Source of the DNA: an uncultured Bacilli bacterium | Lineage (GTDB): Bacteria > Bacillota_I > Bacilli_A > RF39 > UBA660 | Direction: 5' to 3' | NCBI GenBank assembly: GCA_944359625.1 | Contig: CALVSW010000002.1 | Span: 36,332 to 100,331, forward strand | Length of the DNA stretch: 64,000 nt | Shown here: positions 1-64,000 of the stretch, in pieces | How positions within the stretch are numbered: position 1 is the first letter of the stretch | Layout: every line of letters begins with the position of its first letter | The notes under the pieces: model-generated | Databases searched by the model: none | What the model saw: the letters and a program-made list of their open reading frames with translations, nothing else | Told to the model about the DNA's origin: nothing | Translations under genes and position numbers: made by a program

Positions 1-29
1 AAAGTGATACAATTTATTATCATAAATTA

Positions 30-731
30 ATGAGTTTATTTGATTTTATAAATGAATATATTTTCAATATATGGGAAGATAGAGATACTTTTGTTGAGCT
101 AGAAGAATTTTTTACTCACATTGGTTTAACTTCTAAAGAACATGTGTCTCAAGAATCTTTTCTTAATTTTTTAGAATTAATGATAAATTTAATTGATGTT
201 TTAAATGAAAATTATTCAAATGGGATTTTTTGCTCAATAAAAGTTAAAAATATTTTTGAACATAATATACCAATTATACTTGAAAAACTAAATTATAAAA
301 TAGCAGATATGAAAAGTAGAAAAATAATTATAAAAAGAGATGCTGATGTTGATTCTGTATTAGAAATTGTTCCGGAGAGTATATCTAATTTATTACTTAG
401 TTACAATGATATAAGATGTAATAATATAGAATCAAAGAAAAGTATTTTAAAAAATATAGATTTGTATTTAGAAAGTGATTCAAATAAAAAAATCTTTAAA
501 TCTCTGGATAGTAAATTGTGGGATTCAATTGCTACAATTGTTAATAAAATGGGGGTAAATCATCCAATACAAGAAGAACCATTTTTATCTTTAAAACATG
601 ATGAGATTATCAAGTGGTATGATAAATGCTTTAAGATGATGATTCATTTAATTAGAATGAAAGAGATTAAAAATTATAAAAATGAAAGAGATATTCTTGT
701 TAAACATGATGGAGGTATAAAAAATGATTAA
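30..731 (+). CDS. Hypothetical protein, first gene of the R-M operon
   Basis: 233-aa ORF with no motif I recognise. Its 3' end overlaps the dpnM-like start by 8 nt. An extended -10-like TGATACAAT lies at 5-13. Confidence 0.55.
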   Translation: MSLFDFINEYIFNIWEDRDTFVELEEFFTHIGLTSKEHVSQESFLNFLELMINLIDVLNENYSNGIFCSIKVKNIFEHNIPIILEKLNYKIADMKSRKIIIKRDADVDSVLEIVPESISNLLLSYNDIRCNNIESKKSILKNIDLYLESDSNKKIFKSLDSKLWDSIATIVNKMGVNHPIQEEPFLSLKHDEIIKWYDKCFKMMIHLIRMKEIKNYKNERDILVKHDGGIKND

Positions 732-1575
732 AGGTAAACCATTTGTAAAATGGGCTGGTGGAAAGAGACAAATTATAGACAAATTAAAAAAATATGTTCC
801 TAATGAATTTAATAAATATTATGAACCATTTGTAGGTGGAGGTGCTTTATTATTTGAATTATCTCCTAAAAATGCTATTATTAATGATAGCAATAAAGAA
901 TTAATGAATGTTTATAAATGTATAAAAGATGATAATAAGTTTGAAGCTATGTGTAAAGAATTAGATCATCATGAAACTATGCATTCTGAAGAATATTATT
1001 ATAAAATTAGAAATTTAGATAGAGATAAAAAGAAATTTAATAAGATAGCTGATTATAAGAGGGCTGCTAGAACAATTTATCTTAATAAAGCTTGCTTTAA
1101 TGGATTATATAGAGTAAATAGTAAAAATGAATTTAATGTTCCATTTGGAAAGAAAACTAAAGTCAATACTTATGAGGGACAAAATTTAGGAATTGTATAT
1201 AGCTTTTTAAATTACAATAATATTACATTGCTATCAGTTGATTTTGAAGAAGCTGTAAAAGATGCTAAAAGAGGAGACTTTATATACTTTGATCCACCAT
1301 ATGATTCTGATACAACTACTTTTAATAGTTATACTGAAGATGGTTTTGATAAAGATGAACAAAAAAGGCTTGCAAATGTATTTAAAGAATTGGATAAAAG
1401 AGGTTGTTATGTAATGTTATCAAATCATAATACAACTTTAGTTAATGAATTATATAAAGACTATAATATTCATGTAATTGAAGCTAAGAGGAGTATTAAT
1501 GCTAATGGTAAAAAAAGAGGCAAAGTAAAAGAAGTTATAATAACAAATTATGAAAATAAAAAAGAAATTGAATAA
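724..1575 (+). CDS. dpnM: Dam-family N6-adenine DNA methyltransferase (GATC), DpnM-like
   Basis: FVKWAGGKRQ, EPFVGGGALLFEL, NGLYRVNSKNEFNVPFG and FIYFDPPY motifs. Collinear along its length with pneumococcal DpnM as I recall it. Confidence 0.9.
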   Translation: MIKGKPFVKWAGGKRQIIDKLKKYVPNEFNKYYEPFVGGGALLFELSPKNAIINDSNKELMNVYKCIKDDNKFEAMCKELDHHETMHSEEYYYKIRNLDRDKKKFNKIADYKRAARTIYLNKACFNGLYRVNSKNEFNVPFGKKTKVNTYEGQNLGIVYSFLNYNNITLLSVDFEEAVKDAKRGDFIYFDPPYDSDTTTFNSYTEDGFDKDEQKRLANVFKELDKRGCYVMLSNHNTTLVNELYKDYNIHVIEAKRSINANGKKRGKVKEVIITNYENKKEIE

Positions 1576-1597
1576 TAATTTTGATAGGAGGTATTGA

Positions 1598-2383
1598 TTG
1601 AATAAATTAAAGTATTATTATGATAATAACAATTTTAAACTTATACTAGGTGATTCATTAAAAATACTAAAAAATATTGAACCTAAAAGTATTGATATGA
1701 TATTTGCAGATCCTCCTTACTTTCTATCAGGAGATGGAATTTCTTGTAGTGGTGGTAAAATGGTATCAGTTAATAAAGGGGCTTGGGATAAATCTATTAG
1801 TATTGAAGAAAAACATAAATTTAATAGAAAATGGATTGGATTATGTTATCAAATTTTAAAAGATAATGGTACTATTTGGATAAGTGGAACCATGCATAAT
1901 ATTTATTCAATAGGTATGGCATTAGAACAAGAAGGATTTAAAATTATTAATAATATTACTTGGAGAAAACTTAATCCACCTCCAAATATTAGTTGTAGAG
2001 CTTTTGTTCATTCGACAGAAACGATATTATGGGCAAAGAAGGATATAAAAAAGGTTAAATATAAGTTTAACTATGAATTAATGAAAAAATTAAATAATGG
2101 TAAACAAATGAAGGATGTTTGGGAAACTTCTTTAACTAAACAAAGTGAAAAAAAGTGTGGTAAACATCCAACACAAAAACCTATTGAATTATTAGAAAAA
2201 ATTATTTTGGGATCAACTGATGAAGGTGATTTAATTTTAGACCCATTTAATGGTAGTGGTACTACGGGTATAGTGGCAAGTAAATTAAATAGAAAATATA
2301 TTGGGATTGAAAAGGAAAAAGAGTATTTAGATTTGACTATAAGAAGAAAGGAAGATTATGATGAAAATAAGCAAAGGAAATAA
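1598..2383 (+). CDS. dpnA: Second N6-adenine DNA methyltransferase, DpnA-like
   Basis: TTG start 7 nt after AGGAGG. IFADPPYFLS, NITWRKLNPPPN, KHPTQKP and LDPFNGSGTTG motifs; close resemblance to DpnA/LlaDCHI-B. Confidence 0.9.
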   Translation: MNKLKYYYDNNNFKLILGDSLKILKNIEPKSIDMIFADPPYFLSGDGISCSGGKMVSVNKGAWDKSISIEEKHKFNRKWIGLCYQILKDNGTIWISGTMHNIYSIGMALEQEGFKIINNITWRKLNPPPNISCRAFVHSTETILWAKKDIKKVKYKFNYELMKKLNNGKQMKDVWETSLTKQSEKKCGKHPTQKPIELLEKIILGSTDEGDLILDPFNGSGTTGIVASKLNRKYIGIEKEKEYLDLTIRRKEDYDENKQRK

Positions 2384-2903
2384 AACTTGTAAAATAAAAG
2401 GTAACAGAATAACTTCAATAATTGACATAGATTTTAATGACAAATATAAAATATATATTTTTCAGGGAAATTTAAGCGAAAATGACATTATAATAAAATA
2501 TTCAGAAAATGGAAAAAGAATTAGAACACCAAAGCATATACATTGGACAGTAGATTTGCTATTGAAATTACAGGCTGATAATATTTTAACTAAGTCTTAT
2601 ATTAATGAAATCATAAAAGAATGGCAATCTTGTCAGTCTCTTAAAAATAATGATGAATGTACATTAACAACATTAGTTAATAATTATGTAGAGATTACTG
2701 ATGTTGAAAAGTATCAAAAATTAACTAAGTATGGTGAGTATGATATTGAATTTTTAACTGTATTAATGACTTTGCTTATGACCCAAGAAAAAACTAATCG
2801 TAAAGATGCTTATATGTTTGGTAACATTTTAGTATCTTTATTAAAAGACGATTTAGATATTTATTCAATAATGTCTGTTGCTGGTTTTGGAGGTAAACAT
2901 TAA
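2358..2903 (+). CDS. Hypothetical protein inserted between the methylase and endonuclease genes
   Basis: 181-aa ORF. Its start overlaps the dpnA-like 3' end and its TAA stop shares one nucleotide with the ATG of the endonuclease gene. No recognisable motif. Confidence 0.6.
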   Translation: MMKISKGNKTCKIKGNRITSIIDIDFNDKYKIYIFQGNLSENDIIIKYSENGKRIRTPKHIHWTVDLLLKLQADNILTKSYINEIIKEWQSCQSLKNNDECTLTTLVNNYVEITDVEKYQKLTKYGEYDIEFLTVLMTLLMTQEKTNRKDAYMFGNILVSLLKDDLDIYSIMSVAGFGGKH

Positions 2904-3760
2904 TGAATAGAAATTTTAATGAATGGTTCAGTAATTTTAAAACTAGTATATCAGATTATACTTATTATGTTGATTTTAAAAAAATATATAAAAATGTTGA
3001 TAAAATAAAAATAGAACTAAATATTTTAAACTCATTAATAGGTAGTAAAAATATTGAGGAAGAATTTCAAAATATATTAATTAAATATCCTAATACTTTA
3101 GATTGTATTCCGTTATTATTAGCAGTTAGATCGAGAGAAATATTTGTTAAAGATGAAATAAATGAATATTTATTTAAATTTGATAAAATGGTCTATTCTA
3201 TAAATGATTATATTAAATTTATGCAAAAAAGTGGCTTATTTGATTTATTACAAAATCATATTATAAATAATTTATATGATTATGTTTTAGGTATTGAAGT
3301 TGGATTAGATTCGAACGGAAGAAAAAATCGTGGTGGCCATTTAATGGAAAACTTAGTTGAGGATTATATAAAAAGGGCTGGTTATATAAAAGATAAAAAT
3401 TATTATAAGGAAATTTATACAAAAGATATTAAAGCCAAATGGAATATAGATTTAATATCAATATCTGGAAAAAAACAAGCAAGTAAACGATGGGATTATG
3501 TTATAAAAACTGATAAACAATTGTATGTTATTGAAACTAATTTTTATGCTAGTAAAGGTTCTAAATTAAATGAAACTGCTAGAAGTTATGAATTGATTGC
3601 TCAAAAAGTCAAACAAATAACCGGAGTAACATTTATTTGGATAACTGATGGTACAGGCTGGAATTATGCTAAAAATAATTTAGAAGAAACATTTAATGAA
3701 TTAGAAACTCTATATAATATTAATGATTTAGAAAATGGTGTTTTAAATAATTTAAATTAG
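2903..3760 (+). CDS. dpnB: DpnII/MboI-family type II restriction endonuclease (GATC)
   Basis: Near-collinear similarity to DpnII as recalled: NFNEWFS, LNSLIGSKNIEEEF, SGLFDLLQNH, GRKNRGG, NFYASKGSKLNETARSY, LYNINDLE. Confidence 0.9.
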   Translation: MNRNFNEWFSNFKTSISDYTYYVDFKKIYKNVDKIKIELNILNSLIGSKNIEEEFQNILIKYPNTLDCIPLLLAVRSREIFVKDEINEYLFKFDKMVYSINDYIKFMQKSGLFDLLQNHIINNLYDYVLGIEVGLDSNGRKNRGGHLMENLVEDYIKRAGYIKDKNYYKEIYTKDIKAKWNIDLISISGKKQASKRWDYVIKTDKQLYVIETNFYASKGSKLNETARSYELIAQKVKQITGVTFIWITDGTGWNYAKNNLEETFNELETLYNINDLENGVLNNLN

Positions 3761-3785
3761 ACTTATGTATAGTCTTTTTTATTTT
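3759..3785 (+). terminator. Weak rho-independent terminator after the R-M operon
   Basis: AGACT / AGTCT 5-bp stem followed by a T6 run immediately after the dpnB-like stop. Confidence 0.5.
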
Positions 3786-3929
3786 ATCTTAACATAAATT
3801 TAACTGTGATATTATGAATAAATATAAGATAAATATTATATATAATGATACGGATTTAAATATAAACGATATATTAATTAAAACTTTAAAAACAGAATTA
3901 TCTAAAATAATTATTAAGGATTATAACAA

Positions 3930-5483
3930 ATGAATTTTTTTAATGTAGGTTTATATATTAGACTTTCCCGTGAAGATGATGATAAAAATGAGATGAGTGA
4001 AAGTATTACAAATCAAAAAAGTTTACTAACTCAATATGTTGAAGAAAACAATTTAAAACTTGTTGATATTTATATTGATGATGGTTATAGCGGTACTAAT
4101 TTTGATAGACCAGCATTTAAAAGAATGATAGATGATATTTTAAAAGGTAAAATTAATATGGTTATTACTAAAGATATGTCACGTTTAGGAAGAGATTATA
4201 TTGGTACTGGAGAATTAATTGAAAAGTTTTTTCCAATTCATAAAGTTAGATATATAGCAGTTACAGATAATATAGATACTTATTTAGATAATTCTAATAA
4301 TGATATTGCACCATTTAAAGCGATAATGAATGATATGTATGCTAAAGATATTTCTAAAAAAATTAAATCAAGTTTAAGAGCGAAACAAAAAGAAGGAAAA
4401 TGGGTTGGAGGAAGAACTCCTTTTGGTTATATAAAAGATCCTCATAATAAAAATAAATTAATAATATTTGAAGAACAAGCCGTTATTGTTAGAAGAATAT
4501 TTAATATGTGTTTAGAGGGATTATCTTTTTATAAAATAGCTTTAAAATTAACAAATGAGAAGGTAAAAACACCAGCTGAATATTATAGTTTCAAGTGGAA
4601 AAATAGTTATCATCTTAATTATGGATTATGGCACGCTAAAACAATTAGAGATATTTTAACTAATAGAATGTATATTGGTGATTTAGTTCAAAATAAAAGA
4701 AATAAAGTTAATTATAAAGTAAAAAAGATTATTAAAAATAATCCTGAAAATTATATTGTTGTTGAAAATACACACGAACCTATTATAGAAAAAGGAATAT
4801 TTTATGAAGTTCAAAAAAGAATTCCTAAAAATGTAGGAAGGAATGAAAAAAAAGAAATAAATTTATTAGATGGTTTATTATATTGTGGTGATTGTGGACA
4901 CAGAATGTCAATTACATCTAGAAGAAAAAAAGATAACAGATGTTATACTATTTGTAATTATTATCGAACTTATATGCAAAATCATGTATGTACAACTCAT
5001 TCCAATAATTATGATATATTAGAAAAAGTCATTTTAAATAGATTAAAAGAAATATGTTTAAATTACATTGATAAGAAAAAAATAAAAGAAATAATATTAA
5101 AAAATTTATATAATAATGATAAACAAAGTATAAAAAAAGAAATATCAGTTCTTGAAATAGAAATCAATTATATCAATAATAATTTAGATAATATCTATCT
5201 AGATAAATTAAATAAAGTGATTTCTGAAGAACAATTTAATAGAGTTAAAGTTAAGTTAGAAAATGAATTAAAGATTAAACAAGATAGATATATAGAAATA
5301 TCTAGTAATATTAATGAAAAAAATAATAGTGAAACGAATCATAAAAAAATAGAGAAATTTATTGATAAGTATTTGTATTTGAAAAAGCCTAGTAGAGAAT
5401 TAATTGTTAATTTAGTTGATAGAATAGAAATATTTGAAGATAAAAAAATAAATATTAAAGTTAGTTTTAATAAATTAAGTTAA
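3930..5483 (+). CDS. Large serine recombinase (resolvase/invertase N-domain, recombinase domain, zinc ribbon, coiled coil)
   Basis: N-terminal LYIRLSREDD (catalytic Ser context), YIDDGYSGTNFDRPAF, VITKDMSRLGRDY. Cys cluster LLYCGDCGH...CNYY. 517 aa, typical of SpoIVCA/phage-type large serine recombinases. Confidence 0.9.
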   Translation: MNFFNVGLYIRLSREDDDKNEMSESITNQKSLLTQYVEENNLKLVDIYIDDGYSGTNFDRPAFKRMIDDILKGKINMVITKDMSRLGRDYIGTGELIEKFFPIHKVRYIAVTDNIDTYLDNSNNDIAPFKAIMNDMYAKDISKKIKSSLRAKQKEGKWVGGRTPFGYIKDPHNKNKLIIFEEQAVIVRRIFNMCLEGLSFYKIALKLTNEKVKTPAEYYSFKWKNSYHLNYGLWHAKTIRDILTNRMYIGDLVQNKRNKVNYKVKKIIKNNPENYIVVENTHEPIIEKGIFYEVQKRIPKNVGRNEKKEINLLDGLLYCGDCGHRMSITSRRKKDNRCYTICNYYRTYMQNHVCTTHSNNYDILEKVILNRLKEICLNYIDKKKIKEIILKNLYNNDKQSIKKEISVLEIEINYINNNLDNIYLDKLNKVISEEQFNRVKVKLENELKIKQDRYIEISSNINEKNNSETNHKKIEKFIDKYLYLKKPSRELIVNLVDRIEIFEDKKINIKVSFNKLS

Positions 5484-5517
5484 AATATGGTATAATTAAG
5501 CCTCAAGAGGAGGTTTT

Positions 5518-7104
5518 ATGAGTATTTTAACAAGTGCTAGTAGTTCTTCTGTTAGTAGAGGATATGATTACTATAAAGAACATAAAGTTCATGATATAAA
5601 TCAGATAAATGATAATGAATTTGAAGGTTATGTAGATGGTAGTTTAAAAAAACCTTATTATGTAAAGATTAATATAAATCATCCAAGAAAATCACAATGC
5701 GATTGTCCTCACGCTAATGGAAATATAACATGTAAGCATATGGTAGCGTTATTTTTTGAATTGTTTCCAGATGAAGCAGAAGATTATAATTCATGGTTAA
5801 CCAGTGATTTTGATGATGAATATGATGAAGATGATTATGACGATTATTATGACGATGAATATGATGGTTACAATTATTTAAAAAATGATACAAATTTTGA
5901 AAAGTCATTATTTTTTGATATGGTATTAGATAAATATATTAAATCTTTATCAAGGGAAGAATTACAAAAATTATTAAAAAAAGAGTTATTAAAAAATGAA
6001 GAGGATACTTACTATAATTATTTAAAGGATGTTTATAATAAATTTTTAAATAATAGTGATGAATCATTAGTATATTTAGAAAAACTAAATAAAAAAGTTA
6101 ATGAATTTACTAATATACATTATTATGATTATAATTATAAAAAGTTTGATGATATATTATTAACACCGTATGATAAAAGAATGATTGGTAAAATATATGA
6201 AGATAATATATATACAAAACAGGTAGATAACATATTATTAGTTCCTAAACTGGCAGTTTATTCTAAATTTGATTGGATTGCAACCTTTTATCGAAATGAA
6301 AAAAGTTCTAAAAAAATTAATGATTTTATCGATGAATTACAAAATTATTTTAATAGTTTAAAACACTATAGTATTAAAAGTACGATTCCAAAATCTAATA
6401 TATTAATAAATATTTTTTTGTTAAAAAAATATCCAATAGAGCAATTAGCTTTATCTCTTCTTAATAATGCTAAATATTTAGAATATATTGAATATGTTAT
6501 TAAACATACAAAAGATTATAAATTATTATATAAAGAGTTTATAAAAATGATTGAGAAAAATTATTTTAAAAATAAAATATATATACCTAAAGTTTTAGCT
6601 ATATTTTATTATTTAAGTAATTATGATGATAAAAAATTAGAATTTAATTATAATTTGTATAATTTTCTTTGCCTTGGTAATATTGAATATTTAAGGTATT
6701 TGTCTTTTGATTTAACTAAAGAACAAATAATAAAAATTATAGAAGATAAAACAAAAGATATAAATTTACTTATAAAATTATATAATTATTTTAATGAAGA
6801 CAAAAAATTATATAACTTAATTTTGAATAGTAATAGAAAGTATATGTTTTTACAATATGTTGAGTTATTAAAAAATAATTATAGTAAAGAATTGTATGAT
6901 TATTTTTATAATGAATTTTATTTAACTTTAAATATTGATAAAAAAAGAGAAATATATAACAAAGCTGCAGAATATCTTGGAGCTATATTGAAATTAAAAG
7001 ATGGTGAAAAATTAGTTAATAACATTATTGAAGAGTTAAAGAAATCTGATTTTAAAAAATGTAGTGCATTATTTGAAGAAATTGATAATGTAGTTAAGAT
7101 TTAG
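5518..7104 (+). CDS. SWIM zinc-finger domain protein with an acidic/Tyr-rich linker and a long helical C-terminal region
   Basis: CDCPHANGNITCKHMVALF matches CxCxnCxH (SWIM). Low-complexity DFDDEYDEDDYDDYYDDEYDGYNY. Strong RBS AGAGGAGG upstream. Confidence 0.8.
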   Translation: MSILTSASSSSVSRGYDYYKEHKVHDINQINDNEFEGYVDGSLKKPYYVKININHPRKSQCDCPHANGNITCKHMVALFFELFPDEAEDYNSWLTSDFDDEYDEDDYDDYYDDEYDGYNYLKNDTNFEKSLFFDMVLDKYIKSLSREELQKLLKKELLKNEEDTYYNYLKDVYNKFLNNSDESLVYLEKLNKKVNEFTNIHYYDYNYKKFDDILLTPYDKRMIGKIYEDNIYTKQVDNILLVPKLAVYSKFDWIATFYRNEKSSKKINDFIDELQNYFNSLKHYSIKSTIPKSNILINIFLLKKYPIEQLALSLLNNAKYLEYIEYVIKHTKDYKLLYKEFIKMIEKNYFKNKIYIPKVLAIFYYLSNYDDKKLEFNYNLYNFLCLGNIEYLRYLSFDLTKEQIIKIIEDKTKDINLLIKLYNYFNEDKKLYNLILNSNRKYMFLQYVELLKNNYSKELYDYFYNEFYLTLNIDKKREIYNKAAEYLGAILKLKDGEKLVNNIIEELKKSDFKKCSALFEEIDNVVKI

Positions 7105-7251
7105 TCTATCATAAGTACGCAAGGACATGTAATCCCAGTAAATACTAGGATAATTAATCATCATATTATACATCATACATATGTACCTATGTTTACTTGC
7201 TGTGAAGAAAATGATTGTACTAATGTTTATGACAATAAGTGCTGTTTATAG
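7105..7251 (+). pseudogene. Start-less 3' fragment of a His/Cys-rich CotD-like spore-coat gene
   Basis: Open frame SIISTQGHVIPVNTRIINHHIIHHTYVPMFTCCEENDCTNVYDNKCCL*. It has no plausible start or RBS. The pattern NHxxxHHxYxP...CC resembles B. subtilis CotD (PF11122) as I recall it. It has its own terminator. Confidence 0.45.
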
Positions 7252-7256
7252 TTAAT

Positions 7257-7286
7257 AAAAAGCAAATAGAAAATATTTGCTTTTTA
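7257..7286 (+). terminator. Rho-independent terminator of the CotD-like fragment
   Basis: GCAAATA-GAAAA-TATTTGC stem-loop extended by A/T pairs and followed by TTTTT. Confidence 0.75.
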
Positions 7287-7324
7287 TGTGCTAATATAAT
7301 AATATCTTTTTATAGGCGATTTTT

Positions 7325-7705
7325 ATGAAAGTATTAACTATTAAAGAACCTTGGGCAAGTTTAATAATTGAAGGTTATAAAAAATACGAGTTTAGAAGTT
7401 GGAAAACTAATTATCGTGGCAAGATATTAATTCATGCTGGAATGACTATCGAAAAAGATATGTTAAAAAGATTTAAAGATTATAAATTCACTTGTAATCC
7501 TGGTTATATTATTGGCGAAGCAACATTAGTTGATTGTATTTTAGTAGATGAAAAATTTAATGAAGAGTTAAAAAAAATAGATCCAGTTGTTTATGGCAGA
7601 AATAATCATACATGTGCATATGCTTGGAAACTAGAAAATGTAATAAAATATAATCATTTAGTACCAGTTAAAGGAAAATTAGGATTATGGAATTATGAAA
7701 AGTAA
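7325..7705 (+). CDS. ASCH domain protein
   Basis: 126 aa. N-terminal LTIKEPWASLIIEGYKKYEFRSW is typical of the ASCH/PUA-like fold. Confidence 0.75.
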   Translation: MKVLTIKEPWASLIIEGYKKYEFRSWKTNYRGKILIHAGMTIEKDMLKRFKDYKFTCNPGYIIGEATLVDCILVDEKFNEELKKIDPVVYGRNNHTCAYAWKLENVIKYNHLVPVKGKLGLWNYEK

Positions 7706-7723
7706 AAAAAGTAGGTGATATTT

Positions 7724-8839
7724 ATGGATATACTTGATATATTTTATAATCATGTAATAAAAGAAGCTTTAACTGGTAGAGTAGATTGTTATTTTTATTA
7801 TAATATTGTATTTAACGTAATAATAGAAGATAAGATGCTAAGTAGTAATTTAGAAGAAGTCTATGAAGATGTTATAATCCCGACTTTAAATATCCAAAAT
7901 AAAGAAGAATTTGATAGATTATTAATTATATATGTTAATAAATGTTTAGAATTTTATGATAATAGTAATTTTCATGAAGAAATATTAAATGGTACTTTAT
8001 ATGATGAAGAAAATAAAATATGTAAAGAAAAAATGATTTTAACTTTATTATTTGCTAATGCTTCTTTAAATGATTTTGCTAATCCAATTTTTTATTTAAA
8101 TAGAAGAATAAATTTTTTAGATAGTTTAACTTGTAATTATGATTTAGGTTATTCAGATATTTTAAATTGTAATTTAGCTATATCAGTTACTAAAGATAAA
8201 ATAAATAATGAAACACCATATCAGTTTGTTGTAACTTTAATATCTTTAGATGGTAGTACTTTTGAACTTCCAAGAATAAAATTTGCTGTAAGTGAAAATA
8301 AAGCATATATTTATGCTATTCAAAATTATAATAAAACAACTTCTTCTTTTTTTAAAAAAACTAATCGAAAATTTTATAAAGTAAATGAAGGATTTAATAA
8401 AGATGAAGATAATAATGAAATATATGGTGATGGTAATTTAAATGATGTTTCTTCTAGTTTTTTACTTGTTGCTAATATGTTAATTACTTACTTGATTACC
8501 CAAAAAGTTAATGAATTTTATGTATGTCCTTTTTTAATAGAAAGATGGAATTCTAAAGTAATTGCAAATCATATTAAAGAAAAATATAAGAATATTGATT
8601 ATAATGAATTATATAAGTTCCAACTTAATATTCAATCTAACTTAACAGAAAAGTTTTTAAGAACTTTTTTAAGATTAAATTATCATTGTGATAATTTAGA
8701 AATAAAAGAATATCCAATGGAACAAGATTCTAATTTGCATATAGTTAGTAATAACGAAATTTATTCAAATAATCTACTATTAAATGAAGTATCTTATTTA
8801 ATAATTAAAAGATTAAAAACTAATAATTTAAAAAAATAA
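7724..8839 (+). CDS. Hypothetical protein
   Basis: Long ORF. I prefer the ATG at 7724 after GTAGGTGA over the GTG at 7715 given in the ORF track. No recognised motif. Confidence 0.55.
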   Translation: MDILDIFYNHVIKEALTGRVDCYFYYNIVFNVIIEDKMLSSNLEEVYEDVIIPTLNIQNKEEFDRLLIIYVNKCLEFYDNSNFHEEILNGTLYDEENKICKEKMILTLLFANASLNDFANPIFYLNRRINFLDSLTCNYDLGYSDILNCNLAISVTKDKINNETPYQFVVTLISLDGSTFELPRIKFAVSENKAYIYAIQNYNKTTSSFFKKTNRKFYKVNEGFNKDEDNNEIYGDGNLNDVSSSFLLVANMLITYLITQKVNEFYVCPFLIERWNSKVIANHIKEKYKNIDYNELYKFQLNIQSNLTEKFLRTFLRLNYHCDNLEIKEYPMEQDSNLHIVSNNEIYSNNLLLNEVSYLIIKRLKTNNLKK

Positions 8840-8899
8840 TGGTAATAACTGGCTAAGTAAAAAAATAATAATTACCTATAATAATATTAGGTGATCAAT

Positions 8900-9880
8900 A
8901 TGAAAAAATATCAATATATCATCTTTTTCTTAAGTATACTTCTTTTTCCTACTTTCGTATTTGCTTATTCTGATAAAGTAATACTAGGTGGTCAAAATGT
9001 TGGTATAGAAATAAATACTAAAGGAGTATTAGTAGCTGGTTTTTATAAAGTTAATGGTGTTTATAATGCTAGTAGATTACTAATTGGTGATTATATTACT
9101 AAAGTAAATGATAAAGAAGTAAATACTATTAATGAATTAGTTAAAGAAATAGAAAATAATGTTATCGATAATAAAATAACTATTAGTTATCGTCGTGACA
9201 ATGTAGATTATACTACTATCCTTGATTTAGAATATAAAGATGGCGTACATAAAACAGGTTTATATGTTAAAGATACATTATTAGGTAATGGTACGATTAC
9301 TTATATAGATCCTGAAAGTAAGATATATGGCGCTTTAGGACATAACGTAGTTGAATCTATTACAAATGATAGAATAGAATTAAGAACAGGTAATATTTTT
9401 AAAAGTAGTATAAGTAGTATAACTAAGAGTAGTGATGGTAATCCCGGAAGTATCAATACTAAATTTTATCGTAATTATATTTATGGAAATATTAAAAGTA
9501 ATAGTTTAGTAGGTATATATGGTAATTATGTAGAAGAAATACCTAGTGATACTTTAATTGAAATAGCTAAAATTGATGAAGTAAATTTAGGTAAAGCTAA
9601 AATATACACTACTTTAGCTAATAATGAAATAAAATCATATGATATAAATATATTAAAAATAGATAAAAGTAGTGATATAAAAAATTTCTATTTTGAAGTA
9701 ATAGATAAAGAATTATTAAATAAATCAGGAGGAATAGTCCAGGGTATGAGTGGTTCGCCAATTGTACAAAATAATAAATTAATTGGAGCAGTTACTCATG
9801 TTACTATAGATAATGTAAAAACAGGTTATGGTGTTAGTATTATAACAATGTTAGAGACTGGTGATAAAGAAATAAACTAG
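8900..9880 (+). CDS. spoIVB: SpoIVB peptidase (S55), sporulation signalling protease
   Basis: Signal anchor, PDZ-like region (LIGDYITKVNDKEV), GTITYIDPESKIYGALGH and catalytic-Ser context GGIVQGMSGSPIV. ATG at 8900 preferred. Confidence 0.85.
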   Translation: MKKYQYIIFFLSILLFPTFVFAYSDKVILGGQNVGIEINTKGVLVAGFYKVNGVYNASRLLIGDYITKVNDKEVNTINELVKEIENNVIDNKITISYRRDNVDYTTILDLEYKDGVHKTGLYVKDTLLGNGTITYIDPESKIYGALGHNVVESITNDRIELRTGNIFKSSISSITKSSDGNPGSINTKFYRNYIYGNIKSNSLVGIYGNYVEEIPSDTLIEIAKIDEVNLGKAKIYTTLANNEIKSYDINILKIDKSSDIKNFYFEVIDKELLNKSGGIVQGMSGSPIVQNNKLIGAVTHVTIDNVKTGYGVSIITMLETGDKEIN

Positions 9881-9932
9881 TCTTTTTTTATGTAACAAGT
9901 TAAATATATATAAAAAATATTATAGGGATAGT

Positions 9933-10196
9933 ATGGAAAATTTTTTAACTTGGGATATCTTAACTACATATGCTAGTTTTATATCAATTGTTTTTATGAT
10001 AGTAGAATTTATAAAAGATATTAAATTTATAAATAAAATTCCTACAAAGTATCTAAGTTTTACAATAGCATTTATTTTAATAATTATAACTAACTTCGTT
10101 ATGAATACTTTTAAATATATCGATTTAGTATTATATTTCTTATCATCAATATCTATAAGTTTAGGTACGATTGGATTAAGTAAATTTGATAAATAA
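9933..10196 (+). CDS. Small membrane protein (holin-like topology)
   Basis: 87 aa with two or three hydrophobic segments; AGGGA RBS upstream. Function not established. Confidence 0.45.
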   Translation: MENFLTWDILTTYASFISIVFMIVEFIKDIKFINKIPTKYLSFTIAFILIIITNFVMNTFKYIDLVLYFLSSISISLGTIGLSKFDK

Positions 10197-10234
10197 TTAT
10201 TTGCCACCGGATATATGAATCGCTTAACTAATAA

Positions 10235-10432
10235 TACCCAAATGGCTATTATTGGTCCATGTCGCCGTCCTTTTTCGACGTTGGCACCTCTTCTGCTTAT
10301 GGGGTCCATCAGGACGCGACTGGCCTTGCTTACGGATACCTCTGGGTGACCGGCGGCCTTGGCTTGCGTCCGGTAATCAATCTGCAATCGATTGCTCCTA
10401 AAATAATTAATTTAATTAGCAGATTTCGTTGA
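10235..10432 (+). pseudogene. Start-less 3' fragment of a C-type-lectin-fold (DUF1566/FGE-like) variable-protein gene; candidate decayed DGR variable region
   Basis: Open frame YPNGYYWSMSPSFFDVGTSSAYGVHQDATGLAYGYLWVTGGLGLRPVINLQSIAPKIINLISRFR*. The GC-rich core 10253-10375 has only 13 A in 123 nt on the + strand. A 12-nt palindrome GCAATCGATTGC lies at 10384-10395. Confidence 0.5.
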
Positions 10433-10474
10433 CATATAAGTAAAATTAATATTTAATAGTGATTAGGAGTTTTT

Positions 10475-11188
10475 ATGGAAGAAGTAATATATAAAAATAC
10501 ATTAGAATTAATAAAAAAAGAAAAAGAAAGATATAATCGATTATTAAAGTATTTAGAAAGTGCTTATTGTGCTAAAAGTATAGATGAAAATTTAAGATAT
10601 TTAATAAATTTAAAAGATGGGGAATTTACTTCTAGAATAAATTTAAGTAAAACAGAGTTTATTTTAAAATCATATCAACTAGATAAAGACGTATTATTGT
10701 ATGATTACTTAGCTAAATTTTTAGCAAGTAATGAGTTTTATCGTGCTTTAGTTTTAACTAGTAAAAATGTTACAGTTAATAATAGTAATTTTAGTTTATT
10801 AGATAATAAAGTAGATATTAGCTTAAAGCCATGTATTATTAAAGAAATGTTAACAGAAGGGTTTATTAATTCATTATTTGCTGATAATAACTGGACTGGT
10901 AGCCCTTTTATTGTGTATGGAAGTAATAATTTTGAAACTGGTGGTTTTAACACTTTAAATAGTTATGTTGAATATCATGCTCAATCAGGAAAATGTATTT
11001 GTAGAATGAATTTTGATTATAATACTCAATGTATAATTATGTCTGAAGATGGTAATGCGTATAATAAAGTTATAGAAGATTGGATTAATTTAAATTTAGA
11101 AAGTACAGATGATCCAACGATGTTAGTTAAAATGGCAGGGTATTATAATTCAGTAGAAAAATTAAAAAGTTTAGTTCGTAAATTATAG
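10475..11188 (+). CDS. Hypothetical protein
   Basis: 237-aa ORF with RBS AGGAG. TTGACA-17-TTTAAT promoter-like element at 10429-10457. Confidence 0.6.
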   Translation: MEEVIYKNTLELIKKEKERYNRLLKYLESAYCAKSIDENLRYLINLKDGEFTSRINLSKTEFILKSYQLDKDVLLYDYLAKFLASNEFYRALVLTSKNVTVNNSNFSLLDNKVDISLKPCIIKEMLTEGFINSLFADNNWTGSPFIVYGSNNFETGGFNTLNSYVEYHAQSGKCICRMNFDYNTQCIIMSEDGNAYNKVIEDWINLNLESTDDPTMLVKMAGYYNSVEKLKSLVRKL

Positions 11189-11243
11189 TTGTAGATTATT
11201 CAACTAATAAATGATATAATCTACTAGTAAAAAGGAGTAGAAA

Positions 11244-11867
11244 ATGCAAGAGTTTATTTTAAGTTTTATGGAACAATTTGGATATTTAGGAGTATTTTTA
11301 TTAATTACTATTGAAAATGTATTTCCACCAATACCATCTGAGGTTATATTATTATTTGGTGGCTTTATGACTACTTATACTAAATTAAATATTGCAATTA
11401 TGGCTATATCAGCTACATTAGGCTCTGTTCTTGGCGCTATTATTTTATATTATATTGGTAAAATATTTAATAAAGAACGTTTAAAAAAGATTATATCTGG
11501 TAAATTAGGGAAGATATTAAGACTTAAAAATTCGGATATTGATGCAGCAGATCGTTGGTTTGATACTCGTGGTCAAAAAACAGTATTCTTATGTCGTTTT
11601 GTTCCGATAGTGCGTAGTTTAATTAGTATTCCAGCAGGAATGAGTGAAATGCCTTTAGGTAAATTTTTACTTTATACAACAGCTGGATCATTAATTTGGA
11701 ATGTCGTTTTAATTATTATTGGGTCAATCGTAGGTAATAATTGGTCAAGTATTTTAAATGTTTTTGATACATACCAAAATATTGTTATTGTAATTCTTGG
11801 GGTTATCTTTATTGGCTTTGTATTTTGGTTCTATAAAATTAAGAGTAAAAATAAAAGTAAAAATTAA
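11244..11867 (+). CDS. DedA family membrane protein
   Basis: GYLGVFLLITIENVFPPIPSEVIL and FVPIVRSLISIPAGM motifs. Extended -10 TGATATAAT at 11212-11220. Confidence 0.85.
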   Translation: MQEFILSFMEQFGYLGVFLLITIENVFPPIPSEVILLFGGFMTTYTKLNIAIMAISATLGSVLGAIILYYIGKIFNKERLKKIISGKLGKILRLKNSDIDAADRWFDTRGQKTVFLCRFVPIVRSLISIPAGMSEMPLGKFLLYTTAGSLIWNVVLIIIGSIVGNNWSSILNVFDTYQNIVIVILGVIFIGFVFWFYKIKSKNKSKN

Positions 11868-11898
11868 TAGTTCTCGATAATTTGGAGAACTATTTTTA
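11868..11898. terminator. Bidirectional terminator between convergent genes
   Basis: TAGTTCTC-GATAATTTG-GAGAACTA hairpin, A-rich on the 5' side and T-rich on the 3' side. Confidence 0.75.
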
Positions 11899-12438
11899 TT
11901 CTAAAGATAATTTTCTTTTTTTATAATTATTACTATTTTTAATAATTTCCTTTAAAGATGTTATATCGATATTAGATGTTCCTTCTACTTTTATAATATT
12001 TATATCTTTATCATCTTCATAATATATTATAAGATCTTGATAATAATATTGCTTAGCATTTAATAATTTTATATTATGAATTAAATTTATTATTAAAGCA
12101 TAAAAGCTATTATTAAAATTTAAATAACTTTCTAATTCTTTTTTAGACATTTTCGTAATTACATTATTTTCTTTTAATAATTTAATAATAAAATCATCCG
12201 GATAATAATAATCTTTATATTCTATAAGAGAATACATAATATTTAGTAAAGGAATAAAACATAGTAAAAATGATTTATCAACTATTCCATAATTATCTTT
12301 ATATTTTTTAAAACTTCTAAAATCTATTTTATAACCTTGATTACTAATATCTTTTATTTCTTTTAAAAATTTACTATTATCGATAGATATACTTGTTAAA
12401 ATAGAGCTAAACCAGATAATAAAAAAATTTGTATCCAT
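11896..12438 (-). CDS. Hypothetical protein
   Basis: 180-aa ORF with GGGGGG RBS-like sequence upstream on the minus strand. No recognised motif. Confidence 0.55.
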   Translation of the reverse strand: MDTNFFIIWFSSILTSISIDNSKFLKEIKDISNQGYKIDFRSFKKYKDNYGIVDKSFLLCFIPLLNIMYSLIEYKDYYYPDDFIIKLLKENNVITKMSKKELESYLNFNNSFYALIINLIHNIKLLNAKQYYYQDLIIYYEDDKDINIIKVEGTSNIDITSLKEIIKNSNNYKKRKLSLE

Positions 12439-12578
12439 TATTATCCCCCCTTTAAAGATAATTTATTTATAATTTAAAAAAATGTTAATTTTACTTATTC
12501 TAGCATAAAATGATTTAATTATAAATGAATTATTTTTTAATATTTGATATAATACCATTTGAAGAAGGGAACATAAAT

Positions 12579-14375
12579 ATGAAACAACAAAATATCCGTA
12601 ACTTTTCAATTATTGCCCATATAGATCATGGTAAAAGTACTTTAGCTGATCGTATTTTAGAAATTACTGGTGCTATAAATCCTCGCCAAATGAAAGATCA
12701 AGTTTTAGATAGCATGGATTTAGAAAGAGAAAGAGGTATTACGATTAAGTTAAATGCTGTTCAACTACATTATAATTATCATGGTGAAGAATATACATTA
12801 CATTTAATAGATACTCCGGGACATGTTGATTTTTCTTATGAAGTATCCCGTAGTTTGGCAGCTTGTGAAGGAGCTATTTTAGTAGTAGATGCTGCTCAAG
12901 GTATTGAGGCGCAAACTTTAGCTAATTTATTTTTAGCTATGAATGATAATTTAGTTATAATTCCGGTTATTAATAAAATTGATTTACCTAATGCTAATAT
13001 TCCTAAGGTTAAAGAAGAATTAATAAGAGTATTAGGATTTAAAGAAGAAGAAATCCTTCTTTGTTCTGGAAAAACTGGAGTAGGTGTTAAAGAATTAATT
13101 GAAGCTGTAATTGATAGGATACCAGCTCCTAAAATAAATAATGATGCTCCTACAAGAGCTTTAATTTTTGATAGTGCTTTTGATGCTTATCGTGGCGTTA
13201 TTGCTCATATTCGTTTAGTTGATGGAACGATACGCCTTAAAGATAAGATTAAAATGATGGCTAGTAATGCTGTTTATGAAGTAGTTGAATTAGGAGTAAA
13301 TACTCCAGCTGAAGTCAAAAGGGATGTTTTAGTATCAGGAGAAGTAGGATATTTAACGGGTGCTATTAAAGATATTACAACTGTAGAAGTAGGTGATACG
13401 ATAACTTTAGAAAGTAATCCAGCTTTAACTCCTTTAGCAGGTTATAAACCGATGAAATCAATGGTTTATTCTGGTGTCTTTCCTGTAGAACCTAATAAAT
13501 TCCCTGCATTAAGAGAAGCTTTAGAAAAATTAAAATTAAGTGATGCTTCTTTAACTTTTGAACCAGAAACCTCTTTAGCATTGGGATTTGGGTTTCGTTG
13601 TGGTTTTCTTGGTTTATTACATATGGATATTATTATCGAAAGAATATCCCGTGAGTTTGATATTGAAGTAATTGTAACATCACCATCAGTAATTTATGAA
13701 GTTAAATTAACAACTGGTGAAGAAGTATTAGTTGATTCTCCTAATAAAATGCCTGATAGAACAATGATTTCTAGTATTAAAGAACCTTATATAAAAACAA
13801 GTATTTTTGTACCAAGTGAATATATCGGCGCTATTATGGAATTATGTCAAGCTAAAAGAGGCGATTATATTGGTATTGAATACATTGATGCTACCCGTGT
13901 TAATATTCATTACTATCTACCTTTATCAGAAATAGTATATGACTTTTTTGATAAATTAAAAAGTTCGACAAAAGGTTATGCTTCTTTTGATTATGAATTA
14001 GCTGGATATCGTGAAAGTGATTTAGTAAAAATGGATATTTTAATAAATGGCGAAGTTGTTGATGCTTTAAGTTTAATTGTTCATAAAGATTTTGCTTATG
14101 AAAGAGGCAAACATATAGTAGAAAATTTAAAAGAAATAATACCTCGTCAATTATTTCAAGTTCCTATTCAAGCAAGTATTGGTTCTAAAGTAATTGCCCG
14201 TGAAAATATAAGTGCTATGCGTAAAAATGTTTTAGCAAAGTGTTATGGTGGGGATATTTCACGTAAACGTAAATTATTAGAAAAGCAAAAAGAAGGTAAG
14301 AAACGAATGAAAATGGTTGGTAGAGTAGAAATACCTCAAGAAGCCTTCTTAGCTGTTTTAAAATCTGATAAATAA
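12579..14375 (+). CDS. lepA: Translation elongation factor 4 (LepA)
   Basis: [34 protein letters not shown] and a conserved C-terminal LepA region. ATG at 12579 follows GAAGAAGGGA; the 5' extension in the ORF track is unlikely. Confidence 0.95.
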
Positions 14376-14393
14376 TTATAATATGGGGGTTTT

Positions 14394-14498
14394 ATGAAAA
14401 AAATAGAATTAATTAGAAGATTATATTTTTCTAGTATCATATTTTTATTATTATTAATATTTTTGTTAATTATTTACTTATCTAGCGTTAGTTTATAA
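14394..14498 (+). CDS. Candidate 34-aa hydrophobic micropeptide
   Basis: ATG 5 nt after TGGGGG. Sequence MKKIELIRRLYFSSIIFLLLLIFLLIIYLSSVSL* has a single TM-like segment. Too short to be in the ORF track. Confidence 0.3.
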   Translation: MKKIELIRRLYFSSIIFLLLLIFLLIIYLSSVSL

Positions 14499-14559
14499 GA
14501 TATAAATTGTCAATTTAGTTTTTATGAGTTAAAATATCATTAGAGGGTAGTTGTTATTT

Positions 14560-15768
14560 ATGATATTAAAAAACTATAAAAAAATAATAAAAATATCTTT
14601 TTTACTTAGTTTAGTAATTATTTTAGTTATAATTCTTTCATGGTCAATTTTAAAAAAATCTAAAGCTGTAAAGCAAACTTCTTATGATTATCCTAAGATA
14701 ACTTTAACTGGTGATGAGGTTATTAATTTATGTAATTTAAATGATTATGTTGAAGCAGGATATAATGCCTATGATTCTTTAGATGGTGATTTAACTAGTA
14801 GTGTTAAAGTAACTAAAACTAATCATTTTATTTATTATGAAGTAACAAATTCTCATGGTCTTAAATATGGAACTGGGCGTATAATTAAGATATTAGATGA
14901 TGAAGCACCTAGTATTAAATTAAATGGAAATTCTTTAATAAATTTAAATGTCAATGAAGAGTTTAATGATCCTGGCGTAACCGTTAGTGATAATTGTACA
15001 AAAGATGTACAAGTTAATGTTAGTAGTAATCTTGATATAACAACTCCTGGTAGTTATACGATAACTTATGAAGCTGTTGATGAACATGGTAATAAAGCTA
15101 GCATTAATAGAGATATTATTGTTAATAAAGAAGATACAAAAGTAGGAGTCATTTATTTAACATTTGATGATGGACCATCTGCTAATACTAGTAAAATATT
15201 AGATATCTTAAATAAATATAATATTAAAGCAACTTTTTTCCTTACTAATTCTGGTAATGATAATCTAATTTTACGTGAATATGAAGAAGGACATACTCTA
15301 GGATTACATACGGCTACGCATAAATGGGAAATATATTCTAGTATTGATTCTTATTTTAATGATTTAAATATTGTTTATAATCGTGTTAAAAATTTAACTG
15401 GAGTTGAATCAAAATATATTCGCTTTCCTGGTGGTAGTTCTAATACTGTTAGTCGTAAGTATCAAACGGGTATTATGAGTACTTTAACTAAAGAAGTAGA
15501 AAATAGAGGATTTAGTTACTTTGATTGGAATGTTGATGTCGAAGATGCGGGATCATGTGCTTATAAAAAGGATAAAGAAGCTTGTGTTTTAAATAATTTT
15601 AAAAAGGAATTATCTAAAAATAGAATAAATATGGTTCTTCTTCATGATATTAAAAGTTATACTGCTAATGCTTTAGAAGATATGATAAAGTATGCTTTAA
15701 ATAATAATTATGTATTTAAAAAAATTGATGATACAACTCCTACTATTCATCAACATATAAATAATTAA
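14560..15768 (+). CDS. Polysaccharide deacetylase (NodB/PdaA-like) with N-terminal anchor and Ig-like (DUF5011-type) domains
   Basis: YLTFDDGPS...KATFF, HTATH and LHD motifs of CE4 deacetylases. Start uncertain (TTG 14551 or ATG 14560). Confidence 0.85.
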   Translation: MILKNYKKIIKISFLLSLVIILVIILSWSILKKSKAVKQTSYDYPKITLTGDEVINLCNLNDYVEAGYNAYDSLDGDLTSSVKVTKTNHFIYYEVTNSHGLKYGTGRIIKILDDEAPSIKLNGNSLINLNVNEEFNDPGVTVSDNCTKDVQVNVSSNLDITTPGSYTITYEAVDEHGNKASINRDIIVNKEDTKVGVIYLTFDDGPSANTSKILDILNKYNIKATFFLTNSGNDNLILREYEEGHTLGLHTATHKWEIYSSIDSYFNDLNIVYNRVKNLTGVESKYIRFPGGSSNTVSRKYQTGIMSTLTKEVENRGFSYFDWNVDVEDAGSCAYKKDKEACVLNNFKKELSKNRINMVLLHDIKSYTANALEDMIKYALNNNYVFKKIDDTTPTIHQHINN

Positions 15769-15781
15769 AGGTGTGATAATT

Positions 15782-16864
15782 ATGCATTCGATTTATATTC
15801 ATATTCCGTTTTGTAACTCTATTTGTTCTTATTGTGATTTTTGTAAAGTTTTATATAATAAAGAATGGGTTAATAAATATTTAATATGTTTAGAAGAAGA
15901 AATTAAAAATCGTTATGATAATGAGTTAACAAATACTATATATATTGGAGGAGGTACTCCTTCTTCTTTAGATATAGAATCTTTAAAAAAATTAATGGAT
16001 ATCTGTAAAATATTTAATATTAGTGATAAATATGAATTTACTTTTGAATGTAATATAAATGATATAACGGAAGAAAAATTAGAAATTTTAAAAAAGAATG
16101 GCGTTAATCGTTTAAGTATTGGAATCGAATCATTTGATAAGAAGAAATTAAAATTTATGGAACGTTCTTCTAATTATGAAGAAGTATTAGAAAAAATAAA
16201 TTTATGTCGTAATTTAGATTTTAATAATATTAATGTTGATTTAATATATGGCATTCCGGGAGAAAATTTACATACTTTAAAAAATGATTTAAAGAAAATG
16301 CTTACTTTAGATGTAGAACATATTAGCACTTATTCTTTAATGGTTGAAGATAATACTAAAATTGGAATTAAAGGTATTAAACCTATTAGAGAAGAATTAG
16401 ATAGTAAGATGTATAAATATATTGTTAAATTTTTAACTAATAATGGGTACGAACATTATGAAGTATCTAATTTTTGTAAACCTGATAAATATTCTCGCCA
16501 TAATTTAAATTATTGGCAAAATAAAGAATATTTTGGCTTTGGTTGTGGAGCTTCAGGTTATATTGGTAATGTAAGATATACTAATACTTTAAGTATTAGT
16601 AAATATTTAAATAAAGATATAAAAAATATGGAAGAATTATTAAGTTTAAAAGATGTAATGGATAATGAAATAATGTTAGGATTACGTTTAACAAAAGGTA
16701 TTAATTTACAAGAGTTTTTTAATAAGTATGAAGTAAATCTTCAAGAAGTATATAATATAAAACCTTTATTAAAGAATAAAGAATTAATATATAAAGATGG
16801 TAATATTTTTATTAATCCTAAATATATATATGTAATGAATGAAATTTTAATAAAAATAATTTAA
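15782..16864 (+). CDS. hemW: Radical SAM heme chaperone HemW (HemN-like)
   Basis: IYIHIPFCNSICSYCDF (CxxxCxxC), IGGGTPS, and a HemN_C-like tail. ATG at 15782 after AAGGTG. Confidence 0.85.
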   Translation: MHSIYIHIPFCNSICSYCDFCKVLYNKEWVNKYLICLEEEIKNRYDNELTNTIYIGGGTPSSLDIESLKKLMDICKIFNISDKYEFTFECNINDITEEKLEILKKNGVNRLSIGIESFDKKKLKFMERSSNYEEVLEKINLCRNLDFNNINVDLIYGIPGENLHTLKNDLKKMLTLDVEHISTYSLMVEDNTKIGIKGIKPIREELDSKMYKYIVKFLTNNGYEHYEVSNFCKPDKYSRHNLNYWQNKEYFGFGCGASGYIGNVRYTNTLSISKYLNKDIKNMEELLSLKDVMDNEIMLGLRLTKGINLQEFFNKYEVNLQEVYNIKPLLKNKELIYKDGNIFINPKYIYVMNEILIKII

Positions 16865-16892
16865 TAAACATAATATTTTATTAGGTGATAAA

Positions 16893-17492
16893 ATGTTTAT
16901 AGCCCATCGTGGTAAAGTAAGTGTAAATAGTAAAGAAAATACAATTGAGGCTTTTAAAGATGCTATTAATGATAAAAAATATCAAGGTTTTGAATTAGAT
17001 ATTAGACAAAGTTTAGATAATAAAATAGTAGTAGTGCATGATATGTTTATTGGTACTAATTTAATTAATAAAACTAATTATAGTGATTTAAAAAAATATG
17101 CTATTCCTTTATTAAGTGATGTATTAAGTTTAGATACTAAGAAAAAAATATTAATTGAAATAAAAGATTTTAATATGGATTTAGATAATTTAATTAATAT
17201 TATAAATAAGTATCAAGAAAAGAATTTATATATAATGAGTTTTAATAATAAAGTGATTAATGAATTAATTAAAAGAAAAGTTAATGCTAAGTGTGGCATA
17301 TTACATTATATATTTAATCGTGAGTTATCTTACAATGAATATGATTTTATTTGTATTTTAAATGATTTTTTAACTGATAATATAATTGATTATTTTCAAA
17401 GAAGAAATATTGAAGTATTTAGTTATGGAATAAGAGGTAATTATATCGAACAGCAAGATAACGTTTATTATATTATTGATAATAAAAGTTAA
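16893..17492 (+). CDS. Glycerophosphodiester phosphodiesterase family protein
   Basis: N-terminal FIAHRG, ENT..AF and ELDIR motifs of the GDPD family. Confidence 0.7.
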   Translation: MFIAHRGKVSVNSKENTIEAFKDAINDKKYQGFELDIRQSLDNKIVVVHDMFIGTNLINKTNYSDLKKYAIPLLSDVLSLDTKKKILIEIKDFNMDLDNLINIINKYQEKNLYIMSFNNKVINELIKRKVNAKCGILHYIFNRELSYNEYDFICILNDFLTDNIIDYFQRRNIEVFSYGIRGNYIEQQDNVYYIIDNKS

Positions 17493-17530
17493 AAATGTTA
17501 AAATACTAATAGAAAATAAAGAGGTGTATT

Positions 17531-19681
17531 ATGAATCACGAAAATGAAGAATTAAATAATACAAAAGCACTTGATGATTTAAATAACTTAGTAAATAAAA
17601 AAAGTAATAATAATTATGATAATTTATTAAATGATATCGAAAGTAAAGAAGATATTTATAATACTATTACAAGTGATGAAGTAGTATTAAATAATGATGT
17701 AGATACTAATAAAGATAGTCTTATAGATAAAATTAAAAAGTTACCTAAAAAAACGAAGATAATAATTATTATTATAATTATACTTATTTTAATATTAATT
17801 GCTTTAGGTATCTATCTAGTCTTAAAAAAAGAAGAACCAAAACCTCCTGAGGAACCTCCAGAAAATATTGTTGTTGACAATGGTAATTATCGTTATAATA
17901 ATGGAGTATTAGAATTTTTAGATTCCTTTAATACTAAAATAGGTGAATATACTTGTACGAATCAAGATGAAGAATTATGTTTTGTTGCTTATTTAAGTAA
18001 TAATGAAGATACTTTTAATAAAGAATTAAGTGTTAATGAAGATAATTCTTTAATTGAAGTACGTAGTAATATTTATCATAATCGTTACGTATTTATAAAA
18101 GATGGCGAAAATAGTAATATTATTTTATATGATGTTATTGAAAATAAAAGTGTTGGAGAATACTTAAAGATTAAAGTATATGATGATTCTGATTTAATAG
18201 TTATTGAGAATTTAGAAAATAAATATGGTGTTATTGAAATAACGGATAATGAAATTAAAGAAGTATTACCAATTAATTATGAATATGTTGGTAAGATAAA
18301 AAATGATGATAAATATATTGTTAAAACTAATCAAGGATATTATATTACAAGTAAAGATAATAAAAATTTAACTAAAGTTTCTAAAGATTTAATTTATGAT
18401 TATAATGATAATTATTTAGTAACTAAAAATAATGATAAATATAATTTATATAATTATAATATGGATTTAATTAATACTGATTTAGATTATATTACTTTAA
18501 TAGATAATGATTATTATGCTTATGTCTTAAATAATAAATTATATATAAAAGACTTTACTAATAATAAATATAATGAAGAAGGTTATGAATTAACAAATGA
18601 TAATTATCAAGTTATAAAAACTTATAATCCAGATGGCGAATTAATTAAAACGGATTATTCTTATCGTTTAACTAGAAATGATAATAGTTTAGGTGTTTAT
18701 ATTAAAGATAATGAAAATATTGAAGAATATACTATAAATTTATTAGAAGGCATAGTATCTAAAGATTTAAAATACTATAGTTACTTTAATGATACTTTAT
18801 ATTTCTATAGTGATTTAGAAAAAAATAATTTACTAGGTAAATATAAATGTACTAATAAAAATACTTTAGAAAATAATACTTTAAGTAGTTGTAATATTGC
18901 TTATAATGAAATATACGATGATAATTTCAAGAATAATGGTGCTGGTAAAACTACTAGTATTATACCTATAATTGCTAATCGTTATGTCTTTATTAATGAT
19001 AGTGTTAATAATGAAGAAATTAAGTTATATGATTTAGTTGAAGAAAAAACTGAAGCCACTTATAAAGGAGTAAGTGTTAATCAAGGTAATAATAGTGAGA
19101 TAACTTTTATAGCTAGTATAAATAATGTAATTGTTCAAAATAGACAAGATAAATTTGGGACAATTAATATTAGTAGTGGTGGTGTTACTAAGAATTTAGA
19201 TTTTATATATGATGCGATTGAAAGAATGGGAGATAGCTTCTTAGTAAAAGAAAATAATAAGTATTATATAAGATATGCTAATGAAAGAGTATCTAATGAA
19301 TTTGCTAATAAAATTTATGATTATAATTCTTCTTATTTAGTAGTAAGAGAGTCAGATGGTTTTGCTATATATAAACAAAATGATAATACAAATAGTATTG
19401 TTAGAGGAAAAGTAATGGTAAAATTACTAGGGGATACTTGTTATTCTTATGTTGAAAATAATAAATTATATTTAAGTTTATATGATAATACTCCTATTAA
19501 ACATGAAGAAATTATCTTACCTGATACAAATGATATTTATAGTTTATATAATTCTTATACTTTAAGTAAGATAGATGATAATAAAGTTCAAGTAAATGTC
19601 TTTAAAAATGGAAGTATTGATAAAACATATACTATTAACTTAACAGTAGGAAATAATGGTGATTTAAATGAAGAAAGCTAA
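17531..19681 (+). CDS. Membrane-anchored protein with WG-repeat-like modules
   Basis: One TM (IIIIIIILILILIALGIYLVL). Recurring K[YF]G[VT]I...YD/YE modules (NKYGVIEI, DKFGTINI). Confidence 0.6.
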   Translation: MNHENEELNNTKALDDLNNLVNKKSNNNYDNLLNDIESKEDIYNTITSDEVVLNNDVDTNKDSLIDKIKKLPKKTKIIIIIIIILILILIALGIYLVLKKEEPKPPEEPPENIVVDNGNYRYNNGVLEFLDSFNTKIGEYTCTNQDEELCFVAYLSNNEDTFNKELSVNEDNSLIEVRSNIYHNRYVFIKDGENSNIILYDVIENKSVGEYLKIKVYDDSDLIVIENLENKYGVIEITDNEIKEVLPINYEYVGKIKNDDKYIVKTNQGYYITSKDNKNLTKVSKDLIYDYNDNYLVTKNNDKYNLYNYNMDLINTDLDYITLIDNDYYAYVLNNKLYIKDFTNNKYNEEGYELTNDNYQVIKTYNPDGELIKTDYSYRLTRNDNSLGVYIKDNENIEEYTINLLEGIVSKDLKYYSYFNDTLYFYSDLEKNNLLGKYKCTNKNTLENNTLSSCNIAYNEIYDDNFKNNGAGKTTSIIPIIANRYVFINDSVNNEEIKLYDLVEEKTEATYKGVSVNQGNNSEITFIASINNVIVQNRQDKFGTINISSGGVTKNLDFIYDAIERMGDSFLVKENNKYYIRYANERVSNEFANKIYDYNSSYLVVRESDGFAIYKQNDNTNSIVRGKVMVKLLGDTCYSYVENNKLYLSLYDNTPIKHEEIILPDTNDIYSLYNSYTLSKIDDNKVQVNVFKNGSIDKTYTINLTVGNNGDLNEES

Positions 19682-20588
19682 TAAAAAAACATTACTGATA
19701 ATTATTTGTTTATTAGCAGTATTTATTCCTTTAACTATTTATTCAACTGTTATGCATTATGTTTATTTAAATTATACACCCCCATCTTGTGATATTACTT
19801 TAAGTAATGGAGCTTGTTATGGGTGTGTATATCCAAATGGTTATTGTGGTTATGCTAGAAATTATATTGAAGATGATACTTATAGAATTAATTATTATAA
19901 ACCAGATGCTTTAGCATATGTAACCATTCCTAATAATTTTGCTTTTATTGTAGATACTAATTTAACTACCGATAAAATAAATTATTTAAAAGATGCTGGA
20001 GTTGTTGTTTATAATTTAAATACTTTAGAAAAAACTGCAATTAAAGGTATTAAAAATTATAATATTGGGATAGCGGATAATTATTATATAGTAGTTAATA
20101 ATGATAATAAGTATGGGATTGTAACTTTTTCAGATACTATGGATACTGTTATTGATTATAAATATGATTTTATTGGTTTAGCTAATAAATTAAATGATCA
20201 AGGTTTAATAGATAATAGTAAATTTATTGTTTTAGAAAATGGTAATTGGAAGTTAATTGATAAAGCGGATAATCCTTTAACATCTGATTTTAAACAACCA
20301 ATATATGATTATAATGATTCTCATGTTGTTTTAAGTATTGGTAATAGTTATCAGATATTTAATTATCACAATAAAGCATTATCTTCAGAAACATTTATTA
20401 AAGTTGTATTAAAAGATAAATATATTGGTGTTATTGATACTGATAAAAAGTTTTATGTATATGATTGCAGTACAGAACAAATTATTTCTAATAAATATAA
20501 AGCGGAAGTATATGATGATATAGTTTTAGAAATTACTGATGGTACTTTATACATATATATGAATGGTGAAGTATTAGAGACACATTAA
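19668..20588 (+). CDS. Membrane-anchored protein with WG-repeat-like modules (paralogous architecture)
   Basis: Overlaps the upstream gene by 14 nt. N-terminal TM; NKYGIVTF...YKYDFIG module. Confidence 0.6.
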   Translation: MKKANKKTLLIIICLLAVFIPLTIYSTVMHYVYLNYTPPSCDITLSNGACYGCVYPNGYCGYARNYIEDDTYRINYYKPDALAYVTIPNNFAFIVDTNLTTDKINYLKDAGVVVYNLNTLEKTAIKGIKNYNIGIADNYYIVVNNDNKYGIVTFSDTMDTVIDYKYDFIGLANKLNDQGLIDNSKFIVLENGNWKLIDKADNPLTSDFKQPIYDYNDSHVVLSIGNSYQIFNYHNKALSSETFIKVVLKDKYIGVIDTDKKFYVYDCSTEQIISNKYKAEVYDDIVLEITDGTLYIYMNGEVLETH

Positions 20589-20622
20589 AATCAAATAGTT
20601 AAATAGTCTATTTGATTTTAAT
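20587..20622 (+). terminator. Rho-independent terminator
   Basis: AAAATCAAATAG / CTATTTGATTTT 12-bp stem followed by T-rich sequence. Confidence 0.75.
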
Positions 20623-20678
20623 TGCGAAGAATAAAAAATTATTTTATAATTATAACATAGAGAATTGAGGCCTTTATT

Positions 20679-21551
20679 ATGAATAAAAAGAAAGGAAATC
20701 CTGTTTTAAAAATAATATTAAATGTTATAACTTGGACAATATTTGCCTTGTTAGTATTAATAGCGTTATTTTTATTATATTATGCTATTGCAGCTCAAAT
20801 ATATGCTAAAAAAGGAGAAAAATATGAACCTGCTTTTTCATTATATACAATAATATCTGGTTCAATGAAACCGAATATTAATGTTTATGATGTAGTAGTA
20901 GATGGCAAAGTAAGTAATCCGGAAGATATAAAAGTAGGTGATATAATAACTTTTACTTCTTCTTCATCATTAACATATGGTGTTACTATTACCCATCGTG
21001 TTATTGCTATTGATAATAGTAATGGTGTATATCGATATCGAACTCAAGGAGATAATAATTTAGTACCAGATGATGCTTATGTAGAGTTTGGTAATATTTT
21101 GGGTAAAGTATTGTTTAAAATACCCCAACTAGGTCGTGTTCAGTTTTTACTATTAAAAGCTGGTAGTTGGTTATTTGTTATATTAATCCCTTCTTTAGGT
21201 ATCGTTATTTATGACATATTAAAAGTATTAAAATTAGCTGGTACTAAGAAAAAAATAGATAATACTTTAAATAATAAGAAAGATGATACAATAAGTAAAG
21301 AAAAACAAGAAAAATTAAAAGAAGATATTATTGAAAGATTAAAACAAAAAGAAAATATTAAACCTATTAAAAAGATTGATCTTAATAAAGTATTAAGTAA
21401 GATAGAAGAATTAGATAAAAAAGATAATATTAATGAAAATATTAGTTTACCAGAAATAAAAAAAGAAGATAATCAATTACCTAAAGTTAAACCTAAGAAA
21501 GTAACTAAAACCAGAAAAAAACGTAAGAAAAAATCTACTAAAAATAAATAA
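20679..21551 (+). CDS. sipW: Signal peptidase I, SipW (archaeal/ER) type, with Lys-rich C-terminal tail
   Basis: ISGSMKPNINVYDVVV and ITHRV motifs, a second TM, and a long KKxK-rich tail. Confidence 0.75.
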   Translation: MNKKKGNPVLKIILNVITWTIFALLVLIALFLLYYAIAAQIYAKKGEKYEPAFSLYTIISGSMKPNINVYDVVVDGKVSNPEDIKVGDIITFTSSSSLTYGVTITHRVIAIDNSNGVYRYRTQGDNNLVPDDAYVEFGNILGKVLFKIPQLGRVQFLLLKAGSWLFVILIPSLGIVIYDILKVLKLAGTKKKIDNTLNNKKDDTISKEKQEKLKEDIIERLKQKENIKPIKKIDLNKVLSKIEELDKKDNINENISLPEIKKEDNQLPKVKPKKVTKTRKKRKKKSTKNK

Positions 21552-21644
21552 TACTTAATTAAATAAAAAATGATAGTGTTCTTAAAAACATTATCATTTT
21601 TATATTTAAGAGATATAATTAAAAATATATAATAGTTATGTTAG

Positions 21645-21673
21645 TTGACTAGAACTTTTAAAATTATTATAAT
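21645..21673 (+). promoter_or_regulatory. Sigma-A type promoter for hisS
   Basis: TTGACT, a 17-nt spacer, then TATAAT, about 30 nt upstream of the hisS start. Confidence 0.6.
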
Positions 21674-21705
21674 ATATCTAGTTTTTTAATGAAAAGAGGT
21701 ATTTT

Positions 21706-22971
21706 ATGATAACTAAACAAAAAGGTACTACTGATATATACGGAATAACTGGTAAGAAATGGTTATATTTAAATAATTTAATTGAAGATATATGTCGATC
21801 TTATAATTATGATTATATTAGAACGCCAATATTTGAAGCTACAGAATTATTTCATAGAGGTGTAGGAGAAACTACGGATATTGTTACAAAAGAAACATAT
21901 GATTTTAAAGATAGAGGGGATAGAAGTATTACTTTAAGACCAGAAGGTACTGCGGGAGTGGTAAGAAGTTATATTGAAAATAAAATGTATGGGGATGCTA
22001 CGCAACCAGTTAAATTATTTTATAATGGTACAATGTATCGTTATGAAAGACCACAAAGTGGTAGAATGCGTGAGTTAACTCAATTTGGTTGTGAAGTATT
22101 AGGCTGCGATGATCCTTATATTGATGCTGAAGTTATTTCTATACCAGTATTATTATTTAAGATGATAGGATTAAGAAATATTAAAGTAAATATTAATACT
22201 TTAGGTGATGAAGAATCAAGAAATAATTATCGTGAAGCATTAATTAATTATCTTAAACCTCATATTAATGAATTATGTGAAGATTGTCAAAAAAGATTAG
22301 AAAAAAATCCTTTAAGAATATTAGATTGTAAAATAGATGCAGAAAATGAAATTTTAAAAAATGCTCCAACTATTTTAGACTATCTAAATGATTCTTCTAA
22401 AGAAAGATTTGATAAGGTTAAACATTATTTAGAACTTATGGATATCGATTATGAAGTAAATCCTAAAATAGTTAGAGGTTTAGATTATTATAATCATACT
22501 GTATTTGAAATAGAAGCTACCGTAAAAGATTTTGGGGCTCAAAACGTTTTAGCTGGTGGCGGAAGATATAACAATATGGTCGAAATGTTAGATGGACCAA
22601 GTACACCGGCGATTGGCTTTGCTTGTGGCTTAGATCGATTAATGCTTGCTATTGAAAAAGAAGATATCGAACTTAATATCTTTAATCAAATAGATTGCTT
22701 TCTTATGTACGTATCTGATACTGAAAAAGATATGGCTGTTAAAATAGTAAATGACTTACGTTCTAATGGTATTATTTGTGATATGGAAAACATGGGAAGA
22801 AGTCTCAAAGCTCAATTTAAACAAGCAGATCGCTTAAATTCTAAATTCTTACTTCTTTTAAATGATAAAGATTTAGAAAATAATGTTGTAACTATTAAAG
22901 ATAATGTTACTAAAGAAGAACAAAAAATTAATATCGATGAATTATTAGATTATTTAAATGTAAATATATAA
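21706..22971 (+). CDS. hisS: Histidine--tRNA ligase
   Basis: Class II motifs: RPEGTAGVVR, YRYERPQSGRMRELTQFGCEVLG, GGGRYN. Confidence 0.95.
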   Translation: MITKQKGTTDIYGITGKKWLYLNNLIEDICRSYNYDYIRTPIFEATELFHRGVGETTDIVTKETYDFKDRGDRSITLRPEGTAGVVRSYIENKMYGDATQPVKLFYNGTMYRYERPQSGRMRELTQFGCEVLGCDDPYIDAEVISIPVLLFKMIGLRNIKVNINTLGDEESRNNYREALINYLKPHINELCEDCQKRLEKNPLRILDCKIDAENEILKNAPTILDYLNDSSKERFDKVKHYLELMDIDYEVNPKIVRGLDYYNHTVFEIEATVKDFGAQNVLAGGGRYNNMVEMLDGPSTPAIGFACGLDRLMLAIEKEDIELNIFNQIDCFLMYVSDTEKDMAVKIVNDLRSNGIICDMENMGRSLKAQFKQADRLNSKFLLLLNDKDLENNVVTIKDNVTKEEQKINIDELLDYLNVNI

Positions 22972-22982
22972 GAGGGATGGAT

Positions 22983-23279
22983 ATGAGTAGATTTACTGAA
23001 GAAATGGTTGATAGGTATGCCGATAAGTTACTTATCGGCTTAACTAGAGAAGAAAATAAAATGGTACTTGATGAATTTGATAAAATAGATAAAGATATGG
23101 AAATAGTAAGTAATATACCTAATATCGAAAATGTAAAACCAATGACTTATCCATTAGAGGATTTAAAAAGTACTTTAAGAGAAGATATTGAAGAACCTTC
23201 TCCTGCTATTGAAGATTTATTGAGAAATGCTGGGAAAACAATGGGTAGAGAAATAGAAGTAGTAAAGGTGGTTTCATAA
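22983..23279 (+). CDS. gatC: Glu/Asp-tRNA amidotransferase subunit C
   Basis: About 98 aa, positioned directly before gatA/gatB. ATG at 22983 preferred because 22977 abuts the RBS. Confidence 0.85.
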   Translation: MSRFTEEMVDRYADKLLIGLTREENKMVLDEFDKIDKDMEIVSNIPNIENVKPMTYPLEDLKSTLREDIEEPSPAIEDLLRNAGKTMGREIEVVKVVS

Positions 23280-24736
23280 TGAATTATATGGATTTAAGTA
23301 TTGAAGAACTACATGATTTATTAAAAAATAATAAAGTTACTTCTAAAGATTTAATTAAAGAATCTTTAATTAAATCTCATGAATTACAAGATAAATGTAA
23401 TGCTTTTGCTTTAATATTAGATGATGCTAAAGAAACTCCTATAACGGATAATTATTTAAGTGGTATTCCATATGGTATTAAAGATAATTATTCAACTAAA
23501 GATATCGAATCTACTGGTTCATCTAATACTTTAAAAGGATATGTACCTTTTTTTGATGCAACAGTAATAGAAAAGCTAAATGATGCTGGAGCAGTAGCAA
23601 CTAATAAAACGGCAATGGATGAATTTGGCATGGGTGGTACTGGTACTACGGCTAATACGGGTATAATTCGTAATCCTTGGGATTTAAAAAGAATGTGTGC
23701 TGGTTCCTCAAGTGGTTCAGCAGCTGCTGTTGCCTATGGAGTTTATCCATATGCCTTAGGTTCTGATACCGGAGATTCCATTAGAAAACCTGCTGCTTAT
23801 TGTGGTATCGTTGGTTATAAACCTACTTATGGCATGATTTCTCGTTATGGATTATTTCCATTTGCATCAAGCCTTGATCATTGTGGCGTATTAACAAGAA
23901 ATGTTCGTGATGCTGCCATTGTAGTTAATAATATTAAAGGCTTAGATAATAAAGATATGACTACTTGGGATTCTAGCAAAATAGATTTATTAAGTCATAT
24001 AAATGATGATATAACAAATAAAAAATTATGTTATATAAAAGAAATAGTAGATATTAATAATTATTCTAATCCAAGTAAAGAATTAAAAAGTCATTTAAAA
24101 AACTTTATGGATAAAATAGAATTAATTAAAAGTAAAGGAATAACCATTGATGAAGTATCTGTTGATAAACAGTTACTTGATGCTGTAGCATCTGTCTATG
24201 TAATTATTTCATGTGCTGAGGCAACAAGTAATATGTCTAACTTAACTGGTATTATTTATGGCCCAAGAGGTGAAGGCAGTAATATTTATGAAATGATGAA
24301 AGATCATCGTACAAAAGGTTTTTCACCATTAATAAAAAGGAGATTTGTTATTGGCTCTTATGTCTTACAAAGAGAAAATCAAGAAAGATACTTTAATAAT
24401 GCTAAAAGAGTTAGAAGATTAATTGTTAATATCTGGAAAGATTTATTTAAAAAATATGATGCTGTTATCTTACCAGTAGGTAGTGGTCCTGCTAAATACT
24501 TAGATGATAGTCTAAATACATTAAATGAATCATCTACGATTTTAGAAGAACATTTACAAATAGGTAACTTTGGCGGTTTTCCATCAATAACTATTCCTGA
24601 TGGTTTTATAGATGATTTACCAGTAGGATTAAATATAACAAGTAATACTTATGAAGATGAAAAATTAATTAATATAGCAAATTATATTGAAAATTTAATG
24701 CCATATAAAAATCAAATAGCAAAGGAGAAAAAATAA
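23279..24736 (+). CDS. gatA: Glu/Asp-tRNA amidotransferase subunit A
   Basis: Amidase signature GGSSSGSAAAVA...GSDTGDSIRKPA. Confidence 0.95.
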   Translation: MNYMDLSIEELHDLLKNNKVTSKDLIKESLIKSHELQDKCNAFALILDDAKETPITDNYLSGIPYGIKDNYSTKDIESTGSSNTLKGYVPFFDATVIEKLNDAGAVATNKTAMDEFGMGGTGTTANTGIIRNPWDLKRMCAGSSSGSAAAVAYGVYPYALGSDTGDSIRKPAAYCGIVGYKPTYGMISRYGLFPFASSLDHCGVLTRNVRDAAIVVNNIKGLDNKDMTTWDSSKIDLLSHINDDITNKKLCYIKEIVDINNYSNPSKELKSHLKNFMDKIELIKSKGITIDEVSVDKQLLDAVASVYVIISCAEATSNMSNLTGIIYGPRGEGSNIYEMMKDHRTKGFSPLIKRRFVIGSYVLQRENQERYFNNAKRVRRLIVNIWKDLFKKYDAVILPVGSGPAKYLDDSLNTLNESSTILEEHLQIGNFGGFPSITIPDGFIDDLPVGLNITSNTYEDEKLINIANYIENLMPYKNQIAKEKK

Positions 24737-26163
24737 TGGAAGAATTAAAATTAGTAATTGGTTTAGAAATGCATTGTGAACTAAAAAGTAATTCAAAAGT
24801 TTTTTCTCCAGCTAAAAATTCTTATAGTGATATAGCAAATACTAATGTATCACCAGTTGATATGGCATTTCCTGGTACTTTACCAGTATTAAATAAAAAA
24901 TGTGTTTATAATGCTATTAAAATGGCTAGTATTTTAAATTGTACTATTGCTGATGAAATGTTATTTGATCGTAAGAATTATTATTATCCTGATTTACCTA
25001 AAGGTTATCAAATTACCCAATGTACTAAACCAGTTGGAATTAATGGCTATATTGATATTCCTTTAAATGATACAACTTTTAGAGTAGAAATATCCGATAT
25101 TCATTTAGAAGAAGATTCTGCCTCATTAGATCATTTTTCTAATATGTCTACTATCGATTATAATCGAGCAGGAGTACCTCTTTTAGAATGTGTTACAACT
25201 CCATGCTTACATTCAGCTGAAGAAGCCGTAGCCTTTTTAGAATATATGCGCAATATTTATCAATATACTGGTATATCTGATGCGGATACCAAAAAAGGCC
25301 AAATTAGATGTGATGTTAATGTTAACTTAAAAAATATTGAAGGCAAGTATGTAACACCACGTGTAGAAATGAAAAATGTTAATTCTTTTTCTAATGTGTA
25401 TAATGCTATTAAATATGAAGAAGAAAGACAAAAGAAAGCTTATTTAAAAGATGGCGGTAAAGAATTAATTCAAGAAACAAGAAGATATGATGAAGATACT
25501 AATACGACAATTGGTATGCGTCATAAAGAAGATGCCATTGATTATAAATATTTTATAGAACCTAATATACCACCATATCCAATTACTAAAGAATTAATTA
25601 ATTCTTTAAAAGAAGAAATACCTGTATTACCATTAGAACGTAAATCAGATTATATTAATAATTATAATTTATCTAGTTATGATGCTGAAGTATTAATTAA
25701 AAATAAAGATGTATCCGATTACTTTAATGAATGTATTAATCTAGGAATAGATTCTAAATTAGCAGCTAACTGGGTTACAGTAAATATATTAAGTGAATTA
25801 AATAAATCTAATATAAGTATTAAAGAATTTTATATAACTCCTAAATTATTAAAAATAATAATAGATAATATTGTTAATAATACGATATCTAGTAAACAAG
25901 CTAAAGAAATATTTAATAAGTCTTTATTAGAAAAGAAAAGTCCTTTAGAATTTATTAATAATTATAAACAAATATCTAATAAAGAAGAATTAACTAATAT
26001 AATAAAAAATATAATAAGTAATAATAGAGAACAAAAAGAATTATATTTAAATGGTAGAAGTAATTTATTTGATTACTTTGTAGGTCAAGTAATGAAAGAA
26101 ACTAAAGGTAAAGCTAATCCTACTATAACTAAAGAAATATTATTAGAAGAACTAAATAAATAA
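24736..26163 (+). CDS. gatB: Glu/Asp-tRNA amidotransferase subunit B
   Basis: VIGLEMHCEL, YYYPDLPKGYQITQ, IHLEEDSA, RHKEDAIDYKYF, and a YqeY-like tail. Confidence 0.95.
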   Translation: MEELKLVIGLEMHCELKSNSKVFSPAKNSYSDIANTNVSPVDMAFPGTLPVLNKKCVYNAIKMASILNCTIADEMLFDRKNYYYPDLPKGYQITQCTKPVGINGYIDIPLNDTTFRVEISDIHLEEDSASLDHFSNMSTIDYNRAGVPLLECVTTPCLHSAEEAVAFLEYMRNIYQYTGISDADTKKGQIRCDVNVNLKNIEGKYVTPRVEMKNVNSFSNVYNAIKYEEERQKKAYLKDGGKELIQETRRYDEDTNTTIGMRHKEDAIDYKYFIEPNIPPYPITKELINSLKEEIPVLPLERKSDYINNYNLSSYDAEVLIKNKDVSDYFNECINLGIDSKLAANWVTVNILSELNKSNISIKEFYITPKLLKIIIDNIVNNTISSKQAKEIFNKSLLEKKSPLEFINNYKQISNKEELTNIIKNIISNNREQKELYLNGRSNLFDYFVGQVMKETKGKANPTITKEILLEELNK

Positions 26164-26164
26164 G

Positions 26165-26195
26165 AAATCAGTTTTTAGCACACTGATTTTTTAAT
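26165..26195 (+). terminator. Rho-independent terminator after gatB
   Basis: AATCAG / CTGATT stem followed by TTTTTAATTTT. Confidence 0.65.
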
Positions 26196-26292
26196 TTTAT
26201 TAAAAAATATAATGTTTAACATTATTAAAAAATATAATTGCTAAAAACTGATATCTATGTTATCTTTATTATAGTGAGAATAGAGGTATATT

Positions 26293-27993
26293 ATGAATTA
26301 TCAAAGTATCTTAAAAAGGCAAACATCTATTATCTTAATATCTGTAATTGTTATGGTTTTAATTATAATAGGCGTTAGTTATTCATTATTTATGCAAGTA
26401 GATGAATCTAATGATGTACAAGTAGTAGAAAGTGGTACTTTAGTATTATCTTCAAATAAAGGAAATACAATAACTACTAATAATGTTCCATTATCAGATA
26501 TTGAAGGATTAGGTAGTGAAGGATATACTTTTAGTGTTAAAAATAATGGTACATTAGGATATTTATATAATTTATATATAAATAATAAAGCATCATCTAA
26601 TCCATTAGAATATGAATATATTAAAATATCATTTGATGATGGTCCAGTAACAAAACTAAGTGATTTAGAAGTTGATTCAGAAAAAGGATTAATCTTATTA
26701 GCAAATAATTATATTGCACCTGCTAATGAAGAAGGTGATGTTGTAACTCATAATATTAAAGTATGGATAGAAGAAACTGCACCAACAAGTATAATAGGTA
26801 AAAATATATTACTTCAAATTGATATGTATGGAGAAGCAGGTGAAACTTTTTATAAAGATTCTTCAGGAGCTTCAGAGCCAGAATTATATTCAGGTTTAAT
26901 ACCTGTAACTTATAATGATACAAATGAAATAGTAATTGCTGATTTATATAGTAATTGGTATGATTATGATGCTCATGAATGGGCCAATGCAATACTTATT
27001 GACCAAAATAATACAACAACTAAGAATAAGTATTTAAATGCTGATGGAACATATAAATCTGGAACAGTAGTAGAAGAAACAGATATACTACAAATGTATG
27101 TCTGGGTTCCAAGATATAAGTATCAGTTGTTTAATGTTGAAGGTGCAGATACAGAAGCTCAAATGATAAATATTCAGTTTGAAAGTAATACTACATCTAA
27201 ATCAAATGGTACTCAGAACGGAGAATGGTTAACGCATCCAGCGTTTACCTTTGGTACTACCGAGTTAAATGGAATCTGGATAGGTAAATTCGAATCAAGT
27301 AATGATATATCTGATATTAAGATAATACCAAATGTATCTAGTTTACGTAATCAAACCGTTGGTAATATGTTCAATGCTTCCCGTGCCATTGAAACAAATG
27401 CTAAATATGGTTTATCTGCATCTGAAGTCGATACCCATATGATGAAGAATATGGAGTGGGGTGCCGTAGCTTACCTGACAAATTCTAAGTATGGTAGATA
27501 CGAAGCCTCTGGTAGTTGTATTTCATCTGGATGTGAAGTCTTGATTAATAATAATAATAGTTACACCACCGGATGTGCTGGAGATAGCGTATCAGCATCA
27601 TCAAACTCCTCATGTAATGCTTGGAATACATCAACTGGTGTGAATGCCTCTACTACTGGTAACATCTATGGAATATATGATATGAGTGGTGGAGCATGGG
27701 AGTACGTCATGGGAAATTACAATAAAACCGTTGATTCTTCTGGAATCAATTTTGGTAGTATTGATAGTAAGTATTATGATGTATATACTGGTAATGGTAA
27801 GTTAGGTGATGCTACTAAGGAAACTCAGGGTTGGAATAACGATCGCGCGCTCTTTGTCAGTTCGTTTGGTCCGTGGTTCAAGCTCGGTGGCAGCTACGGC
27901 GGTGGCTCTGATGCGGGGGTCTTCGGCTTCAGCAACGGCGATGGCGGTGCGTATTCCGACGTCTCGTGGCGTGTTGTTTTGTCCTCCGAATAG
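26293..27993 (+). CDS. Membrane-anchored surface protein with C-terminal FGE-sulfatase/C-type-lectin-like domain; candidate DGR variable protein
   Basis: N-terminal TM. NMEWGAVAYL and GIYDMSGGAWEYVMG (GxYDMxGNxWEW-like) motifs. GC-rich, A-poor C-terminal tail ending SWRVVLSSE. Confidence 0.8.
   Translation: MNYQSILKRQTSIILISVIVMVLIIIGVSYSLFMQVDESNDVQVVESGTLVLSSNKGNTITTNNVPLSDIEGLGSEGYTFSVKNNGTLGYLYNLYINNKASSNPLEYEYIKISFDDGPVTKLSDLEVDSEKGLILLANNYIAPANEEGDVVTHNIKVWIEETAPTSIIGKNILLQIDMYGEAGETFYKDSSGASEPELYSGLIPVTYNDTNEIVIADLYSNWYDYDAHEWANAILIDQNNTTTKNKYLNADGTYKSGTVVEETDILQMYVWVPRYKYQLFNVEGADTEAQMINIQFESNTTSKSNGTQNGEWLTHPAFTFGTTELNGIWIGKFESSNDISDIKIIPNVSSLRNQTVGNMFNASRAIETNAKYGLSASEVDTHMMKNMEWGAVAYLTNSKYGRYEASGSCISSGCEVLINNNNSYTTGCAGDSVSASSNSSCNAWNTSTGVNASTTGNIYGIYDMSGGAWEYVMGNYNKTVDSSGINFGSIDSKYYDVYTGNGKLGDATKETQGWNNDRALFVSSFGPWFKLGGSYGGGSDAGVFGFSNGDGGAYSDVSWRVVLSSE
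27853..27978 (+). repeat. DGR variable-region-like repeat (VR1)
   Basis: 126 nt, 60% G+C, 12 adenines. Aligns codon for codon with 59818-59943, with 26 mismatches at template adenines and 15 at other bases. Confidence 0.75.
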
Positions 27994-28007
27994 CTGTGAA
28001 ACAGCTA
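27991..28007 (+). promoter_or_regulatory. Hairpin spanning the stop codon, immediately 3' of VR1 (candidate DGR target-recognition inverted repeat)
   Basis: TAGCTGT-GAA-ACAGCTA: 7-bp perfect stem with a 3-nt loop, beginning at the TAG stop. Confidence 0.5.
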
Positions 28008-28088
28008 TTTTGCACATTTGCACAGAGAAAAAGAAATTTATAACGTGTATAAATAAAAACTATAGTGAAACAAAAGGGCGAGACGTTT

Positions 28089-28124
28089 GCATCCATCCAC
28101 CACAATAGTTTTGTGGATGGATGC
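28089..28124. repeat. Strong 12-bp-stem hairpin in the intergenic region
   Basis: GCATCCATCCAC...GTGGATGGATGC perfect inverted repeat around a 12-nt loop. No downstream T-tract. Confidence 0.8.
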
Positions 28125-28165
28125 CTAAATTTATCTACAAGTTAAATGAAAGGATTTAAAAGTAT

Positions 28166-28843
28166 ATGGGCTTACATAGATTTGATAATAAAAAAGAATT
28201 AAAGAAATTAGATTTTAAGAATAATAAAGCTAAATATATAAAAATAGGTACTATAAGTATATCTTTTTTGGTAGTAATAATATCGATAATATATTTTACT
28301 TACTCTAAGTTTACTTTAACTGATACATTTAAAACTGCGGAAATAACTGTTGGCGATTTTATTCCTGCAGATTATATATTACATTATTATGTTGATGGAG
28401 TTGCCGTAACAAACGGCCCATCTAGTGGTTATTACAATGTTGAAATAACCTGTGATAATGGTGCTACTGGAACATGGAATGAAGAAGACCGGTCAATATC
28501 AATATCTAATGCTACTAAGTCAATTACTAAATGTGATGTTAAGTTTATTACGCCACCACCAGAAATTATTACTTTATCTTTAGACTCTGCATACACGGAA
28601 CAATTTTATAGTTTTACGCTTAAAGCAAATGGCGATAACATTGTATGGAGTGCTAGTAATTTACCAGATGGTTTAGAAATTGATTCAAATACCGGAATAA
28701 TTTCTGGTACGCCAACTAGGGACTCAGCTGGTACATATTTGATTATTGTAACAGCGACAAATAATTATGGCTCCGATACTAAAGAAATAAGTCTTTCGAT
28801 TGGCAGATACCCAGATGGTGGTTCAACACCAACAAAACCTTAA
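28166..28843 (+). CDS. Membrane-anchored protein with putative Ig (He_PIG/cadherin-like) domain
   Basis: TM (IGTISISFLVVIISIIYF). LPDGLEIDSNTGIISGTPT...AGTYLIIVTATN is typical of the putative-Ig domain. Confidence 0.7.
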   Translation: MGLHRFDNKKELKKLDFKNNKAKYIKIGTISISFLVVIISIIYFTYSKFTLTDTFKTAEITVGDFIPADYILHYYVDGVAVTNGPSSGYYNVEITCDNGATGTWNEEDRSISISNATKSITKCDVKFITPPPEIITLSLDSAYTEQFYSFTLKANGDNIVWSASNLPDGLEIDSNTGIISGTPTRDSAGTYLIIVTATNNYGSDTKEISLSIGRYPDGGSTPTKP

Positions 28844-29061
28844 ATAATCATGATTTAGTAATAGAGTATAAATTGGTTTTAACTTATAAATAATAAAAAA
28901 CATATTATTATTATTATTAATATAAATATTTTGACTTTTTTAGAATAAAATTATTATATATTCTAAAAAATTTTAAGAATATCTATTAGTTTTATTTAAT
29001 ATTTGTTTTTAAGTGGAATTCAAACAATAATTAAATTTTTTTACTATATTTAGTAATCTTG

Positions 29062-29115
29062 TGTTATAATGAGGTTACAGATTTAAGTGGGCAGAATATT
29101 CCCACTTTTATTGTT
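29062..29115 (+). promoter_or_regulatory. Extended -10 promoter and leader terminator-like hairpin upstream of rimP-nusA
   Basis: TGTTATAAT at 29062-29070. AAGTGGG-CAGAATATT-CCCACTT hairpin at 29085-29107, followed by TTTATTGTT, before the rimP RBS. Confidence 0.45.
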
Positions 29116-29136
29116 ATTTAATATATGGAGGTTTAG

Positions 29137-29391
29137 ATGGAAGATAAGTTAGATATTATTAAAGAAAAAATTAAAGAACCTTTAGGTAAGTTAGATATTG
29201 TTGTTAGTGATATTAAGTATCATAGTGAAGGTAAGTATAATTTTTTGACTATTGAGTTAGATAAGATTAGTGGGATAGATTTAGATGAGATAGTAGAAGC
29301 TACTAATGTTATTAATCCTATAATTGATGAAGTTGATTTTATTGATGATTCTTATATATTAGATGTTATTAGTAAGGAAAGAGGTAATTAA
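29137..29391 (+). CDS. rimP: Ribosome maturation factor RimP, short (N-domain only) form
   Basis: Position directly upstream of nusA. The N-terminal RimP-like sequence (…FLTIELDK..GIDLDEIVEATNVINPIID) is only 84 aa, versus about 150 aa typical. Confidence 0.65.
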   Translation: MEDKLDIIKEKIKEPLGKLDIVVSDIKYHSEGKYNFLTIELDKISGIDLDEIVEATNVINPIIDEVDFIDDSYILDVISKERGN

Positions 29392-29392
29392 A

Positions 29393-30505
29393 GTGAATGG
29401 GGAAGAATTTTTAAAAGCTTTAGATAGTATATGTGAAGAAAAGAATATTGATAGAAATTTAGTAATTGAAGCAGTTAAGCAATCACTTGCTACTGCTTAT
29501 AAGAAAAATTATAAGTCGAAGACAAATGTACGTGTTGATTTTGATGAAGATACTGGTAATTTTAAAGTCATGTCTTATTATGTAGTAGTTGATGATTATA
29601 TTGATTCTACTTTTGAATATGATGATGAAGGAAAAGAAATTGAAATACCCCCAGCAATTAATCCTGATGCGCAAATTTTATTAGAAGATGCTAAAAAGAT
29701 GGTACCTGATATTAAAGTTGGAGAAACAATTGAAGTTGAAGTTACACCAAAAGATTTTGGACGTGTAGCCGCAGGTGCTGCTAAACAAGTAGTTACGCAA
29801 AGAATAAGAGAAGCGGAAAAAGAAGCTATTATTAATGAATTTGGTGATAAACAAGATGAATTATTAGTAGGATTACTTGCCATGGAAGATCAAAGAAATT
29901 ATTATATTGATTTAGGTAGAGCTAGAGGTATATTACCTAAGAAAGAAATGATACCTAATGAAGTAGTTAAAATGGGTTCTTCGATTAAAGTATATGTTAC
30001 GAAAGTTGAAGCTGGTAGTAAAGGACCTTTAATTCTTTTATCTAGAAGACATTATGGCTTTGTTAAGAGATTATTTGAATCAGCTATTCCGGAATTTAGT
30101 GATGGTACTTTAATTATGAAAGGTGTTGCTCGTGAAGCTGGTTTAAGAAGTAAAGTAGCAGTTTATTCAACTAATCCTAATATTGATCCAATCGGGTCAT
30201 GTATTGGGGCTAAAGGTACAAGAATAGCTAGTATTTTAAAAGAGTTAAATGGAGAAAAGGTAGATTTAGTTAAATATAGTGAAGATCCTGCTGAATATAT
30301 TAAGAATGCATTATCTCCTGCTAAAGATGTAATCGTATCTATTAAAGATAATGTTAAACATGAAGCTTTAGCGGTTGTTAATAATGATAATTTATCTTTA
30401 GCTATTGGTAAAAAAGGTATTAATATTAAATTAGCTTCTAAATTAACTAAGTATAAGATAGAAGTTAAAACTATGGAAGAAATAGAAAAAGAAGGAAATA
30501 AGTAA
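29393..30505 (+). CDS. nusA: Transcription termination/antitermination factor NusA
   Basis: GTG start after AGGAAAGAGG. S1 and tandem KH motifs (GSCIGAKGTRI, AIGKKGINIKLA). Confidence 0.95.
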   Translation: MNGEEFLKALDSICEEKNIDRNLVIEAVKQSLATAYKKNYKSKTNVRVDFDEDTGNFKVMSYYVVVDDYIDSTFEYDDEGKEIEIPPAINPDAQILLEDAKKMVPDIKVGETIEVEVTPKDFGRVAAGAAKQVVTQRIREAEKEAIINEFGDKQDELLVGLLAMEDQRNYYIDLGRARGILPKKEMIPNEVVKMGSSIKVYVTKVEAGSKGPLILLSRRHYGFVKRLFESAIPEFSDGTLIMKGVAREAGLRSKVAVYSTNPNIDPIGSCIGAKGTRIASILKELNGEKVDLVKYSEDPAEYIKNALSPAKDVIVSIKDNVKHEALAVVNNDNLSLAIGKKGINIKLASKLTKYKIEVKTMEEIEKEGNK

Positions 30506-30756
30506 TGAAAAAGATTCCGATGCGTACTTGTGTTGTAACTCATACTAAGGTGGATAAAAGAGATTTACTTAGAATAGTAAGAACTAAAGAAGGTAATGTT
30601 TTAGTAGATATAACAGGTAAATTAAATGGTAAAGGTGCATATATATTAAAAGATTTAACTGTGTTAGAAAAAGCTAAAAAAAGTAAAGCATTAGAAAGAG
30701 CTTTAGGAGTAGAAATAAGTGCTGAGGTTTATAGTGAAATAGAAAAAAATATATAG
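30505..30756 (+). CDS. ylxR: YlxR/RnpM family (DUF448) RNA-binding protein
   Basis: IPMRTCVVTHTKVDKRDLLRIV and GKGAYI motifs; located between nusA and infB. Confidence 0.85.
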   Translation: MKKIPMRTCVVTHTKVDKRDLLRIVRTKEGNVLVDITGKLNGKGAYILKDLTVLEKAKKSKALERALGVEISAEVYSEIEKNI

Positions 30757-30773
30757 GAAAGAGGGTTATTTAT

Positions 30774-32885
30774 ATGAAAGTATATGAATATGCTAATGAT
30801 ACAAATCATTCAATTGCAGAAATATTAAAGAAGTGTGAAGAACTAGGTATTAATGTTAAAGATAAAGATAGTATTTTATCTGATGATGATATTATTATTT
30901 TAGATAATACTATTAATTTAATATCTACTGCTAATGATACAACATTAGAAGAAGATGATGTTATTGATGAAGCAGTTGAAGATATATTAGAATCTACTAA
31001 TATAAGCAAGAATTTAAATAATTTTGCTAAGAAGCAAAAGTTAAAAAAGAAACAAGAGTTAGCAGCATCTAAAAGTGAATTTTTATCTAAGAAAAAAGAA
31101 ATGTATAAAAATAAAACTAAATTAAAAAAGAATAAAGTAGAAGATAATGTTGTTTTATATCATGATAATATGACTGTTAAAGAATTTAGTGAAGTATTAG
31201 GAGTAAGTGGAGCCTCTTTAATTACCAAGTTAATGAGTTTAGGGGTTATGTGTAATTTAAATATGTCTATTGATTATGAAACGGCATCTTTAATAGCTTT
31301 AGAATATAAGAAAGTATTAAAAAAAGATACTACGCAAGATATTACTAATTTCGAAGAATATGAAATTACTGATGCTGCTGAAGATTTAGTACCACGTCCT
31401 CCAGTAGTAACTATTATGGGCCATGTCGATCATGGCAAAACTACTCTTTTAGATAAATTAAGACACTCAAGAGTAGTTGATACTGAAGCTGGTGGTATTA
31501 CTCAGGCAATCGGTGCTTATCAAATTGAACATGATGGTAAAAAAATCACTTTTATTGATACTCCAGGCCATGCCGCATTTACCGAAATGCGTGCTAGAGG
31601 TACTAGTGTTACGGATATTGTTATAATTATTGTAGCAGCTGATGATGGGGTTATGCCACAAACTAAGGAAGCAATTGATCATGCCCTAGCAGCAAATGTT
31701 CCCGTAATTGTAGCTATAAATAAGATTGATAAACCAGATGCTAAACCAGATAAAATAATGGAAGAAATGGCTGCTTTAAATATTACTCCAGAGGCATGGG
31801 GTGGTAAATATCCGTTTGTTAAGATTTCGGCTATTACTGGTGAAGGTATAGATGAATTATTAGAAACAATTACTTTAACTAGTGAAATATTAGATTTAAA
31901 AGCTAATCCTAATCGTTATGCTGTTGGTTCTGTTATTGAATCTAAATTAGATAAACATATTGGTGGAGTTGCTACGCTTTTAATTCAAAATGGTACTTTA
32001 CGTATTGGGGATCCAGTAGTTATTGGTACTATATATGGTAAAGTAAGAACGATGAAAAATGATTTAGGTGTTGATATTGTCGAAGCAGGTCCATCAACTC
32101 CAGTTGAAATTACTGGCTTACAAGGTAATCCTAAAGCTGGTGATAAGTTTATGAGTTTTGAAACTGAAAGTATGGCTAAGGATGTAGCAGCTAAACGTTT
32201 AGAACAAGAAAAAGATCAAAAGTTTAAGAAAGAAGCTTTATCTTTAGATTCTTTATTTAATGCAATTGATTCTGGTATAAAAGAAATTAATGTTGTTTTA
32301 AAAACTGATGTAAGAGGCTCTGAAGAAGCTGTTAAAAGTGCTTTACAAAAGATTGATGTTGAAGGGGTTAAAGTAAAAGTAATTCGTAGTGATATAGGAA
32401 CTATTAGTGAATCAGATGTTGTTTTAGCTAATGCTTCTAATGCGATAATTATTGGATTTAATGTATCACCTTCATCTAGAACTAAGGAAATTGCTAAAGA
32501 ATATGGTGTTGAAATTAGATTATATAATATTATTTATAAAGTAATTGAAGATATTGAAGCTGCTATGAAAGGTATGTTAGATCCTGAATTTGAAGAACAA
32601 TCGTTAGGTACAGCCGAAGTACGTAAAATATTTACTTTTTCTAAAGTTGGTAAGATTGCTGGTTCTTATGTAACAAGTGGTGTTATTAAAAATCATGCTA
32701 ATATAAGAGTAGTTCGTGATGGTATTGTTATTCATGATGGTAAAATAGCTGGTTTACAAAGAGGAAAGGATTCTGTTAAAGAAGTTAAAAAAGGTTATGA
32801 ATGTGGTATTACTTTAGAATCTTATAGTGATTTTAAAGAACAAGATATCTTAGAATGTTATGAAATAGTAGAGGTAAAAAGATGA
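30774..32885 (+). CDS. infB: Translation initiation factor IF-2
   Basis: [27 protein letters not shown] and NKIDK G-domain motifs; conserved C-terminal domains. Confidence 0.95.
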
Positions 32886-33229
32886 ATATTATAAAACAAA
32901 GAAGAATATCTAGTGATATTAATAAAGCTTTATGTGAAATAATTAATGAAGAAAGTCATGATGATTTATTAAAGAATATTACTATTACTGGTTGTGAAGT
33001 TACTAATGATTTGTCTTTTTGTCGTGTCTATTTTACTTCTTTAAATGATACTAATAAAAAAGAATTAGTTAGAGAATTAAATGATAATACTGCTGATTAT
33101 TTAAGAGGTAGATTAGCTGATAAAATAGATATTAGACATACTCCTAAATTATTATTTAAATATGATGAATCAATTGAATATGGTAATAATATTGAAAATA
33201 TTATTAGAGAAATTCATAAGAAAGATTAA
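32882..33229 (+). CDS. rbfA: Ribosome-binding factor A
   Basis: 115 aa. ATGA overlap with infB; ITITGCEVTNDLSFCRVYF motif. Confidence 0.9.
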   Translation: MNIIKQRRISSDINKALCEIINEESHDDLLKNITITGCEVTNDLSFCRVYFTSLNDTNKKELVRELNDNTADYLRGRLADKIDIRHTPKLLFKYDESIEYGNNIENIIREIHKKD

Positions 33230-33231
33230 TA

Positions 33232-34074
33232 ATGATATTAAGTGTTTATAAAGAAAGTAATATGACAAGTAGAGATATTTGTAATATTATTTCTAAACAT
33301 TTTAAAACGAAGAAAGTAGGTCATACAGGAACATTAGATCCTTTAGCATGTGGCCTACTTATTGTATGTACAAATAAAGATACTAAGTTAGTAGATATTT
33401 TAACAGCTAAAAAGAAAGAATATATTGCTACTATTAAACTAGGTATAAAAACAGATACTTTAGATATTACTGGCAATATTATTGAAAAAAAAGATTATAA
33501 TTTTACTAAAGAAGAACTTATAAATGTTTTAAATAGTTTTTTAGGTAAAAGTAAACAAGAAGTACCTTTATATTCAGCTGTAAAAATAAATGGTAGAAAA
33601 TTATATGAGTATGCCAGAAATAATATTAATATAGAATTACCAGTTAGAGATATTGAAATATATAATATTGAGTTATTAGAATATAAAAAAGATTTAATTA
33701 CTTTTAAAGTAGAAGTTTCTAAGGGTACTTATATTAGAAGTTTAATTAATGATATATGTACTAAATTAAATACTGTAGGAGTAATGAGTTATTTATTAAG
33801 AACTAAACAAGGAGATTTTTTAGTAGATAATTCTAATAAATTAGATGATATATTAAATGATAATTATAAAGTAATTACTTATGAAGAAGTATTTAAAAAT
33901 TATCCTACTATTAATTTAAATGAAGAAGAGTATTATAAAGTAATTAATGGGGTTAAGATGAATTTTAATATTAAAGATGATATTATTGCTTTAAAATATA
34001 GTAATAAGTATATAGCTTTATATAAATATAATGATGGGTTATATAAAATGTATAAGTACTTATTGACGAATTAA
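33232..34074 (+). CDS. truB: tRNA pseudouridine(55) synthase
   Basis: KVGHTGTLDPLACGLLIV catalytic-Asp motif; GTYIRSL. Confidence 0.9.
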   Translation: MILSVYKESNMTSRDICNIISKHFKTKKVGHTGTLDPLACGLLIVCTNKDTKLVDILTAKKKEYIATIKLGIKTDTLDITGNIIEKKDYNFTKEELINVLNSFLGKSKQEVPLYSAVKINGRKLYEYARNNINIELPVRDIEIYNIELLEYKKDLITFKVEVSKGTYIRSLINDICTKLNTVGVMSYLLRTKQGDFLVDNSNKLDDILNDNYKVITYEEVFKNYPTINLNEEEYYKVINGVKMNFNIKDDIIALKYSNKYIALYKYNDGLYKMYKYLLTN

Positions 34075-34183
34075 TTTTATTTGTGATAAAATACTATTGC
34101 TTCGGGAGAAATCCTGTAGAAAATCCGCTTACTTTTATTTAGTAAAGATTTTTAGTGAATATTAACATAGAAAGGATTTTATT

Positions 34184-34525
34184 ATGACAAATTTAGTTGA
34201 CAAAGTTAATGCAAAACATGTAAGAAATGATTTACCTGAAATTCGTGTTGGCTATACTGTTAGAGTTAATGTTTGGGTAAAAGAAGGTAAAAAAGAACGT
34301 ATTCAAGCTTTTGAAGGATTAGTAATTGGTAAAAAGGGTGGAAGCGTTTCTGAAACTATTGCAGTTCGTAAAAAATCTGGTAGTGTTGGTGTAACAAGAA
34401 TATTCCCTGTTAATGCCCCTACTATTGATTCAATTGAAGTTATTAAAAAGGGTAAAGTACGCCGTGCTAAACTTAACTTTATTGCGAATATGCGTGGTGA
34501 ATATAAAGTTAAAGAAGGAAAATAA
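34184..34525 (+). CDS. rplS: 50S ribosomal protein L19
   Basis: PEIRVGYTVRV, ERIQAFEGLVI, and RRAKLNF at the tail. Confidence 0.95.
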   Translation: MTNLVDKVNAKHVRNDLPEIRVGYTVRVNVWVKEGKKERIQAFEGLVIGKKGGSVSETIAVRKKSGSVGVTRIFPVNAPTIDSIEVIKKGKVRRAKLNFIANMRGEYKVKEGK

Positions 34526-34550
34526 GTTAAGTTTATCTTAACTTTTTTTA
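34524..34550 (+). terminator. Rho-independent terminator after rplS
   Basis: AAGTTAAG-TTTAT-CTTAACTT followed by TTTTT. Confidence 0.8.
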
Positions 34551-34563
34551 ATATGGGGGATTT

Positions 34564-36063
34564 ATGGATAAAGAATTAAAAAATTATTTAAGAAATAAAA
34601 TAAGAAATCATAAAAAGGCTTTACAAACTTTTATTAAAAAAACGGCTAATTTAAAAGATTTTCATGATAGAGGTATTTATGATACGACAAATGATAGTAT
34701 TTGTATTTTAAAATTTGCTAATAGTGTTGAAAAGATGTCTATGAAGGAAATGATAGCATTGTATGAACAAACAAAAAAAGAATTAGTGGTTATAGAAAAT
34801 TTAGAAGCAGTGTTATTAAATGAAGTAGATACTAAAATATTAGATTGGCGTTTTTTATTAATATGTTTATTAAGTATTAAAAATAATGAAACGGTAACTA
34901 AAAATCTTATTGGTTTAATTATTAATATTGTAAGAAAGGATAATAAAGACTATCTTTTAAATGACGATATCTTTCATCAACAAGAAAAAATGATGTATGC
35001 AACTCTTACAAGTGATACGATGCTTATTGTTACTGATGCTTTTATTAATATCTTGTCTAATATGGTAGTTGCGTATATTAAGGAGTATCCTAATGTATAT
35101 CGAAGTATCTATCAAGATGAATTCTTAATGGATTTAAACAATATAAATATCGTATTAACTAATAAATTATTAAGAGCTATTTCTTTTTCAACTAATGAAC
35201 ATGTAATTAAAGAAGAAAAAAAAGATAGTTGTAATGAGGTTGTTACTGATATTAAAAAAGTCTTAGAAGATGAATTTAAAAAGTATAGTAATTCTTTTAC
35301 AAGTATTGATGCTGTAAATTCTTTTATAAGTTATTTAAGAACTTTAACTAATGATGAATTATTAATTAGTACATATGAGGAAAAGGTATTAAAGAAGTAT
35401 CAAAGTTTTATAGAAGAACAAAAAGAAATAGTATTAAAAGAAGTATATAAAGAGGATTATCATGTTATTAAAGATTGTAAATCTTTAAATATACCTGAAA
35501 TAAATTCTTTAATACATGATATTTATATTATGGCTGATATGTATTTAGATAGTAGTAAAGAAGATAAATTATATTTATTAGAAGAATTTAATAAGTATAT
35601 GGTTAATTTAAAATTATTATTTAGTAAATATACTAAAAAAGAAGAAAAAAATATTTCTAAAGTAATTTATTATACTTATAAAGATCAAGTTGTAGTTTAT
35701 GAACAATTATTATCTTTAAGAAAAGATACTTATTTAGATTATTTTAATAATATTAATAAAATTATTAATAATAATTTACGTAGTTTCGAATTATTCGGTA
35801 GTAATTATAATGAACCAGTTTATCATTTAGGAAGGGATAATAAAGTATTTTATACTTTTGTTAATGATATACCAATTATCATTTGTTTAGGAAGTTTTAA
35901 TGATGCTCTAAGAATAGTTAGTTCTAAAGAATTTAAAGAGTTTGTAGATAATGTAAAAAATAATATTAATTTATATTTAGAAAATAATGATGATCATGAT
36001 AAAGTTATAGAATTATTAAGTAATTCTAAGATGGTAAGTCGTAAGTTAAAAGGAAGTAAATAA
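34564..36063 (+). CDS. Hypothetical protein (paralog pair, long member)
   Basis: 499-aa ORF. Its N-terminus MDKELKNYL... parallels that of the next ORF. No recognised domain. Confidence 0.6.
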   Translation: MDKELKNYLRNKIRNHKKALQTFIKKTANLKDFHDRGIYDTTNDSICILKFANSVEKMSMKEMIALYEQTKKELVVIENLEAVLLNEVDTKILDWRFLLICLLSIKNNETVTKNLIGLIINIVRKDNKDYLLNDDIFHQQEKMMYATLTSDTMLIVTDAFINILSNMVVAYIKEYPNVYRSIYQDEFLMDLNNINIVLTNKLLRAISFSTNEHVIKEEKKDSCNEVVTDIKKVLEDEFKKYSNSFTSIDAVNSFISYLRTLTNDELLISTYEEKVLKKYQSFIEEQKEIVLKEVYKEDYHVIKDCKSLNIPEINSLIHDIYIMADMYLDSSKEDKLYLLEEFNKYMVNLKLLFSKYTKKEEKNISKVIYYTYKDQVVVYEQLLSLRKDTYLDYFNNINKIINNNLRSFELFGSNYNEPVYHLGRDNKVFYTFVNDIPIIICLGSFNDALRIVSSKEFKEFVDNVKNNINLYLENNDDHDKVIELLSNSKMVSRKLKGSK

Positions 36064-36962
36064 TGAATAAAGAATTAAAATCATATTTAGAAGAAGAAAT
36101 TGATAAAATACTTAAAGATTTTAGAATAAGACTTAATAAGTTATTAGAAATTAAGGATAAACTTTATAATTCTGGTATTGATATCAATACGCCTACCTAC
36201 TTAGGTACTATTTCAAAGTATCAGGGAGAAGAGATGAAAGACATTTTTTCTTATATTAATATTAGAGATATTTATGAAGAAAATAGAACAGTGATGTTCG
36301 ATTTAATGGAGATACATGAATGTATAAAAAATGATTATCGAGATTATCCATTAAATGATATTCGTTTTTTCATGATTGCTTTATTTTCTTTTCCTTTATC
36401 CGATACTCAATATCAAGAATTTTTAAAGTATATCTTATCTTTAATCAGTAATCATGCTATTTGGCACGTAAATATGTTTCGTCAAAATTATGTAATAGAA
36501 AGGAAATTAGCTAGTTTAATTCAATTTCATACTTCTGTTGATGATGAATATGCTTTTGTTACCTATGTAAAAGATTGGGTATTATCTCTTTTTAAAGAAT
36601 TTCCTTATGTTTTAGATGGCGATATAGTAAGAAAGTATTTTTATGATAATAAAAGATTACTTATAAATATAATGAAACTACAACGTAATCAAGAATATTA
36701 TTTAAACGATAATACTGATTTAAGACCGCTAAATTATGTCTTACCTCCATTAGTAGCTAAATCTATCGAAGAAAAATTTAAATATAAAAATTTTAAAAAT
36801 AAAGGGGATATCGATGAATTTATGAACGAAATTTACATGAACACGGATGATCCATTAATCATTCAAATCTATGAAGCAAGATGTTATCAAAAATGGAATA
36901 AAAATAAGAGTTTAGTGAAAAAATTACAAACTAATTGGATGAAAGGAAGTAGTAACTCATGA
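36063..36962 (+). CDS. Hypothetical protein (paralog pair, short member)
   Basis: 299-aa ORF. Its start shares one nt with the upstream stop; N-terminus MNKELKSYL.... It overlaps the miaB start by 4 nt. Confidence 0.6.
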   Translation: MNKELKSYLEEEIDKILKDFRIRLNKLLEIKDKLYNSGIDINTPTYLGTISKYQGEEMKDIFSYINIRDIYEENRTVMFDLMEIHECIKNDYRDYPLNDIRFFMIALFSFPLSDTQYQEFLKYILSLISNHAIWHVNMFRQNYVIERKLASLIQFHTSVDDEYAFVTYVKDWVLSLFKEFPYVLDGDIVRKYFYDNKRLLINIMKLQRNQEYYLNDNTDLRPLNYVLPPLVAKSIEEKFKYKNFKNKGDIDEFMNEIYMNTDDPLIIQIYEARCYQKWNKNKSLVKKLQTNWMKGSSNS

Positions 36963-38368
36963 ATTTACCAAGTTTACAAGAAGCACGTAAAAGAAGTAAA
37001 GAAAAAACCGAAGTAGTTTATTTAAATCAAACAGAAGAAAAAATTGTTGACTATAAAAAGTATTTTTTAAGGACTTATGGTTGTCAAATGAATGTTCATG
37101 ATTCGGAACAAATAAAATTTATATTAGAATCTTTAGGTTATATGGAAACCGAAAAATTAGAAGATGCTGATATTGTTGTTTTAAATACTTGTGCAATTAG
37201 AGAAAATGCTCACGATAAAGTATTTGGTTATTTAGGAAGATGTAAACATCTAAAAGAAAGTAAAAAAGATTTAATTGTATGCCTAGGTGGGTGTATGGCT
37301 CAAGAAGAAGTTGTTGTTAATGAAATAAGAAATAAGTATCCATATGTTGATATTGTCTTTGGTACTCATAATATTCATGAACTTGGTTCGTTAATTAAAA
37401 ATACTTTACATAAACAAGATATTGAAGTTTATTCAATTGAAGGTAAAGTTTATGAAAACATTTTATATAAAAGAGATTCTAATATAACTGCTTGGGTAAA
37501 TATAATGTATGGTTGTGATAAGTTTTGTACTTATTGTATTGTACCATATACGAGAGGTAAACAAAGAAGTAGAAGAAGTAAAGAAATTATTAATGAAGTT
37601 AAATCTTTAGTAAATAAAGGTTATAGTGAAGTAACTTTATTAGGACAAAATGTTAATGCTTATGGTAAAGATTTAGAAGAAGAATTATCTTTTGCTGGAC
37701 TACTTGAAGAAGTTGCTAAAACAGGCATTAAAAGAATTAGATTTGTTACATCCCATCCTTGGGATTTTACCGATGATATGATTGATATTATTGCTAAGTA
37801 TGATAATATTATGCCTTATATTCATTTGCCATTACAATCTGGTTCTAGTAGGATATTAAAGTTAATGGGTAGAAGATATACTAAAGAAGAATATTTAAAA
37901 TTATTTGATAAGATGAAAGTAACAATACCTAATGTTGCGATATCAACTGATATAATTGTTGGTTTTCCTGGAGAAACTGATAAAGATTTTCAAGATACTT
38001 TAGATGTTGTAAATTATTGTAAATATGATAATGCCTATACTTTTATTTTCTCACCTCGTATTGGAACACCTGCTGCTAAGATGGAAGATAATACATCATT
38101 AAAAGTAAAAGAAGAAAGATTAGCTAAGTTAAATGAGTTAGTTAATAAATATTCTTTAGAACATAATAAAGAATTATTAAATAAAGAAGTATTAGTTTTA
38201 ATTGAAGGTATATCTGCCAAAGATTCAACAAAGTTATATGGTTATACTGATACTATGAAATTAGTAAATGTTGAAGGTAGTAAAGATTTAATCGGTAAAA
38301 TTGTTAAAGTATTAATTACAGATGCTAAAAGTTTTAGTTTAGATGGTAAAGTTATACAAAATAAGTAA
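36959..38368 (+). CDS. miaB: tRNA-2-methylthio-N6-dimethylallyladenosine synthase
   Basis: N-terminal UPF0004 cysteines (TYGCQMN, LNTCAIRE, GGCMAQ), radical SAM CDKFCTYC, and a TRAM tail. Confidence 0.9.
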   Translation: MNLPSLQEARKRSKEKTEVVYLNQTEEKIVDYKKYFLRTYGCQMNVHDSEQIKFILESLGYMETEKLEDADIVVLNTCAIRENAHDKVFGYLGRCKHLKESKKDLIVCLGGCMAQEEVVVNEIRNKYPYVDIVFGTHNIHELGSLIKNTLHKQDIEVYSIEGKVYENILYKRDSNITAWVNIMYGCDKFCTYCIVPYTRGKQRSRRSKEIINEVKSLVNKGYSEVTLLGQNVNAYGKDLEEELSFAGLLEEVAKTGIKRIRFVTSHPWDFTDDMIDIIAKYDNIMPYIHLPLQSGSSRILKLMGRRYTKEEYLKLFDKMKVTIPNVAISTDIIVGFPGETDKDFQDTLDVVNYCKYDNAYTFIFSPRIGTPAAKMEDNTSLKVKEERLAKLNELVNKYSLEHNKELLNKEVLVLIEGISAKDSTKLYGYTDTMKLVNVEGSKDLIGKIVKVLITDAKSFSLDGKVIQNK

Positions 38369-38444
38369 CTATTATTAGTTGCTTTTTTCTTTTATAAAAG
38401 ATTATTTTATGTTATAATCTTTTATAGAATATAGAGGGATATGT

Positions 38445-39221
38445 ATGGGAAAAACAACTAAAAAAGCAGTTAGTATTTGTATTACCAGTGCTAAAGGAGG
38501 AGTAGGTAAAACGACTACTACTTTAAATTTAGCAGGTATCTATGAAGTATTAGAAAAAAAAGTTTTAATTATTGATTTAGATGTTACTAATGGTGGTATT
38601 GCTTTATCATTAAATAAACCTTATAAAAAAGATATATATTCATTATTTGATGATATATCTTTAAATATTCATAATGAGTTTGCAACTTATACTACTAAGT
38701 ATGATGATTACATCGATATTTTACCTTGTTTTATAGATCCTCGTAGTGCTAGTAAAATAAGTAATTCTATTATTGAAGAAATAATAGATAGAGCTAGTTT
38801 TTTATATGATGTTATTTTAATTGATACAACGCATTTATTAAATGAATTAAATTTATATACTTTAGATAAAGTAGATAAGATATTATATATAATTGGTAAT
38901 GATGCTGTTAATTTAAAAAATATGAAATCGATTATTAAAATATTTAATGATTTAAAAATTAATAAATATAAAATATTATTAAACAATTCTTATAATCCAT
39001 ATAAAGAATATTTTAGTTTATATGATATTAAAAATATTATTAAAGCTAATATTGATTATTCTATATCTAGTGCCTTTTTTATACCTAATATCGATTCTTA
39101 TGTAATGAATGGTAAAATAATTACTTTAGATAAAAGAACTCCTAAAACATATGTTAAAGATTATGAAGTTTTACTTAATATAGCAACTGATTTATTAGTA
39201 GAGGAGGAAGAAAATGAGTAA
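38445..39221 (+). CDS. ParA/MinD-type ATPase, CpaE/TadZ-like
   Basis: Deviant Walker A SAKGGVGKTTTT; position ahead of the CpaF-like ATPase. Confidence 0.7.
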   Translation: MGKTTKKAVSICITSAKGGVGKTTTTLNLAGIYEVLEKKVLIIDLDVTNGGIALSLNKPYKKDIYSLFDDISLNIHNEFATYTTKYDDYIDILPCFIDPRSASKISNSIIEEIIDRASFLYDVILIDTTHLLNELNLYTLDKVDKILYIIGNDAVNLKNMKSIIKIFNDLKINKYKILLNNSYNPYKEYFSLYDIKNIIKANIDYSISSAFFIPNIDSYVMNGKIITLDKRTPKTYVKDYEVLLNIATDLLVEEEENE

Positions 39222-40434
39222 TTTAGTTAGTCATTTTAATTTAAAACCAGATAATTATATTTATGAACAAGATTATGAAATATTTAAAGATAAAGAAAAG
39301 TTAGAAAAATTAAAAGATGAATTATTAGAAATGGTTATTGATGGTTCTAATGGTCAAGTAAATAATAATATAATTATTGAAAAACTAGATATTGTAACTA
39401 AAGATATGAATTTAACAACTCTTGAACGTAATTATTTATATAATTTAATAGATAATGAAATAAATGGAAATGGTCCAATTACAGCAGCTTTAAAAGATGT
39501 TGCTGTAAATAAGATAATGGTTAATTCTTGTAAAGATATATATATAGAAACTTCTGATGGTTTAATTAAAGATACTAGTATTTCATTTATTAATAATGAT
39601 CATATTATTAAAACGGTTGAAAAATTATTAGAGAAAAATAATTGCTATTACGATAAAAATAATCCTATTATAAATGCTAAATTAAGTGATGGTAGTAATC
39701 TATTTGCTATATTTCCACCTAAGATAAATAATCCAATATTTACTATTAAAAAGTATAACCCTTTAGTAACTTCATTAAATGAACAAGTAAGATTAGGAAC
39801 TTTAACTCCATATATGGCTCGTTTTTTAGAAGCTGCTATTGTAGCTAATTTAAATATACTAGTATGTGGTTCAGCTTTATCAGGAAAATCAACTTTTTTA
39901 AGTGCTTTTATAAATTTAATACCTGATAAGAATCGTATTATAGTTAATGATACGGATTCTTCTATTAATATAAAAAGAGATAATATAATTAATGTTAATA
40001 ATATTAATTTAGATTATCTTAATAATTTATATCCAGATAATATTATTATATCTTCGATAGATAATAATGTTTTAAATAATATTATTTATATGAATAAACA
40101 TAAGGGAATAATAAGTGCTTATACTACTAACAAAGAAGATTATTTTGATGATATAACTAATGAAATATTAGTTACTAATCCTTTATTAAATAAAGAATTA
40201 ATAACTTATTATTTATTAAATTCCGTAGATTTAATTGTATATTTAGAAAAAATGCCTGATAATAAAATTAAAATGCGTAGTATTAGAGAAATAGATAATA
40301 ATAAGTTAAGAATGATATTTAGTTATCAAGATGATGAATTTAAGTTATATAATTTTATTCCTAATACTTATAAGATTATTAAGGATAAAGGTATAAATAT
40401 GATTGATGATATATTTAAAGGTGATAATAAATGA
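39214..40434 (+). CDS. CpaF/TadA-like secretion ATPase (motif-divergent)
   Basis: Walker A GSALSGKST present. The Asp box, Walker B and His box regions appear non-canonical (see findings). Confidence 0.7.
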   Translation: MSNLVSHFNLKPDNYIYEQDYEIFKDKEKLEKLKDELLEMVIDGSNGQVNNNIIIEKLDIVTKDMNLTTLERNYLYNLIDNEINGNGPITAALKDVAVNKIMVNSCKDIYIETSDGLIKDTSISFINNDHIIKTVEKLLEKNNCYYDKNNPIINAKLSDGSNLFAIFPPKINNPIFTIKKYNPLVTSLNEQVRLGTLTPYMARFLEAAIVANLNILVCGSALSGKSTFLSAFINLIPDKNRIIVNDTDSSINIKRDNIINVNNINLDYLNNLYPDNIIISSIDNNVLNNIIYMNKHKGIISAYTTNKEDYFDDITNEILVTNPLLNKELITYYLLNSVDLIVYLEKMPDNKIKMRSIREIDNNKLRMIFSYQDDEFKLYNFIPNTYKIIKDKGINMIDDIFKGDNK

Positions 40435-41420
40435 ATCCTTTTGTTATTCAAATAATTTTATTTATATGTATCTTATTATTTATTATTTATTTATTAAAAT
40501 TAATTAATAGTTTAAAAAGAGATATTCATATATCTAAATTTAGTTTAGATAGTACTTTACAAAAAAAATCACTGGTAACTAGTATTGATATTAAATTATG
40601 GAATTTAATAGATAAATTAAATAATGGTTTATCTAATTATAATCTTATTAATAAATTATCTTCTAAATATAGTAAGTATATTTTAAAATCAGAGTATGAT
40701 TATAAAAAAGAAATTAATTATTTTAGTATAAAATTATTAATTATTATTGGTTTATTAATTTTAAATATTATTGCAATATGCTTTAATTTATTTCCTGTTA
40801 ATTTAATAACTATTATTTTAAGTATTTTAATTGGTTATTTTGGTCCTGATTTATTTTGGCAGTATTTATTTCAAAAAAGGGTTAATAAAATAAGTAAAGA
40901 TTTACATTTAAGTATTCGTACTATTTCATCTTCTTTAAATAATAATTCTAGTATTAAAGAAGCTTTAAAATATGCTAGTAGTATCATAAAAGGTGATATT
41001 AATGATGAATTAGAAAAAATTTATGATGATTTAGAGTATGGAATATCTTTAGCAAATGCTTATAAAAGATTTTATAAAAGATGTAAATTAAAAGATATTA
41101 AATATATATATAAAGCTTTAGAATATGGGGAAGTACTTAATTTAAGTTATGATGTTATATTTAATAATATATATAATTATTTTAAAAATAAATATGAATT
41201 AGAAGAAAAGTTTACAAAAGAAACCGATGTTTATAATTATTTATTTTTAATAGTATTATTAATACCTTTATTACTATATATATTTATTGCGTTTTTTAAA
41301 CCAATGTATTTTAATAAATTATATACTGGTTATGGTATATTTGTTTTACTAGGAATAATATTAGCTTATACTATATTTATATATATTGTTAAGATCTTAT
41401 TGGAGGCTAAAAATGAATAA
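40431..41420 (+). CDS. TadB-like type II secretion system F-domain membrane protein
   Basis: Polytopic membrane protein. T2SSF-like cytoplasmic segment (…SIKEALKYAS…ELEKIYDDLEYGISLANAYKRF). Confidence 0.65.
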   Translation: MNPFVIQIILFICILLFIIYLLKLINSLKRDIHISKFSLDSTLQKKSLVTSIDIKLWNLIDKLNNGLSNYNLINKLSSKYSKYILKSEYDYKKEINYFSIKLLIIIGLLILNIIAICFNLFPVNLITIILSILIGYFGPDLFWQYLFQKRVNKISKDLHLSIRTISSSLNNNSSIKEALKYASSIIKGDINDELEKIYDDLEYGISLANAYKRFYKRCKLKDIKYIYKALEYGEVLNLSYDVIFNNIYNYFKNKYELEEKFTKETDVYNYLFLIVLLIPLLLYIFIAFFKPMYFNKLYTGYGIFVLLGIILAYTIFIYIVKILLEAKNE

Positions 41421-42078
41421 TATAATAGCTTTTATATATCCTAAAACTTATATTAATAAGATAGATTCTAAAATAAAAAGTTTAGGTAGTTTTAATAAGT
41501 TAACTACTAGTAGTTTTATTTTATCAAGACTAATATTAGAATGTTTAATATTTTTAATCTTTATTTTAATACCTATTTATGGGTTGTTATTAAGTATTTT
41601 ATTTGTTATATTATTTCATTTTCTATATGAAGATATACTTATTACTTCCAAATTAATTACTCGTAATAAAGATATGACTAAAGATGCTATTATGTATTTT
41701 AATATACTTTTATTAAATATTAATAATTATAAAAGTATAGAAGATTTATTATTAATAAGTAGTAATATTATAAATAATCGTTTTACTAAGCAATTAAAAG
41801 TATTATTAAAAGGGAATAATTATCAAGAAGCCTTATTAGAACTATCTAGTAGTATTCCTAATGGTATTTTAGCAGATTATTTAAAAGATATGAGTATATG
41901 TAAAAGTAATCAAGAATTGGAAATAATTATCCATAATTTATTAAATGATTTAAATGAAAATAATCTTGAATCTTTAAATAAAAAAATAGGTTTATTACCT
42001 TTAAAATTTACGATATTAGTAATTATTTTCTTAGTTATTGTACTAGGTTTGTTAATTGTTTTACCTAAGTATATGTAA
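41413..42078 (+). CDS. TadC-like type II secretion system F-domain membrane protein
   Basis: ATG at 41413 after TGGAGG. TM segments flank a T2SSF-like soluble segment. Confidence 0.55.
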   Translation: MNNIIAFIYPKTYINKIDSKIKSLGSFNKLTTSSFILSRLILECLIFLIFILIPIYGLLLSILFVILFHFLYEDILITSKLITRNKDMTKDAIMYFNILLLNINNYKSIEDLLLISSNIINNRFTKQLKVLLKGNNYQEALLELSSSIPNGILADYLKDMSICKSNQELEIIIHNLLNDLNENNLESLNKKIGLLPLKFTILVIIFLVIVLGLLIVLPKYM

Positions 42079-42141
42079 TTATTATTGCCAAATATCATAA
42101 AATTATGGTATTCTATTGTTAGAAAGAATAGAGGTGTGTTT

Positions 42142-42648
42142 ATGCGTGAGTTTATGATTAAATTATATAGTTATGAAAACTTTCCTATAATTTTATTTTC
42201 GGTTATTGGTATCTTATTAGTATTATTTATAATAACTTTAATATTAGCCTTAAATGATACGAAAAAGAAAAAAGATAATATTATAAACGAAGATAAAAGT
42301 GATGATAAAACATTACCGGAAGTTCATGATGAAGTAATTAGTTCAACAAAACCTGATATCAAAGAAGAAGTAGTACCTGAAAATACTCCAATTATTGAAG
42401 ATTTTTCTTTTGATGATGTTGATTTGCCAAGTACTAGTAAAGTTGTTGATAACTCTTCAAAAGAAGTTGTTAGCCCAAGTATTGATTTTACGAAGGTAGT
42501 ATCTAATGAAGAAATTGAGTTACCTAAGACTAATGATATATTTAAAGAAGATAAACAGGCTGAACCTACAAAAGTAATTAATGAAACTGATATATTTAAT
42601 GTTAAATCATTAAATGATATTCCCGAAGAAGAATATCGTATTAGATAA
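42142..42648 (+). CDS. Single-pass membrane protein with an acidic, Pro/Glu/Val-rich ectodomain
   Basis: ATG at 42142 after GAGGTG; TM PIILFSVIGILLVLFIITLILAL. No recognised domain. Confidence 0.55.
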   Translation: MREFMIKLYSYENFPIILFSVIGILLVLFIITLILALNDTKKKKDNIINEDKSDDKTLPEVHDEVISSTKPDIKEEVVPENTPIIEDFSFDDVDLPSTSKVVDNSSKEVVSPSIDFTKVVSNEEIELPKTNDIFKEDKQAEPTKVINETDIFNVKSLNDIPEEEYRIR

Positions 42649-42701
42649 GAAGTATCTTTTATTACTTCTTTTTTCATGGTACAATTTTATTGGTGATATA
42701 T

Positions 42702-43613
42702 ATGCTTTATTTATTAGTTAGTAATAGTTACCATATATTAGATGAAGAAATAAAAAAAATAGTAAAAGATGAAAAATATGAAGTAATTGATTATTTAAAA
42801 ACTACTTTAGAAGATATCGTTATGGAAGCTAGTTATAGTGATTTATTTTCAAATAAGAAAATATTAATTATTAAAAATGCTACTTTTTTTAGTACTAAAA
42901 TAGATACATCTTCTTTAGATAAATACTTATTAAATATTAATCCTAATACTATTTTAATATTTACTTGTAATAATATTGATGAACGTTTAAAAATAGTTAA
43001 AACTTTTAAAGATAGTTATAATTATAAAATTAATAATATTTTATATCAAAAAGATATAGTTAATAAGTTAATCGAAATAGCGAAAAAAAAAGATTATAAT
43101 CTAAGTATAGAAAGTGCTATTTATATAAGTAAATCTTCTTTAGATAATTATGATATTGCCTATAATAATTTAGAAAAAATATTTTTATATTATAATAAAC
43201 CTTGTAAGATAAATGAATCTGATGTTATTAATTTAGTATCTGTATCTTTGGAAGAAAATAATTTTAAGTTTATAGAAAGTGTTATAAATAATGATACTGA
43301 AAATGCTTTTAAAATATTAAATGATTTAAAGATAAAAAAAATAGAGCCTTTAAGTTTATTTAACTTATTAGCTCGTGAATATCGCTTAATGCTTATTTTA
43401 AAAGAAGAATATCAAAAAAAGAGTCGTAGTTATATAATGAAATTATTAAATATTAGAGATTGGCAATTAGAAAAGTTATTAAAGCAAGCATCAAAATATA
43501 ATAGAGAATACTTAGAAGATAAATTAATAGAGATATGTGAATATGATTATCAAATTAAAACTGGTAAAATAGACAAGTTTTTAGCGTTAGAATTATTTAT
43601 TTTAAATAATTAG
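42702..43613 (+). CDS. holA: DNA polymerase III delta subunit
   Basis: Size and layout typical of HolA (…LFSNKKILIIKNATFF…, C-terminal …DYQIKTGK…). ATG at 42702 preferred. Confidence 0.7.
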   Translation: MLYLLVSNSYHILDEEIKKIVKDEKYEVIDYLKTTLEDIVMEASYSDLFSNKKILIIKNATFFSTKIDTSSLDKYLLNINPNTILIFTCNNIDERLKIVKTFKDSYNYKINNILYQKDIVNKLIEIAKKKDYNLSIESAIYISKSSLDNYDIAYNNLEKIFLYYNKPCKINESDVINLVSVSLEENNFKFIESVINNDTENAFKILNDLKIKKIEPLSLFNLLAREYRLMLILKEEYQKKSRSYIMKLLNIRDWQLEKLLKQASKYNREYLEDKLIEICEYDYQIKTGKIDKFLALELFILNN

Positions 43614-44535
43614 TTAATTTTAATGTATTTTTGTAATCAAATTTTACATATTTTTTTAAATTTTCTAAACCAATTTTTTCTACTAAGGTTTTGGCAAATT
43701 TATCAACTTCGCTACCTGCTCCTAAAGGAATATCCATTCCAATTTCGGTACTCATTTTTTTAATTTCTTTAAGAAATATATAACGACTTATAACAGCAGC
43801 AGCAGCAACTGACATTGCTTGATCTTCAGCTTTAGTAATAAAAGTAACATTCTTAATTTGTTCATTACAATCTTTAATATGTTCATAAAACTTTTTAGGA
43901 TAAACAAATTGATCTATAATTATTTTTTTATAAGGATAATTATCTTTTTTTATTAAGTTCGTTAAAACTTTATTATGTAATATAGATTTTATTTTATTTA
44001 AATTACGATCTTCATCTTTTAATTTATTATAAGAAGAATTATCTAATATATAAGTAACATAAGGAATTACTTTAATAATTTTAGGTGCTATTTCATTAAT
44101 TTTAGTATCAGTTATTTTTTTAGAATCTCTAACTCCTAATTCTTTTAAATAGGCAATATTTTCTTTAGAAACAAAAGTAGCAGTTACAACAATCGGCCCA
44201 AAATAATCCCCTGTTCCTACTTCATCAGAACCAATAGTATCAGTATTATAGAATACTTTTTTTTCATCTTTCTTTTTATCTTTTTTATCTAAAGAAATAA
44301 TTCGCTTATTTTTAATACGTTCTTGTTCAATCCAAATACTAGCTTCAATATCCGCAGAAAGTCCTTGAAACATTACTTTACCAGATTCATATAATGTAAT
44401 AATCGTATCATAGTTTATAACTTGGAATACGGCATATGGTGGTGTTTTACGAGCTGGATATTTTAAGTAGTAGTTAATAAATTTTTCTTTTAAATTATCA
44501 CTTATTTTAAAGACTACATATTTATTATTATTCAT
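43597..44535 (-). CDS. rnhC: Ribonuclease HIII
   Basis: N-terminal RNase HIII DUF3378-like domain, then GSDEVGTGDYFGPIVV and DSKK motifs. True start ATG at 44535 after GAAAGGGG; the ORF-track extension to 44931 is antisense to cvpA. Confidence 0.85.
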   Translation of the reverse strand: MNNNKYVVFKISDNLKEKFINYYLKYPARKTPPYAVFQVINYDTIITLYESGKVMFQGLSADIEASIWIEQERIKNKRIISLDKKDKKKDEKKVFYNTDTIGSDEVGTGDYFGPIVVTATFVSKENIAYLKELGVRDSKKITDTKINEIAPKIIKVIPYVTYILDNSSYNKLKDEDRNLNKIKSILHNKVLTNLIKKDNYPYKKIIIDQFVYPKKFYEHIKDCNEQIKNVTFITKAEDQAMSVAAAAVISRYIFLKEIKKMSTEIGMDIPLGAGSEVDKFAKTLVEKIGLENLKKYVKFDYKNTLKLTNYLK

Positions 44536-44626
44536 AAATACCCCTTTCAAAACTATGCATATTTTAGCATGTTTTACTTTATTTTTCAAATTAATTATTA
44601 TATACTTAATTATAAGGATGTGAATT

Positions 44627-45337
44627 ATGGTTAATACGATAGATGCTATTATAATAATATTTCTATTATTAGGAGCCCTGTATGGATTTAAAAGAGGGGT
44701 AATAAAAAGTTCTGTATCTTTTTTCGGTACATTACTAGTTATTATTTTATCTTTTACTTTAAAAAATCCGTTATCAGAATTTATGTATATGCATTTACCA
44801 TTTTTTAATTTTTCGGGAGAGTTAGCTGGTATAAGTGTTTTTAATATTTTAATATATGAAGGTATTGCTTTTTTAATTATCTTTGGGATATTAGAAGTAT
44901 TATTAAAGTTAGTTATTTTTGCTAGTGGCATTTTAGAAAAAATCTTAAGAATTACGATTGTATTTGGTGCTTTTTCTAAGATACTAGGTTTAATATTTGG
45001 TTTTATAGAATATTACTTAATTACCTTTGTCGTTTTATTTATCTTTGCTAATTTAAGCTTTTCAGCTTCTTATATTGAAGATAGTAACATAGCTAATAAG
45101 ATATTATTAGGAACTCCAGTACTAGGAGATGTAATTGCTGATGAGGCTAGCGCTATAAAAGAAATATTAGATTTACAAAAGATTTATAATGATAATAAGG
45201 AGGAATGTAATAAAGAAGCATTTGCTATTTTAATTAAATATAATATATTAAATATTGATAGTGCGAGTGAATTAGTAAGTAGTGGAAAACTAAAAATTCC
45301 AGATGCAGAAAAAATAATTGATGAATATAGAAAGTAG
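44627..45337 (+). CDS. cvpA: CvpA family membrane protein
   Basis: N-terminal [20 protein letters not shown] is typical of the colicin V production protein family; four TM segments. Confidence 0.8.
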
Positions 45338-45344
45338 GTTAGAA

Positions 45345-45629
45345 ATGATAAAACATTTAGAAAATGAAGATTTTAATAAGGAAATAAAGGGAAAAAGAGT
45401 TTTGGTAGATTTTTATGCTGATTGGTGCGGACCTTGTAAGATGATGGGTAAGGTATTAGAGGATGTTGATTTTGATATCTTAAAAGTTAATGTTGATACT
45501 CATAGTGATCTTGCAAAAGAATTTGGAGTAATGTCTATCCCAACATTAATCTTATTTGAAGATGGTAAAGCTGTAAAGAAAAGTATTGGCTTTATGGGTA
45601 AAGATGATTTAGAAGATTTTCTAAAATAA
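45345..45629 (+). CDS. trxA: Thioredoxin
   Basis: WCGPC active site ([12 protein letters not shown]) and VMSIPTL. ATG at 45345 gives the canonical length. Confidence 0.9.
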
Positions 45630-45652
45630 GACTAGTAATAGTCTTTTTTTAA
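45628..45652 (+). terminator. Rho-independent terminator after trxA
   Basis: AAGACTA-GTAA-TAGTCTT followed by TTTTT. Confidence 0.85.
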
Positions 45653-45707
45653 ATTGCTAAAAGATTAAAAAAATATTAAAATAAATATAAAAGAAGGAGT
45701 AATATAT

Positions 45708-46340
45708 ATGAATAATAAGTTTAATTTAACTAGAGAACAAAATGTATTTGTAGCTAAAAGAAATATAGTCGATTATATATGGAAGAGTGCTAATCTAGAA
45801 GGAATAGGAGTTACTTATCCAGAAACACAAGCTATTTATGATGGGGGTATAGTTAATGGATTAACAGTTGATAATATTATTGCAATATGTAATTTGAAAA
45901 ATGCTTGGCAATTTATTTTAGAAAATAAAGATATTAATTATAATTTTAATGTCTTATGTCATATTCATAAGTTAGTAGCAGATAGGTTAGTTTTAGAACA
46001 AGATTTAGGTAAAATAAGAACTACTCCGGTTCCAATTGAATCTCAAATAATTGAAGAACTAAATAGTTTATTAAATCAAGAAGATAAATCTAAAACTGAA
46101 ATTGCCATAGAAGTAATGCTATATATTATGCGAAGACAAATGTTTATCGATGGTAATAAAAGAGTAGCAATGTTATTTGCTAATAGAATAATGATTGATA
46201 ATGGATGTGGAATAATATCTATTGCTCAAGAATATCAACCTACTTTTTATGAAAAACTTATTAAATATTATGAATCTAATGATATAAATGATTTAAAAAA
46301 ATGGATTTATGACCATTGTATAGATGGAATTAACTTATAA
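45708..46340 (+). CDS. Fic/Doc family-like protein with a non-canonical motif
   Basis: QMFIDGNKRVAMLFAN resembles the Doc/Fic motif HxFxDGNKR, but Gln occupies the His position. Confidence 0.55.
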   Translation: MNNKFNLTREQNVFVAKRNIVDYIWKSANLEGIGVTYPETQAIYDGGIVNGLTVDNIIAICNLKNAWQFILENKDINYNFNVLCHIHKLVADRLVLEQDLGKIRTTPVPIESQIIEELNSLLNQEDKSKTEIAIEVMLYIMRRQMFIDGNKRVAMLFANRIMIDNGCGIISIAQEYQPTFYEKLIKYYESNDINDLKKWIYDHCIDGINL

Positions 46341-46376
46341 ATATATGTTATACTTTCTCATTAGAAAGGGATACTT

Positions 46377-48497
46377 ATGAAAAAGATAGAATTATTAGCA
46401 CCAGCTGGTTCGATGGAAGCTTTAAAACTTGCTGTAATGGCTGGATGTGATGCCGTATACTTAGGTGGCAAAAGTTTTGGAGCAAGAGCATTTTCAACTA
46501 ATTTTACTAATGATGAATTAGTAGATGCTATAAAATATTGTCATTTATATGGAGTAAAAGTATATGTTACATGTAACACTTTAATATTTGAGGATGAAGT
46601 AGAAGATTTTTTAAACTATGTAAGATTTTTACATCAAAATAATGTTGATGCTATATTAATTCAAGATATTGGTATGTTAGATTTACTTCGTAAAAAGTTT
46701 CCTAACTTAGAAATACATTCATCTACCCAAATGCATATCCATAATTTAGATGGTGTAAAATTAATGGAGAAACTTGGTGTTAAAAGGGTAGTACTAGCTA
46801 GGGAAACAAGTCTCGATACTTTAAAATATATAAAAGAAAATACTAATGTTGACTTAGAAGTATTTGGTCATGGTTCTTTATGTATGTCTTATTCTGGAGA
46901 GTGTTTAATGTCTTTCTTTTTGGGTGGTAGAAGTGGTAATCGTGGAGAATGTGCAGGCTCATGTCGTCTTAATTATGATGTAATAAGTAATAAAGAAGTT
47001 ATAAATAAAGAAGATAAATATCCATTATCTTGTCGTGATTTATGTACTATATATGATATAGATAAAATAATTGCAGCAGGTATATCTTCTTTAAAGATAG
47101 AAGGTAGAATGAAGTCACCTTATTATGTATATATAGTTACTAAATTATATAGAGATGTCATAGATAATTATTATCAAACTGGTAAAGTAATTGTAAATGA
47201 AAAACTACTTAAAGATTTAAAAAAGATATTTAATAGAGAATATACAAGAGGTTATTTATTTAATAGTACAGATATTATTAATCCTAAACGACCTAATAAT
47301 AATGGTATTTTAATAGGTAAAGTTATTAATGTATTTAAAAATATAATAACTATTAAATTATTAGATGATATTCATATTGGTGATGGCCTAAGAATAGTTG
47401 GTAGTAAAGATGTTGGAGTTATAGTTAATGATTTTTATAAAGATAAAAAATTAGTTAAAGAATCTAAAAAAGACGAATTAATAACTTTAAAAGTAAAAGA
47501 TAAGGTCGATATAAATGCTAATGTCTATTTAACTAGTTCTAAATATATTAATAATTCTATCGATGAATATATAAATAAGTATCCAAGAAAAGTTAAAATA
47601 GATATGATATTTAATGGCTATAAAAATAATAATATATCTTTAGAAGTTAGTGATGGTATAAATAATGTTAAAGTATTAGGTAATAAAGTCGACATAGCAA
47701 ATAATATTAGTACTACTAAAGAAGATATATTATTAAAATTAAATAAACTTGGTAATACTATTTATGAAATAAATAATATAAAGGTAAATATAGATAATAA
47801 TATATTTATTCCTTTAAAAGAAATTAATGAATTAAGAAGAGTAGTATTAAATAAGTTAGATACTTTAAGAATAGGTAAAAGTAATTTTAAGGAAGAGGAA
47901 TATTTTATTGATTTAAAAGATTATTCAGTTAAGAAAGAAAAAACTTGTTTATTGTTAAATAATAATAAAGTAAATAATGAATACGATAAAACTTATATTT
48001 TAAATAAGAATTATTATTTACCTGTTATAGATAAATATAATAATATTGTTAATGGTTCTTTAGTTAGTGAATTAGGAGCTTTAAATATTAATCCTAATGT
48101 TGATACAGATTATACTTTTAATGTCTGTAATTCTTATGCAGTAGCATTCTTACATAGTTTAGGAGTTAATAAGATTACTTTATCTTTAGAATTAGACGAA
48201 GAAAAAATTAAATATTTAATTAGTAGTTATCATAATAGATATCATAAACATCCTAACGTCGAAGTAATATGTTATTATTATCCTATTTTAATGATTAGTA
48301 AATTTAATTTTAATAAATATTATAATAAAGATAATTTGTTATTAAAGGATAGATATAATAAGTATTATAAAATATTAAGATTAGATGATATTAGTTTAAT
48401 TATAAGCAATAAGTTAATTAATAAAGAAGATATAAATTATTATGATATGGGAGTAAATTCGGTAAGAATTAATCTAATTATAAAAACTATCAATTGA
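46377..48497 (+). CDS. Peptidase U32 family protein (long, DUF3656-type)
   Basis: ELLAPAG...AVYLGG...FGARA, YVTCNTL and SLKIEGRMKSPYYV motifs of U32. Confidence 0.85.
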   Translation: MKKIELLAPAGSMEALKLAVMAGCDAVYLGGKSFGARAFSTNFTNDELVDAIKYCHLYGVKVYVTCNTLIFEDEVEDFLNYVRFLHQNNVDAILIQDIGMLDLLRKKFPNLEIHSSTQMHIHNLDGVKLMEKLGVKRVVLARETSLDTLKYIKENTNVDLEVFGHGSLCMSYSGECLMSFFLGGRSGNRGECAGSCRLNYDVISNKEVINKEDKYPLSCRDLCTIYDIDKIIAAGISSLKIEGRMKSPYYVYIVTKLYRDVIDNYYQTGKVIVNEKLLKDLKKIFNREYTRGYLFNSTDIINPKRPNNNGILIGKVINVFKNIITIKLLDDIHIGDGLRIVGSKDVGVIVNDFYKDKKLVKESKKDELITLKVKDKVDINANVYLTSSKYINNSIDEYINKYPRKVKIDMIFNGYKNNNISLEVSDGINNVKVLGNKVDIANNISTTKEDILLKLNKLGNTIYEINNIKVNIDNNIFIPLKEINELRRVVLNKLDTLRIGKSNFKEEEYFIDLKDYSVKKEKTCLLLNNNKVNNEYDKTYILNKNYYLPVIDKYNNIVNGSLVSELGALNINPNVDTDYTFNVCNSYAVAFLHSLGVNKITLSLELDEEKIKYLISSYHNRYHKHPNVEVICYYYPILMISKFNFNKYYNKDNLLLKDRYNKYYKILRLDDISLIISNKLINKEDINYYDMGVNSVRINLIIKTIN

Positions 48498-48537
48498 TAA
48501 TTTATATAATATGTGATATTATAACATTGGTGATTTA

Positions 48538-48843
48538 ATGAATGTTGTAGAATTACTCGAAAAGGTAAAAATCGCTATGGAAAATAAAGACTATGATATG
48601 GTTCCTACTTTAAAAAATAGAAATTCAAAGCGAAAATATGGTTTAACTCAGTACGATATAGAAGAATATATTAGTAGTTTAGAAATTAATGATTTAATTA
48701 AGGGACCTGAGCCTGATAGAGATTGTCCGGGAGAAGAACTATTTATTTTTAAAAAAGAGATAATTAACAAAGTTGTGTTTTATACTAAGATAAAGTATAA
48801 AAATAAACAAGTTAAGATATTATCTTGTCATGAAGATGAATAA
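48538..48843 (+). CDS. Putative type II toxin, MqsR-like
   Basis: 101 aa, 14 nt upstream of an HTH antitoxin-like gene. C-terminal beta-rich …FYTKIKYKNKQVKILSCHEDE resembles the MqsR family. Confidence 0.45.
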   Translation: MNVVELLEKVKIAMENKDYDMVPTLKNRNSKRKYGLTQYDIEEYISSLEINDLIKGPEPDRDCPGEELFIFKKEIINKVVFYTKIKYKNKQVKILSCHEDE

Positions 48844-48857
48844 TTAGGAGGATTTTT

Positions 48858-49820
48858 ATGGAAAAGAAAGAGAATGTTAAAATAAGAAAAGTAATTACAA
48901 ATGTTAGAGGAAAGGATATTTTATTTGATGAATATTACCTAGTTAATCCAATTACAAATGAAGAAATATTTGATAGACAGCTAGAAATAGAAAATGATAT
49001 AAGACTATATGATATATATAAGGAAAAAACGGGTTTATTAACTTCTAATGACATAAAAAGAATTAGAAGTAAATATAGAATGAATCAAAAAGAGTATGCT
49101 TTTGCTCTTGGTTTTGGTGAAATTACTATACATAGATTTGAAAATGGTAGTATTCAAACTGAAGCAGTAGATTCGATAATTCGATTAAGTGATAATCCTG
49201 ATAATATGCATGATTTGCTAATAAAAAATAAAAAAAACTTTTCTGATGATAGTTATATAATATTTATGAAAAGGATAGAGGAAATACAAAGATTAAAAAA
49301 ACATTGTATTGCTAAAATAAATTTAGAAACATTTAAAAATTTACATTTTGAGAAAGCAGATGTAAATGCTATAGCTAACAATGTTATTTATGAATATAAT
49401 AAAAAAATAGATAAGTTAAATGATGAATTTAATATTAATGAATCCTCCTTATGTGAGGAATATATAACACCATTAAAATTACAAAAATTATTATATTATA
49501 TTCAAGGACTTTCTTTAAAAATATTTGGAAAAGTAGCTTATGAAAACAAAATATATGCATGGGCTTATGGTCCAGTAATTGAAGATGTATATAATAATTA
49601 TAAGGGTAGAGCTACAATCACTACGCCAGTAAATAAATTTAAGATTAGTGAAGGTTTAGAAAAAATTATCTCAATTGTAATAGATAGCTACGGGCAAATT
49701 GAAGCTGAAAAATTAATTGATTTAACACATGATGAAGAACCATGGATTGTTACAAAGAAAAATAATGTTATTGATATTAATAAGATAAAAAACTATTTTG
49801 ATAAAGTTTATGAATACTAG
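48858..49820 (+). CDS. Antitoxin-like protein: MqsA-type HTH (no zinc ribbon) fused to a DUF4065 (Panacea/SocA-like) domain
   Basis: HTH segment IKRIRSKYRMNQKEYAFALGFGEITIHRFENG. C-terminal LKLQKLLYYIQG...AWAYGPV is typical of DUF4065. Confidence 0.7.
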   Translation: MEKKENVKIRKVITNVRGKDILFDEYYLVNPITNEEIFDRQLEIENDIRLYDIYKEKTGLLTSNDIKRIRSKYRMNQKEYAFALGFGEITIHRFENGSIQTEAVDSIIRLSDNPDNMHDLLIKNKKNFSDDSYIIFMKRIEEIQRLKKHCIAKINLETFKNLHFEKADVNAIANNVIYEYNKKIDKLNDEFNINESSLCEEYITPLKLQKLLYYIQGLSLKIFGKVAYENKIYAWAYGPVIEDVYNNYKGRATITTPVNKFKISEGLEKIISIVIDSYGQIEAEKLIDLTHDEEPWIVTKKNNVIDINKIKNYFDKVYEY

Positions 49821-49898
49821 GGAAGAATCTCTAGTATTTATTTTAATCGTAACTAATTTTTTTTAAAATCATAAAATATATTGGAGTTTTTATATTTT

Positions 49899-50590
49899 AT
49901 GGGTTGTATTGATAGAAATAATAAATTTTGTTGTGCTCCTTGTATGCGATTATATCCCGTAGTTGGACCTGCTGATCAGCTGGAAATGATGGAATACCAG
50001 GTGATATTGGCCTAACCGGTCCAACGGGACCTGCCGGAAGTATTGAAGCTAACCCATATAATTTATACGTATCATCTAGTGCTCCAGCTGGTGGTGATGG
50101 TAGTCAAGCAAGTCCTTTTCAAACTATTGTAACCAAATAAATTTAAATATTCCAGAGCTTATTTTAAAAGGTTATGCAGGTAGTGATATATTATTAGAAA
50201 ATTCCGTTGTACCTTTTTTAGTCAGTGCAGATAATGTAACGATTAAAGAATTTAATATGACAAGTGATAATCCGTACCCAGTAGAATTTATTCAAGTAGC
50301 TGGAAATAATGATCAAATTTTAGATAATGAAATTTATGGACCAGAACAAGCTGGAGATTCTTCTAACTGGGTAGTTAATAGAGGCTTTGTTACCCAAGGA
50401 AGTGCGACTAATTTATTAGTACGTAATAATATATTTTATAGTTTACGCCAACTTGTCTATTTAAATCCCAATTCCACCAAATGCGGTAGATATTGCTTTA
50501 TTATCTGGGACTAAAACTGGTGCACCATATGATCCAACTAGTGCTTTAACAGCAAATAATAGTAATGCTACAATTAGTGATCAACGATAA
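49899..50590 (+). pseudogene. Decayed collagen-like-repeat / right-handed beta-helix (pectin-lyase-fold) surface protein gene
   Basis: ATG at 49899, then Gly-X-Y triplets readable only after a 1-nt frameshift (GPAGSAGNDGIPGDIGLTGPTGPAGS), then GGDGSQASPFQTI. Downstream beta-helix pieces lie in three frames with stops. Confidence 0.6.
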
Positions 50591-50652
50591 AATCTTTACA
50601 AAAATTATTAAACAAGGTAAAATATAGTTATAAATTGGTAAGGATGTTTATA

Positions 50653-51888
50653 ATGATTCAATTAATATATTATGTGTTTTTTGGTTTAACATTATTTTAT
50701 GGTTTGTATTATTCTTTAACTGGCTTGTATGGTTTTTTTAAACCTAAAAAATTTCGTATTGTTCCTCATGATCCTAAAAATAAATTTGCTATAATCGTAG
50801 CGGCTCGTAATGAAGAAGCTGTAATCGGTAATTTAGTTACTTCTCTTTTAGAGTGTAATTATCCTAAAGAATTGTATGATGTTTATGTTGCTGTAAATAA
50901 TACTACTGATAATACGGCTAAAGTTGCTAAAAAAGCCGGAGGAATTGTAATAGATGTTAAAAAGAAGGTTAAATCTAAAGGCGAAGTTTTAAGATATGTT
51001 TTTGATATTTTAAAAAAGGATAAATCTATTGATGCCTATATAATATTTGATGCTGATAATATTGTCCATCCTGATTTTTTAAGAAGAATGAATGATGCTT
51101 TATGTTGTGGTTATCGGGTTGCTCAAGGATTTAGGGATAGTAAAAATATATCAGATAACTGGATAAGTGGTTCTTACTCACTATATTATTATATGCAGAA
51201 TTTTTTCTTTAATCGTGCCCGTATGACAATGCGTCAATCTGCTTCTATAAATGGTACAGGTTTTATGGTCAAAAAAGAAATTATTGATGAGTATGGATTT
51301 GAAACGCATACTTTAACTGAAGATATTGAATTTACTGCTATATGTGCGTTAAGAGATGAACGAATAGCATTTGTTGAATCTGCTGTTACTTATGATGAAC
51401 AACCTGTTGATTTTGTTGCTAGTTGGAAACAAAGAAAAAGATGGAGTGTAGGATGTTTACAATGTTTAAAATTATATTGGAAAGATTTGCTTAAACATTT
51501 TATAAAAACTGGTAATCAACCGTCTTTTGATATGTTTATGAATTTTGTTGCTCCTGTAGTGCAAGTAGTTTGTTTATTAGAATTTATCGCTTTGATATTT
51601 TTCCGTATTTTTAATATTCGTTTATATGATTTATTTTCAGCTTTATTTTCATCAGGTGCTTTCTTCTTCATCTTAACTTATGTAGGTGGAATAGTTGTTA
51701 GTGTCTTTATTTTAAAATATAATAAAAGAAAAGCTAAAAGTGTTTTAAGTGCGATTGCTTTATTTGCTTTATTTATACTAACTTGGATACCTATTAATGT
51801 AGTTTGTTTATTTAAAAAAGATATGATTTGGGAGGAAATTAAGCATAATAGGGGGATTAAAACTTCTGAGCTTAAATTTAATAAGTAA
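50653..51888 (+). CDS. Family 2 glycosyltransferase, processive type (membrane-embedded)
   Basis: IIVAARNEE, IFDADN, LTEDIEF and QRKRWSVG (QxxRW) motifs; N- and C-terminal TM segments. Confidence 0.85.
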   Translation: MIQLIYYVFFGLTLFYGLYYSLTGLYGFFKPKKFRIVPHDPKNKFAIIVAARNEEAVIGNLVTSLLECNYPKELYDVYVAVNNTTDNTAKVAKKAGGIVIDVKKKVKSKGEVLRYVFDILKKDKSIDAYIIFDADNIVHPDFLRRMNDALCCGYRVAQGFRDSKNISDNWISGSYSLYYYMQNFFFNRARMTMRQSASINGTGFMVKKEIIDEYGFETHTLTEDIEFTAICALRDERIAFVESAVTYDEQPVDFVASWKQRKRWSVGCLQCLKLYWKDLLKHFIKTGNQPSFDMFMNFVAPVVQVVCLLEFIALIFFRIFNIRLYDLFSALFSSGAFFFILTYVGGIVVSVFILKYNKRKAKSVLSAIALFALFILTWIPINVVCLFKKDMIWEEIKHNRGIKTSELKFNK

Positions 51889-52109
51889 TGTTAAAAAATA
51901 TAAATGGTATTTTAATTAGTGAAGATGATATAAATATCTTAAAAAAATATAATATTGATATTTTAAAATGTCATAGTATTAGAGAAGTGCAATTATTAAT
52001 AGAAAGAATAATAGGTAATACAGATTTATTAGATGATGAGGTAGATATATTAGATAATATAAGTATTAATCTACAAGAGATTCACTACTATAAGGATACT
52101 AATAAATAG
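51888..52109 (+). CDS. Hypothetical small protein coupled to the GT2 gene
   Basis: 73 aa. Its ATG shares one nt with the TAA of the upstream gene. Confidence 0.45.
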   Translation: MLKNINGILISEDDINILKKYNIDILKCHSIREVQLLIERIIGNTDLLDDEVDILDNISINLQEIHYYKDTNK

Positions 52110-52145
52110 AATCTTAAATTTTGTGTTTAAGATTTTTTCTTTTTT
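52110..52145 (+). terminator. Rho-independent terminator
   Basis: AATCTTAAA / TTTAAGATT stem followed by TTTTCTTTTTTT. Confidence 0.8.
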
Positions 52146-52225
52146 TGTAAAGTAAAAGTTTCTCAAAATGTAAAATAAAAATCGGTTTTTTTGTAAAATT
52201 AATATATAATTTATTATAAGAAAGA

Positions 52226-53268
52226 GTGATTAAGATGAGATATTTACCAAGATATGGGGCTGTATTAATTGAAGGATGTAAGTGGTGTGGTAAATCGACG
52301 ACTGGTGCACATCACGCAAAAAGTATAATTGAGTTTCAAAATCCTGATAAAAAACAAGAGTATGATAATATTAAAAATACTAAACCATCATTATTTTTAA
52401 ATGGCGAAAAACCAAGAATGTTTGATGAATGGCAAATGTATCCTGTTGTATGGGATTCAATTAGATAGGTAAAGATATTTCTGGAGTATCTAAATTGTCA
52501 TTAGAAAATTTAGCAAGTATTATAGTTAGGGGAGGATGGCCAGCAAGTATTGGTATAGATGGAGATATAAAATACAGGTTTGCAAAAGAATATGTAAAAT
52601 CTTTAATTCACGAGGATGTTAGAAAAATTAATGGGATTGAAAGAAATCCTGAAAAAATGCAAAATATATTAAGAAGTTTAGCTAGAAATATTACTACTCA
52701 AGTTTCTAATTATACTATTGAAGGAGATATAAAAAATAGTTTTGCTGATGATATATCTAGACCAACTTTGATAGATTATTTAAATACTTTAGAAAAATTA
52801 TTTGTTATTGAAGATGTTAATGCTACTAATTTAAATTTTAGAAGTAAATATGCCTTAAGAACTAAACCTAAAAAGTATTTTGTTGATCCTTCAATTGCAA
52901 CTGCTATTCTTGATATGAAACCAAACGATTTAATTAATGATTTAAATACTTTTGGTTTTATGTTTGAATCTCTTTGTATTAGAGATTTAAAAATATATAT
53001 GCAAAGTTATGATGGTAATATATCTTTTTATCGTGATGAGAAAGATTTTGAAGTTGATGCTATTATTAGAACTAATAATGGTATGTGGGGCGCTATTGAA
53101 ATTAAGTTAGGTGCCGGTTATATTGATAGTGCTGCAAATAATCTATTAAAGTTTAAAGATAAAGTAGATGTTGAAAAATGTGGAGAGCCAGCTTTTTTAG
53201 CAGTATTAACTGGTACTGATTATTCTTATGGTGTTTATGTTGTATCTATTGGCACTTTAAAAAATTAA
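52226..53268 (+). pseudogene. AAA ATPase (AAA_14/DUF4143 family) with an internal deletion/stop
   Basis: Walker A GCKWCGKST in the 52226-52468 piece and a DUF4143-like tail in 52495-53268. The segment present in the 58.6-kb copy (…EVDHRG..QFILTGSS…MRPMSLYE…) is missing. Confidence 0.65.
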
Positions 53269-53342
53269 TATGTAAATTAGTTTAATTTCTTTAATAATTT
53301 AATTAAATTTATTGTATAATTAATGAATAGATAGGAGAAGTT

Positions 53343-55889
53343 ATGTTGGAGTTAAAAAATATTACAAAAGTTTATAATGTAGCTGATAGTAAACAAATAG
53401 CTTTAAATAATATTAATATTCGTTTTCGTGAAAATGAATTTGTGGCTATTTTAGGACCAAGTGGAAGTGGAAAAACGACGTTACTAAATATTGTTGGTGG
53501 TTTAGATAAATATACATCTGGTGATTTAGTTATTAATAATGTTAGTACTAAAGCTTATACTGATCGTGATTGGGATCGTTACCGTAATCATCGCGTTGGT
53601 TTTGTCTTTCAAAGTTATAATTTAATACCACATCAAACAGCACTACAAAATGTTGAATTAGCCTTAACTTTATCAGGTATTAGTAAAGATGAACGTCGTA
53701 AAAGAAGTATTGAAATTTTAAATAAAGTTGGTTTAGCTGACCAGATAAATAAACGTCCTAATCAGATGAGTGGCGGTCAAATGCAGAGGGTTGCTATTGC
53801 AAGAGCTTTAATAAATAATCCGGATATTTTACTTGCTGATGAACCAACTGGTGCTTTAGATTCCGAAACTAGTGTTCAAGTTATGGAACTTTTAAAAGAA
53901 ATTGCTAAGGATAAATTAGTAATTATGGTTACTCATAATCCTGAACTAGCCAATTCTTATGCAACAAGAATAGTTAAACTTTTAGATGGTAATATAATTG
54001 ATGATACTGATCCTTATTTTGCTTTAGAAGAAAAAAATAAAGAAGAAAAAAGTGGTAAAACTTCGATGAGTTTTTTAACAGCATTTTCTTTAAGTTTAAA
54101 TAATTTAATGACTAAAAAAGGAAGAACTTTTCTTACTGCTTTTGCTGGTTCTATTGGTATTATAGGTATAGCATTAATATTATCTTTATCTAATGGTATT
54201 CAAAATTATATAGATAAAACAGAAAAAGAAACATTAGCTTCTTATCCTTTAACAATTCAAAAAGAAACTATTAATATGTCTGGATTATTAGAATCTCTTA
54301 CAAGTAGTCAAGATAGTAAAGAATATAATGATGATTTAATTCATTCGGTAAATATAATGGGAGATATATTAACTACGATAACAGATGAAGTCCAAGTTAA
54401 TGATTTAGAAAAATTTAAAAATTATTTAGAAAGTAATGAAACTAATATAAATGATTATGTTTCTGCTTTAGAATATACTTATGATGTAACTTTAAATCTT
54501 TATAAACCGGATACTGAAAAAATAGTGCAAGTAAATCCAACAACGATATTTGACGCTATTGGTATGTCAACATCTGGTATATCTAGTGCTTATAGTAGTT
54601 ATATGTCTAGTTATGATGTTTTTTATGAATTATTAAATAATGATGAATTAAATAAACAAACTTATGATTTAGTTGATGGTCATTGGCCTACTAATTATAA
54701 TGAAGTAGTTTTAGTAGTTAATAAAGATAATCAAATATCTGATTATACTTTATATTCTTTAGGTTTATTAGATCAAGATTATTTAAAAGAACAATTTAGT
54801 AATATGGTTAATGGTCAAGAAGTAACTTTTGATGAAACTTCTTATAAAACTAGTGATTTATTAAATTTAACTTTTAAATTAGTACTTAATACTGATTATT
54901 ATAAAAAAGAAAATGGTATATGGGTAGATAAACGTAATGATACTTCTTATATGCAAGATTTAATTAATAATAGTATGGATATTAAAATAGTAGGTATAAT
55001 TAAACCTAATGAAGAAGCGGTAGTAAGTAATTCTGGTGTTGGTATGGTTGGTTATACTCATGAATTAGTTGAGTATTTAATTAATCAAATTAATGAATCA
55101 GATATTGTTAAAGAACAACTAGCTAATCCAGAAATAAATGTATTTACTAATACTAATTTTAGTAAAGATGGTAAATTTGATATAAATAATTTAACTCCGG
55201 AACAAATGCAATATTTACAAAGTCTTTCTGAAGAAGAATTAGCAATATTTATGAAAAATTATGCTGATAATGCTGGTGCTACTTATGAAGGTAATTTAAA
55301 GAAATTAGGTGTTGCTAATTTAGACGATCCTGATGGAATAAATATTTATCCTAAAGATTTTGATTCTAAAATAGAAATAGAAAATATTATCGATAAGTAT
55401 AATGAATCTTTAAGTGAAGAAGAAAAGATTAAATATACTGATGTTGTAGGAATAATGATTAATTCTGTATCTACGATAGTCGATGTAATAAGTAGTGTTT
55501 TAATTGCCTTTGTAGCAATTAGTTTAATAGTATCTAGTATAATGATTGCTATTATTACTTATATATCTGTTATTGAAAGAACTAAAGAAATTGGTATTTT
55601 ACGTTCAATAGGAGCTTCTAAAAAAGATATATCAAGAGTGTTTAATGCTGAAACTTTAATTGAAGGTTTAGCAGCTGGAGTATTTGGAATAGTTGTTACA
55701 TTATTACTTAATATTCCGATAAATATAATTATTAAAAATGTAGTAAATATTAGTAATATATCTGTATTACCTTTAGTAGGCGCTATCATATTAATAATAA
55801 TAAGTATATTACTTACAGTAGTAGCGGGCTTTATACCAGCTAAAATAGCTAGTAAAAAAGATCCAGTAGTTGCTTTAAGAACAGAGTGA
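53343..55889 (+). CDS. Fused ABC transporter ATPase plus FtsX/MacB-type permease
   Basis: GPSGSGKTT, LSGGQMQRVAIARAL and LLADEPTGALD motifs. Large extracytoplasmic domain and a C-terminal FtsX four-helix region. Confidence 0.9.
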   Translation: MLELKNITKVYNVADSKQIALNNINIRFRENEFVAILGPSGSGKTTLLNIVGGLDKYTSGDLVINNVSTKAYTDRDWDRYRNHRVGFVFQSYNLIPHQTALQNVELALTLSGISKDERRKRSIEILNKVGLADQINKRPNQMSGGQMQRVAIARALINNPDILLADEPTGALDSETSVQVMELLKEIAKDKLVIMVTHNPELANSYATRIVKLLDGNIIDDTDPYFALEEKNKEEKSGKTSMSFLTAFSLSLNNLMTKKGRTFLTAFAGSIGIIGIALILSLSNGIQNYIDKTEKETLASYPLTIQKETINMSGLLESLTSSQDSKEYNDDLIHSVNIMGDILTTITDEVQVNDLEKFKNYLESNETNINDYVSALEYTYDVTLNLYKPDTEKIVQVNPTTIFDAIGMSTSGISSAYSSYMSSYDVFYELLNNDELNKQTYDLVDGHWPTNYNEVVLVVNKDNQISDYTLYSLGLLDQDYLKEQFSNMVNGQEVTFDETSYKTSDLLNLTFKLVLNTDYYKKENGIWVDKRNDTSYMQDLINNSMDIKIVGIIKPNEEAVVSNSGVGMVGYTHELVEYLINQINESDIVKEQLANPEINVFTNTNFSKDGKFDINNLTPEQMQYLQSLSEEELAIFMKNYADNAGATYEGNLKKLGVANLDDPDGINIYPKDFDSKIEIENIIDKYNESLSEEEKIKYTDVVGIMINSVSTIVDVISSVLIAFVAISLIVSSIMIAIITYISVIERTKEIGILRSIGASKKDISRVFNAETLIEGLAAGVFGIVVTLLLNIPINIIIKNVVNISNISVLPLVGAIILIIISILLTVVAGFIPAKIASKKDPVVALRTE

Positions 55890-55893
55890 TATT

Positions 55894-57027
55894 ATGAAAA
55901 GAAGAAAAAAAAGAATTAGAAAAAGTATATATATTATATTAATATTAATAATTATTATAGTATTAATATTAGTATTTAAAAAAGATAAATATAATATAAA
56001 ACTAATAGATAATTTAAATATAGAAATTAATAGTACTATTACTAATTTAGATTTAATCAAAGATACAAGTAATTGTAATATAATATCTGAAGAAGAAAAG
56101 ATTGATACTTCTAAACTTGGTAAAAAAGATATTAATATCTTAATTAAAGATAAGAATAATAAAGAGCATAATTATCCTATAAGTATAAATATAGTAGATA
56201 CTACAATACCTAGTATAGAATATAAAGATTATTTAACTACTACTTTAGGTAAGAAGATTGATTTATTAGAAAATGTCGTAGTAACTGATAATTCTAACGA
56301 AGATATAGATATATCTATTGAAGGAGATTATAGTTTTGATAAAGTAGGTACATATAAATTATATTATGTAGCTAAAGATAGTAGTGGTAATGTTTGTAAA
56401 AAAGAATTTACTTTGGAAGTAGAAGATTCAAATATGGTAGGTAATAATACTGATAATATTATTGAATTTACTACTTCTAAAGGATTTAAAGGTATTACTA
56501 AAAATGGTGTTACTTATATAGATGGCGTATTAGTTGTTAATAAAACTTATTCTCTACCAGATAATTATGGTAATGGTTTAACTAGTACTACTACTAGCGC
56601 TTTTTATAAGATGCAAGCAGCATCTAAATTAGAAAACTTAAATATTTATCTATCTAGTGGGTTTAGATCATATAGTACGCAAGATAGAATCTATAATAAT
56701 TATGTAGCTAGGGACGGAAAAGAGGCTGCTGATACTTATTCAGCACGACCAGGATATTCGGAACATCAATCAGGCTTGGCTTTTGATGTTAATCAGATTA
56801 ATGATACATTTAATGATTCTGCTGAAGCCAAATGGCTTGCTAATAATTGCTATAAATATGGTTTTATCTTAAGATATCCTAAAGGTAAAGAAGATATTAC
56901 TGGTTATAAATATGAATCATGGCATTTTAGATATGTAGGTGTTGATTTAGCAACTAAGTTATATAATAATGGTGATTGGATTACTCTAGAGGAATACTTT
57001 GGTATAACTAGTGCTTATGAAGAATAA
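55894..57027 (+). CDS. D-alanyl-D-alanine carboxypeptidase, VanY/M15B family, with N-terminal anchor and Ig-like domain
   Basis: SGFRSY..Q, SEHQSGLAFDV and ESWHFRYVG motifs. Confidence 0.85.
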   Translation: MKRRKKRIRKSIYIILILIIIIVLILVFKKDKYNIKLIDNLNIEINSTITNLDLIKDTSNCNIISEEEKIDTSKLGKKDINILIKDKNNKEHNYPISINIVDTTIPSIEYKDYLTTTLGKKIDLLENVVVTDNSNEDIDISIEGDYSFDKVGTYKLYYVAKDSSGNVCKKEFTLEVEDSNMVGNNTDNIIEFTTSKGFKGITKNGVTYIDGVLVVNKTYSLPDNYGNGLTSTTTSAFYKMQAASKLENLNIYLSSGFRSYSTQDRIYNNYVARDGKEAADTYSARPGYSEHQSGLAFDVNQINDTFNDSAEAKWLANNCYKYGFILRYPKGKEDITGYKYESWHFRYVGVDLATKLYNNGDWITLEEYFGITSAYEE

Positions 57028-57162
57028 CAAACTAAGTTATTCTTTTATTTTGGAAAAATGTGTAAAATAGTTCTAAAATAGCCGGAATTTTGTGTAAAAC
57101 AAGTCTAAAATGGTTGGAATTTTGTGATAAATAATAAATGAGCGTAATAATTTCATAAAAAG

Positions 57163-57194
57163 TAAAGTTATTACGGTTAACCGTAATAACTTTA
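57163..57194. repeat. Perfect 32-bp palindrome upstream of the AAA/DUF4143 gene
   Basis: TAAAGTTATTACGGTTAACCGTAATAACTTTA is its own reverse complement. Confidence 0.9.
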
Positions 57195-57238
57195 CAAAAA
57201 TATTAGAATAATATATAATGTATGTAGAGGTGAATTGT

Positions 57239-58447
57239 ATGCTAGTAAGAGAAGATTATTTATCTAAAATAAGAGGATTTTATGATTCTGATTTAATTAA
57301 AATATTAGTAGGAATAAGAAGATGTGGAAAATCAGTTATTTTAAATCAAATAATAGATGAATTAAAAGAAAAGAAAAATATAGATGAGGAACATATAATA
57401 TTTATTAATTTTGAATTTATTGAATTTGAAGATTTATTAGATTATAAAAAATTAAATAAATATATAAAAGATAAGATTAAAGATGATAAAATATATTACT
57501 TATTTTTAGATGAAGTTCAAAATGTTGATAACTTTGAAAAAGTTGTTAATTCCTTAAGGGCTTCAGTTAAAAATATTAGCATATTTTTAACTGGCTCTAA
57601 TAGTAAAATGTTATCAGATGAATTATCAACGGTTTTATCAGGTAGATATGTATTATTTAATATAAATCCTTTATCTTATAAAGAATATATTTCTTTAACT
57701 AGTAAAGATGGTAAAGATTTAAATAATTTTTGGGATTATGCTAAATGGGGAGGATTACCTAATAGATGTCAATTTACTAATGAAATAGATATAAAGAATT
57801 ATCTTCATAGTGTATATGATTCAATTATTTTAAGAGATGTAGTAAAAAGACTTAATTTAAAGGATACTGTATTATTTGATATGATATTACAATACTTAAT
57901 AGAAATTGCAGGTCGAGAATTCTCTGCTGATAATATTATAAAATATTTAGAAAAAGAAAATAAAAAAATATCTAATGAAACATTATATAATTATTTAGAT
58001 GCTTTATGTAAAGCATTAATATTAAAAAAAGTATATAGATATGATATATCAGGTAAAGGTGTTTTAAAAACATTAAATAAGTATTATGCAACTGACTTGG
58101 GAATTGCCCAAATTAAGAATAATAATCCTGAATTTAAAACTTATATAGTATTAGAAAATATAGTATATAATGAATTAATAAATAGAAACTATGAAGTATA
58201 TATAGGTAAAACCAAAAATGGTGAAATAGATTTTTTAGTTAAAAAAGATGGCTTAATAAAGTATATACAAGTAAGTTATGAATTATATGGTAATGATAGT
58301 GCGATTGAAAGAGAATTTGGGGCATATAAATATATTGATGATAATTATCCTAAATATGTTATATCACTTGATAAAATAGATTTATCTCGTGATGGTATTA
58401 TACACTTAAATTTAATAGATTTCTTATTAAATGATAAATTACTATAA
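57239..58447 (+). CDS. AAA ATPase, AAA_14/DUF4143 family (intact copy)
   Basis: GIRRCGKS Walker A, LFLDEVQ Walker B, and a C-terminal DUF4143-like region. ATG at 57239 after GTAGAGGTGA. Confidence 0.8.
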   Translation: MLVREDYLSKIRGFYDSDLIKILVGIRRCGKSVILNQIIDELKEKKNIDEEHIIFINFEFIEFEDLLDYKKLNKYIKDKIKDDKIYYLFLDEVQNVDNFEKVVNSLRASVKNISIFLTGSNSKMLSDELSTVLSGRYVLFNINPLSYKEYISLTSKDGKDLNNFWDYAKWGGLPNRCQFTNEIDIKNYLHSVYDSIILRDVVKRLNLKDTVLFDMILQYLIEIAGREFSADNIIKYLEKENKKISNETLYNYLDALCKALILKKVYRYDISGKGVLKTLNKYYATDLGIAQIKNNNPEFKTYIVLENIVYNELINRNYEVYIGKTKNGEIDFLVKKDGLIKYIQVSYELYGNDSAIEREFGAYKYIDDNYPKYVISLDKIDLSRDGIIHLNLIDFLLNDKLL

Positions 58448-58461
58448 AAATATTAAATATA

Positions 58462-58480
58462 CCACGTCTTTTGGACGTGG
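58462..58480 (+). terminator. Hairpin after the AAA gene (weak T-tract)
   Basis: CCACGTC-TTTTG-GACGTGG. Confidence 0.5.
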
Positions 58481-58592
58481 GATATTTAATAATAAGTCTG
58501 CAAATAACCGAATAAAAACTCTACAAATAACCGAATGAAAATACTACAAATCACCGAATAGGATATAGGAGATTAATAATGGAAACATATAA

Positions 58593-59163
58593 AATAAGAA
58601 TACTGGAAAAACTCCTAGATTAATAGATGAATGGGAAATTGCTCCTAAGTTATGGGACGCAGTTAGATTCGAAGTGGATCATCGAGGAGTTGAAGGCCAA
58701 TTTATTTTAACTGGATCATCAGTTCCTGCTAATATGCAAAATGTTTTCCATACCGGCACTGGTAGATTTAGTTGGCTCTTAATGCGACCAATGAGTTTAT
58801 ATGAGTCTGGTGAATCAACTGGAGAAGTTAGTTTATTTAGTTTATTTGATAATTCAACAAAAATAAGTGGTATTAATAAATATACTTTAGAAGATATAGC
58901 GTATTTATGTTGTAGAGGTGGTTGGCCAAGGAGTATAGATATGGATAAAGATATTGCCTTAGACCAAGCATATGATTATTATGAAGAGTTTTAATTTAGA
59001 TATTTCAAGAGTAGATAATGTGACTAGAAATCCAGAAAGAGCAAAACACTTAATGAGGAGTTATGCTAGAAATATTGGAAGTCAAGCATCTAATGAAACA
59101 TTAAGAAATGACATGATTTCTAATGATTTAAATACATCAAACAAGAAATATATAGTCAAATGA
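58593..59163 (+). pseudogene. 5'-truncated, frameshifted AAA/DUF4143 ATPase remnant
   Basis: Frame opens after a TAA with …LIDEWEIAPKLWDAVRFEVDHRG…ILTGSS…. A frameshift lies near 58990. Homology to the 52.5-kb copy (RGGWP.SI, ERNPE, SYARNI) is lost after about 59140. Confidence 0.6.
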
Positions 59164-59817
59164 TGGTATACAATATAATGCAATCAATAACAAATGATTT
59201 AGATACTGAAATAGACCAGAGAAAATATAAATATACAATGAAAATTAATATTAATATGGCGATCGGTTTTGTAAAAAGATTTTTATTAAAAATATTATTA
59301 GAAGATAATGAAGAAAAAATGCAGAAATTATCAGATTTATTATTTGAAAACATTTTAAAGAATATAGTTCCAATTAGAAATGATCGACATTATAAAAGAG
59401 ATAATGTTCGTAAGAATAAACATCCTATAAATAAAAGGAAATCTATATAAAATTATTATATGTTTATAAACATTTCTTTTTGTCGTAGTAAAATTTACTA
59501 ATTCATATAAAAAGGAAAAAGATAAATTAAATTATCATAATTTATCTTTCCTTAAGTTAATGACATTGAGTTAAACTAGTGGATTTTTATTTTATTAGCA
59601 TTTAAAGGGCATTTAATTCATGCTAATAGTAATAATTTTATTGTTAGTATTTTAAGAAAAATATTAGAAGTAGATGGTATTGTTAAAGTTATTTATTTAA
59701 CTAGTAAATTTGAAGATGCTAGTATTAAAAAGACTATTGAAGATGAAATAAATAGAATGGTATAATTTAATTGCTTATAAAATAAATAAGCTGGGATTAG
59801 GTTATTTAAACGTGAAC

Positions 59818-59943
59818 TTCGTCAATTCGAACAATCCGTGGCTCAAACGCGGTGGTAACCACAACAATGGCACCAATGCAGGCGTGTTCAACTTCAATAA
59901 CAACAATGGTAATGCGAATTCCAACAATTCGTTCCGGGTTGTT
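59818..59943 (+). repeat. DGR template-repeat-like segment (TR), orphan
   Basis: 126 nt with 38 adenines; 16 of 42 codons are AAY. Reads FVNSNNPWLKRGGNHNNGTNAGVFNFNNNNGNANSNNSFRVV. Aligns without gaps to VR1 at 27853-27978. Confidence 0.7.
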
Positions 59944-60198
59944 CTAGAAACGATAAATTAAATTATAGTATAAAAGTTTTAAACATATCTAACTACAAGA
60001 TAGTAAGAGTTTAGAATATTCTATAGAGGTATTTATCGAAATCTAGTTCCAATCTATAAAATAGGTTAAAATAAGAATTACGCTCTGGTTAGTAAATGTA
60101 TTTGAAAATTAGAGAGTAATAACCCCATAGCAAGTTTGTTATGGGGTAATTTTATTATATAATTATATATAATATGTATATACTATATATATAATATA

Positions 60199-60227
60199 TT
60201 GACAAAGAATTATATATGTAGCATAAT
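60199..60227 (+). promoter_or_regulatory. Sigma-A type promoter of the relB/yafQ-like operon
   Basis: TTGACA, a 17-nt spacer, then CATAAT, about 25 nt upstream of the antitoxin start. Confidence 0.55.
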
Positions 60228-60252
60228 TTTATTATCTAAGTGAGGTGTAAAA

Positions 60253-60546
60253 ATGAAAACTTTGACAAATGGGATTATTAATGTTCATGTTGATCCTAAA
60301 GATAAAGAAGATGCTACAATTATTTTAAAAGATTTGGGATTAAATATGAGTACTCTAATAAATATGACTTTAAAACAAGTTATTAAAAGAAAAGCTATTC
60401 CTTTTGATGTTGCAATACCGTCATATAATGATAGATTAGAAAATGCTTTAAAAGAAAGTAAAGTTATTGAAAAAGAATATAAGAGTGGTACAAGAAAAGG
60501 CTATAACAATGTTAATGAAATGATGGAGTCTATTATAGATGATTGA
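60253..60546 (+). CDS. RelB/DinJ family antitoxin
   Basis: 97 aa; …VDPKDKEDATIILKDLGLNMSTLINMTLKQVI is a ribbon-helix-helix DinJ-like N-terminus. Overlaps the toxin gene by 8 nt. Confidence 0.8.
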   Translation: MKTLTNGIINVHVDPKDKEDATIILKDLGLNMSTLINMTLKQVIKRKAIPFDVAIPSYNDRLENALKESKVIEKEYKSGTRKGYNNVNEMMESIIDD

Positions 60547-60844
60547 TTTATCTTTAAATACTAAATGTAAAATTGATTATACTAGTGAGTTCAAAAGACA
60601 GCTTAAGAAAGTTATAAAACAAGGTAAAGATATTAATATATTGTTAGAAGTGATTAGTAAATTAGCTAATCAAGAGGAATTAGATTTGAAATATAAAAAT
60701 CATCATTTGATAAATGATAATACTTATAGAGATTGTATGGAATGTCATTTAAAACCTTATTGGTTACTAGTATATAAATATATTGATAATAATTTAGTAT
60801 TGTTACTTGTTACAACAGGTAGCCATAGTGACATCTTAGAGTAG
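60539..60844 (+). CDS. yafQ: YafQ/RelE family mRNA interferase toxin
   Basis: …FKRQLKK…HHLINDNTYRDCMECHLKPYWLLVYKYIDNNLVLLLVTTGSHSDIL matches the YafQ signature (H…CH..PD.LLIY…TGSHSDL). Confidence 0.8.
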   Translation: MIDLSLNTKCKIDYTSEFKRQLKKVIKQGKDINILLEVISKLANQEELDLKYKNHHLINDNTYRDCMECHLKPYWLLVYKYIDNNLVLLLVTTGSHSDILE

Positions 60845-60872
60845 GTGGTAGTAAAAACTACCACTTTTTTTT
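60845..60872 (+). terminator. Rho-independent terminator
   Basis: GTGGTAGT-AAAA-ACTACCAC followed by T8. Confidence 0.9.
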
Positions 60873-60907
60873 AAAGTATGATAGAATACTATTAAGGAAT
60901 GTGTATT

Positions 60908-62047
60908 ATGAAATTGAGTGATATTAAAAATAATTTAGATCATGATGAAATATATTCTAATTATGCATGTAAAAACAAAGATGCGATTAGGTTTAATGAA
61001 GATAAAGAAGATATTAGACCTCCTTTTTTACATGATAGTGATAAAATTATTTATTCACTTGCATATACTAGGTATATCAATAAAACTCAAGTTTATTCTT
61101 TAGTTGATAATGATAACATAAGTAAGCGAATGACGCATGTGCAGATGGTTAGTAAAATTGCTCGTACGATTGGTAGAGCTTTAGGGTTAAATGAAGATTT
61201 AATTGAGGCTGCAAGTCTTGGGCATGATTTAGGACATACCCCACTAGGCCATGTTGGTGAATCTATTTTAAATAAGATAAGTTTAGAGGTAGGAGAAGGT
61301 TACTTTAATCATAATATTCAAAGTGTTCGCAATTTAATGTTTATTGAAAACATGGGAAATGGTTCTAACATTACTTTACAAGTATTAGATGCGATTATGT
61401 GCCATAATGGTGAATTAGAGTTAGAATTATATAAACCTATAAAGAAGACTAAAGAAGAATTTTTAAAAGAATATTATGATTCTTATAAGTATAAAGATAA
61501 AGTAAAAGAATTAATTCCGATGACACTAGAAGGATGCGTAGTAAGAATTAGTGATTTAATTGCCTATTTAGGTCGCGATGTCGAAGATGCTATTAGATTA
61601 GGTAAGTTAAAAAGAAGTGATATACCAAGTTCGATAACTAATATCTTAGGTAATACTAATAGTAGTTTAATTAATACTTTTGTATTAGATATTATATCTA
61701 ATAGTACTTCTAAATATATAAAAATGAGTAAAGAAAAATTTGCAGTATTAAAAGAATTAAAGAAGTTTAATTATGAGAATATATATAATAAAGCTAATGA
61801 TAAAGATATAATTGATAAATGGGAAAATATGTTTAGGGTAGTATTTAATTACTATTTAAATGATTTAGAAAATAAAAATATTGATAGTAATATATATATT
61901 TATTTTTATAAGTATAAAAATGATTATTATAAGAATAATACTTCTTTAAAAAGAGTAGTTATAGATTATATAGCAGGTATGACTGATGAATTTTTTATAA
62001 AAGAATATAAAAATATTATAAGGAGGAAGAAAGATGAAAAAGAGTGA
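60908..62047 (+). CDS. dGTPase-like HD-domain triphosphohydrolase
   Basis: RMTHVQMVSKIAR…GHDLGHTPLGHVGE and DY(I)AGMTDEF motifs. ATG at 60908 after AAGGAA. Confidence 0.85.
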   Translation: MKLSDIKNNLDHDEIYSNYACKNKDAIRFNEDKEDIRPPFLHDSDKIIYSLAYTRYINKTQVYSLVDNDNISKRMTHVQMVSKIARTIGRALGLNEDLIEAASLGHDLGHTPLGHVGESILNKISLEVGEGYFNHNIQSVRNLMFIENMGNGSNITLQVLDAIMCHNGELELELYKPIKKTKEEFLKEYYDSYKYKDKVKELIPMTLEGCVVRISDLIAYLGRDVEDAIRLGKLKRSDIPSSITNILGNTNSSLINTFVLDIISNSTSKYIKMSKEKFAVLKELKKFNYENIYNKANDKDIIDKWENMFRVVFNYYLNDLENKNIDSNIYIYFYKYKNDYYKNNTSLKRVVIDYIAGMTDEFFIKEYKNIIRRKKDEKE

Positions 62048-63764
62048 TAATTATACGTTAACTAAAGAAGAAATAGAAAATAATCATATTGTCCAGAATA
62101 AAAAGTCTTATTTTGTAGTATTTGGTATTTTAGCACTATCTATATGTTTATTAATTGTAGGTAGTTTATTTCGTAATAATATTACGCCAGATTATCCATT
62201 AGTATTTATAGATGCTAATAATAAGTTAATGGTTATTACTAAAACTGGTAATAGTAAAAATGATATTACTAATATAGAAGATGCTAATATTGTGTATGCC
62301 AATGAAGATATTAGATATATTTTATATACTAATAATACTAGTTTATATTTATTAGATACTACTAGTGGTGGTGAAGGAACATTACTAAGTAAAAATGTTA
62401 AAGATTATGGCTTTAGTAGTGATGATGAAGCTGTATATTATATTGAACAAGATGGCTCATTATATGTATATATTAGAAAAGATAAAACTTCTTATTTAAT
62501 AGATAGTAATGTTAAAGAAGCTATTGATGTTATTGATAATTATGTTGTTTATGGTAAAGATAATAGCTTATTAATTAAAGATTATATTAACTTAGCAGTA
62601 GATACTATAGCAAATAGTTATGGTGAAGTGTATATAAGCGAAGATTATGATATGATTTTATATGCCACTGATAAAAGCGATTATAAAGATTATTATATTT
62701 ATAATATAAAAACAACAAGTAATAATAAAATATTAAATAGAGTTTATGAGTTATTAAATTATAATCCGGATTTTACAGAATTTATTTATACATCTAAAAA
62801 TGATGATCCTTTAAATATTTATGAAGAATTAAATGATACATTAGTGGATAGCGATCGTAAATTTGTTGTTTATAGTGATAAAGATGTAGAAAATGGGACT
62901 ATTACGGAAGAAGAAAAAAAGAAAAATGATGAAGAAAGTACTTTAGTTAGTGAACGTAATAAAATGAGAGAATATGCCCGTAATTATCCTAATAGTGGTT
63001 ATAATTTATATTATCAATTAAAGGAAACTAAAACACTTCTTGCTAGTGGGGTAATTGATGTTTATGTAGATGATTATGATAATAAAAGAGTTGTTTATAC
63101 TAAAAATACATGGAATAATATTCTAGATTTAAAAGATTATAATACATTAGATGAATTTAAAAAAGCATTAGAAAGTAATAAAACTAAAGGATTATATTAT
63201 CAAATAAATACTGATACTCCTTCTTTAATAAAAGATAATATTGGAGATAATATTGAATTAATATATAAAGAAAATGATGGTGTTTATTATATAGAAAATA
63301 CTAATTTATATTATAGTCAAGTATTTGGTCGTAAAGCATCAAGTAGTACTTTAGTTGATAGTAATTTAATTACTACTAAATTAAATAAAGTTTTAGATCT
63401 TGGTGTAGTATATTTAACTAGTGATAATAACTCCTTAAAATATGTTAGTAAAGGACGTAGCCGTTTAATTAATCAAGATGTTTATCGTGAATTTATTGAA
63501 GTATCAGAGACTGAAGATGCTATATATTATTTACGTAATTATGCAAATCATTCTGGGACTTTAATGTTATTTAATGGTATTAGAAATTCTAAATTAAGTG
63601 ATAATGTATCTAGTTTTATTTATATTAATGATGAGCTTATGTATGCTACTAAAGATTATGATGAAGAAACAAAAACTAGTGATTTATATCGTTTAAATGG
63701 TAGTAAGTTTACATTTATATATAAAGGAATATTAGAGTGGTTTAGTCCAGTTGCAAAAAATTAA
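62034..63764 (+). CDS. Membrane-anchored hypothetical protein (repetitive beta-rich ectodomain)
   Basis: 576-aa ORF that overlaps the upstream gene by 14 nt. One TM (YFVVFGILALSICLLIVGSLF). No recognised catalytic motif. Confidence 0.6.
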   Translation: MKKSDNYTLTKEEIENNHIVQNKKSYFVVFGILALSICLLIVGSLFRNNITPDYPLVFIDANNKLMVITKTGNSKNDITNIEDANIVYANEDIRYILYTNNTSLYLLDTTSGGEGTLLSKNVKDYGFSSDDEAVYYIEQDGSLYVYIRKDKTSYLIDSNVKEAIDVIDNYVVYGKDNSLLIKDYINLAVDTIANSYGEVYISEDYDMILYATDKSDYKDYYIYNIKTTSNNKILNRVYELLNYNPDFTEFIYTSKNDDPLNIYEELNDTLVDSDRKFVVYSDKDVENGTITEEEKKKNDEESTLVSERNKMREYARNYPNSGYNLYYQLKETKTLLASGVIDVYVDDYDNKRVVYTKNTWNNILDLKDYNTLDEFKKALESNKTKGLYYQINTDTPSLIKDNIGDNIELIYKENDGVYYIENTNLYYSQVFGRKASSSTLVDSNLITTKLNKVLDLGVVYLTSDNNSLKYVSKGRSRLINQDVYREFIEVSETEDAIYYLRNYANHSGTLMLFNGIRNSKLSDNVSSFIYINDELMYATKDYDEETKTSDLYRLNGSKFTFIYKGILEWFSPVAKN

Positions 63765-63820
63765 CATTATATGGTTTATAATGTTAAAAATGTAACATAA
63801 TAAATATAGGGAGGTCTTTC

Positions 63821-64000
63821 ATGAAATATAAGGAGTATAAGAGGGATAGTTATAATTTATATACAATAAAAACTGATAAATTTAGAACGTGTGAAATAGA
63901 AATTGTTTTTCGTCAAAAGTTAAGTAAAGAAAAAATTACGATAAATAATTTACTTATTGATTGTTTAACATATACATCCAAAAAATATCCAAAGCGCAAA
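63821..64000 (+). CDS. M16 (pitrilysin/insulinase) family protein, N-terminal part (runs off the window)
   Basis: ATG after AGGGAGG. The first 60 aa (…YNLYTIKTDKFRTCEIEIVF…) resemble N-termini of YmfF/YmfH-type M16 proteins. Confidence 0.45.
   Translation, partial: MKYKEYKRDSYNLYTIKTDKFRTCEIEIVFRQKLSKEKITINNLLIDCLTYTSKKYPKRK

Follow-up and report, generated by a model that had tools for sequence, protein, structure and literature searches.

A recombinase-borne island splitting a CotD-like gene in uncultured gut Bacilli, with predicted excision during sporulation

The left end of the window (the whole 64,000-nucleotide stretch analysed here) raises the question of whether a block of mobile genes, which stops against a short His- and Cys-rich frame, interrupts a sporulation gene that could be made whole again. 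A sequence-only reading had proposed that the element interrupts a cotD-like coat gene, and this has been borne out by both gene halves, exact junctions and empty sites, with a CotD likeness that stays below threshold. Positions 1-7125 of the window are the right-hand ~95% of a mobile island of ~7.47 kb, which interrupts the coding sequence of a small CotD-like gene (92 aa, rich in Cys and His) where the V-Q/P codons meet that for H. Its left junction falls outside the window, ~345 nt upstream of the equivalent of position 1 as judged by the same-species contigs L067, L080 and L081. The left end of the island is a module of att arm, terminator and promoter; exchangeable cargo (in this case orf1, a DpnII-type restriction-modification (R-M) system and a SWIM protein) and a right-end module, conserved across islands, of a small ORF followed by the recombinase make up the rest. 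It is one of a widespread, previously undescribed family in uncultured gut Bacilli. SpoIVB and SipW, both of which had been placed in the window by the same reading, were found. The features are:

1 to 731, plus strand: orf1, the first cargo gene, C-terminal ~243 codons of a 268-aa protein, frame open from position 3
724 to 1575, plus strand: D12-class (Dam/DpnM-like) N6-adenine DNA methyltransferase (PF02086, 217 bits; PADLOC MTase_II, 327 bits)
1598 to 2383, plus strand: N6_N4 (DpnA-like) DNA methyltransferase (PF01555, 217 bits; PADLOC MTase_II, 342 bits)
2358 to 2903, plus strand: 181-aa ORF inside the R-M operon, kept in L067, L080 and L081
2903 to 3760, plus strand: DpnII-family type II restriction endonuclease (PF04556, 355 bits; PADLOC REase_II, 339 bits)
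3793 to 3802, plus strand: CATA-type -10-like box, CATAAATTTA, 11 nt upstream of the small ORF
3814 to 3933, plus strand: small ORF, 39 aa, MNKYKINIIYNDTDLNINDILIKTLKTELSKIIIKDYNK, its stop overlapping the recombinase start
3930 to 5483, plus strand: large serine recombinase, 517 aa, with Resolvase, Recombinase and Zn_ribbon_recom domains
5518 to 7104, plus strand: 528-aa SWIM-zinc-finger protein, cargo between recombinase and att arm (PF04434, 19.8 bits)
7104 to 7150, plus strand: attR, with island arm GTCTATCATAAGTACGCAAGGA (7104-7125), crossover CA (7126-7127) and host arm TGTAATCCCAGTAAATACTAGGA
7126 to 7251, plus strand: 3' part of the split CotD-like gene, 41 codons and stop, 95% identical to intact P0094
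7255 to 7287, plus strand: intrinsic terminator of the CotD-like gene (-13.9 kcal/mol, z = -5.5, then a U-run)
8891 to 9880: SpoIVB (TIGR02860, E 4e-79)
20679 to 21551: SipW-type signal peptidase

At the right junction, host homology to intact alleles starts exactly at 7125. The mobile cargo had been taken to end at 7104; the R-M operon, recombinase and SWIM gene are indeed present, but the island runs on, with 7104-7125 as its own att arm, which is also found in L067 and L068. Likewise, the 48 His/Cys-rich residues read from an open frame at 7105 are a correct translation of 7105-7251, of which only the last 41 belong to the host gene; they are the C-terminal end of a Cys/His-rich protein of ~92 aa. 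The reconstructed attP, GTCTATCATAAATACGCAAGGA-CA-TGCTTGAGTATTTATGCTAGAC, is a 46-bp palindrome centred on CA with 19 of 22 arm positions matching, and its overlap with attB is 3-5 nt (ACA or ACATG). Imperfect inverted repeats of ~40-50 bp around a non-palindromic 2-bp core common to attP and attB are what is expected of large serine integrase att sites.

The view that the fragment is the intact 3' end of a gene without its 5' part was confirmed by a 53-aa 5' half in same-species contigs. L067, L080 and L081 (96-99.7% nucleotide identity to the window) carry the whole island in the order ffh, 53-aa 5' half, attL, orf1, the two methyltransferases, DpnII, small ORF, recombinase, SWIM, attR and 3' half, so that the 5' fragment adjoins the other island end at a plausible distance. 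Joined in silico, this 5' half and the window 3' half give an intact ORF for the protein P0242, which occurs naturally and intact on 13 other same-species contigs. The empty-site contigs L070-L079, which encode P0242, align with L067 as far as base 5284 and resume at 13184, the two stretches overlapping by the 5 nt ACATG, and match the window from exactly 7125. The window species is thus polymorphic for the island, with about 11 split versus 13 intact contigs. Related genomes lacking the island have the gene in a form identical to the in-silico join, and the fragment was never found without the island.

The host gene bears the motif CATAnnnTA ~30 nt before its ATG in about 50 of 52 loci, often as CCTAtAC-N16-CATAnnnTA, while just 1 of 60 other window ORFs, taken as a control, has it. 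The motif has the form of a sigma-K-type promoter, which suggests that the interrupted gene may be a mother-cell-expressed sporulation gene. The family comprises members of 80-120 aa, 120 of which were taken for the family search; for 94 of these the top family was PF11122 CotD, with every score below the Pfam gathering threshold of 22 bits and a best E of 2.9e-4. Intact homologues tested singly scored 10-16 bits against PF11122, and the window fragment gave no PF11122 match in the Pfam search. Alignment of the family with one CotD by hhalign gave E 7.9e-5 and a probability of 61% over 21 columns only (VPHIxPxxTxxxNHxxxxH); the CotD sequence used here itself scores 58 bits against PF11122. The homology to coat proteins on which the earlier proposal hinged is seen in the family ranking and in hhalign but remains below the Pfam threshold; the data are consistent with a CotD relationship, and the product is presumably a coat protein. 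The terminator read at 7257-7286 proved sound as a hairpin at 7255-7287, which is kept in L006 and L067 and which a simple terminator scan missed solely because that scan demands three G-C pairs. Between the 3' halves of the window and of L012, two split species, dN/dS is 0.03, indicating strong purifying selection on the gene fragment.

The left part of the window island is cargo. The frame of orf1 has its true start upstream of the window, the annotated ORF (30-731) being partial, and full-length homologues follow directly after attL in L023, L063, L067 and L081. PF02086, PF01555 and PF04556 follow in that order in one operon, with the extra 181-aa ORF among them, and the DpnII-type assignment made earlier is upheld by Pfam and PADLOC matches to both methyltransferases and the endonuclease; the system may be specific for GATC. 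Neither orf1 nor the 181-aa ORF had a match in Pfam, NCBIfam, PADLOC or PHROG. The SWIM assignment is borderline (PF04434 at 19.8 bits versus a cut-off of 19.6), with a weak PADLOC PDC-S62 match (E 1.8e-11), and the gene is missing from L001 and L016, in both of which the recombinase adjoins the junction directly, its stop codon ~25 nt from the crossover. Sibling islands carry R-M, toxin-antitoxin, Fic and NERD genes, and L068 has a methyl-directed DpnI in place of DpnII. R-M cargo on such an element, which the earlier reading thought would be notable, has a precedent in the gin element in gerE (PMC5595907).

The recombinase was correctly recognised as a large serine recombinase of 517 aa: it is full length, and PF00239, PF07508 and PF13408 all score above threshold, as in the integrase family. 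Its N-terminal domain matches TnpX 2mhc, and its homologues at 55-91% identity mostly adjoin the same gene junction. A defective prophage of the classical skin type could be suspected from its match to the phage integrase family phrog_95 (367 bits) and from distant relatives (30-44% identity) in phage and virome records. We regard this origin as scarcely credible, for PHROG, Pfam and PADLOC searches of the 7.5 kb island and its 4-8 kb siblings found no genes for capsid, tail, lysis or replication, and the islands are far smaller than any prophage. No window cargo protein other than the recombinase had a PHROG match, and across the island and its siblings a single PHROG family of unknown function was the sole non-recombinase cargo match.

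Immediately upstream of the recombinase, five other elements examined and IMG/VR relatives have an ORF of 56-62 aa whose N-terminus is conserved and which in the window lineage is reduced to 39 aa. It had no detectable homology in the PHROG search; by analogy with the 42-aa GirX (PMC5595907) it is a candidate recombination directionality factor. The box upstream of it recurs as CATA(A/G)nnTTTA in L012, L016, L043, L066, L068, L096 and L097 and may be a mother-cell (sigma-E/K-type) promoter element, although its fit to the sigma-E/K consensus is partial and the R-M terminator takes the place of its -35 region in the window. A directionality factor sharing a transcript with the integrase would fit poorly with integration into a new host. 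The shortened ORF and the start-less fragment, which is all that the window itself shows of the gene, might also point to an immobile relic, with the gene fragment as a pseudogene dating from an old insertion. Such a dead remnant is very improbable in view of a recombinase with three domains that is ~90% identical to the same-species copies, att arms that are intact palindromes, precise empty sites in the same species and the purifying selection on the fragment.

Among 50 GTDB species representatives carrying the gene, nine have it split at the same codon by sibling islands of 4-8 kb, and at the corresponding codon a divergent paralogue is interrupted by an island with a recombinase of 89% identity. 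In-silico joins restore ORFs also in L012 (4,674-bp island) and L016 (8,120 bp), and the joined L016 and L068 proteins occur as natural proteins. For the L112 species, 61 contigs carry the split 5' half and the exact join is absent from the collection, so that the split form appears nearly fixed. The recombinase tree disagrees with host relatedness, which together with the polymorphism within the window species indicates that the islands move horizontally; the intactness of the halves could therefore partly reflect recent insertion.

These observations also bear on whether the island is simply an ordinary integrative defence or addiction island, whose attB is the best-conserved motif in a non-essential CotD-like gene, whose carriers do without the coat protein, and whose excision is rare, unregulated and for transfer only. 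Presence/absence polymorphism and the incongruent recombinase phylogeny would both be expected on this account, as would cargo turnover even within one species (L089 versus L087) and a cargo dominated by R-M, toxin-antitoxin, Fic and NERD genes, which is typical of selfish islands. Some genomes moreover have CotD-like paralogues, such as the two copies in L015, and among the samples listed none held both the split and the intact or rejoined form. We nevertheless consider this account a possible one of rather doubtful standing. No decay is seen in any split copy examined: the nine split species representatives and the L112 species all retain both halves and the sigma-K-type promoter intact, and the low dN/dS between 3' halves also speaks against this account. 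The target would be exactly the class of late mother-cell gene that tolerates such insertions, because of excision, and those recombinase-borne elements in mother-cell sporulation genes that have been studied by experiment (skin, SPbeta, gin, yin) all excise, developmentally during sporulation or growth-phase-dependently (PMC5595907, PMC5025042, PMC10747680).

With moderate confidence we favour developmental excision, in which a recombinase-borne island splits a CotD-like gene with a sigma-K-type promoter and is excised in the mother cell, restoring the gene. The target gene, the conserved small ORF and the CATA-type -10 suggest that the island is probably cut out again during sporulation, and we infer that this excision would be developmental and confined to the mother cell. 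Against it stand the search of IMG/VR, in which no attP circle was found, and the lack of both forms together in any listed sample. The large serine recombinase would have inserted the island into the CotD-like gene; during sporulation, the mother cell would express the small ORF together with the recombinase from the CATA-type promoter, and the recombinase, with the small ORF as directionality factor, would recombine attL with attR at the central CA. This would release the island as a circle and return the coat-type gene to its intact form before sigma-K drives its expression, while the forespore chromosome would retain the island. We assign the island to the skin/gin class of sporulation-gene intervening elements, its excision in sporulation being a prediction: it lies inside a coding sequence with both gene halves kept, a precise join restores the ORF, and it encodes a large serine recombinase near one of its ends.

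In some respects the island can be compared to systems outside sporulation. The DpnI and DpnII systems of Streptococcus pneumoniae are alternative restriction cassettes, fixed chromosomal alleles that are swapped through transformation. The window has its R-M genes in the same order (dpnM-like, dpnA-like, dpnB-like), and the sibling island L068 carries the complementary methyl-directed DpnI, but here the R-M genes ride on recombinase-borne islands inside coat-type genes. The fdxN element of Anabaena heterocysts is excised developmentally by the large serine recombinase XisF in a terminally differentiated cell. The window recombinase is also a large serine recombinase and scores 93 bits against the NCBIfam XisF model, far under its cut-off of 375 bits, while phylum, cell type and target gene are all unlike those of the present islands.

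Within sporulation, SPbeta in spsM, with SprA/SprB (PMC4191935, PMC5499854), and yin in yabG of C. botulinum (PMC10747680) are likewise recombinase-borne elements; they lie in sigma-K-regulon genes for spore-surface maturation and have the directionality factor under mother-cell control, features that are predicted for the present island. Those are (pro)phages of tens of kb, whereas phage genes are missing from the present islands, which make up a large family across several species with a single conserved protein motif as its target. The skin elements in sigK, excised by SpoIVCA/Skr in B. subtilis and associated with CD1231/CD1234 in C. difficile (PMC5025042), resemble the present island in having a large serine recombinase encoded close to one end, in splitting a mother-cell sporulation gene (a putative one here), in a precise attL x attR join that restores the ORF and in the existence of strains without the element. 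Skin is, however, a defective prophage of 14-48 kb whose target is the sigma factor itself; the target here, a gene with a sigma-K-type promoter, lies downstream in the cascade, and excision would therefore control one coat component and not the whole late programme.

The closest likeness is to gin in gerE of Bacillus cereus ATCC 10987, with its GirC recombinase and 42-aa GirX directionality factor (PMC5595907). Both are non-phage islands in a very small gene, a late mother-cell gene of 225 bp for gin and a putative one here, both carry an R-M system and both are polymorphic among strains. Excision of gin by its large serine recombinase, aided by a tiny directionality factor without motifs, is established, whereas here excision by the recombinase and the candidate small ORF is predicted from sequence. 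In contrast to gin, which is 28.6 kb with three recombinases and has a regulator as its target, the present islands are 4-8 kb with one recombinase, sit in a CotD-like structural gene of uncultured 24%-GC gut Bacilli, and have the candidate directionality factor immediately upstream of the recombinase, with which it is probably co-transcribed.

The left end of the window (24.1% G+C) belongs to a recombinase-borne island that splits a small CotD-like gene, and both halves of this gene, as well as natural empty sites, were found in related contigs. All elements named in the sequence-only reading were recovered in the ORF listing and the family scans, including the SpoIVB and the SipW-type signal peptidase that are both encoded in the window. 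The features of the island and its right edge are:

724-1575, D12 MTase of the DpnII-type restriction-modification (R-M) operon (family scan)
1598-2383, N6_N4 MTase of the same DpnII-type operon (family scan)
between the N6_N4 MTase and DpnII, a 181-aa ORF of unknown function in the R-M operon
2903-3760, DpnII endonuclease of the R-M operon (family scan)
3930-5483, large serine recombinase, 517 aa, with Resolvase, Recombinase and Zn_ribbon_recom domains
5518-7104, SWIM-type protein, 528 aa, with a borderline SWIM match
7105-7251, open frame without a start, translated as SIISTQGHVIPVNTRIINHHIIHHTYVPMFTCCEENDCTNVYDNKCCL and a stop
7255-7287, strong hairpin with a U-run, -13.9 kcal/mol, z = -5.5

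The sequence-only reading had placed the 5' half of the gene next to the other end of the island. A tblastn search for it within the window gave nothing, and since exact look-up found neither the window's own orf1 (the first cargo gene) nor its recombinase on record in the collections searched, the window's contig could not be extended leftward. Contigs with the whole island were reached via recombinase homologues (L067) and via the 5' half (L080-L084), and at 96-99.7% nucleotide identity to the window they are of the same species. In these the predicted 5' half is indeed present, with the crossover of the left junction, attL, ~345 nt left of window position 1 (equal to L067 5626 and L081 10499). 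Downstream of a CotZ-family gene and spoVE/ftsW, the order is ffh, the 53-aa 5' half (MFRNCC…HREFHHEVQ/HA-stop), attL, a terminator and promoter, orf1 (268 aa), D12 MTase, a 110-aa ORF that is not in the window, N6_N4 MTase, the 181-aa ORF, DpnII, a small ORF, the recombinase, the SWIM protein, the right junction attR and the 3' half. The 110-aa ORF lies at L067:7200-7569, window 1505-1576 aligns with both sides of this gap, and the island spans ~7.9 kb in L067 against ~7.47 kb for the window strain. A metagenome scan with orf1 gave one further attL (L063) and did not recover the window's strain. Homologues of orf1 also occur in unrelated R-M contexts outside CotD-like loci (L064, L065), and one of these (L065:9680-10000) directly follows an apparent C-terminus of a type I specificity subunit, which would make orf1 a putative R-M-associated accessory gene.

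Joining the L067 halves in silico gives an intact ORF of 92 aa, which is present verbatim as the natural protein P0242. This protein is encoded on 13 contigs, 97-99% identical to the window and L067, whose alignment to L067 runs up to 5284 and resumes at 13184, the two parts overlapping by 5 nt (ACATG), and whose alignment to the window begins at exactly 7125. These natural empty sites, in relatives lacking the element, therefore establish an intact ORF and base-precise junctions for the island insertion.

In the window the island arm covers 7104-7125 and the crossover CA 7126-7127, and DNA alignment places the start of host-gene homology at ~7124-7125. The 5' fragment always meets a stop 1-5 codons past the crossover (QE-stop, QV-stop, HA-stop). 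The rejoined host site, attB, is predicted to contain …CATGAAGTACAACATGTAATCCCAGTAAAT…, and the predicted attP of the excised circle is GTCTATCATAAATACGCAAGGACATGCTTGAGTATTTATGCTAGAC. The window-type attP, GTCTATCATAAATACGCAAGGA-CA-TGCTTGAGTATTTATGCTAGAC, is 46 bp long, and its arms form an inverted repeat at 19 of 22 positions; a second arm type, GTCTATCAAAAAAGGGCAATCA-CA-AGAGTGATAATTTATGATAGAC, is found in L012, L016 and others; attB and attP have only ACA or ACATG in common, and CA is the centre of symmetry. A scan of IMG/VR for the reconstructed attP, and thus for the excised circle, gave only two chance matches in jumbo-phage contigs, and among the samples listed none held split and rejoined alleles together.

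A box, (A/G)AGATAAA(A)TAAGTA(T/C), is conserved ~10-20 nt inside the right att arm of every island, whatever the cargo, and was seen at all attL loci (e.g. L012:1625-1645 and L081:10185-10205); possible roles are those of an accessory site or a promoter. The left end of the island carries a hairpin terminator and, after it, the extended -10 promoter CTTTTTATGTGGTATAATA (L081:10233-10252). A near-identical sequence is found on the host side just past the CotD-like gene's own terminator (window 7279-7300; L067:13330-13352), so that the island mimics, or once captured, the 3' end of the host gene.

With the fragment alone as query, four proteins were obtained, three of them full-length (75-84 aa), and a profile from these gathered 2,075 relatives of 80-120 aa from gut metagenomes and 'Bacilli' MAGs. 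Among intact homologues P0094 (99 aa) is closest, with 95% identity across fragment residues 8-47. The family is Cys/His-rich with the core PPIYECPxERxCHRxIxHEVPHIxPxNTRIINHHIYxHTYxPxYTCCEEN. The proposal that the fragment derives from a CotD-like coat gene held in part: PF11122 (CotD) is the top Pfam family for 94 of 120 members, and in hhalign the family aligns with a verified CotD sequence across the VPHIxPxxTxxxNH motif at E 7.9e-5, but no member reaches the gathering score, and we therefore use the name 'CotD-like' and do not regard the protein as a demonstrated PF11122 member. Of 52 loci, ~50 have the element CATAnnnTA ~10 nt ahead of the ribosome-binding site, at about -30 relative to the ATG; CCTAtAC often stands before it at a spacing of 16 nt, and the flanking sequence is otherwise unalignable. 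Just 1 of the 60 other ORFs in the window has the motif at the equivalent position, and split copies retain it. The sigma-K consensus is reportedly AC-N16/17-CATAnnnTA, as attributed to Helmann and Moran and to Eichenberger et al. 2004. The putative host-gene promoter matches this consensus, and the CotD-like gene very probably belongs to the late genes of the mother cell.

Two features were seen further into the host side. A 374-aa ORF without family match (window 7715-8839, between an ASCH gene and spoIVB) is kept in the window's species, with 99.7% identity in L067, and is not at that position in L012. Between spoIVB and the next gene, a patch of ~230 nt (window 10200-10430) has 34% G+C against ~22% around it, with an inverted second copy, 87% identical, elsewhere in the species (L080:4422-4608) and another copy in L012 (7915-8093). 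The folding z-scores of this patch are only -1.7 and -2.1, and an Rfam search of window 1-12000, patch included, found nothing; a structured RNA that lacks annotation is one candidate identity, a repeat element another.

When the N-terminal half was used for an unbiased scan, the gene was located in 50 species-representative genomes, a count that leaves out a false match (L061), and in 9 of the 50 it is split at the same codon (L011, L012, L016, L023, L027, L033, L035, L043, L051). The complete island of L012 (4,674 bp) carries an ASCH-transglutaminase fusion, Fic, the small ORF, the recombinase and MazEF, and that of L016 (8,120 bp) an ABC-F gene, an arginase-like gene, two radical-SAM/SPASM genes, the small ORF and the recombinase. 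In L068, whose recombinase is 89% identical to the window's, a divergent paralogue of 81 aa is interrupted at the equivalent codon by a ~4 kb island with methyl-directed DpnI, and this paralogue, too, has a CATAnnnTA promoter. The cargo of these siblings is complementary, DpnII-type with two MTases in the window (724-3760) and methyl-directed DpnI in L068 (8531-9325), and is reminiscent of the alternative DpnI/DpnII cassettes in pneumococcus; DpnII-type enzymes cut unmethylated GATC. The most abundant recombinase cluster, P0187, lies within this same CotD-like gene in at least 10 contigs from different samples, and the island is nearly fixed in the P0187-type species, since 61 contigs carry the split 5' half and none in the collection the exact join. 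Fic genes were seen in some strains on the host side, just downstream of the gene whether intact or split (L070:2563-3375, L067:13345-14127, L006:1804-2061), and in other species inside the island (L012:2576-3367, L112:7094-7840), and the Fic module appears to move back and forth over the att boundary.

Joint vertical divergence of island and host was rejected, as the identities between recombinases do not track those between hosts: the window and L012 share 72% in the recombinase and ~85% nucleotide identity in the host flanks, and L016 and L001 share 82.5% in the recombinase although their hosts are distant. Together with cargo that varies within one species (e.g. L089 vs L087), this mismatch indicates that the islands move horizontally in addition to being inherited. 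The gene halves stay intact, and between two split species the 3' halves have a dN/dS of 0.03, which is supportive and not decisive, since the insertions may be recent. A prophage origin was likewise rejected, because the cargo other than the recombinase has no phage-family match, bar one family of unknown function. NCBIfam holds no SpoIVCA-specific model, and the best named matches, CcrB, CcrC and XisF, are far below their cut-offs. Scanning IMG/VR with the recombinase gave small-ORF/recombinase pairs at 55-70% identity, with no CotD halves detectable beside them; in one contig (L096) an att-arm-like sequence adjoins non-CotD DNA, and seven others (L101, L102, L105, L107, L109-L111) hold arrays of 3-5 tandem large-serine-recombinase genes, 25-40% identical to that of the window.

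The small ORF lies directly upstream of each recombinase examined, with 39 aa in the window (3814-3933), where its stop overlaps the recombinase start, and 56-62 aa elsewhere. Its N-terminus is conserved (M-x-KYKIN-x-I…INDILIxxLxKEL) and no homologue of known function was detectable, in which it resembles GirX (42 aa) and other directionality factors. Upstream lies the conserved motif aCTAAAA-N11/12-CATAAnTTTA-RBS, and a conserved C in CATA is a hallmark of sigma-E/K -10 elements. The match to sigma-E/K is partial, and in the window type the -35 part is replaced by the R-M terminator. Reasoning from these sequences, we consider mother-cell-specific developmental excision of the island fairly probable, and an ordinary unregulated island the less likely alternative. 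A more far-reaching and still doubtful extension of developmental excision is that exchangeable 4-8 kb defence/addiction islands have become integral developmental locks for a spore-coat gene in an uncultured gut lineage. Such locks would carry DpnII or DpnI restriction, MazEF, Fic, NERD or radical-SAM modules; with the split allele essentially fixed in some species, coat assembly would depend on excision, driven by the recombinase and the small ORF from a mother-cell promoter, and a single 46-bp att system would let islands hop between species and CotD-like paralogues via the family's most conserved motif. If true, no sporulation intervening elements known would be smaller, more widespread or more modular, and anti-phage cargo would be tied to the germ-line/soma split of the sporangium.

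The sporulation genes split by recombinase-borne elements form a short list (sigK, spsM, spoVFB, gerE, yabG), to which a CotD-like sigma-K-type coat gene and an uncultured host lineage are added here. In the library searched, no paper combined cotD with a serine recombinase in sporulation. Annotators otherwise class such gene halves as pseudogenes or overlook them, and the defined attB/attP pair, the recombinase and the candidate directionality factor make up a directly testable recombination system. Restriction and toxin cargo may persist in the germ line of the spore-former, while the coat gene would be made whole again in the mother cell, which is disposable. Among known elements gin, in gerE of B. 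cereus, comes closest, as it is non-phage and has R-M cargo, a recombinase and a tiny directionality factor (PMC5595907), so that the R-M cargo, put forward as notable from the sequence, is present on our island but is no first. Next in likeness are skin (PMC5025042), SPbeta (PMC4191935) and yin (PMC10747680). What is new here is the target gene, the host lineage, the minimal size and the large modular family, in which islands of 4-8 kb recur across many species and are not single-strain oddities.

Follow-up and report, generated by a model that had tools for sequence, protein, structure and literature searches.

A GC-rich, adenine-poor island in an AT-rich Bacilli genome is probably a gene-less variable region of a remote DGR

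Background

GC-rich islands of AT-rich genomes are often non-coding RNAs (ncRNAs). The stretch of DNA analysed here, 64 kb from an uncultured Bacilli bacterium (hereafter the window), has a GC content of 24.1% as a whole, and its sharpest GC island (10196-10442) reaches 62% GC over 100 nt. Just one other island exceeds 60% GC, namely VR1 at 27773-28049, which contains the variable region (VR) of a target gene of a diversity-generating retroelement (DGR). The question raised by the first island is whether it is a structured RNA or is derived from a protein-coding gene. The initial annotation took it for the decayed, start-less remnant of a second DGR target, diversified from a template repeat (TR) other than the one in the window. 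In the present study, we compared the island with its relatives in protein, genome and metagenome collections.

Results

The island and its parts

A recount confirmed the composition, reading frame, stop codons and palindrome coordinates that had been given for the island. The + strand of 10253-10375 (123 nt) contains 13 A, 37 C, 37 G and 36 T, and one + frame is open from 10235, directly after a TAA at 10232-10234, to a TGA at 10430-10432, with the translation YPNGYYWSMSPSFFDVGTSSAYGVHQDATGLAYGYLWVTGGLGLRPVINLQS... The absence of a start codon with an RBS was also confirmed: no RBS-preceded start was found for the island frame, and the sole upstream ATG of the family (10215, MNRL...), which lacks an RBS, is out of frame with the VR in the window because the segment 10229-10243 lacks 1 nt relative to most copies. 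Each of the two conserved flanks (a 27-mer and a 28-mer) occurs once in the window, against 0 matches expected from shuffling, and both were found again, exact, in unrelated contigs. The parts of the unit are as follows, its bounds being set by where the homology to copies at other loci stops.

10201..10389, + strand: whole unit, 189 nt, a truncated 3' fragment of a probable DUF6273-like DGR target gene (alignment of 12 copies, exact flank recurrences, hhalign 99.3%)
10201..10255, + strand: conserved 5' flank, outside TR coverage; encodes FATGYMNRLT..Q(N)GYYW in other copies
10232..10234, + strand: TAA opening the frame of the initial annotation; results from a 1-nt frameshift in the 5' flank
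10256..10373, + strand: putative VR core, 118 nt, adenine-depleted and GC-rich; homologous to the TR at L024:383-500
10361..10373, + strand: GGCTTGCGTCCGG, where the TR/VR homology ends on the 3' side; G/C-rich and the same in every copy and TR
10374..10389, + strand: VR-specific 3' flank TAATCAATCTGCAATC; TRs have ATTCCTACTACG... here, and homology to other copies stops at 10389
10384..10395, no strand: palindrome GCAATCGATTGC across the truncation junction; constant in every same-locus contig covering the junction, missing from copies at other loci

In its position, GGCTTGCGTCCGG resembles the G/C stretch of the IMH, which marks the 3' boundary in retrohoming, and the divergence between TR and VR starts directly after it.

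Genomic neighbourhood

The unit is flanked by an 87-aa hydrophobic ORF (9933-10196), itself located after spoIVB (8891-9880, Peptidase_S55), and by a 237-aa ORF. A near-consensus promoter (TTGACA, 17 nt, TTTAAT) with an AGGAG RBS (10429-10474) lies ahead of the 237-aa ORF and begins about 40 nt past the unit. The same promoter is present 3' of the units in L001, a contig of a sister species, and therefore the unit occupies a conserved intergenic slot. The relatives found via SpoIVB are uncultured Bacilli MAGs and 'Mycoplasma sp. CAG:956', which we take to be RF39-like.

At the same spoIVB-downstream site, L001 has two tandem units (L001:7017-7205 and 7252-7437) and no 87-aa ORF. The first unit (c1) is GC-rich, and the second (c2) is AT-normal, Asn-rich and superficially TR-like, with 31/92 non-A mismatches. 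In contrast to the window copy, c2 is an example of a dead, drifted copy. It was also considered as the TR for c1 and ruled out, since the mismatches between c1 and c2 are not A-specific.

In two contigs (L030 and L032), the sequence ...GTGACTTAGTAAAAACTAAGTCCTTTTTTTAAATTTTTAAAAACTGTCCGGTTATAAGTT is present about 115-65 nt upstream of the unit, and the same sequence abuts the unit at a different locus (L020:40-100). In L030 and L032 this sequence flanks a DDE_Tnp_1 gene, in place of spoIVB and of the 87-aa ORF, only the last 12 nt of which are left. A DDE transposase is also close to the unit in L025. One candidate mechanism for the spread of the units is rearrangement mediated by IS elements.

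Structured RNA

A structured ncRNA on either strand would fit the sharpness of the GC island, and the minus strand folds with z = -2.4 against shuffles, although the single-sequence z-scores of the island (-2.4 and -1.5) are modest. However, a scan of the whole window against Rfam 15 gave no match at the gathering threshold, and a permissive scan of 10100-10520 gave a chance match to mir-137 (E = 0.34, 18.6 bits against a gathering score of 56.7). The consensus folds of 11 copies contain 0 compensatory pairs on the minus strand and 2 on the plus strand, and the covariation term penalises the fold, so that covariation is lacking on both strands. Furthermore, the variation is distributed according to the TR adenines and the first two codon positions, not according to helices. 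The ncRNA reading is effectively refuted, its probability being close to nil, and the preference of the initial annotation for a VR remnant over an ncRNA was sound.

Protein family of the frame

A phmmer search with the 65-aa frame over 1.84 billion representatives gave 13 matches. Twelve of them are fragments 49-99 aa long; the remaining one, P0010 (599 aa), has two repeats with the same motif at the end of each. The 12 fragments have a common layout, with a conserved FA(T/N)GYMNRLTYLYQNGYYWSMSP, about 30 hypervariable residues, and a conserved GLRPVINLQSD. After two word-indexed searches the fragment family consisted of about 85 sequences, all of 49-123 aa and nearly all singleton 90% clusters, and the contigs bearing them are mostly shorter than 1 kb.

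A Pfam search with three frames of the island gave no match, and neither the 65-aa frame nor a frame-corrected 64-aa version matched PF19789 (DUF6273) at E <= 10; within the fragment family, the best score for this profile was that of P0007 (E = 0.065). However, hhalign aligned the fragment profile with a full-length family of 3,916 proteins over the last ~97 columns, with 99.3% probability and E = 1e-20, and 13/30 full-length members match PF19789 (best E = 1.2e-9). The AlphaFold2 model of a full-length relative, P0102 (337 aa, pLDDT 83.5), matches predicted viral DUF6273 proteins with E of 1e-6 to 1e-7. Its matches in the PDB, to the Lcl C-terminal domain and C-type-lectin-like domains, all have E > 1 and are not significant, and those to DUF1566-type structures are weak (8q4e at E = 1.2; BFVD DUF1566 proteins at E >= 0.025). 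We therefore rejected DUF1566 or the Lcl C-terminal domain as the identity of the frame, for which there was no Pfam profile match and weak structural resemblance alone.

DUF6273 has been described as C-type-lectin-like, and the VRs of gut-phage DGRs map to its C-terminus (PMC10743442, PMC11792537). The homology of the frame to full-length proteins begins only about 60-90 residues before their C-terminus, and the island fragment corresponds to the last third or so of the domain, which is too short for the domain fold. By profile comparison, the island frame is thus shown to be the C-terminal piece of a predicted DUF6273-like (C-type-lectin-like) protein whose gene body is gone. The initial annotation had proposed a C-terminal piece of a DUF1566/CLec-type domain, to be compared with DUF1566, FGE-sulfatase and DUF6273-type profiles; the C-terminal piece of a putative lectin-like domain stands, but the family is DUF6273-like instead of DUF1566, and it is reached through the full-length family and not by a direct Pfam match.

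The N-terminal part of the VR1 target (26329-26820) resembles the N-terminal region of P0036 (residues 17-179), a protein with DUF6273 and Ig-like parts, with 28% identity over 172 aa (tblastn, E = 6.5e-12 in a small local database). An N-terminal module may be common to the two families of DGR targets.

Template repeats and adenine-specific differences

The island is not alignable to the TR at 59.8 kb, as had been stated, and no cognate TR was found anywhere in the window with any base allowed opposite A, the best off-target having at least 26 non-A mismatches in 117. The different template that was accordingly called for by the initial annotation does exist in related contigs, where cognate-type TRs are present at L021:~495-612, L024:383-500 and L027:~2695-2813. 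Although these TRs come from another sample and the strain identity of the contigs is uncertain, the island differs from the L024 TR at 15/25 A sites and 6/93 non-A sites (Fisher p = 2.7e-8), and from the L021 TR at 17/27 A sites and 7/91 non-A sites (p = 1.0e-8). As an in-cis control, VR-A of L024 differs from its own TR at 11/25 A sites and 1/93 non-A sites (p = 4.9e-8). Across nine copies, 26/27 TR-A columns and 25/91 non-A columns are variable, and of the 12 A's that the window core retains, 10 are at TR-A sites. The adenine depletion and the high GC content are explained by these TRs, because most TR A's have been replaced and the non-A positions of the TR are mostly G/C. Since the island differs from the TR almost only at TR adenines, the alignments indicate that it is very probably a DGR variable region, and the proposal of a VR of a second DGR target was borne out by this concentration of mismatches.

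The L024 TR is 118 nt long and Asn-codon-rich, shares GGCTTGCGTCCGG with the VRs and diverges just past it. The order of the L024 cassette is VR-A, a perfect 13-bp hairpin, TR, VR-B and bAvd, and in L023 another ORF begins after bAvd. VR-A keeps the complete tail, ...SGGVGTSDNPYVVVTE followed by a stop, and VR-B is a mini-ORF of 78-102 aa with AT-rich non-coding DNA in front. The bAvd gene, assigned by Pfam (E = 6.6e-12), adjoins VR-B in both L023 and L024. The first 35 residues of the ORF after bAvd are seen, and this ORF is RT-like by position only. L021 and L027 have the VR-A, hairpin and TR portion of this layout with other TR alleles. At L024:477-524, the TR 3' end and the first TR-specific bases (AATGGCTTGCGTCCGGATTCCTAC) are tandemly duplicated.

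No YxDD-containing RT-like ORF was found in the 64-kb window; the ORF at 60899-62047, considered as a possible RT, is an HD phosphohydrolase. Because the window is without an RT, the RT on which the two VR families depend is encoded elsewhere. VR1 (~27850-27980, at the 3' end of ORF 26293-27993) and TR1 (~59815-59943) are a genuine DGR pair 32 kb apart. TR1 has no adjoining RT or avd; its neighbour is a fragmented AAA_14/DUF4143 gene (58674-59450). On the downstream side of TR1 are ORF 60253-60546, a YafQ-family toxin ORF (60539-60844, Pfam) and the HD phosphohydrolase; from its position, ORF 60253-60546 looks like the antitoxin partner of the YafQ-family ORF. A search for a shared RT-recognition element in the downstream flanks of TR1 and TR2 gave no similarity above shuffles.

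Polymorphism at the locus

An exact look-up of the 87-aa ORF retrieved six contigs from other samples, all ending inside the unit or at its last base, and a look-up of the downstream 237-aa ORF retrieved contigs reaching into or across the unit. The eight same-locus sequences have six different cores (window = L033; L015; L029; L034; L030 = L032; L031), among which those of L029 and L034 differ at three positions. The upstream DNA of the same-locus contigs is 98-100% identical, and the 3' junction, including the palindrome, is identical in all seven contigs from the 237-aa ORF look-up. The flank is 98.9-100% identical, whereas the core differs at 24/118 positions between the window and L015. 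Among the alleles, 22/25 TR-A columns and 22/93 non-A columns are variable (p = 5e-9). The locus is still polymorphic, with six cores between near-identical flanks. The description of the second target as decayed therefore holds for the gene body but not for the VR core, which is near the TR and polymorphic in the population.

The 18-nt 5' flank CTAATAATACCCAAATGG, which is 1 nt short, is present in the window and L031, and a 1-nt variant of equal length is present in L034; these three have different cores, and thus the core changes irrespective of coding integrity. The 19-nt in-frame type of 5' flank is present in L033, L029, L030 and L015. In L033 the core of the window is joined to this in-frame flank, and the occurrence of the same core with different flanks shows that recombination shuffles flank and core. 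L015 and L012a share the block cgtgggttcattc.gtacgcgcctggctttgctgacggctac across different loci. Such blocks common to several loci, together with the signatures of at least two TR alleles, indicate that gene conversion or multiple TRs contribute. Two alleles are common to different samples (that of the window and L033, and that of L030 and L032), and turnover at the locus is episodic at best.

Dispersed fragments in relatives

Copies of the unit follow unrelated genes, namely spoIVB (window and L001), ftsW/spoVE (L012, L022 and L027), a sigma factor gene (L013) and an Impact_N gene (L025 and L026). Their N-terminal extensions and C-terminal tails are locus-specific and their 3' truncation points vary; by eye, we estimate about 25 or more junction classes. 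In most copies, the homology to full-length proteins never goes upstream of the ...IYAGG... position. No Shine-Dalgarno sequence was found before any candidate start of the units, whereas the neighbouring genes have AGGAG. Among the 1.84 billion representatives and 5.8 billion clusters, no full-length gene was found to carry this VR or the 5' flank of the unit. Scaffold L028 alone has a longer body; there the unit is joined across ten N's to about 80 more DUF6273-like residues; therefore, fuller targets exist or existed in some lineages. A blastn search of the island against phage and plasmid collections gave no match, and exact and gapped pattern scans of IMG/VR and JGI metagenomes gave 0 matches; the family was found only in ENA, Logan and GTDB data. 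The initial annotation had inferred a once larger multi-target DGR network. A network is indeed indicated by the relatives, but it does not belong to the past only, given about 85 fragments, one of which is directly upstream of avd.

Tandem arrays of units are present at L012:4072-4640 and L021:1-120, with a conserved AT-rich spacer of about 130 nt (TGACATTTTGATAATCAAATAATTATG...CAATTGCAAAGTCATCAAATTC). The tail of the Impact_N-adjacent copy (L025:7220-7434 and L026:7179-7393) is ...NLQANGEIIKK. Three contigs of 10-20 kb, representing at least two samples, have this copy without any difference; it assembles cleanly and appears to be static, a useful contrast to the polymorphic loci.

Palindrome and hairpin

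The homology with other copies ends at ...CTGCAATC (10389), where the other copies go on with TGATGTCACGATA... and the window goes on with GATTGC. Because this break is inside the palindrome, GCAATCGATTGC arises at the truncation junction and is specific to the locus. It had been suggested that the palindrome mirrors the hairpin after VR1 (27990-28008); as a junction product absent from the copies elsewhere, it does not. The family has a different hairpin, of 13 bp with a 4-nt loop (GCTCTCCACCTGA-CTCC-TCAGGTGGAGAGC in L024), located at L024:257-286, L021:~378-408 and L027:2516-2545, about 10-25 nt past the stop of the copies with a full-length tail. Between L024 and L027 it shows a compensatory change from C:G to G:C, and it could be a DGR cis-acting hairpin or a T-less terminator. 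At the window unit this hairpin is absent, as is the full-length tail, and only the junction palindrome is present.

Discussion

The explanation that we favour, with high confidence, is that the island is a remote, gene-less VR of a DGR. An RT whose gene is outside the window would copy TR RNA into cDNA, making errors specifically at adenines, and this cDNA would replace the core by homology, via the invariant GGCTTGCGTCCGG boundary. Such replacement has presumably been repeated at this locus, frameshifted alleles included, and recombination among the many copies would add mosaicism. The fragment would thereby persist as a bystander substrate of a DGR. It most likely makes no functional protein, as it has no RBS, is frameshifted and comprises about a third of the domain. 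DGR activity in this genome is suggested by related contigs whose strain identity is uncertain. Counted against this explanation are the 6/93 non-A mismatches that remain against the best TR, the lack of a TR of this family and of an RT in the window, the mere 35 residues of the RT-like ORF, the missing 13-bp hairpin, and the alleles, as well as one copy elsewhere, that recur unchanged in different samples. Furthermore, the alleles suggest at least two TR variants and mosaic blocks, and part of the allelic variation may be gene conversion rather than fresh retrohoming.

If gene conversion or recombination, together with old polymorphism, accounted for all of the allelic differences, the island would be a fossil VR that is no longer a substrate of retrohoming. 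Several observations are in the direction of this possibility: L015 and L012a have blocks in common at different loci, the VR of the window is identical to that of L033 despite the different 5' flanks, the Impact_N-adjacent copy is the same in three contigs from at least two samples, and the unit is without the conserved hairpin. However, variation at the locus is strongly concentrated at TR-A columns (22/25 against 22/93), and the core has only 6/93 non-A differences from a TR of another sample, whereas the drifted copy c2 of L001, AT-normal and with 31/92 non-A mismatches, shows a different appearance. Moreover, conversion from other diversified copies would still deliver the product of the same DGR. 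We consider a fossil VR rather unlikely, although it is the alternative to be taken most seriously.

Another possibility is that the units are functional mini-targets, that is, that the ORFs of 50-120 aa (MNRLTYLYQNGYYWSMSP-VR-GLRPVINLQSD...) are expressed as small diversified proteins, or that they serve as a bank of silent cassettes feeding an expressed gene. In favour of it, the ~85 relatives are without exception short and not joined to a full-length body, even the copy that immediately precedes avd. The MNRL ATG is a conserved part of the unit, and the tandem arrays in L012 and L021 have conserved spacers. Nevertheless, we regard this possibility as quite improbable. The neighbouring genes have AGGAG, and there is no Shine-Dalgarno sequence at any candidate start of the units. 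The N-termini, the C-terminal tails and the 3' truncation points vary by locus, and the fragment is only the last third or so of the domain. Frameshifted alleles of this locus recur in several samples and still vary, and the open frame of the VR is not evidence of selection, because it is guaranteed by the AAY-codon design of the TR. Finally, no expressed full-length recipient gene was found. A related idea, which we think unlikely, is that the fragments are no debris but represent a distinct DGR lifestyle, a swarm of minimal gene-less targets of ~190-270 bp that are kept rewritten as a lectin-tip reservoir for gene conversion or as small diversified peptides. The units of such a swarm might spread by retro-duplication of target transcripts, or by the IS elements that abut two units. 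If the idea were true, the copies would define the natural minimal cis requirements for retrohoming; the window copy keeps 16 nt past the G/C boundary and has no hairpin.

Antigenic variation from silent cassettes is known for pilS in Neisseria, vls in Borrelia and MgPar in Mycoplasma genitalium. These systems also have many promoter-less partial copies with variable cores, conserved flanks and mosaic sharing. In the present family, however, it is the TR adenines and not a fixed repertoire that set the variation. No expression locus was found, and a cassette with Avd and an RT-like ORF is physically linked to copies.

The gene-less VR that we favour has parallels among DGRs. DGRs with multiple or remote target VRs are known, for example, in Treponema denticola, Legionella and cyanobacteria (PMC4891356, PMC7517822). 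In these, as here, one TR/RT system serves VRs far from the cassette, with adenine-specific mismatches, AAY codons in the TR, and a G/C-rich 3' boundary common to TR and VR. The present case differs in that the VR is not inside a complete gene, the TR and RT are not within 64 kb, and an estimated 25 or more truncated intergenic copies exist. In Pelodictyon phaeoclathratiforme BU-1, one of four VRs is outside any identifiable coding region (PMC3521204). This orphan is likewise a DGR-type VR without a target ORF, but it is a single unexplained case, whereas here the same situation is the rule for a whole family, with population evidence of change. DUF6273-domain DGR targets of gut phages include the tentaclins and small single-domain targets (PMC10743442) and those of Faecalibacterium prophages (PMC11792537). 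They share with the present fragments the domain family (by profile and predicted fold), the location of the VR at the C-terminal end of the domain, and gut Firmicutes as the setting. However, they are intact phage receptor-binding proteins, whereas the window copy is chromosomal, between spoIVB and housekeeping-type genes, is cut to the last ~60 residues, and has no match in IMG/VR or phage databases. The mechanism, mutagenic retrohoming by a DGR, is thus known, and it is the substrate that is unusual: dispersed, truncated and apparently non-coding VR fragments of DUF6273 type, remote from TR and RT.

What is new is a family in which orphan VRs are the rule, with population evidence of turnover, the earlier orphan VRs being isolated cases (PMC3521204). 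The DGR appears to keep rewriting the VR after truncation and frameshift of the target. If so, retrohoming would take no account of whether the target is still coding, and orphan VRs at remote sites can survive as GC-rich 'ghosts'. Sharp GC-rich, adenine-poor islands in very AT-rich genomes can therefore be DGR VRs, which matters for ncRNA screens based on GC islands. Copies with different 3' truncation points, with and without the hairpin, constitute a natural deletion series; a comparison of which copies still vary would render the cis requirements of mutagenic retrohoming testable in metagenomes. The units are also a hazard for assembly: six contigs of other samples break off within the unit, and contigs bearing fragments are mostly shorter than 1 kb. 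DGR surveys that require a VR next to an RT would miss the fragment family.

The window has a third GC-rich island (49919-50128, 53% GC), which contains collagen-like Gly-X-Y coding stretches, for example ccggtccaacgggacctgccgga. The reading frames around it, at 49.9-50.6 kb, are broken, and the region looks like a disrupted gene.

Follow-up and report, generated by a model that had tools for sequence, protein, structure and literature searches.

A probable DGR variable region at the end of a lectin-fold gene from uncultured gut Bacilli

The segment at 27837-27978 of the window, the 64-kb stretch of DNA analyzed here, is very probably a variable region (VR) written by a DGR, and the gene that ends with it a remote, non-adjacent target of that system. 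The preliminary description had taken this tail for the variable region of a DGR, placed at the very C-terminus of a lectin fold, and the reading is borne out by the modeled structure of the protein, by variation at the adenines of a template repeat (TR) and by a covarying hairpin at the stop codon. By comparison with related loci, the DGR would belong to the MutS-like/Avd/RT class encountered in uncultured gut Bacilli. Following the canonical cassettes of these relatives and the Bordetella phage paradigm, a TR-spacer RNA would be reverse-transcribed by an RT-Avd complex, with misincorporation opposite the template adenines (AAC codons), and the cDNA would then replace the VR. The VR rather than the TR would be chosen as recipient through two marks, its conserved 3' segment and a GAA-loop hairpin over the stop codon. 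That this VR is still being diversified in its source genome is a more tentative proposition, to which we give somewhat less than an even chance.

Composition, surroundings and fold of the target gene

The ~140-nt end of ORF 26293-27993 holds ~61% G+C and 13-14 A in a window of 24.1% G+C (Table 1). The GC-rich, adenine-poor tail reported initially is real, and the figures then given for the last 126 nt (60% G+C, 12 A) were a small miscount: positions 27868-27993 contain 61.9% G+C and 14 A, or 61.1% and 13 A for the 126 nt without the stop codon (27865-27990). Stretches with at most 16 A per 120 nt occur at just two places in the 64 kb, the VR and 10241-10386; Rfam and tRNA searches gave no match in the window, and these GC-rich patches are therefore not known RNAs. 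No other allele seen has fewer adenines or a higher G+C content than the window VR (12 A, 61% G+C), whose reading frame is intact. The composition jump was correctly held responsible for the spurious overlapping ORFs, both of which coincide with the GC-rich patch and exist because it is poor in A/T-rich stop codons.

Table 1. Features of the target locus and of the template repeat locus, in window coordinates
Feature	Position	Strand	Description and basis
Target (variable protein) gene	26293..27993	+	566 aa; ORF list
Duplication unit	26226..28032	+	67 nt upstream, gene, hairpin and ~25 nt; blastn boundaries against L093, L094, L096
N-terminal hydrophobic helix	26299..26394	+	Residues ~3-34; predicted signal-anchor or uncleaved signal peptide
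N-terminal beta-sandwich domain	26422..26838	+	Residues ~44-182; strands in full-length model, pLDDT 65-80
C-type-lectin/FGE-like domain, VR at its end	26860..27990	+	Residues 190-566; domain model
VR (probable)	27837..27978	+	~61% G+C, adenine-depleted; composition, in-register homology to TR 59810-59945, allele variation
Conserved 3' segment TTGTCCTCCGAATAG	27979..27993	+	IMH-like position; contains stop codon; VR and TR diverge here
Hairpin	27989..28009	+	9-bp stem, GAA triloop, overlaps TAG stop
Two spurious overlapping ORFs	27802..28108	- and +	27802-28023 (-) and 27806-28108 (+); ORF list
TR-beta (template repeat)	59810..59945	+	Intergenic, adenine-rich, 12 AAC codons; VR homologue
Apparent free-standing TR and spacer transcription unit	59737..60157	+	Promoter/terminator scan, alignment, neighbours

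Pfam families place gatCAB on one side of the target gene and a He_PIG protein, then rimP-nusA-infB, on the other. The gene is chromosomal, amid housekeeping genes, and the window copy lies on no evident mobile element. Syntenic orthologues are present at loci L001 and L095, and gene contexts reveal a second chromosomal copy of the duplication unit, at an HTH-target-serS locus, in contigs from the same cohorts. Over 7000 homologues match the protein at E<=1e-5; an exact search for its own sequence, or for that of the identical P0134, led to no contig on record.

The full-length AlphaFold2 model was mediocre (pLDDT 70) and a domain-only model was used instead for the C-terminal part. At the N-terminus, the full-length model has a helix at residues 3-34, where K8/R9 are followed by ~20 hydrophobic residues; lipobox/lipoprotein and SipW-type models gave no match there. 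The protein would be secreted or exposed at the surface; its display through an N-terminal anchor is putative, this predicted helix being the sole indication. The beta-sandwich has no Pfam match, and distant homologues carry precomputed PF12389 matches. The domain-only model (residues 190-566) reached a pLDDT of 91.8 and a pTM of 0.93. The proposed structural comparison with known DGR variable proteins returned two of them as top PDB matches in Foldseek, TaqVP first (5vf4, E=2e-10) and then Mtd (1yu0-1yu4, ~1e-4); the FGE-like proteins PorK, EgtB and ToxD came next. The suggested FGE/CLec fold is supported by the structure model. The Pfam FGE-sulfatase profile (PF03781) matches residues 436-481 only and scores 21.4 bits (E=2.3e-4), slightly below its 23.3-bit cut-off. 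Some distant homologues have a precomputed FGE-sulfatase match. The motifs NMEWGAVAYL (residues 386-395) and GIYDMSGGAWEYVMG (460-474) and the C-terminal peptide quoted in the preliminary description are all found in the protein, and the diversified residues are carried by the last ~47 codons of the lectin-like domain.

Allelic variation and the hairpin at the stop codon

A whole-window ungapped scan identified TR-beta as the sole VR homologue in the window, in register over ~135 nt; a search for direct and inverted repeats between 24 and 36 kb found no TR near the target gene. As an independent homologue, TR-beta showed which positions are template adenines. Among six VR alleles, 37/40 positions facing a TR adenine are variable, against 21/93 others (odds ratio 42, p=1.5e-14), and protein alignments display discrete hypervariable columns beside invariant PWF, RGG, AGVF and RVVL. 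Sequences identical over the N-terminal 290 residues carry at least 10 distinct VR alleles.

Strain comparison recovered the expected variation at TR-adenine positions, together with much between-strain difference that is due to recombination extending upstream. Compared with the closest strain in synteny, the window sequence differs as far as ~500 nt upstream of the VR, an extent that calls for recombination and not homing alone; a mosaic, recombination-like pattern is seen throughout 27300-27985, and paralogous loci show it among themselves as well. Some strains have the same VR despite differences in the rest of the gene (window = P0134; P0001 = P0130; P0123 = P0124 = P0133), and the P0126 VR equals that of the window apart from two residues at the 5' edge. 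These observations, like the missing RT, Avd and MutS-like genes and the mismatches to TR-beta treated below, count against a DGR-written VR, as do two more: L001 and L095 have the 3' half of the VR in common and differ in the 5' half, the opposite of the outcome of 3'-initiated partial homing, and the window VR contains 2-3 private non-adenine substitutions.

Immediately 3' of the VR, the segment TTGTCCTCCGAATAG is nearly invariant across alleles, with one C/T site at 27984, and is unlike the TR-beta 3' end CTAGAAACGATAAAT, the divergence beginning after GTTGT. The hairpin across the TAG stop (AATAGCTGT-GAA-ACAGCTATT) had been recognized earlier with a stem of 7 bp; it is real and its stem is 9 bp long, with 3/9 G-C pairs. 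Its DNA fold has a predicted energy of -9.8 kcal/mol (z=-3.65 versus shuffles), and the equivalent TR flank forms no hairpin (z=+0.61). Since perfect 9-bp hairpins are not rare in the window (28 matches at ~20 distinct sites, versus ~10 in shuffles), the significance of this one rests on comparative evidence and not on its mere presence. Such evidence was obtained from related loci, where the hairpin is again found in this place and its stem covaries. L002 and L108 carry it at the equivalent position with compensatory changes, both partners being altered in four stem pairs when the window, L002 and L108 are compared. The GAA loop and the position are kept even where the stop codon switches from TAG to TAA. 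Overall, the hairpin is found in 23/43 GC-rich tails and in 1/50 AT-rich tails (p=4e-9), and loops at related loci of the target family are GAA or GGA triloops or GAAA, GAGA, GTAA or TTTA tetraloops. A role as intrinsic terminator was considered and rejected, the following T run failing terminator criteria.

The stem starts 11 nt past the last variable position (27978). Hairpins of the BPP-1 type have stems of 7-10 bp at a distance of 4-34 bp from where the VR ends (Guo et al. 2011, PMC3240598), ranges that include the window hairpin, and its presence at the stop and absence after the TR agree with the requirement described in that study. The IMH-like 3' element and the inverted repeat would mark the recipient, and the TR is devoid of both.

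Template, cassettes and present activity

Complete cassettes composed of a target-VR, a TR, a MutS_I protein, bAvd and an RT with motifs YMDD and IGNYTSQ are found with homologous targets in related gut Bacilli (L074, L014, L020, L025, L039 and L108). Their VR/TR mismatches fall on adenines, with few elsewhere (adenine/other: 10/0 in L020, 20/2 in L025, 19/1 in L108). The L108 cassette lies amid genes for a MobL relaxase, a TraG-like coupling protein and T2SSE, and L105 has the arrangement TR-TR-MSL-Avd-RT with no adjacent target. Several MAGs contain six to nine or more target paralogues, and the scattered paralogous targets of this clade have one VR type and one recognition hairpin in common. 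A target remote from its cassette is thus nothing unusual in the clade.

No RT motif was detected in any frame of the 64-kb window, tblastn with RT, Avd and the MutS-like protein gave no match in it, and gene calls in the adjoining 10 kb on the right include none of the three. With these genes missing from the window and the adjoining 10 kb, and with TR-beta not cognate, the initial wording 'probably still targetable' is not borne out. Given that RT cassettes without an adjacent target exist in relatives (L105), their absence from 74 kb is little guide to the genome as a whole. The TR form expected to match the window VR is AACGCGAACTTTGTCAAYTCGTCTAATCCGTGGTTCAAACGCGGTGGCAACTACAACAATGG...GCGGGGGTCTTCAACTTCAAC. 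A single metagenome scan (JGI) with a VR/TR motif gave only chance matches in unrelated GC-rich DNA, and two scans of viral contigs, with the inferred cognate TR motif and with the hairpin, were empty; the RT relatives that viral contigs do contain share no more than 33-47% identity. Two prevalent RT clusters sampled for the RT of the species yielded the other-lineage cassettes L105 and L108, whose TRs mismatch the window VR, and were rejected.

The main alternative concerns present activity only and is compatible with a DGR-written VR: the region would be a fossil, written in the past, whose RT/Avd or cognate TR was lost, with alleles shuffled between strains and paralogues by homologous recombination and slowly eroding. 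Its probability, too, is put just short of even. Besides the missing RT, Avd and MSL, it draws on the state of the TR-beta locus, which resembles a decayed cassette that has neither a target upstream nor MSL-Avd-RT downstream and is bordered by AAA_14/DUF4143 pseudogene pieces. At the TR-beta spot, the sister strains L084 and L085 have a target that is truncated and joined to a VR::TR hybrid, and L098 retains a lone MutS-like gene downstream of a target. The L096/L097 allele has drifted toward AT by 28 changes, mostly C>T and G>A, and lost the hairpin, and the L095 hairpin has one stem mismatch. The VRs that are identical between otherwise different strains point the same way, as do the two tandem targets of L002 with identical VRs. 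Against a fossil stand the window VR itself, which unlike the L096/L097 allele is not eroded and keeps its frame, a perfect hairpin and 61% G+C in a 24% G+C genome, the number of alleles found on identical N-terminal 290 residues, and the existence of L105-type cassettes.

A bolder reading would make the DGR of this clade a dispersed modular system, with free-standing TR-spacer RNA genes, many target paralogues that carry the GAA-loop hairpin as a common 'address', and MSL-Avd-RT at another chromosomal site or brought in by a conjugative element. Chromosomal VRs and orphan TRs such as TR-beta would then be serviced in trans, and VR::TR hybrids would arise as by-products when donor and recipient repeats recombine. 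We consider this unlikely. Were it true, TR-spacer genes would sometimes be several and of different types, and horizontal acquisition of an RT could re-activate chromosomal VRs and orphan TRs.

TR-beta might itself have been the donor of the window VR over 32 kb, its non-adenine differences being RT errors or later mutations, and the locus preserves some attributes of a template. A promoter-like site (59737-59766) precedes TR-beta, which is followed by a ~180-nt spacer with a terminator (60122-60147 plus a T run) and, in place of MSL-Avd-RT, by relB/yafQ. Alignment shows spacer motifs shared with the TR-spacer regions of the cassette loci L074, L020, L025 and L039; RNAalifold on these regions yielded the terminator hairpin only, because the alignment is too poor. 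The repeat is 100% identical in L082 and L083, 28/40 of its adenines are changed in the window VR, and L001 and L094 match it at all non-adenine positions of ~27940-27977 (L001 has one mismatch more, at 27978). The pair formed by TR-beta and the window VR nevertheless departs from near-adenine-only differences, with 28 mismatches at TR adenines and 17 at other positions, against 0-2 in the working pairs of the target family. Eight non-adenine differences, among them PWF for PWL of TR-beta and GCGGGGGTC for GCAGGCGTG, are fixed in 7/7 alleles examined, and homing would have erased them. The TR-beta 3' end CTAGAAACG is unlike that of the VR and nearer to L002-type VRs of another species. TR-beta therefore very probably did not write the window VR, and the fixed differences imply that the donor template is not among the sequences seen. 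TR-beta is a paralogous template in a seemingly stripped-down cassette.

The mosaic variation and the frequency of 9-bp hairpins in the window might also suggest that no retroelement is involved, the tail being a hypervariable cassette shaped by recombination, or GC-rich DNA gained by horizontal transfer, and the hairpin the transcription terminator of the gene, an explanation made extremely improbable by variable sites that follow the adenines of an independent homologous TR, by homologues in canonical cassettes with adenine-only mismatches, by the fold of solved DGR variable proteins and by a hairpin whose T run is below terminator criteria, whose loop and position are conserved and whose stem covaries.

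Comparison with known systems

A DGR-written VR at this locus adds a well-documented remote target, one that belongs to a lineage of uncultured gut Bacilli with very AT-rich DNA (RF39/Mollicutes-like). As the VR is conspicuous by composition, such targets are easy to find before any RT is located. The comparative set brings natural covariation support for the VR-proximal hairpin and a GAA-triloop variant of the GRNA-tetraloop rule. It also illustrates DGR decay and recombination through an orphan TR, VR::TR hybrids, a lone MutS-like gene and AT-eroded VRs.

The closest structural counterparts are TaqVP of Thermus aquaticus (PDB 5VF4) and Mtd of phage BPP-1 (PDB 1YU0-1YU4), which have the same C-type-lectin/FGE-like fold with variable residues at the C-terminus. 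Sequence identity to them is just 11-17%, with a TM of ~0.3-0.45, and the window protein combines an N-terminal hydrophobic helix and a beta-sandwich instead of occurring in a phage tail-fibre context. In BPP-1, as in the window, the hairpin is directly 3' of the VR, beside a TAG stop (PMC3240598). The BPP-1 stem is of 8 bp and GC-rich with a GAAA loop, in line with the published consensus of a GC-rich stem and a 4-nt GRNA loop (PMC3240598), from which the AT-rich stem and 3-nt GAA loop of the window hairpin depart as a variant.

Relatives of the window target reside in TR-MSL-Avd-RT cassettes corresponding to the MSL DGRs of 'Architecture D' (Wu et al. 2018, PMC5758913), in which avd is also present (PMC5758913); the window itself differs in containing no MSL, Avd or RT. 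Remote or multiple targets are likewise known for the TvpA family of Treponema denticola and for Lineage 4 DGRs (Wu et al. 2018), and targets lying away from the cassette are well established for DGRs in general (PMC5758913). Published remote targets were, however, assigned only on adenine-only VR/TR differences, which the window VR and TR-beta do not display. The relaxase and coupling-protein genes around the L108 cassette recall the DGRs carried by ICEs in gut Bacteroides (Macadangdang et al., bioRxiv 10.1101/2024.11.15.621889), where DGRs on conjugative elements diversify surface adhesins (bioRxiv 10.1101/2024.11.15.621889). These belong to another phylum and their target is a type V pilin, in contrast with the CLec domain and beta-sandwich of the window protein. 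The established picture of how DGRs work is unchanged by these comparisons, and the window VR takes its place in it as an ordinary, well-preserved example.

Target protein and its adenine-poor tail

The 566-aa target gene, flanked by gatCAB on one side and by a gene for a He_PIG protein followed by rimP-nusA-infB on the other, very probably ends in a genuine variable region (VR) of a diversity-generating retroelement (DGR), placed on a protein of C-type lectin (CLec) fold and serving as a remote target of a DGR of the MutS-like protein (MSL)/Avd/reverse transcriptase (RT) type. The identification as a DGR variable protein, proposed in the preliminary description, is borne out by the fold, the variation at adenine positions, the cassettes of relatives and the hairpin at the stop codon. 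A recount of the final 126 nt gave 61.9% G+C and 14 A with the stop codon included (61.1% and 13 A with it left out) in a window of 24.1% G+C, in agreement with the GC-rich, A-poor tail first described; the tail peptide and two lectin-type motifs quoted at that time were both found in the protein. The two overlapping ORFs exist and are indeed spurious, since the GC-rich patch is poor in stop codons. Comparable adenine poverty occurs at just two sites in the 64 kb, this tail and 10241-10386.

The Pfam FGE-sulfatase profile falls just under threshold on residues 436-481 (21.4 versus 23.3 bits). The predicted full-length structure is mediocre (pLDDT 70) and already matches the DGR variable protein TaqVP; residues 190-566, modelled from 91 sequences (pLDDT 91.8, pTM 0.93), adopt the expected CLec/FGE-like fold. 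The best PDB match of this model is again TaqVP (E=2e-10, probability 1.0, TM 0.44), followed by five Mtd variants at about 1e-4, and the FGE-like domains of PorK, EgtB and ToxD are also among the best matches. The predicted model thus resembles the known DGR variable proteins TaqVP and Mtd. A hydrophobic helix is predicted at the N-terminus; the surface anchor proposed in the preliminary description is putative.

Two other GC-rich patches were observed. An A-depleted module of ~190 nt encodes YPNGYYWSMSPSFF...GLRPVINLQS; Pfam, NCBIfam and Rfam gave no match. Identity among its copies is 84-86%, and the differences fall at discrete codons, as would fit a DGR variable region of another class or the relic of one. 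Upstream, the window copy has stop codons and a frame that differs by 1 nt; in strain L082 the copy is an ORF of 59 aa. Just upstream of the window copy are an ORF read by eye as a SpoIVB-like peptidase and, after it, an 87-aa ORF with hydrophobic segments. The second patch, intergenic and without a match in Rfam, carries apparently frameshifted collagen-like Gly-X-Y repeats (GPAG...GPTGPAGS).

Coordinates of the features in the window and in loci of related genomes (L-numbers)
Feature	Position	Remark
SpoIVB-like and 87-aa ORFs	8891-10196
A-depleted module	10235-10402 (+)
Second copy of the module	L082/L083 19879-20067 (-); L084 19903-20090 (-)	~8 kb past the window's right end
Duplicated segment	26226-28032	gene, hairpin and ~25 nt
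Target ORF	26293-27993 (+)
VR	27837-27978 (+)
Hairpin	27989-28009
Collagen-like patch	49930-50055
AAA_14/DUF4143 ATPase	57218-58447	intact
Three short ORFs	58674-59450	106, 63, 96 aa
TR-beta unit	59737-60157
Promoter-like site	59737-59766	promoter/terminator scan
TR-beta	59810-59945 (+)
Terminator of TR-beta unit	60122-60147	promoter/terminator scan
RelB antitoxin/YafQ toxin	60253-60844
VR::TR recombinant	L084 7365-7922; L085 7366-7908	corresponds to window ~59.4-59.96 kb
Paralogous target	L098 1258-3297	487 aa
Tandem TR-spacer cassette	L105 4440-7029
Three TR-like copies	L014 11400-13230
Tandem targets	L002 10001-13400	564, 508 aa

Hairpin and allelic variation

The hairpin across the stop codon, AATAGCTGT-GAA-ACAGCTATT, is real, but its stem is 9 bp long and not 7 as originally read. 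It folds as DNA at -9.8 kcal/mol (z=-3.65). Such 9-bp hairpins are not rare by themselves in this AT-rich window (28 hits versus ~10 in shuffles). Among 93 distinct C-termini of the target family, 23 of 43 GC-rich tails versus 1 of 50 AT-rich ones bear, at the stop codon, a hairpin that is not a terminator (p=4e-9). Stems vary by subfamily, with loops GAA, GGA, GAAA, GAGA, GTAA or TTTA. The homologous stems of the window (TAGCTGT/ACAGCTA), L002 (TAGTTGC/GCAACTA) and L108 (TAACTGC/GCAGTTA) display compensatory change, four pairs being altered on both sides and the stop codon itself being altered in L108; pairing reaches 79% at the true register versus 31-59% when the register is slid. A terminator was rejected, the element not being terminator-like by scan. 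The 3' flank of the template repeat (TR) holds no hairpin (folding z=+0.61). The family agrees with the rule that stem structure is required and stem sequence is not, but departs from the consensus of a GC-rich stem and a 4-nt GRNA loop (Guo et al. 2011, PMC3240598).

In protein alignments the N-terminal half is invariant, while the last ~50 residues mix hypervariable and invariant columns (WNxDYAxFVxSSxPWFxRGGxYxxGSxAGVFxFxxxxGxAxSxxS[WF]RVVLSSE). Six alleles were compared as DNA: the window, L001 and L095 at the gatB locus, L093 and L094 at an HTH-target-serS locus, and L004. Variable sites make up 37 of 40 adenine positions versus 21 of 93 others (odds ratio 42, p=1.5e-14), the adenines being taken from TR-beta, a template independent of these alleles; the pattern is the adenine-directed signature of a DGR. 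Hypervariability between strains was expected to be restricted to the VR; the TR-adenine positions do vary, but differences reach far upstream, L001 (the nearest syntenic strain, with flanks about 99.9% identical) differing from the window at 7-18% of positions over 27300-27985.

Recombination is strong at the target gene as well. The gene is duplicated with its hairpin at the HTH-target-serS locus, and VRs are identical between homologous proteins that differ elsewhere (P0001=P0130; P0123=P0124=P0133; window=P0134); that of P0126 departs from the window's by two residues, both at the 5' edge. Because L001 and L095 have only the 3' half of the VR in common, their pattern points to crossovers rather than to 3'-initiated partial homing. 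At least two sub-haplotypes at non-adenine positions (GGCTCT versus GGTAGC; TGGCGG versus TTCCGG) suggest that the population contains more than a single template variant.

Decay is also visible. The L096/L097 allele has lost the hairpin and carries 28 non-adenine changes, mainly C>T and G>A, and a C>A mismatch affects the L095 stem. Among the compared alleles, that of the window has the VR poorest in adenine and richest in G+C, with frame and hairpin intact and 2-3 private non-adenine substitutions. The paralogous target of L098 has the VR type, hairpin and flank of the window's target; after it come a solitary 118-aa MutS_I gene and then rnc-smc, without TR, Avd or RT.

A free-standing template repeat

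A whole-window scan found a sole homologue of the VR tail, TR-beta, 32 kb downstream. This intergenic repeat is adenine-rich and reads in frame as NVNFVNSNNPWLKRGGNHNNGTNAGVFNFNNNNGNANSNNSFRVVL, with 12 AAC codons, which marks it as a DGR template repeat. As donor of the present VR it is ruled out by 17 non-adenine mismatches (against 28 at TR adenines), 8 of which are fixed in 7/7 collected alleles of the window's VR type, unlike working cassettes of the same family (adenine/other mismatches 10/0 in L020, 20/2 in L025, 19/1 in L108). TR-beta therefore reads as a paralogous template. Its unit retains the GGGATTAGG motif preceding the TR and spacer motifs common to cassette loci (ATAGAGGT...CTAGTTCC; CTGGTnAGTA...GAAAATnAGA). 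It stands without adjacent target gene, MSL, Avd or RT, a RelB/YafQ pair occupying the place directly after the terminator where related cassettes carry MSL-Avd-RT, and may be either a relic or an RNA gene serviced in trans.

The locus is 100% identical over 811 nt in strains L082 and L083. In L084 and L085 its place is taken by a 185-aa ORF, a shortened piece of a target gene. The 5' half of this fragment is VR-like and continues, in register, into TR-beta's 3' half and spacer, which makes it a VR::TR recombinant. The fragment is also internally deleted and fused to an AAA_14-like N-terminus. Just upstream of TR-beta in the window, three short ORFs, the first with a weak AAA_14 match (E=0.0039), adjoin an intact AAA_14/DUF4143 ATPase gene and appear to be pseudogene remnants of another such gene.

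Neither YxDD nor IGNxxSQ motifs occur in any frame of the window, tblastn with a related cassette's RT, Avd and MutS-like proteins gave no match there, and the 10 kb past its right end, read in L082-L085, hold housekeeping genes only. The recognition elements of the VR are intact. The earlier view that it is probably still targetable agrees with these elements but not with the lack of RT, Avd, MSL or cognate TR in the window; as machinery and cognate template are missing from it and the population displays both diversification and decay, we give targetability only about an even chance.

Cassettes in related gut Bacilli

More than 7000 homologues of the window protein were found, almost all in MAGs of uncultured gut Bacilli, Mollicutes or "Tenericutes", and a single MAG often encodes six to nine of them or more. 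Tandem target genes in L002 have VRs identical over the 171 nt compared, and the hairpin, GAATAGTTGC-GAA-GCAACTATTC, includes a GCGAAGC motif. In L014, three TR-like copies between target and MSL-Avd-RT have 9-26 non-adenine mismatches to the adjacent VR, none being clean.

In L105, two nearly identical tandem TR-spacer units precede MSL, bAvd and RT, and no CLec target lies next to them, so purely remote targets occur in this clade; its TR type fits many "SARAVL" targets of other MAGs, e.g. BRZ_AH__bin14. A more unusual reading, unlikely and speculative for the window's genome, is a dispersed DGR whose TR genes stand free and whose RT would act in trans, possibly from a mobile element.

Six loci (L074, L014, L020, L025, L039 and L108) carry a canonical cassette in the order target-VR, TR, a ~200-nt spacer with a terminator at its end, MutS_I protein, bAvd and an RVT_1 RT with YMDD and IGNYTSQ, which corresponds to the MSL-containing architecture of Wu et al. 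(2018, PMC5758913). The L108 cassette sits within a conjugative element, as do the ICE-borne DGRs documented in Bacteroides.

Follow-up and report, generated by a model that had tools for sequence, protein, structure and literature searches.

The segment between 59.59 and 60.16 kb of the 64-kb stretch of DNA analysed here (referred to as the window in the rest of the text) is, with a probability that we put at roughly 80%, the wreck of a second diversity-generating retroelement (DGR) cassette, DGR-b, which lacks its reverse transcriptase (RT) and retains a real template repeat (TR). The original prediction had proposed either a fossil DGR whose RT module was deleted or one node of a dispersed system served in trans by an RT located elsewhere in the genome. 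The first of these proposals fits the locus, which contains an RT stub at 59586-59759 and is accompanied by an N-terminally truncated RT in the contig L033 of the same species; none of the approximately 25 contigs of the species carries an intact RT at the TR locus. What appeared to be an anomaly, a TR without RT located 32 kb away from its variable region (VR), is reduced to ordinary DGR decay.

The repeat itself comprises the following features:

59808 to 59946, forward strand: TRb-type template repeat left by the decayed DGR-b cassette, A-rich and AAY-rich, with the RT stub adjacent to it
59878 to 59886: TR backbone bases GCA GGC GTG

Positions 59818-59943 have a G+C content of 45.2% compared to a genome background of about 24%, and contain 38 adenines and 16 AAC or AAT codons out of 42, thereby reproducing all of the composition figures first reported (45% G+C, 38 A, 16/42 codons). 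The reported alignment to 27853-27978, the segment corresponding to the variable region VR1, was recovered as well. It is gapless, with 85 of 126 positions matching, and its 41 mismatches are skewed toward adenines, 26 falling on the 38 TR adenines and 15 on the 88 other bases (P = 4.6×10−8, Fisher test; 0 of 200,000 permutations as extreme). The adenines changed in VR1 read as G in 21 cases and as T in five. In an ungapped scan of the window, the match stood 12 SD above the window-wide background and was unique on both strands. The segment is a non-coding, AAY-rich repeat next to an RT stub and remains steady across strains while VR1 varies, and, judging by these sequence features, it is a genuine DGR template repeat. 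Its flanks had been described as non-coding and decayed. No ORF covers the TR, as stated, but the flanks hold more than decayed DNA, with the 3′ stub of an RT gene upstream and, in the ~200 nt downstream, a conserved structured spacer that runs into a terminator.

The 59.8-kb TR is orthologous to the TRb of the sister-species contig L019, from which it differs at 10 of 137 positions. Its CTC codon at 59842-59844 (Leu, in the PWF motif) is private to this TR allele, as all other TRs and all but one of about 110 listed homologue C-termini have TTC there. We also considered CAC at 59860-59862 as a decay mutation and rejected it, since a template with C at that place is implied by the VRs found in L017 and L055.

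The remote partner proposed for this TR lies at the 3′ end of a gene for a protein with a putative lectin-like fold:

26293 to 27993, forward strand: 566-aa target gene carrying VR1, with a weak FGE-sulfatase/C-type-lectin-like match
27847 to 27984, forward strand: VR1, with at least four alleles in same-species contigs
27990 to 28008, forward strand: hairpin ATAGCTGT-GAA-ACAGCTAT immediately downstream of VR1, which may serve in target recognition

The match of the target gene to PF03781 is weak (21.4 bits for a cut-off of 23.3), and the target family counts 7114 homologues with hypervariable C-termini. The exact 566-aa protein is not on record, which fits VR variability and is no proof of it. 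VR1 ends 15 nt before the stop codon and occurs across samples as at least four alleles, one of which has a codon indel. The hairpin follows every VR and no TR, and its stems covary (AGCTGT/ACAGCT, AGTTGC/GCAACT and AGCTGC/GCAGCT). A hypervariable region at the 3′ end of a lectin/FGE-like gene, followed by a covarying hairpin, is what would be expected of a DGR target, supporting the view that VR1 is a DGR-diversified region.

The pairing of VR1 with the 59.8-kb TR did not withstand comparison with a second family of templates, TRa. The VR1 of the window is best explained by TR_L042, a TRa-type repeat, with mismatches at 24 of 36 adenines and at only 5 of 96 other bases, compared to 17 of 91 non-adenine mismatches against the 59.8-kb TR over 132 nt. 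The alleles VR1_L010, VR1_L015 and VR1_L007 behave likewise, with 3/97, 4/97 and 7/96 non-adenine mismatches to TRa-type repeats versus 14/91, 15/91 and 17/90, respectively, to the 59.8-kb TR. For all VR1 alleles, the non-adenine mismatches amount to 3-9 in 96-97 positions against the TRa family and to 14-17 in 90-91 against the 59.8-kb TR, and the alleles have in common non-adenine bases that this TR does not have. The best fits still keep 3-5 non-adenine mismatches, so that an exact template was found for no allele among the TRs compared. TRa and TRb have the same adenine positions and differ at about 13 other bases. Because both families place their adenines alike, a VR derived from TRa looks adenine-mutated when it is compared with TRb, and the adenine-specific mismatch that had been taken as the mark of a TR/VR1 pair is a bias inherited from these common positions. 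Since VR1 is of TRa type, the 15 extra mismatches essentially represent the divergence between the TRa and TRb backbones. As judged from these backbone bases, the 59.8-kb TR is not the template of VR1, and VR1 is a remote target of a paralogous TRa-type DGR. Where paralogous TRs exist, adenine-biased mismatch alone thus fails to identify the cognate TR/VR pair, and it is the non-adenine backbone that discriminates.

Pairs from relatives illustrate this. The TR and VR of a functional cassette are expected to differ almost only at adenines, and an active pair from a relative has 0/88 non-adenine mismatches compared to 15/88 for the 59.8-kb TR and VR1. This pair, VR2_L018 and TRa_L019, is one of two adjacent pairs used for calibration and differs at 20 of 35 adenines; in the other, VR_L038 differs at 13 of 35 adenines and at 1/97 and 2/97 other bases from TRa_L019 and from its own TR, respectively. 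VRs with a TRb backbone were found in relatives only, namely L017 (7/91 non-adenine mismatches) and L055 (10/91).

The TRa cassette is located immediately upstream of rnc-smc in the order target, MutS_I-like gene, bAvd gene, RT gene (391 aa) and TR, and a TR from this locus gives the best fit to the VR1 of the window. Intact 391-aa RTs were found only on contigs other than that of the window. The rnc-locus cassette is intact in L037, L038 and L041; the TR is cut to its last ~45 nt in L021/L037, L041-L043 contain one or two tandem TR units, and 13 of the 22 contigs read have lost avd-RT-TR. This other cassette of what appears to be the same species is itself intact, truncated or deleted depending on the strain. 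The rnc-locus contigs appear to belong to the species of the window, for which the evidence is good and not conclusive: the sample ERZ16268082 contains both the contig L047, 99.3% identical to the window and with its arrangement at the TR locus (allele A, see below), and an intact rnc-locus cassette (L021/L037); in L040, window-type VanY-AAA_14 DNA (98.6%) is joined to rnc-smc (98.9% identical to L037); and the TR and VR backbones match. L040 could be an assembly chimera. The idea of an RT elsewhere acting in trans is therefore borne out as far as the existence of an RT in apparently the same species is concerned, but the rnc-locus cassette has a TR of its own, and we saw no sign that the orphan TR is used.

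Upstream of the 59.8-kb TR, we found the remains of the genes that would have accompanied it:

57218 to 58447: AAA_14/DUF4143 ATPase ORF, identified by Pfam
58674 to 59137, forward strand: pseudogene of a second AAA_14/DUF4143 ATPase, with a weak AAA_14 match
59273 to 59321, forward strand: displaced 49-nt scrap of RT coding sequence (blastn against the RT genes of L037 and L038, 84% identity, E = 1.7×10−6)
59586 to 59765, forward strand: 3′ stub of the RT gene of DGR-b (RT-b), with neither start codon nor catalytic motifs, recognised by tblastn and by comparison with L033

Residues 297-358 of an intact 391-aa RT (P0121, RVT_1) match 59586-59759 with 63% identity (tblastn, E = 5×10−17), and at the DNA level the stub shares 96.7% identity with the last part of a 216-aa RVT_1 ORF in the same-species contig L033, both ending with EDEINRMV and a stop codon. 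The AAA_14 pseudogene matches part of an intact 426-aa gene of L033 with 95% identity and, with 94% identity, a pseudogene in L018 that is followed by a target gene. It thus probably marks the left edge of a deletion in which a second target gene (target2), accessory genes and most of the RT gene were lost. The remainder of 59137-59583 around the RT scrap is unidentifiable filler.

The claim that the window encodes neither RT nor Avd was correct for intact genes, as Pfam analysis of the flanking ORFs, a six-frame search for credible YxDD ORFs and tblastn detected no intact RT or Avd in the 64 kb, but it overlooked the RT stub. The bAvd and MutS_I-like proteins of L021 gave only tblastn matches with E>0.05 in the window; both accessory genes are present in relatives. 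A functional cassette would combine its TR with an intact RT, of which only codons ~297-358 survive here. Beyond the TR lie the genes for RelB and YafQ, for a protein with an HD domain and for one of 576 aa that has no match in Pfam. We examined the ORFs on either side of the TR as hidden RT or Avd genes and rejected them as such, their Pfam assignments being AAA_14/DUF4143, RelB, YafQ and HD. The 576-aa ORF, which contains a YVDD motif, was likewise rejected as an RT, since it has no RVT match and a housekeeping gene order is kept there in all same-species contigs. A 96-aa ORF at 59160-59450 was rejected as Avd; it matches neither Pfam nor bAvd (tblastn) and holds only the 49-nt RT scrap.

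Four neighbouring proteins served to gather further contigs of the species (97-100% identity), which fall into three alleles at the locus. Allele A, the arrangement of the window with RT stub and TR, is found in the window and in at least 12 contigs; its TR-spacer unit is identical in nine further contigs from other samples and differs at 3-11 of 406 positions in four more. Contigs that match the window with 100% identity over 5-7 kb stem from ERR4096640 and BRZ_KR. Allele B (seven contigs) contains a 185-aa ORF in which the start of the AAA_14 pseudogene is fused to the C-terminal part of the lectin-like target2. The 3′ end of this ORF is chimeric, VR-like up to about AGCAATGG and then identical to the TR and spacer, and five of the seven contigs agree exactly in this chimera, the exceptions being L030 with three substitutions and L004 with a one-base deletion. 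By its sequence, allele B is a product of recombination between the VR of target2 (VR2) and the TR, with deletion of everything between them. Allele C, represented by L033, has an intact second AAA_14 gene that abuts the 216-aa RVT_1 ORF, followed by the TR; this ORF lacks roughly the first 140 residues of the RT and keeps the IGNYTSQ and YMDD motifs. RT-b is only 75% identical to RT-a, the RT of L019 and L021. A single gut Bacilli species thus offers a rare allele series of DGR erosion, from an N-truncated RT to a stub, and separately a VR × TR recombinant.

We infer an ancestral layout in the order AAA_14, AAA_14, target2 (VR2), accessory genes, RT-b, TR-RNA unit and relBE. The deletion leading to allele A would have taken out target2, whatever accessory genes were present and the first ~296 codons of the RT gene, leaving a promoterless 3′ RT stub and an apparently complete TR-RNA unit, which in the absence of an RT in cis would not support mutagenic retrohoming. 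The anatomy of the locus, the homologies, the series of alleles and the mismatch counts are direct observations; the order of the deletion events, the transcription of the unit and its present-day inactivity are probable.

The TR-RNA unit consists of the following elements around the TR:

59737 to 59766, forward strand: promoter-like site (TTGAAG, 18-nt spacer, TG-extended TATAAT), found by consensus scan with 10 of 12 matches
59773 to 59791, forward strand: leader hairpin GCTTAT...ATAAGC, predicted in all TR units
59792 to 59803, forward strand: 5′ arm of a 12-bp bracketing helix that pairs with 60040-60051 and encloses the TR
59947 to 60121, forward strand: structured spacer (Sp) of the DGR RNA, in which the consensus structure predicts a long hairpin (P1), the 3′ arm of the helix and two further hairpins (P2, P3)
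60122 to 60156, forward strand: intrinsic terminator ending the unit, an 11-bp stem followed by a T run

In total, promoter-like matches in this region are no more numerous than in shuffled sequences; all TR units of the relatives are nevertheless preceded by a TATAAT box in the corresponding position, and the site probably drives the TR RNA. The stem of the leader hairpin is kept across TR units while its loop varies. RNAalifold analysis of 10 units predicted 12 pairs for the bracketing helix, none of which is broken, with one compensatory change (GC to AU) and three one-sided changes, and the helix also appears in the minimum free energy fold of the window sequence. The consensus structure of the spacer has 7-11 compensatory pairs, and that of the whole unit has 95 pairs, 11 with compensatory changes, a moderate support given that the 10 units are closely related. 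At 60021-60120, the Rfam family RT-14 matches weakly (29.6 bits, below its gathering score of 48.1); scans of the whole window with Rfam at gathering thresholds and for tRNAs returned no match. One terminator was found compared to 0.2 expected in shuffles. The spacers of the TRa and TRb units have a common structure and are ~89% identical. According to these predictions, the TR sits in what is apparently a complete TR-RNA unit with promoter-like site, leader, helix, spacer and terminator. The undamaged look of this unit would also fit continued use in trans.

Relatives outside the species were sought with sequence patterns. A degenerate TR/VR pattern retrieved a sister-species MAG, 'uncultured Bacilli bacterium' BRZ_GD bin14; patterns of the TR/VR backbone, leader and spacer DNA had no match in IMG/VR or in JGI metagenomes, and the same scans in GTDB matched only two sister-species MAGs. 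Across 59757-63990, BRZ_GD bin14 shares ~89% identity with the window, and it is in its contig L018 that the target gene follows the AAA_14 pseudogene. The contig L019 reads, in order, partial RT ORF (IGNYTSQ, YMDD), TRa, spacer, TRb, spacer, terminator, relB/yafQ and HD, and is the only contig in which RT, TRa, TRb and relBE stand together. It may have been joined wrongly in assembly, as the left part is 97% identical to rnc-locus contigs and the right part 89% identical to the window. The TR unit of the window differs from that of L019 at 21 of 354 positions, and fourfold-degenerate sites differ at 1/44 in relBE and at 67/189 in the next two genes, suggesting that the TR unit and relBE form a low-divergence, recently shared island. 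Because of this island, the degree to which the unit is conserved says nothing about selection, and we discarded it as a selection test.

The alternative that merits most attention is that the orphan TR-RNA unit still works as a second template, used in trans by the Avd and RT of the rnc locus, which we regard as unlikely. In that case, both the TRa and the TRb scaffold would be written by one RT, each into its own paralogous targets. The apparent completeness of the unit from promoter-like site to terminator speaks for such use, as does the likeness of the TRa and TRb spacers, and tandem TR units stand behind a single RT in L042, L043 and L019 (TRa and TRb in the latter). VRs with a TRb backbone do exist in the relatives L017, whose tandem targets differ from TRb_L019 at 5 of 92 non-adenine positions, and L055. 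TR, avd and RT are moreover able to act in trans, co-transcription not being needed (PMC5758913). In the sample ERZ16268082, the rnc-locus TR is reduced to its last ~45 nt and the allele-A contig has a full-length TRb. There is a small chance that the orphan unit serves as the only full-length template where the rnc-locus TR is truncated, with homology between TR, VR and TR driving rearrangements between the two loci such as those in L019 and L040. However, we saw no TRb-type VR among the contigs of the species of the window, and the four VR1 alleles and three rnc-adjacent targets compared are all of TRa type. The TR carries its private CTC (Leu) in the PWF motif where TTC is nearly universal, 13 of the 22 rnc-locus contigs lack avd-RT-TR, and the unit is no better conserved than synonymous sites of relBE (21/354 versus 1/44). 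Identical VR1 alleles recur in 4-5 samples with flanks that differ from the window by 1-3%, which gives no sign of ongoing diversification and argues, indirectly, against a rapid turnover of VR1. If true, use of the orphan unit in trans would amount to natural modular template swapping in DGRs.

A second alternative, that the segment is not a TR and represents the 3′ end of a lectin-fold paralogue, rich in Asn and now decayed (a dead VR or a coding remnant), is very improbable. The segment is open in frame (FVNSNNPW...SFRVV), and the 185-aa lectin-like ORF of allele B has this sequence as its 3′ end. That ORF is recombinant, however, its VR-like part stopping where identity to the TR begins, and no ORF covers the segment in allele A. 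The segment is located between an RT remnant and a conserved spacer, like the TRs of intact relatives, keeps adenines at the 38 positions where VRs vary and lacks the hairpin found after every VR. Finally, a chance or compositional likeness of two G+C-richer islands, which can invoke their composition in a 24% G+C genome and nothing further, is refuted by the unique 12-SD match in the window scan and by the permutation test together with the Fisher test, and stands next to no chance given the homologous TR and VR families in many contigs.

A decayed DGR-b remains the preferred reading, and it represents an eroded copy of an already known system and not a new one, since decayed DGRs and their leftovers are already documented. 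Retrohoming of the Bordetella phage BPP-1 element needs a hairpin/cruciform cis element 3′ of the VR in addition to IMH (Guo et al. 2011, PMC3240598), and the short G+C-containing 8-bp hairpins with 3-4 nt loops that lie directly 3′ of the VRs, and not of the TRs, may by analogy play the same role here. The gene order of the present system is RT-TR, unlike the TR-RT order of BPP-1. Its TR is enclosed by a predicted leader/spacer helix, a feature that is not known to be described for BPP-1.

'Architecture D' DGRs have a MutS-like (MSL) accessory gene plus avd, and non-adjacent DGR targets are common (Wu et al. 2018, PMC5758913). The intact relatives described here, in the order target, MutS_I-like, bAvd, RT and TR, resemble this architecture, as do the AAY-rich TR, the VR at the 3′ end of a lectin-like gene, the adenine-specific differences and the non-adjacent targets; in contrast, nothing beyond an RT stub and the TR-RNA unit is left in the window, with no MSL, avd or intact RT. 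In Trichodesmium erythraeum IMS101, the RT has a single stop codon and transcription of the TR was measured (Pfreundt et al. 2014, PMC4143802). As in that organism, the RT is inactivated, the TR persists as a unit of its own and several VRs are no longer exact targets, whereas ~75% of the RT is deleted here and transcription of the unit is predicted from its sequence. Partial or complete loss of DGRs has been reported among isolates of Treponema denticola (Nimkulrat et al. 2016, PMC4891356). There, as here, the core cassette is gained and lost at the strain level and leftover target-gene VRs still differ from a TR mainly at adenines. The leftovers in T. denticola, however, are target genes without RT or TR, whereas those of DGR-b are a TR-RNA unit and an RT stub, in a species that apparently has a second cassette.

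At the relBE locus, a decayed cassette that lacks an RT and holds a TRb-type TR (59808-59946), the window carries allele A, with an RT stub and the TR. The corresponding interval in allele B is occupied by a fusion ORF:

L003 7365-7922: allele B ORF, 185 aa, counterpart of window 58.5-59.95 kb

This ORF, also carried by L004, L024, L026, L028, L029 and L030, combines the start of an AAA_14 pseudogene with the C-terminal portion of a lectin-like target, and its 3' end is VR-like before continuing as exact TR sequence from near AGCAATGG. We conclude that allele B is the footprint of homologous recombination between a VR and the TR, and that the RT was deleted by the same event.

Three copies or fragments of the AAA_14/DUF4143 ATPase gene cluster around the decayed cassette in the window:

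52495-53268: AAA_14/DUF4143 copy or fragment
57218-58447: AAA_14/DUF4143 copy or fragment
58674-59137: AAA_14/DUF4143 copy or fragment

The state of these copies depends on the strain, being intact, truncated or frameshifted. The filler at 59137-59583 (~450 nt, including a 96-aa ORF at 59160-59450) stands where allele C, which codes for an N-truncated RT in L033, has ~1 kb; besides a 49-nt RT scrap, it matched nothing among the sequences retrieved for comparison.

The DGR of the rnc locus, a target, MutS-like, Avd, RT-a and TRa cassette (L035-L044; L021 11176-11502), varies from strain to strain and is intact in some. Of the 22 contigs read, 13 have lost avd-RT-TR by deletion and keep target, MutS-like gene and rnc; only the last ~45 nt of the TR persist in L021 and L037, while L042 and L043 each contain two identical tandem TR units. 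Two contigs combine parts of both loci:

L040 1-3440: VanY-AAA_14...VR2/TRa chimera-spacer-rnc-smc
L019 6200-8000, minus strand: RT-a-TRa-spacer-TRb-spacer-relBE

Both have the look of reciprocal hybrids between the cassettes at relBE and rnc, and are products either of TR-mediated inversions or recombinations or of chimeric assembly. Comparison of fourfold degenerate sites between 59757-60844 and L019, from the sister species, revealed 0/26 differences in relB and 1/18 in yafQ, against 26/76 and 41/113 in the two genes that follow. The TR unit and relBE together behave as a recently exchanged island.

An intergenic repeat of ~195 nt, without a match in Rfam or to tRNA, is dispersed, its copies being 82-86% identical to one another:

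10195-10392, minus strand: window copy
L001 19879-20070: one copy
L021 18830-19603: three copies in tandem

Directly 3' of the VR hairpin lies the motif TT(T/C)TGCACATTTGCACAG (28009-28025), which is conserved after the VRs of L007-L039 in all target genes examined but two (the TTYT lead is missing from L034, the motif from L020) and is absent 3' of TRs. Sister-species contig L017 codes for tandem paralogous targets (8128-9822, 564 aa; 10001-11527, 508 aa) with identical VRs, suggesting gene conversion, recent duplication or one homing product in both. The ten contigs examined for this locus, L007-L016 (window 26.3-27.8 kb), all break off within the target gene, 160-350 codons short of its stop, and one allele group has a gene body just 85% identical to the window. 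This target gene is recombining or heterogeneous far beyond its VR.
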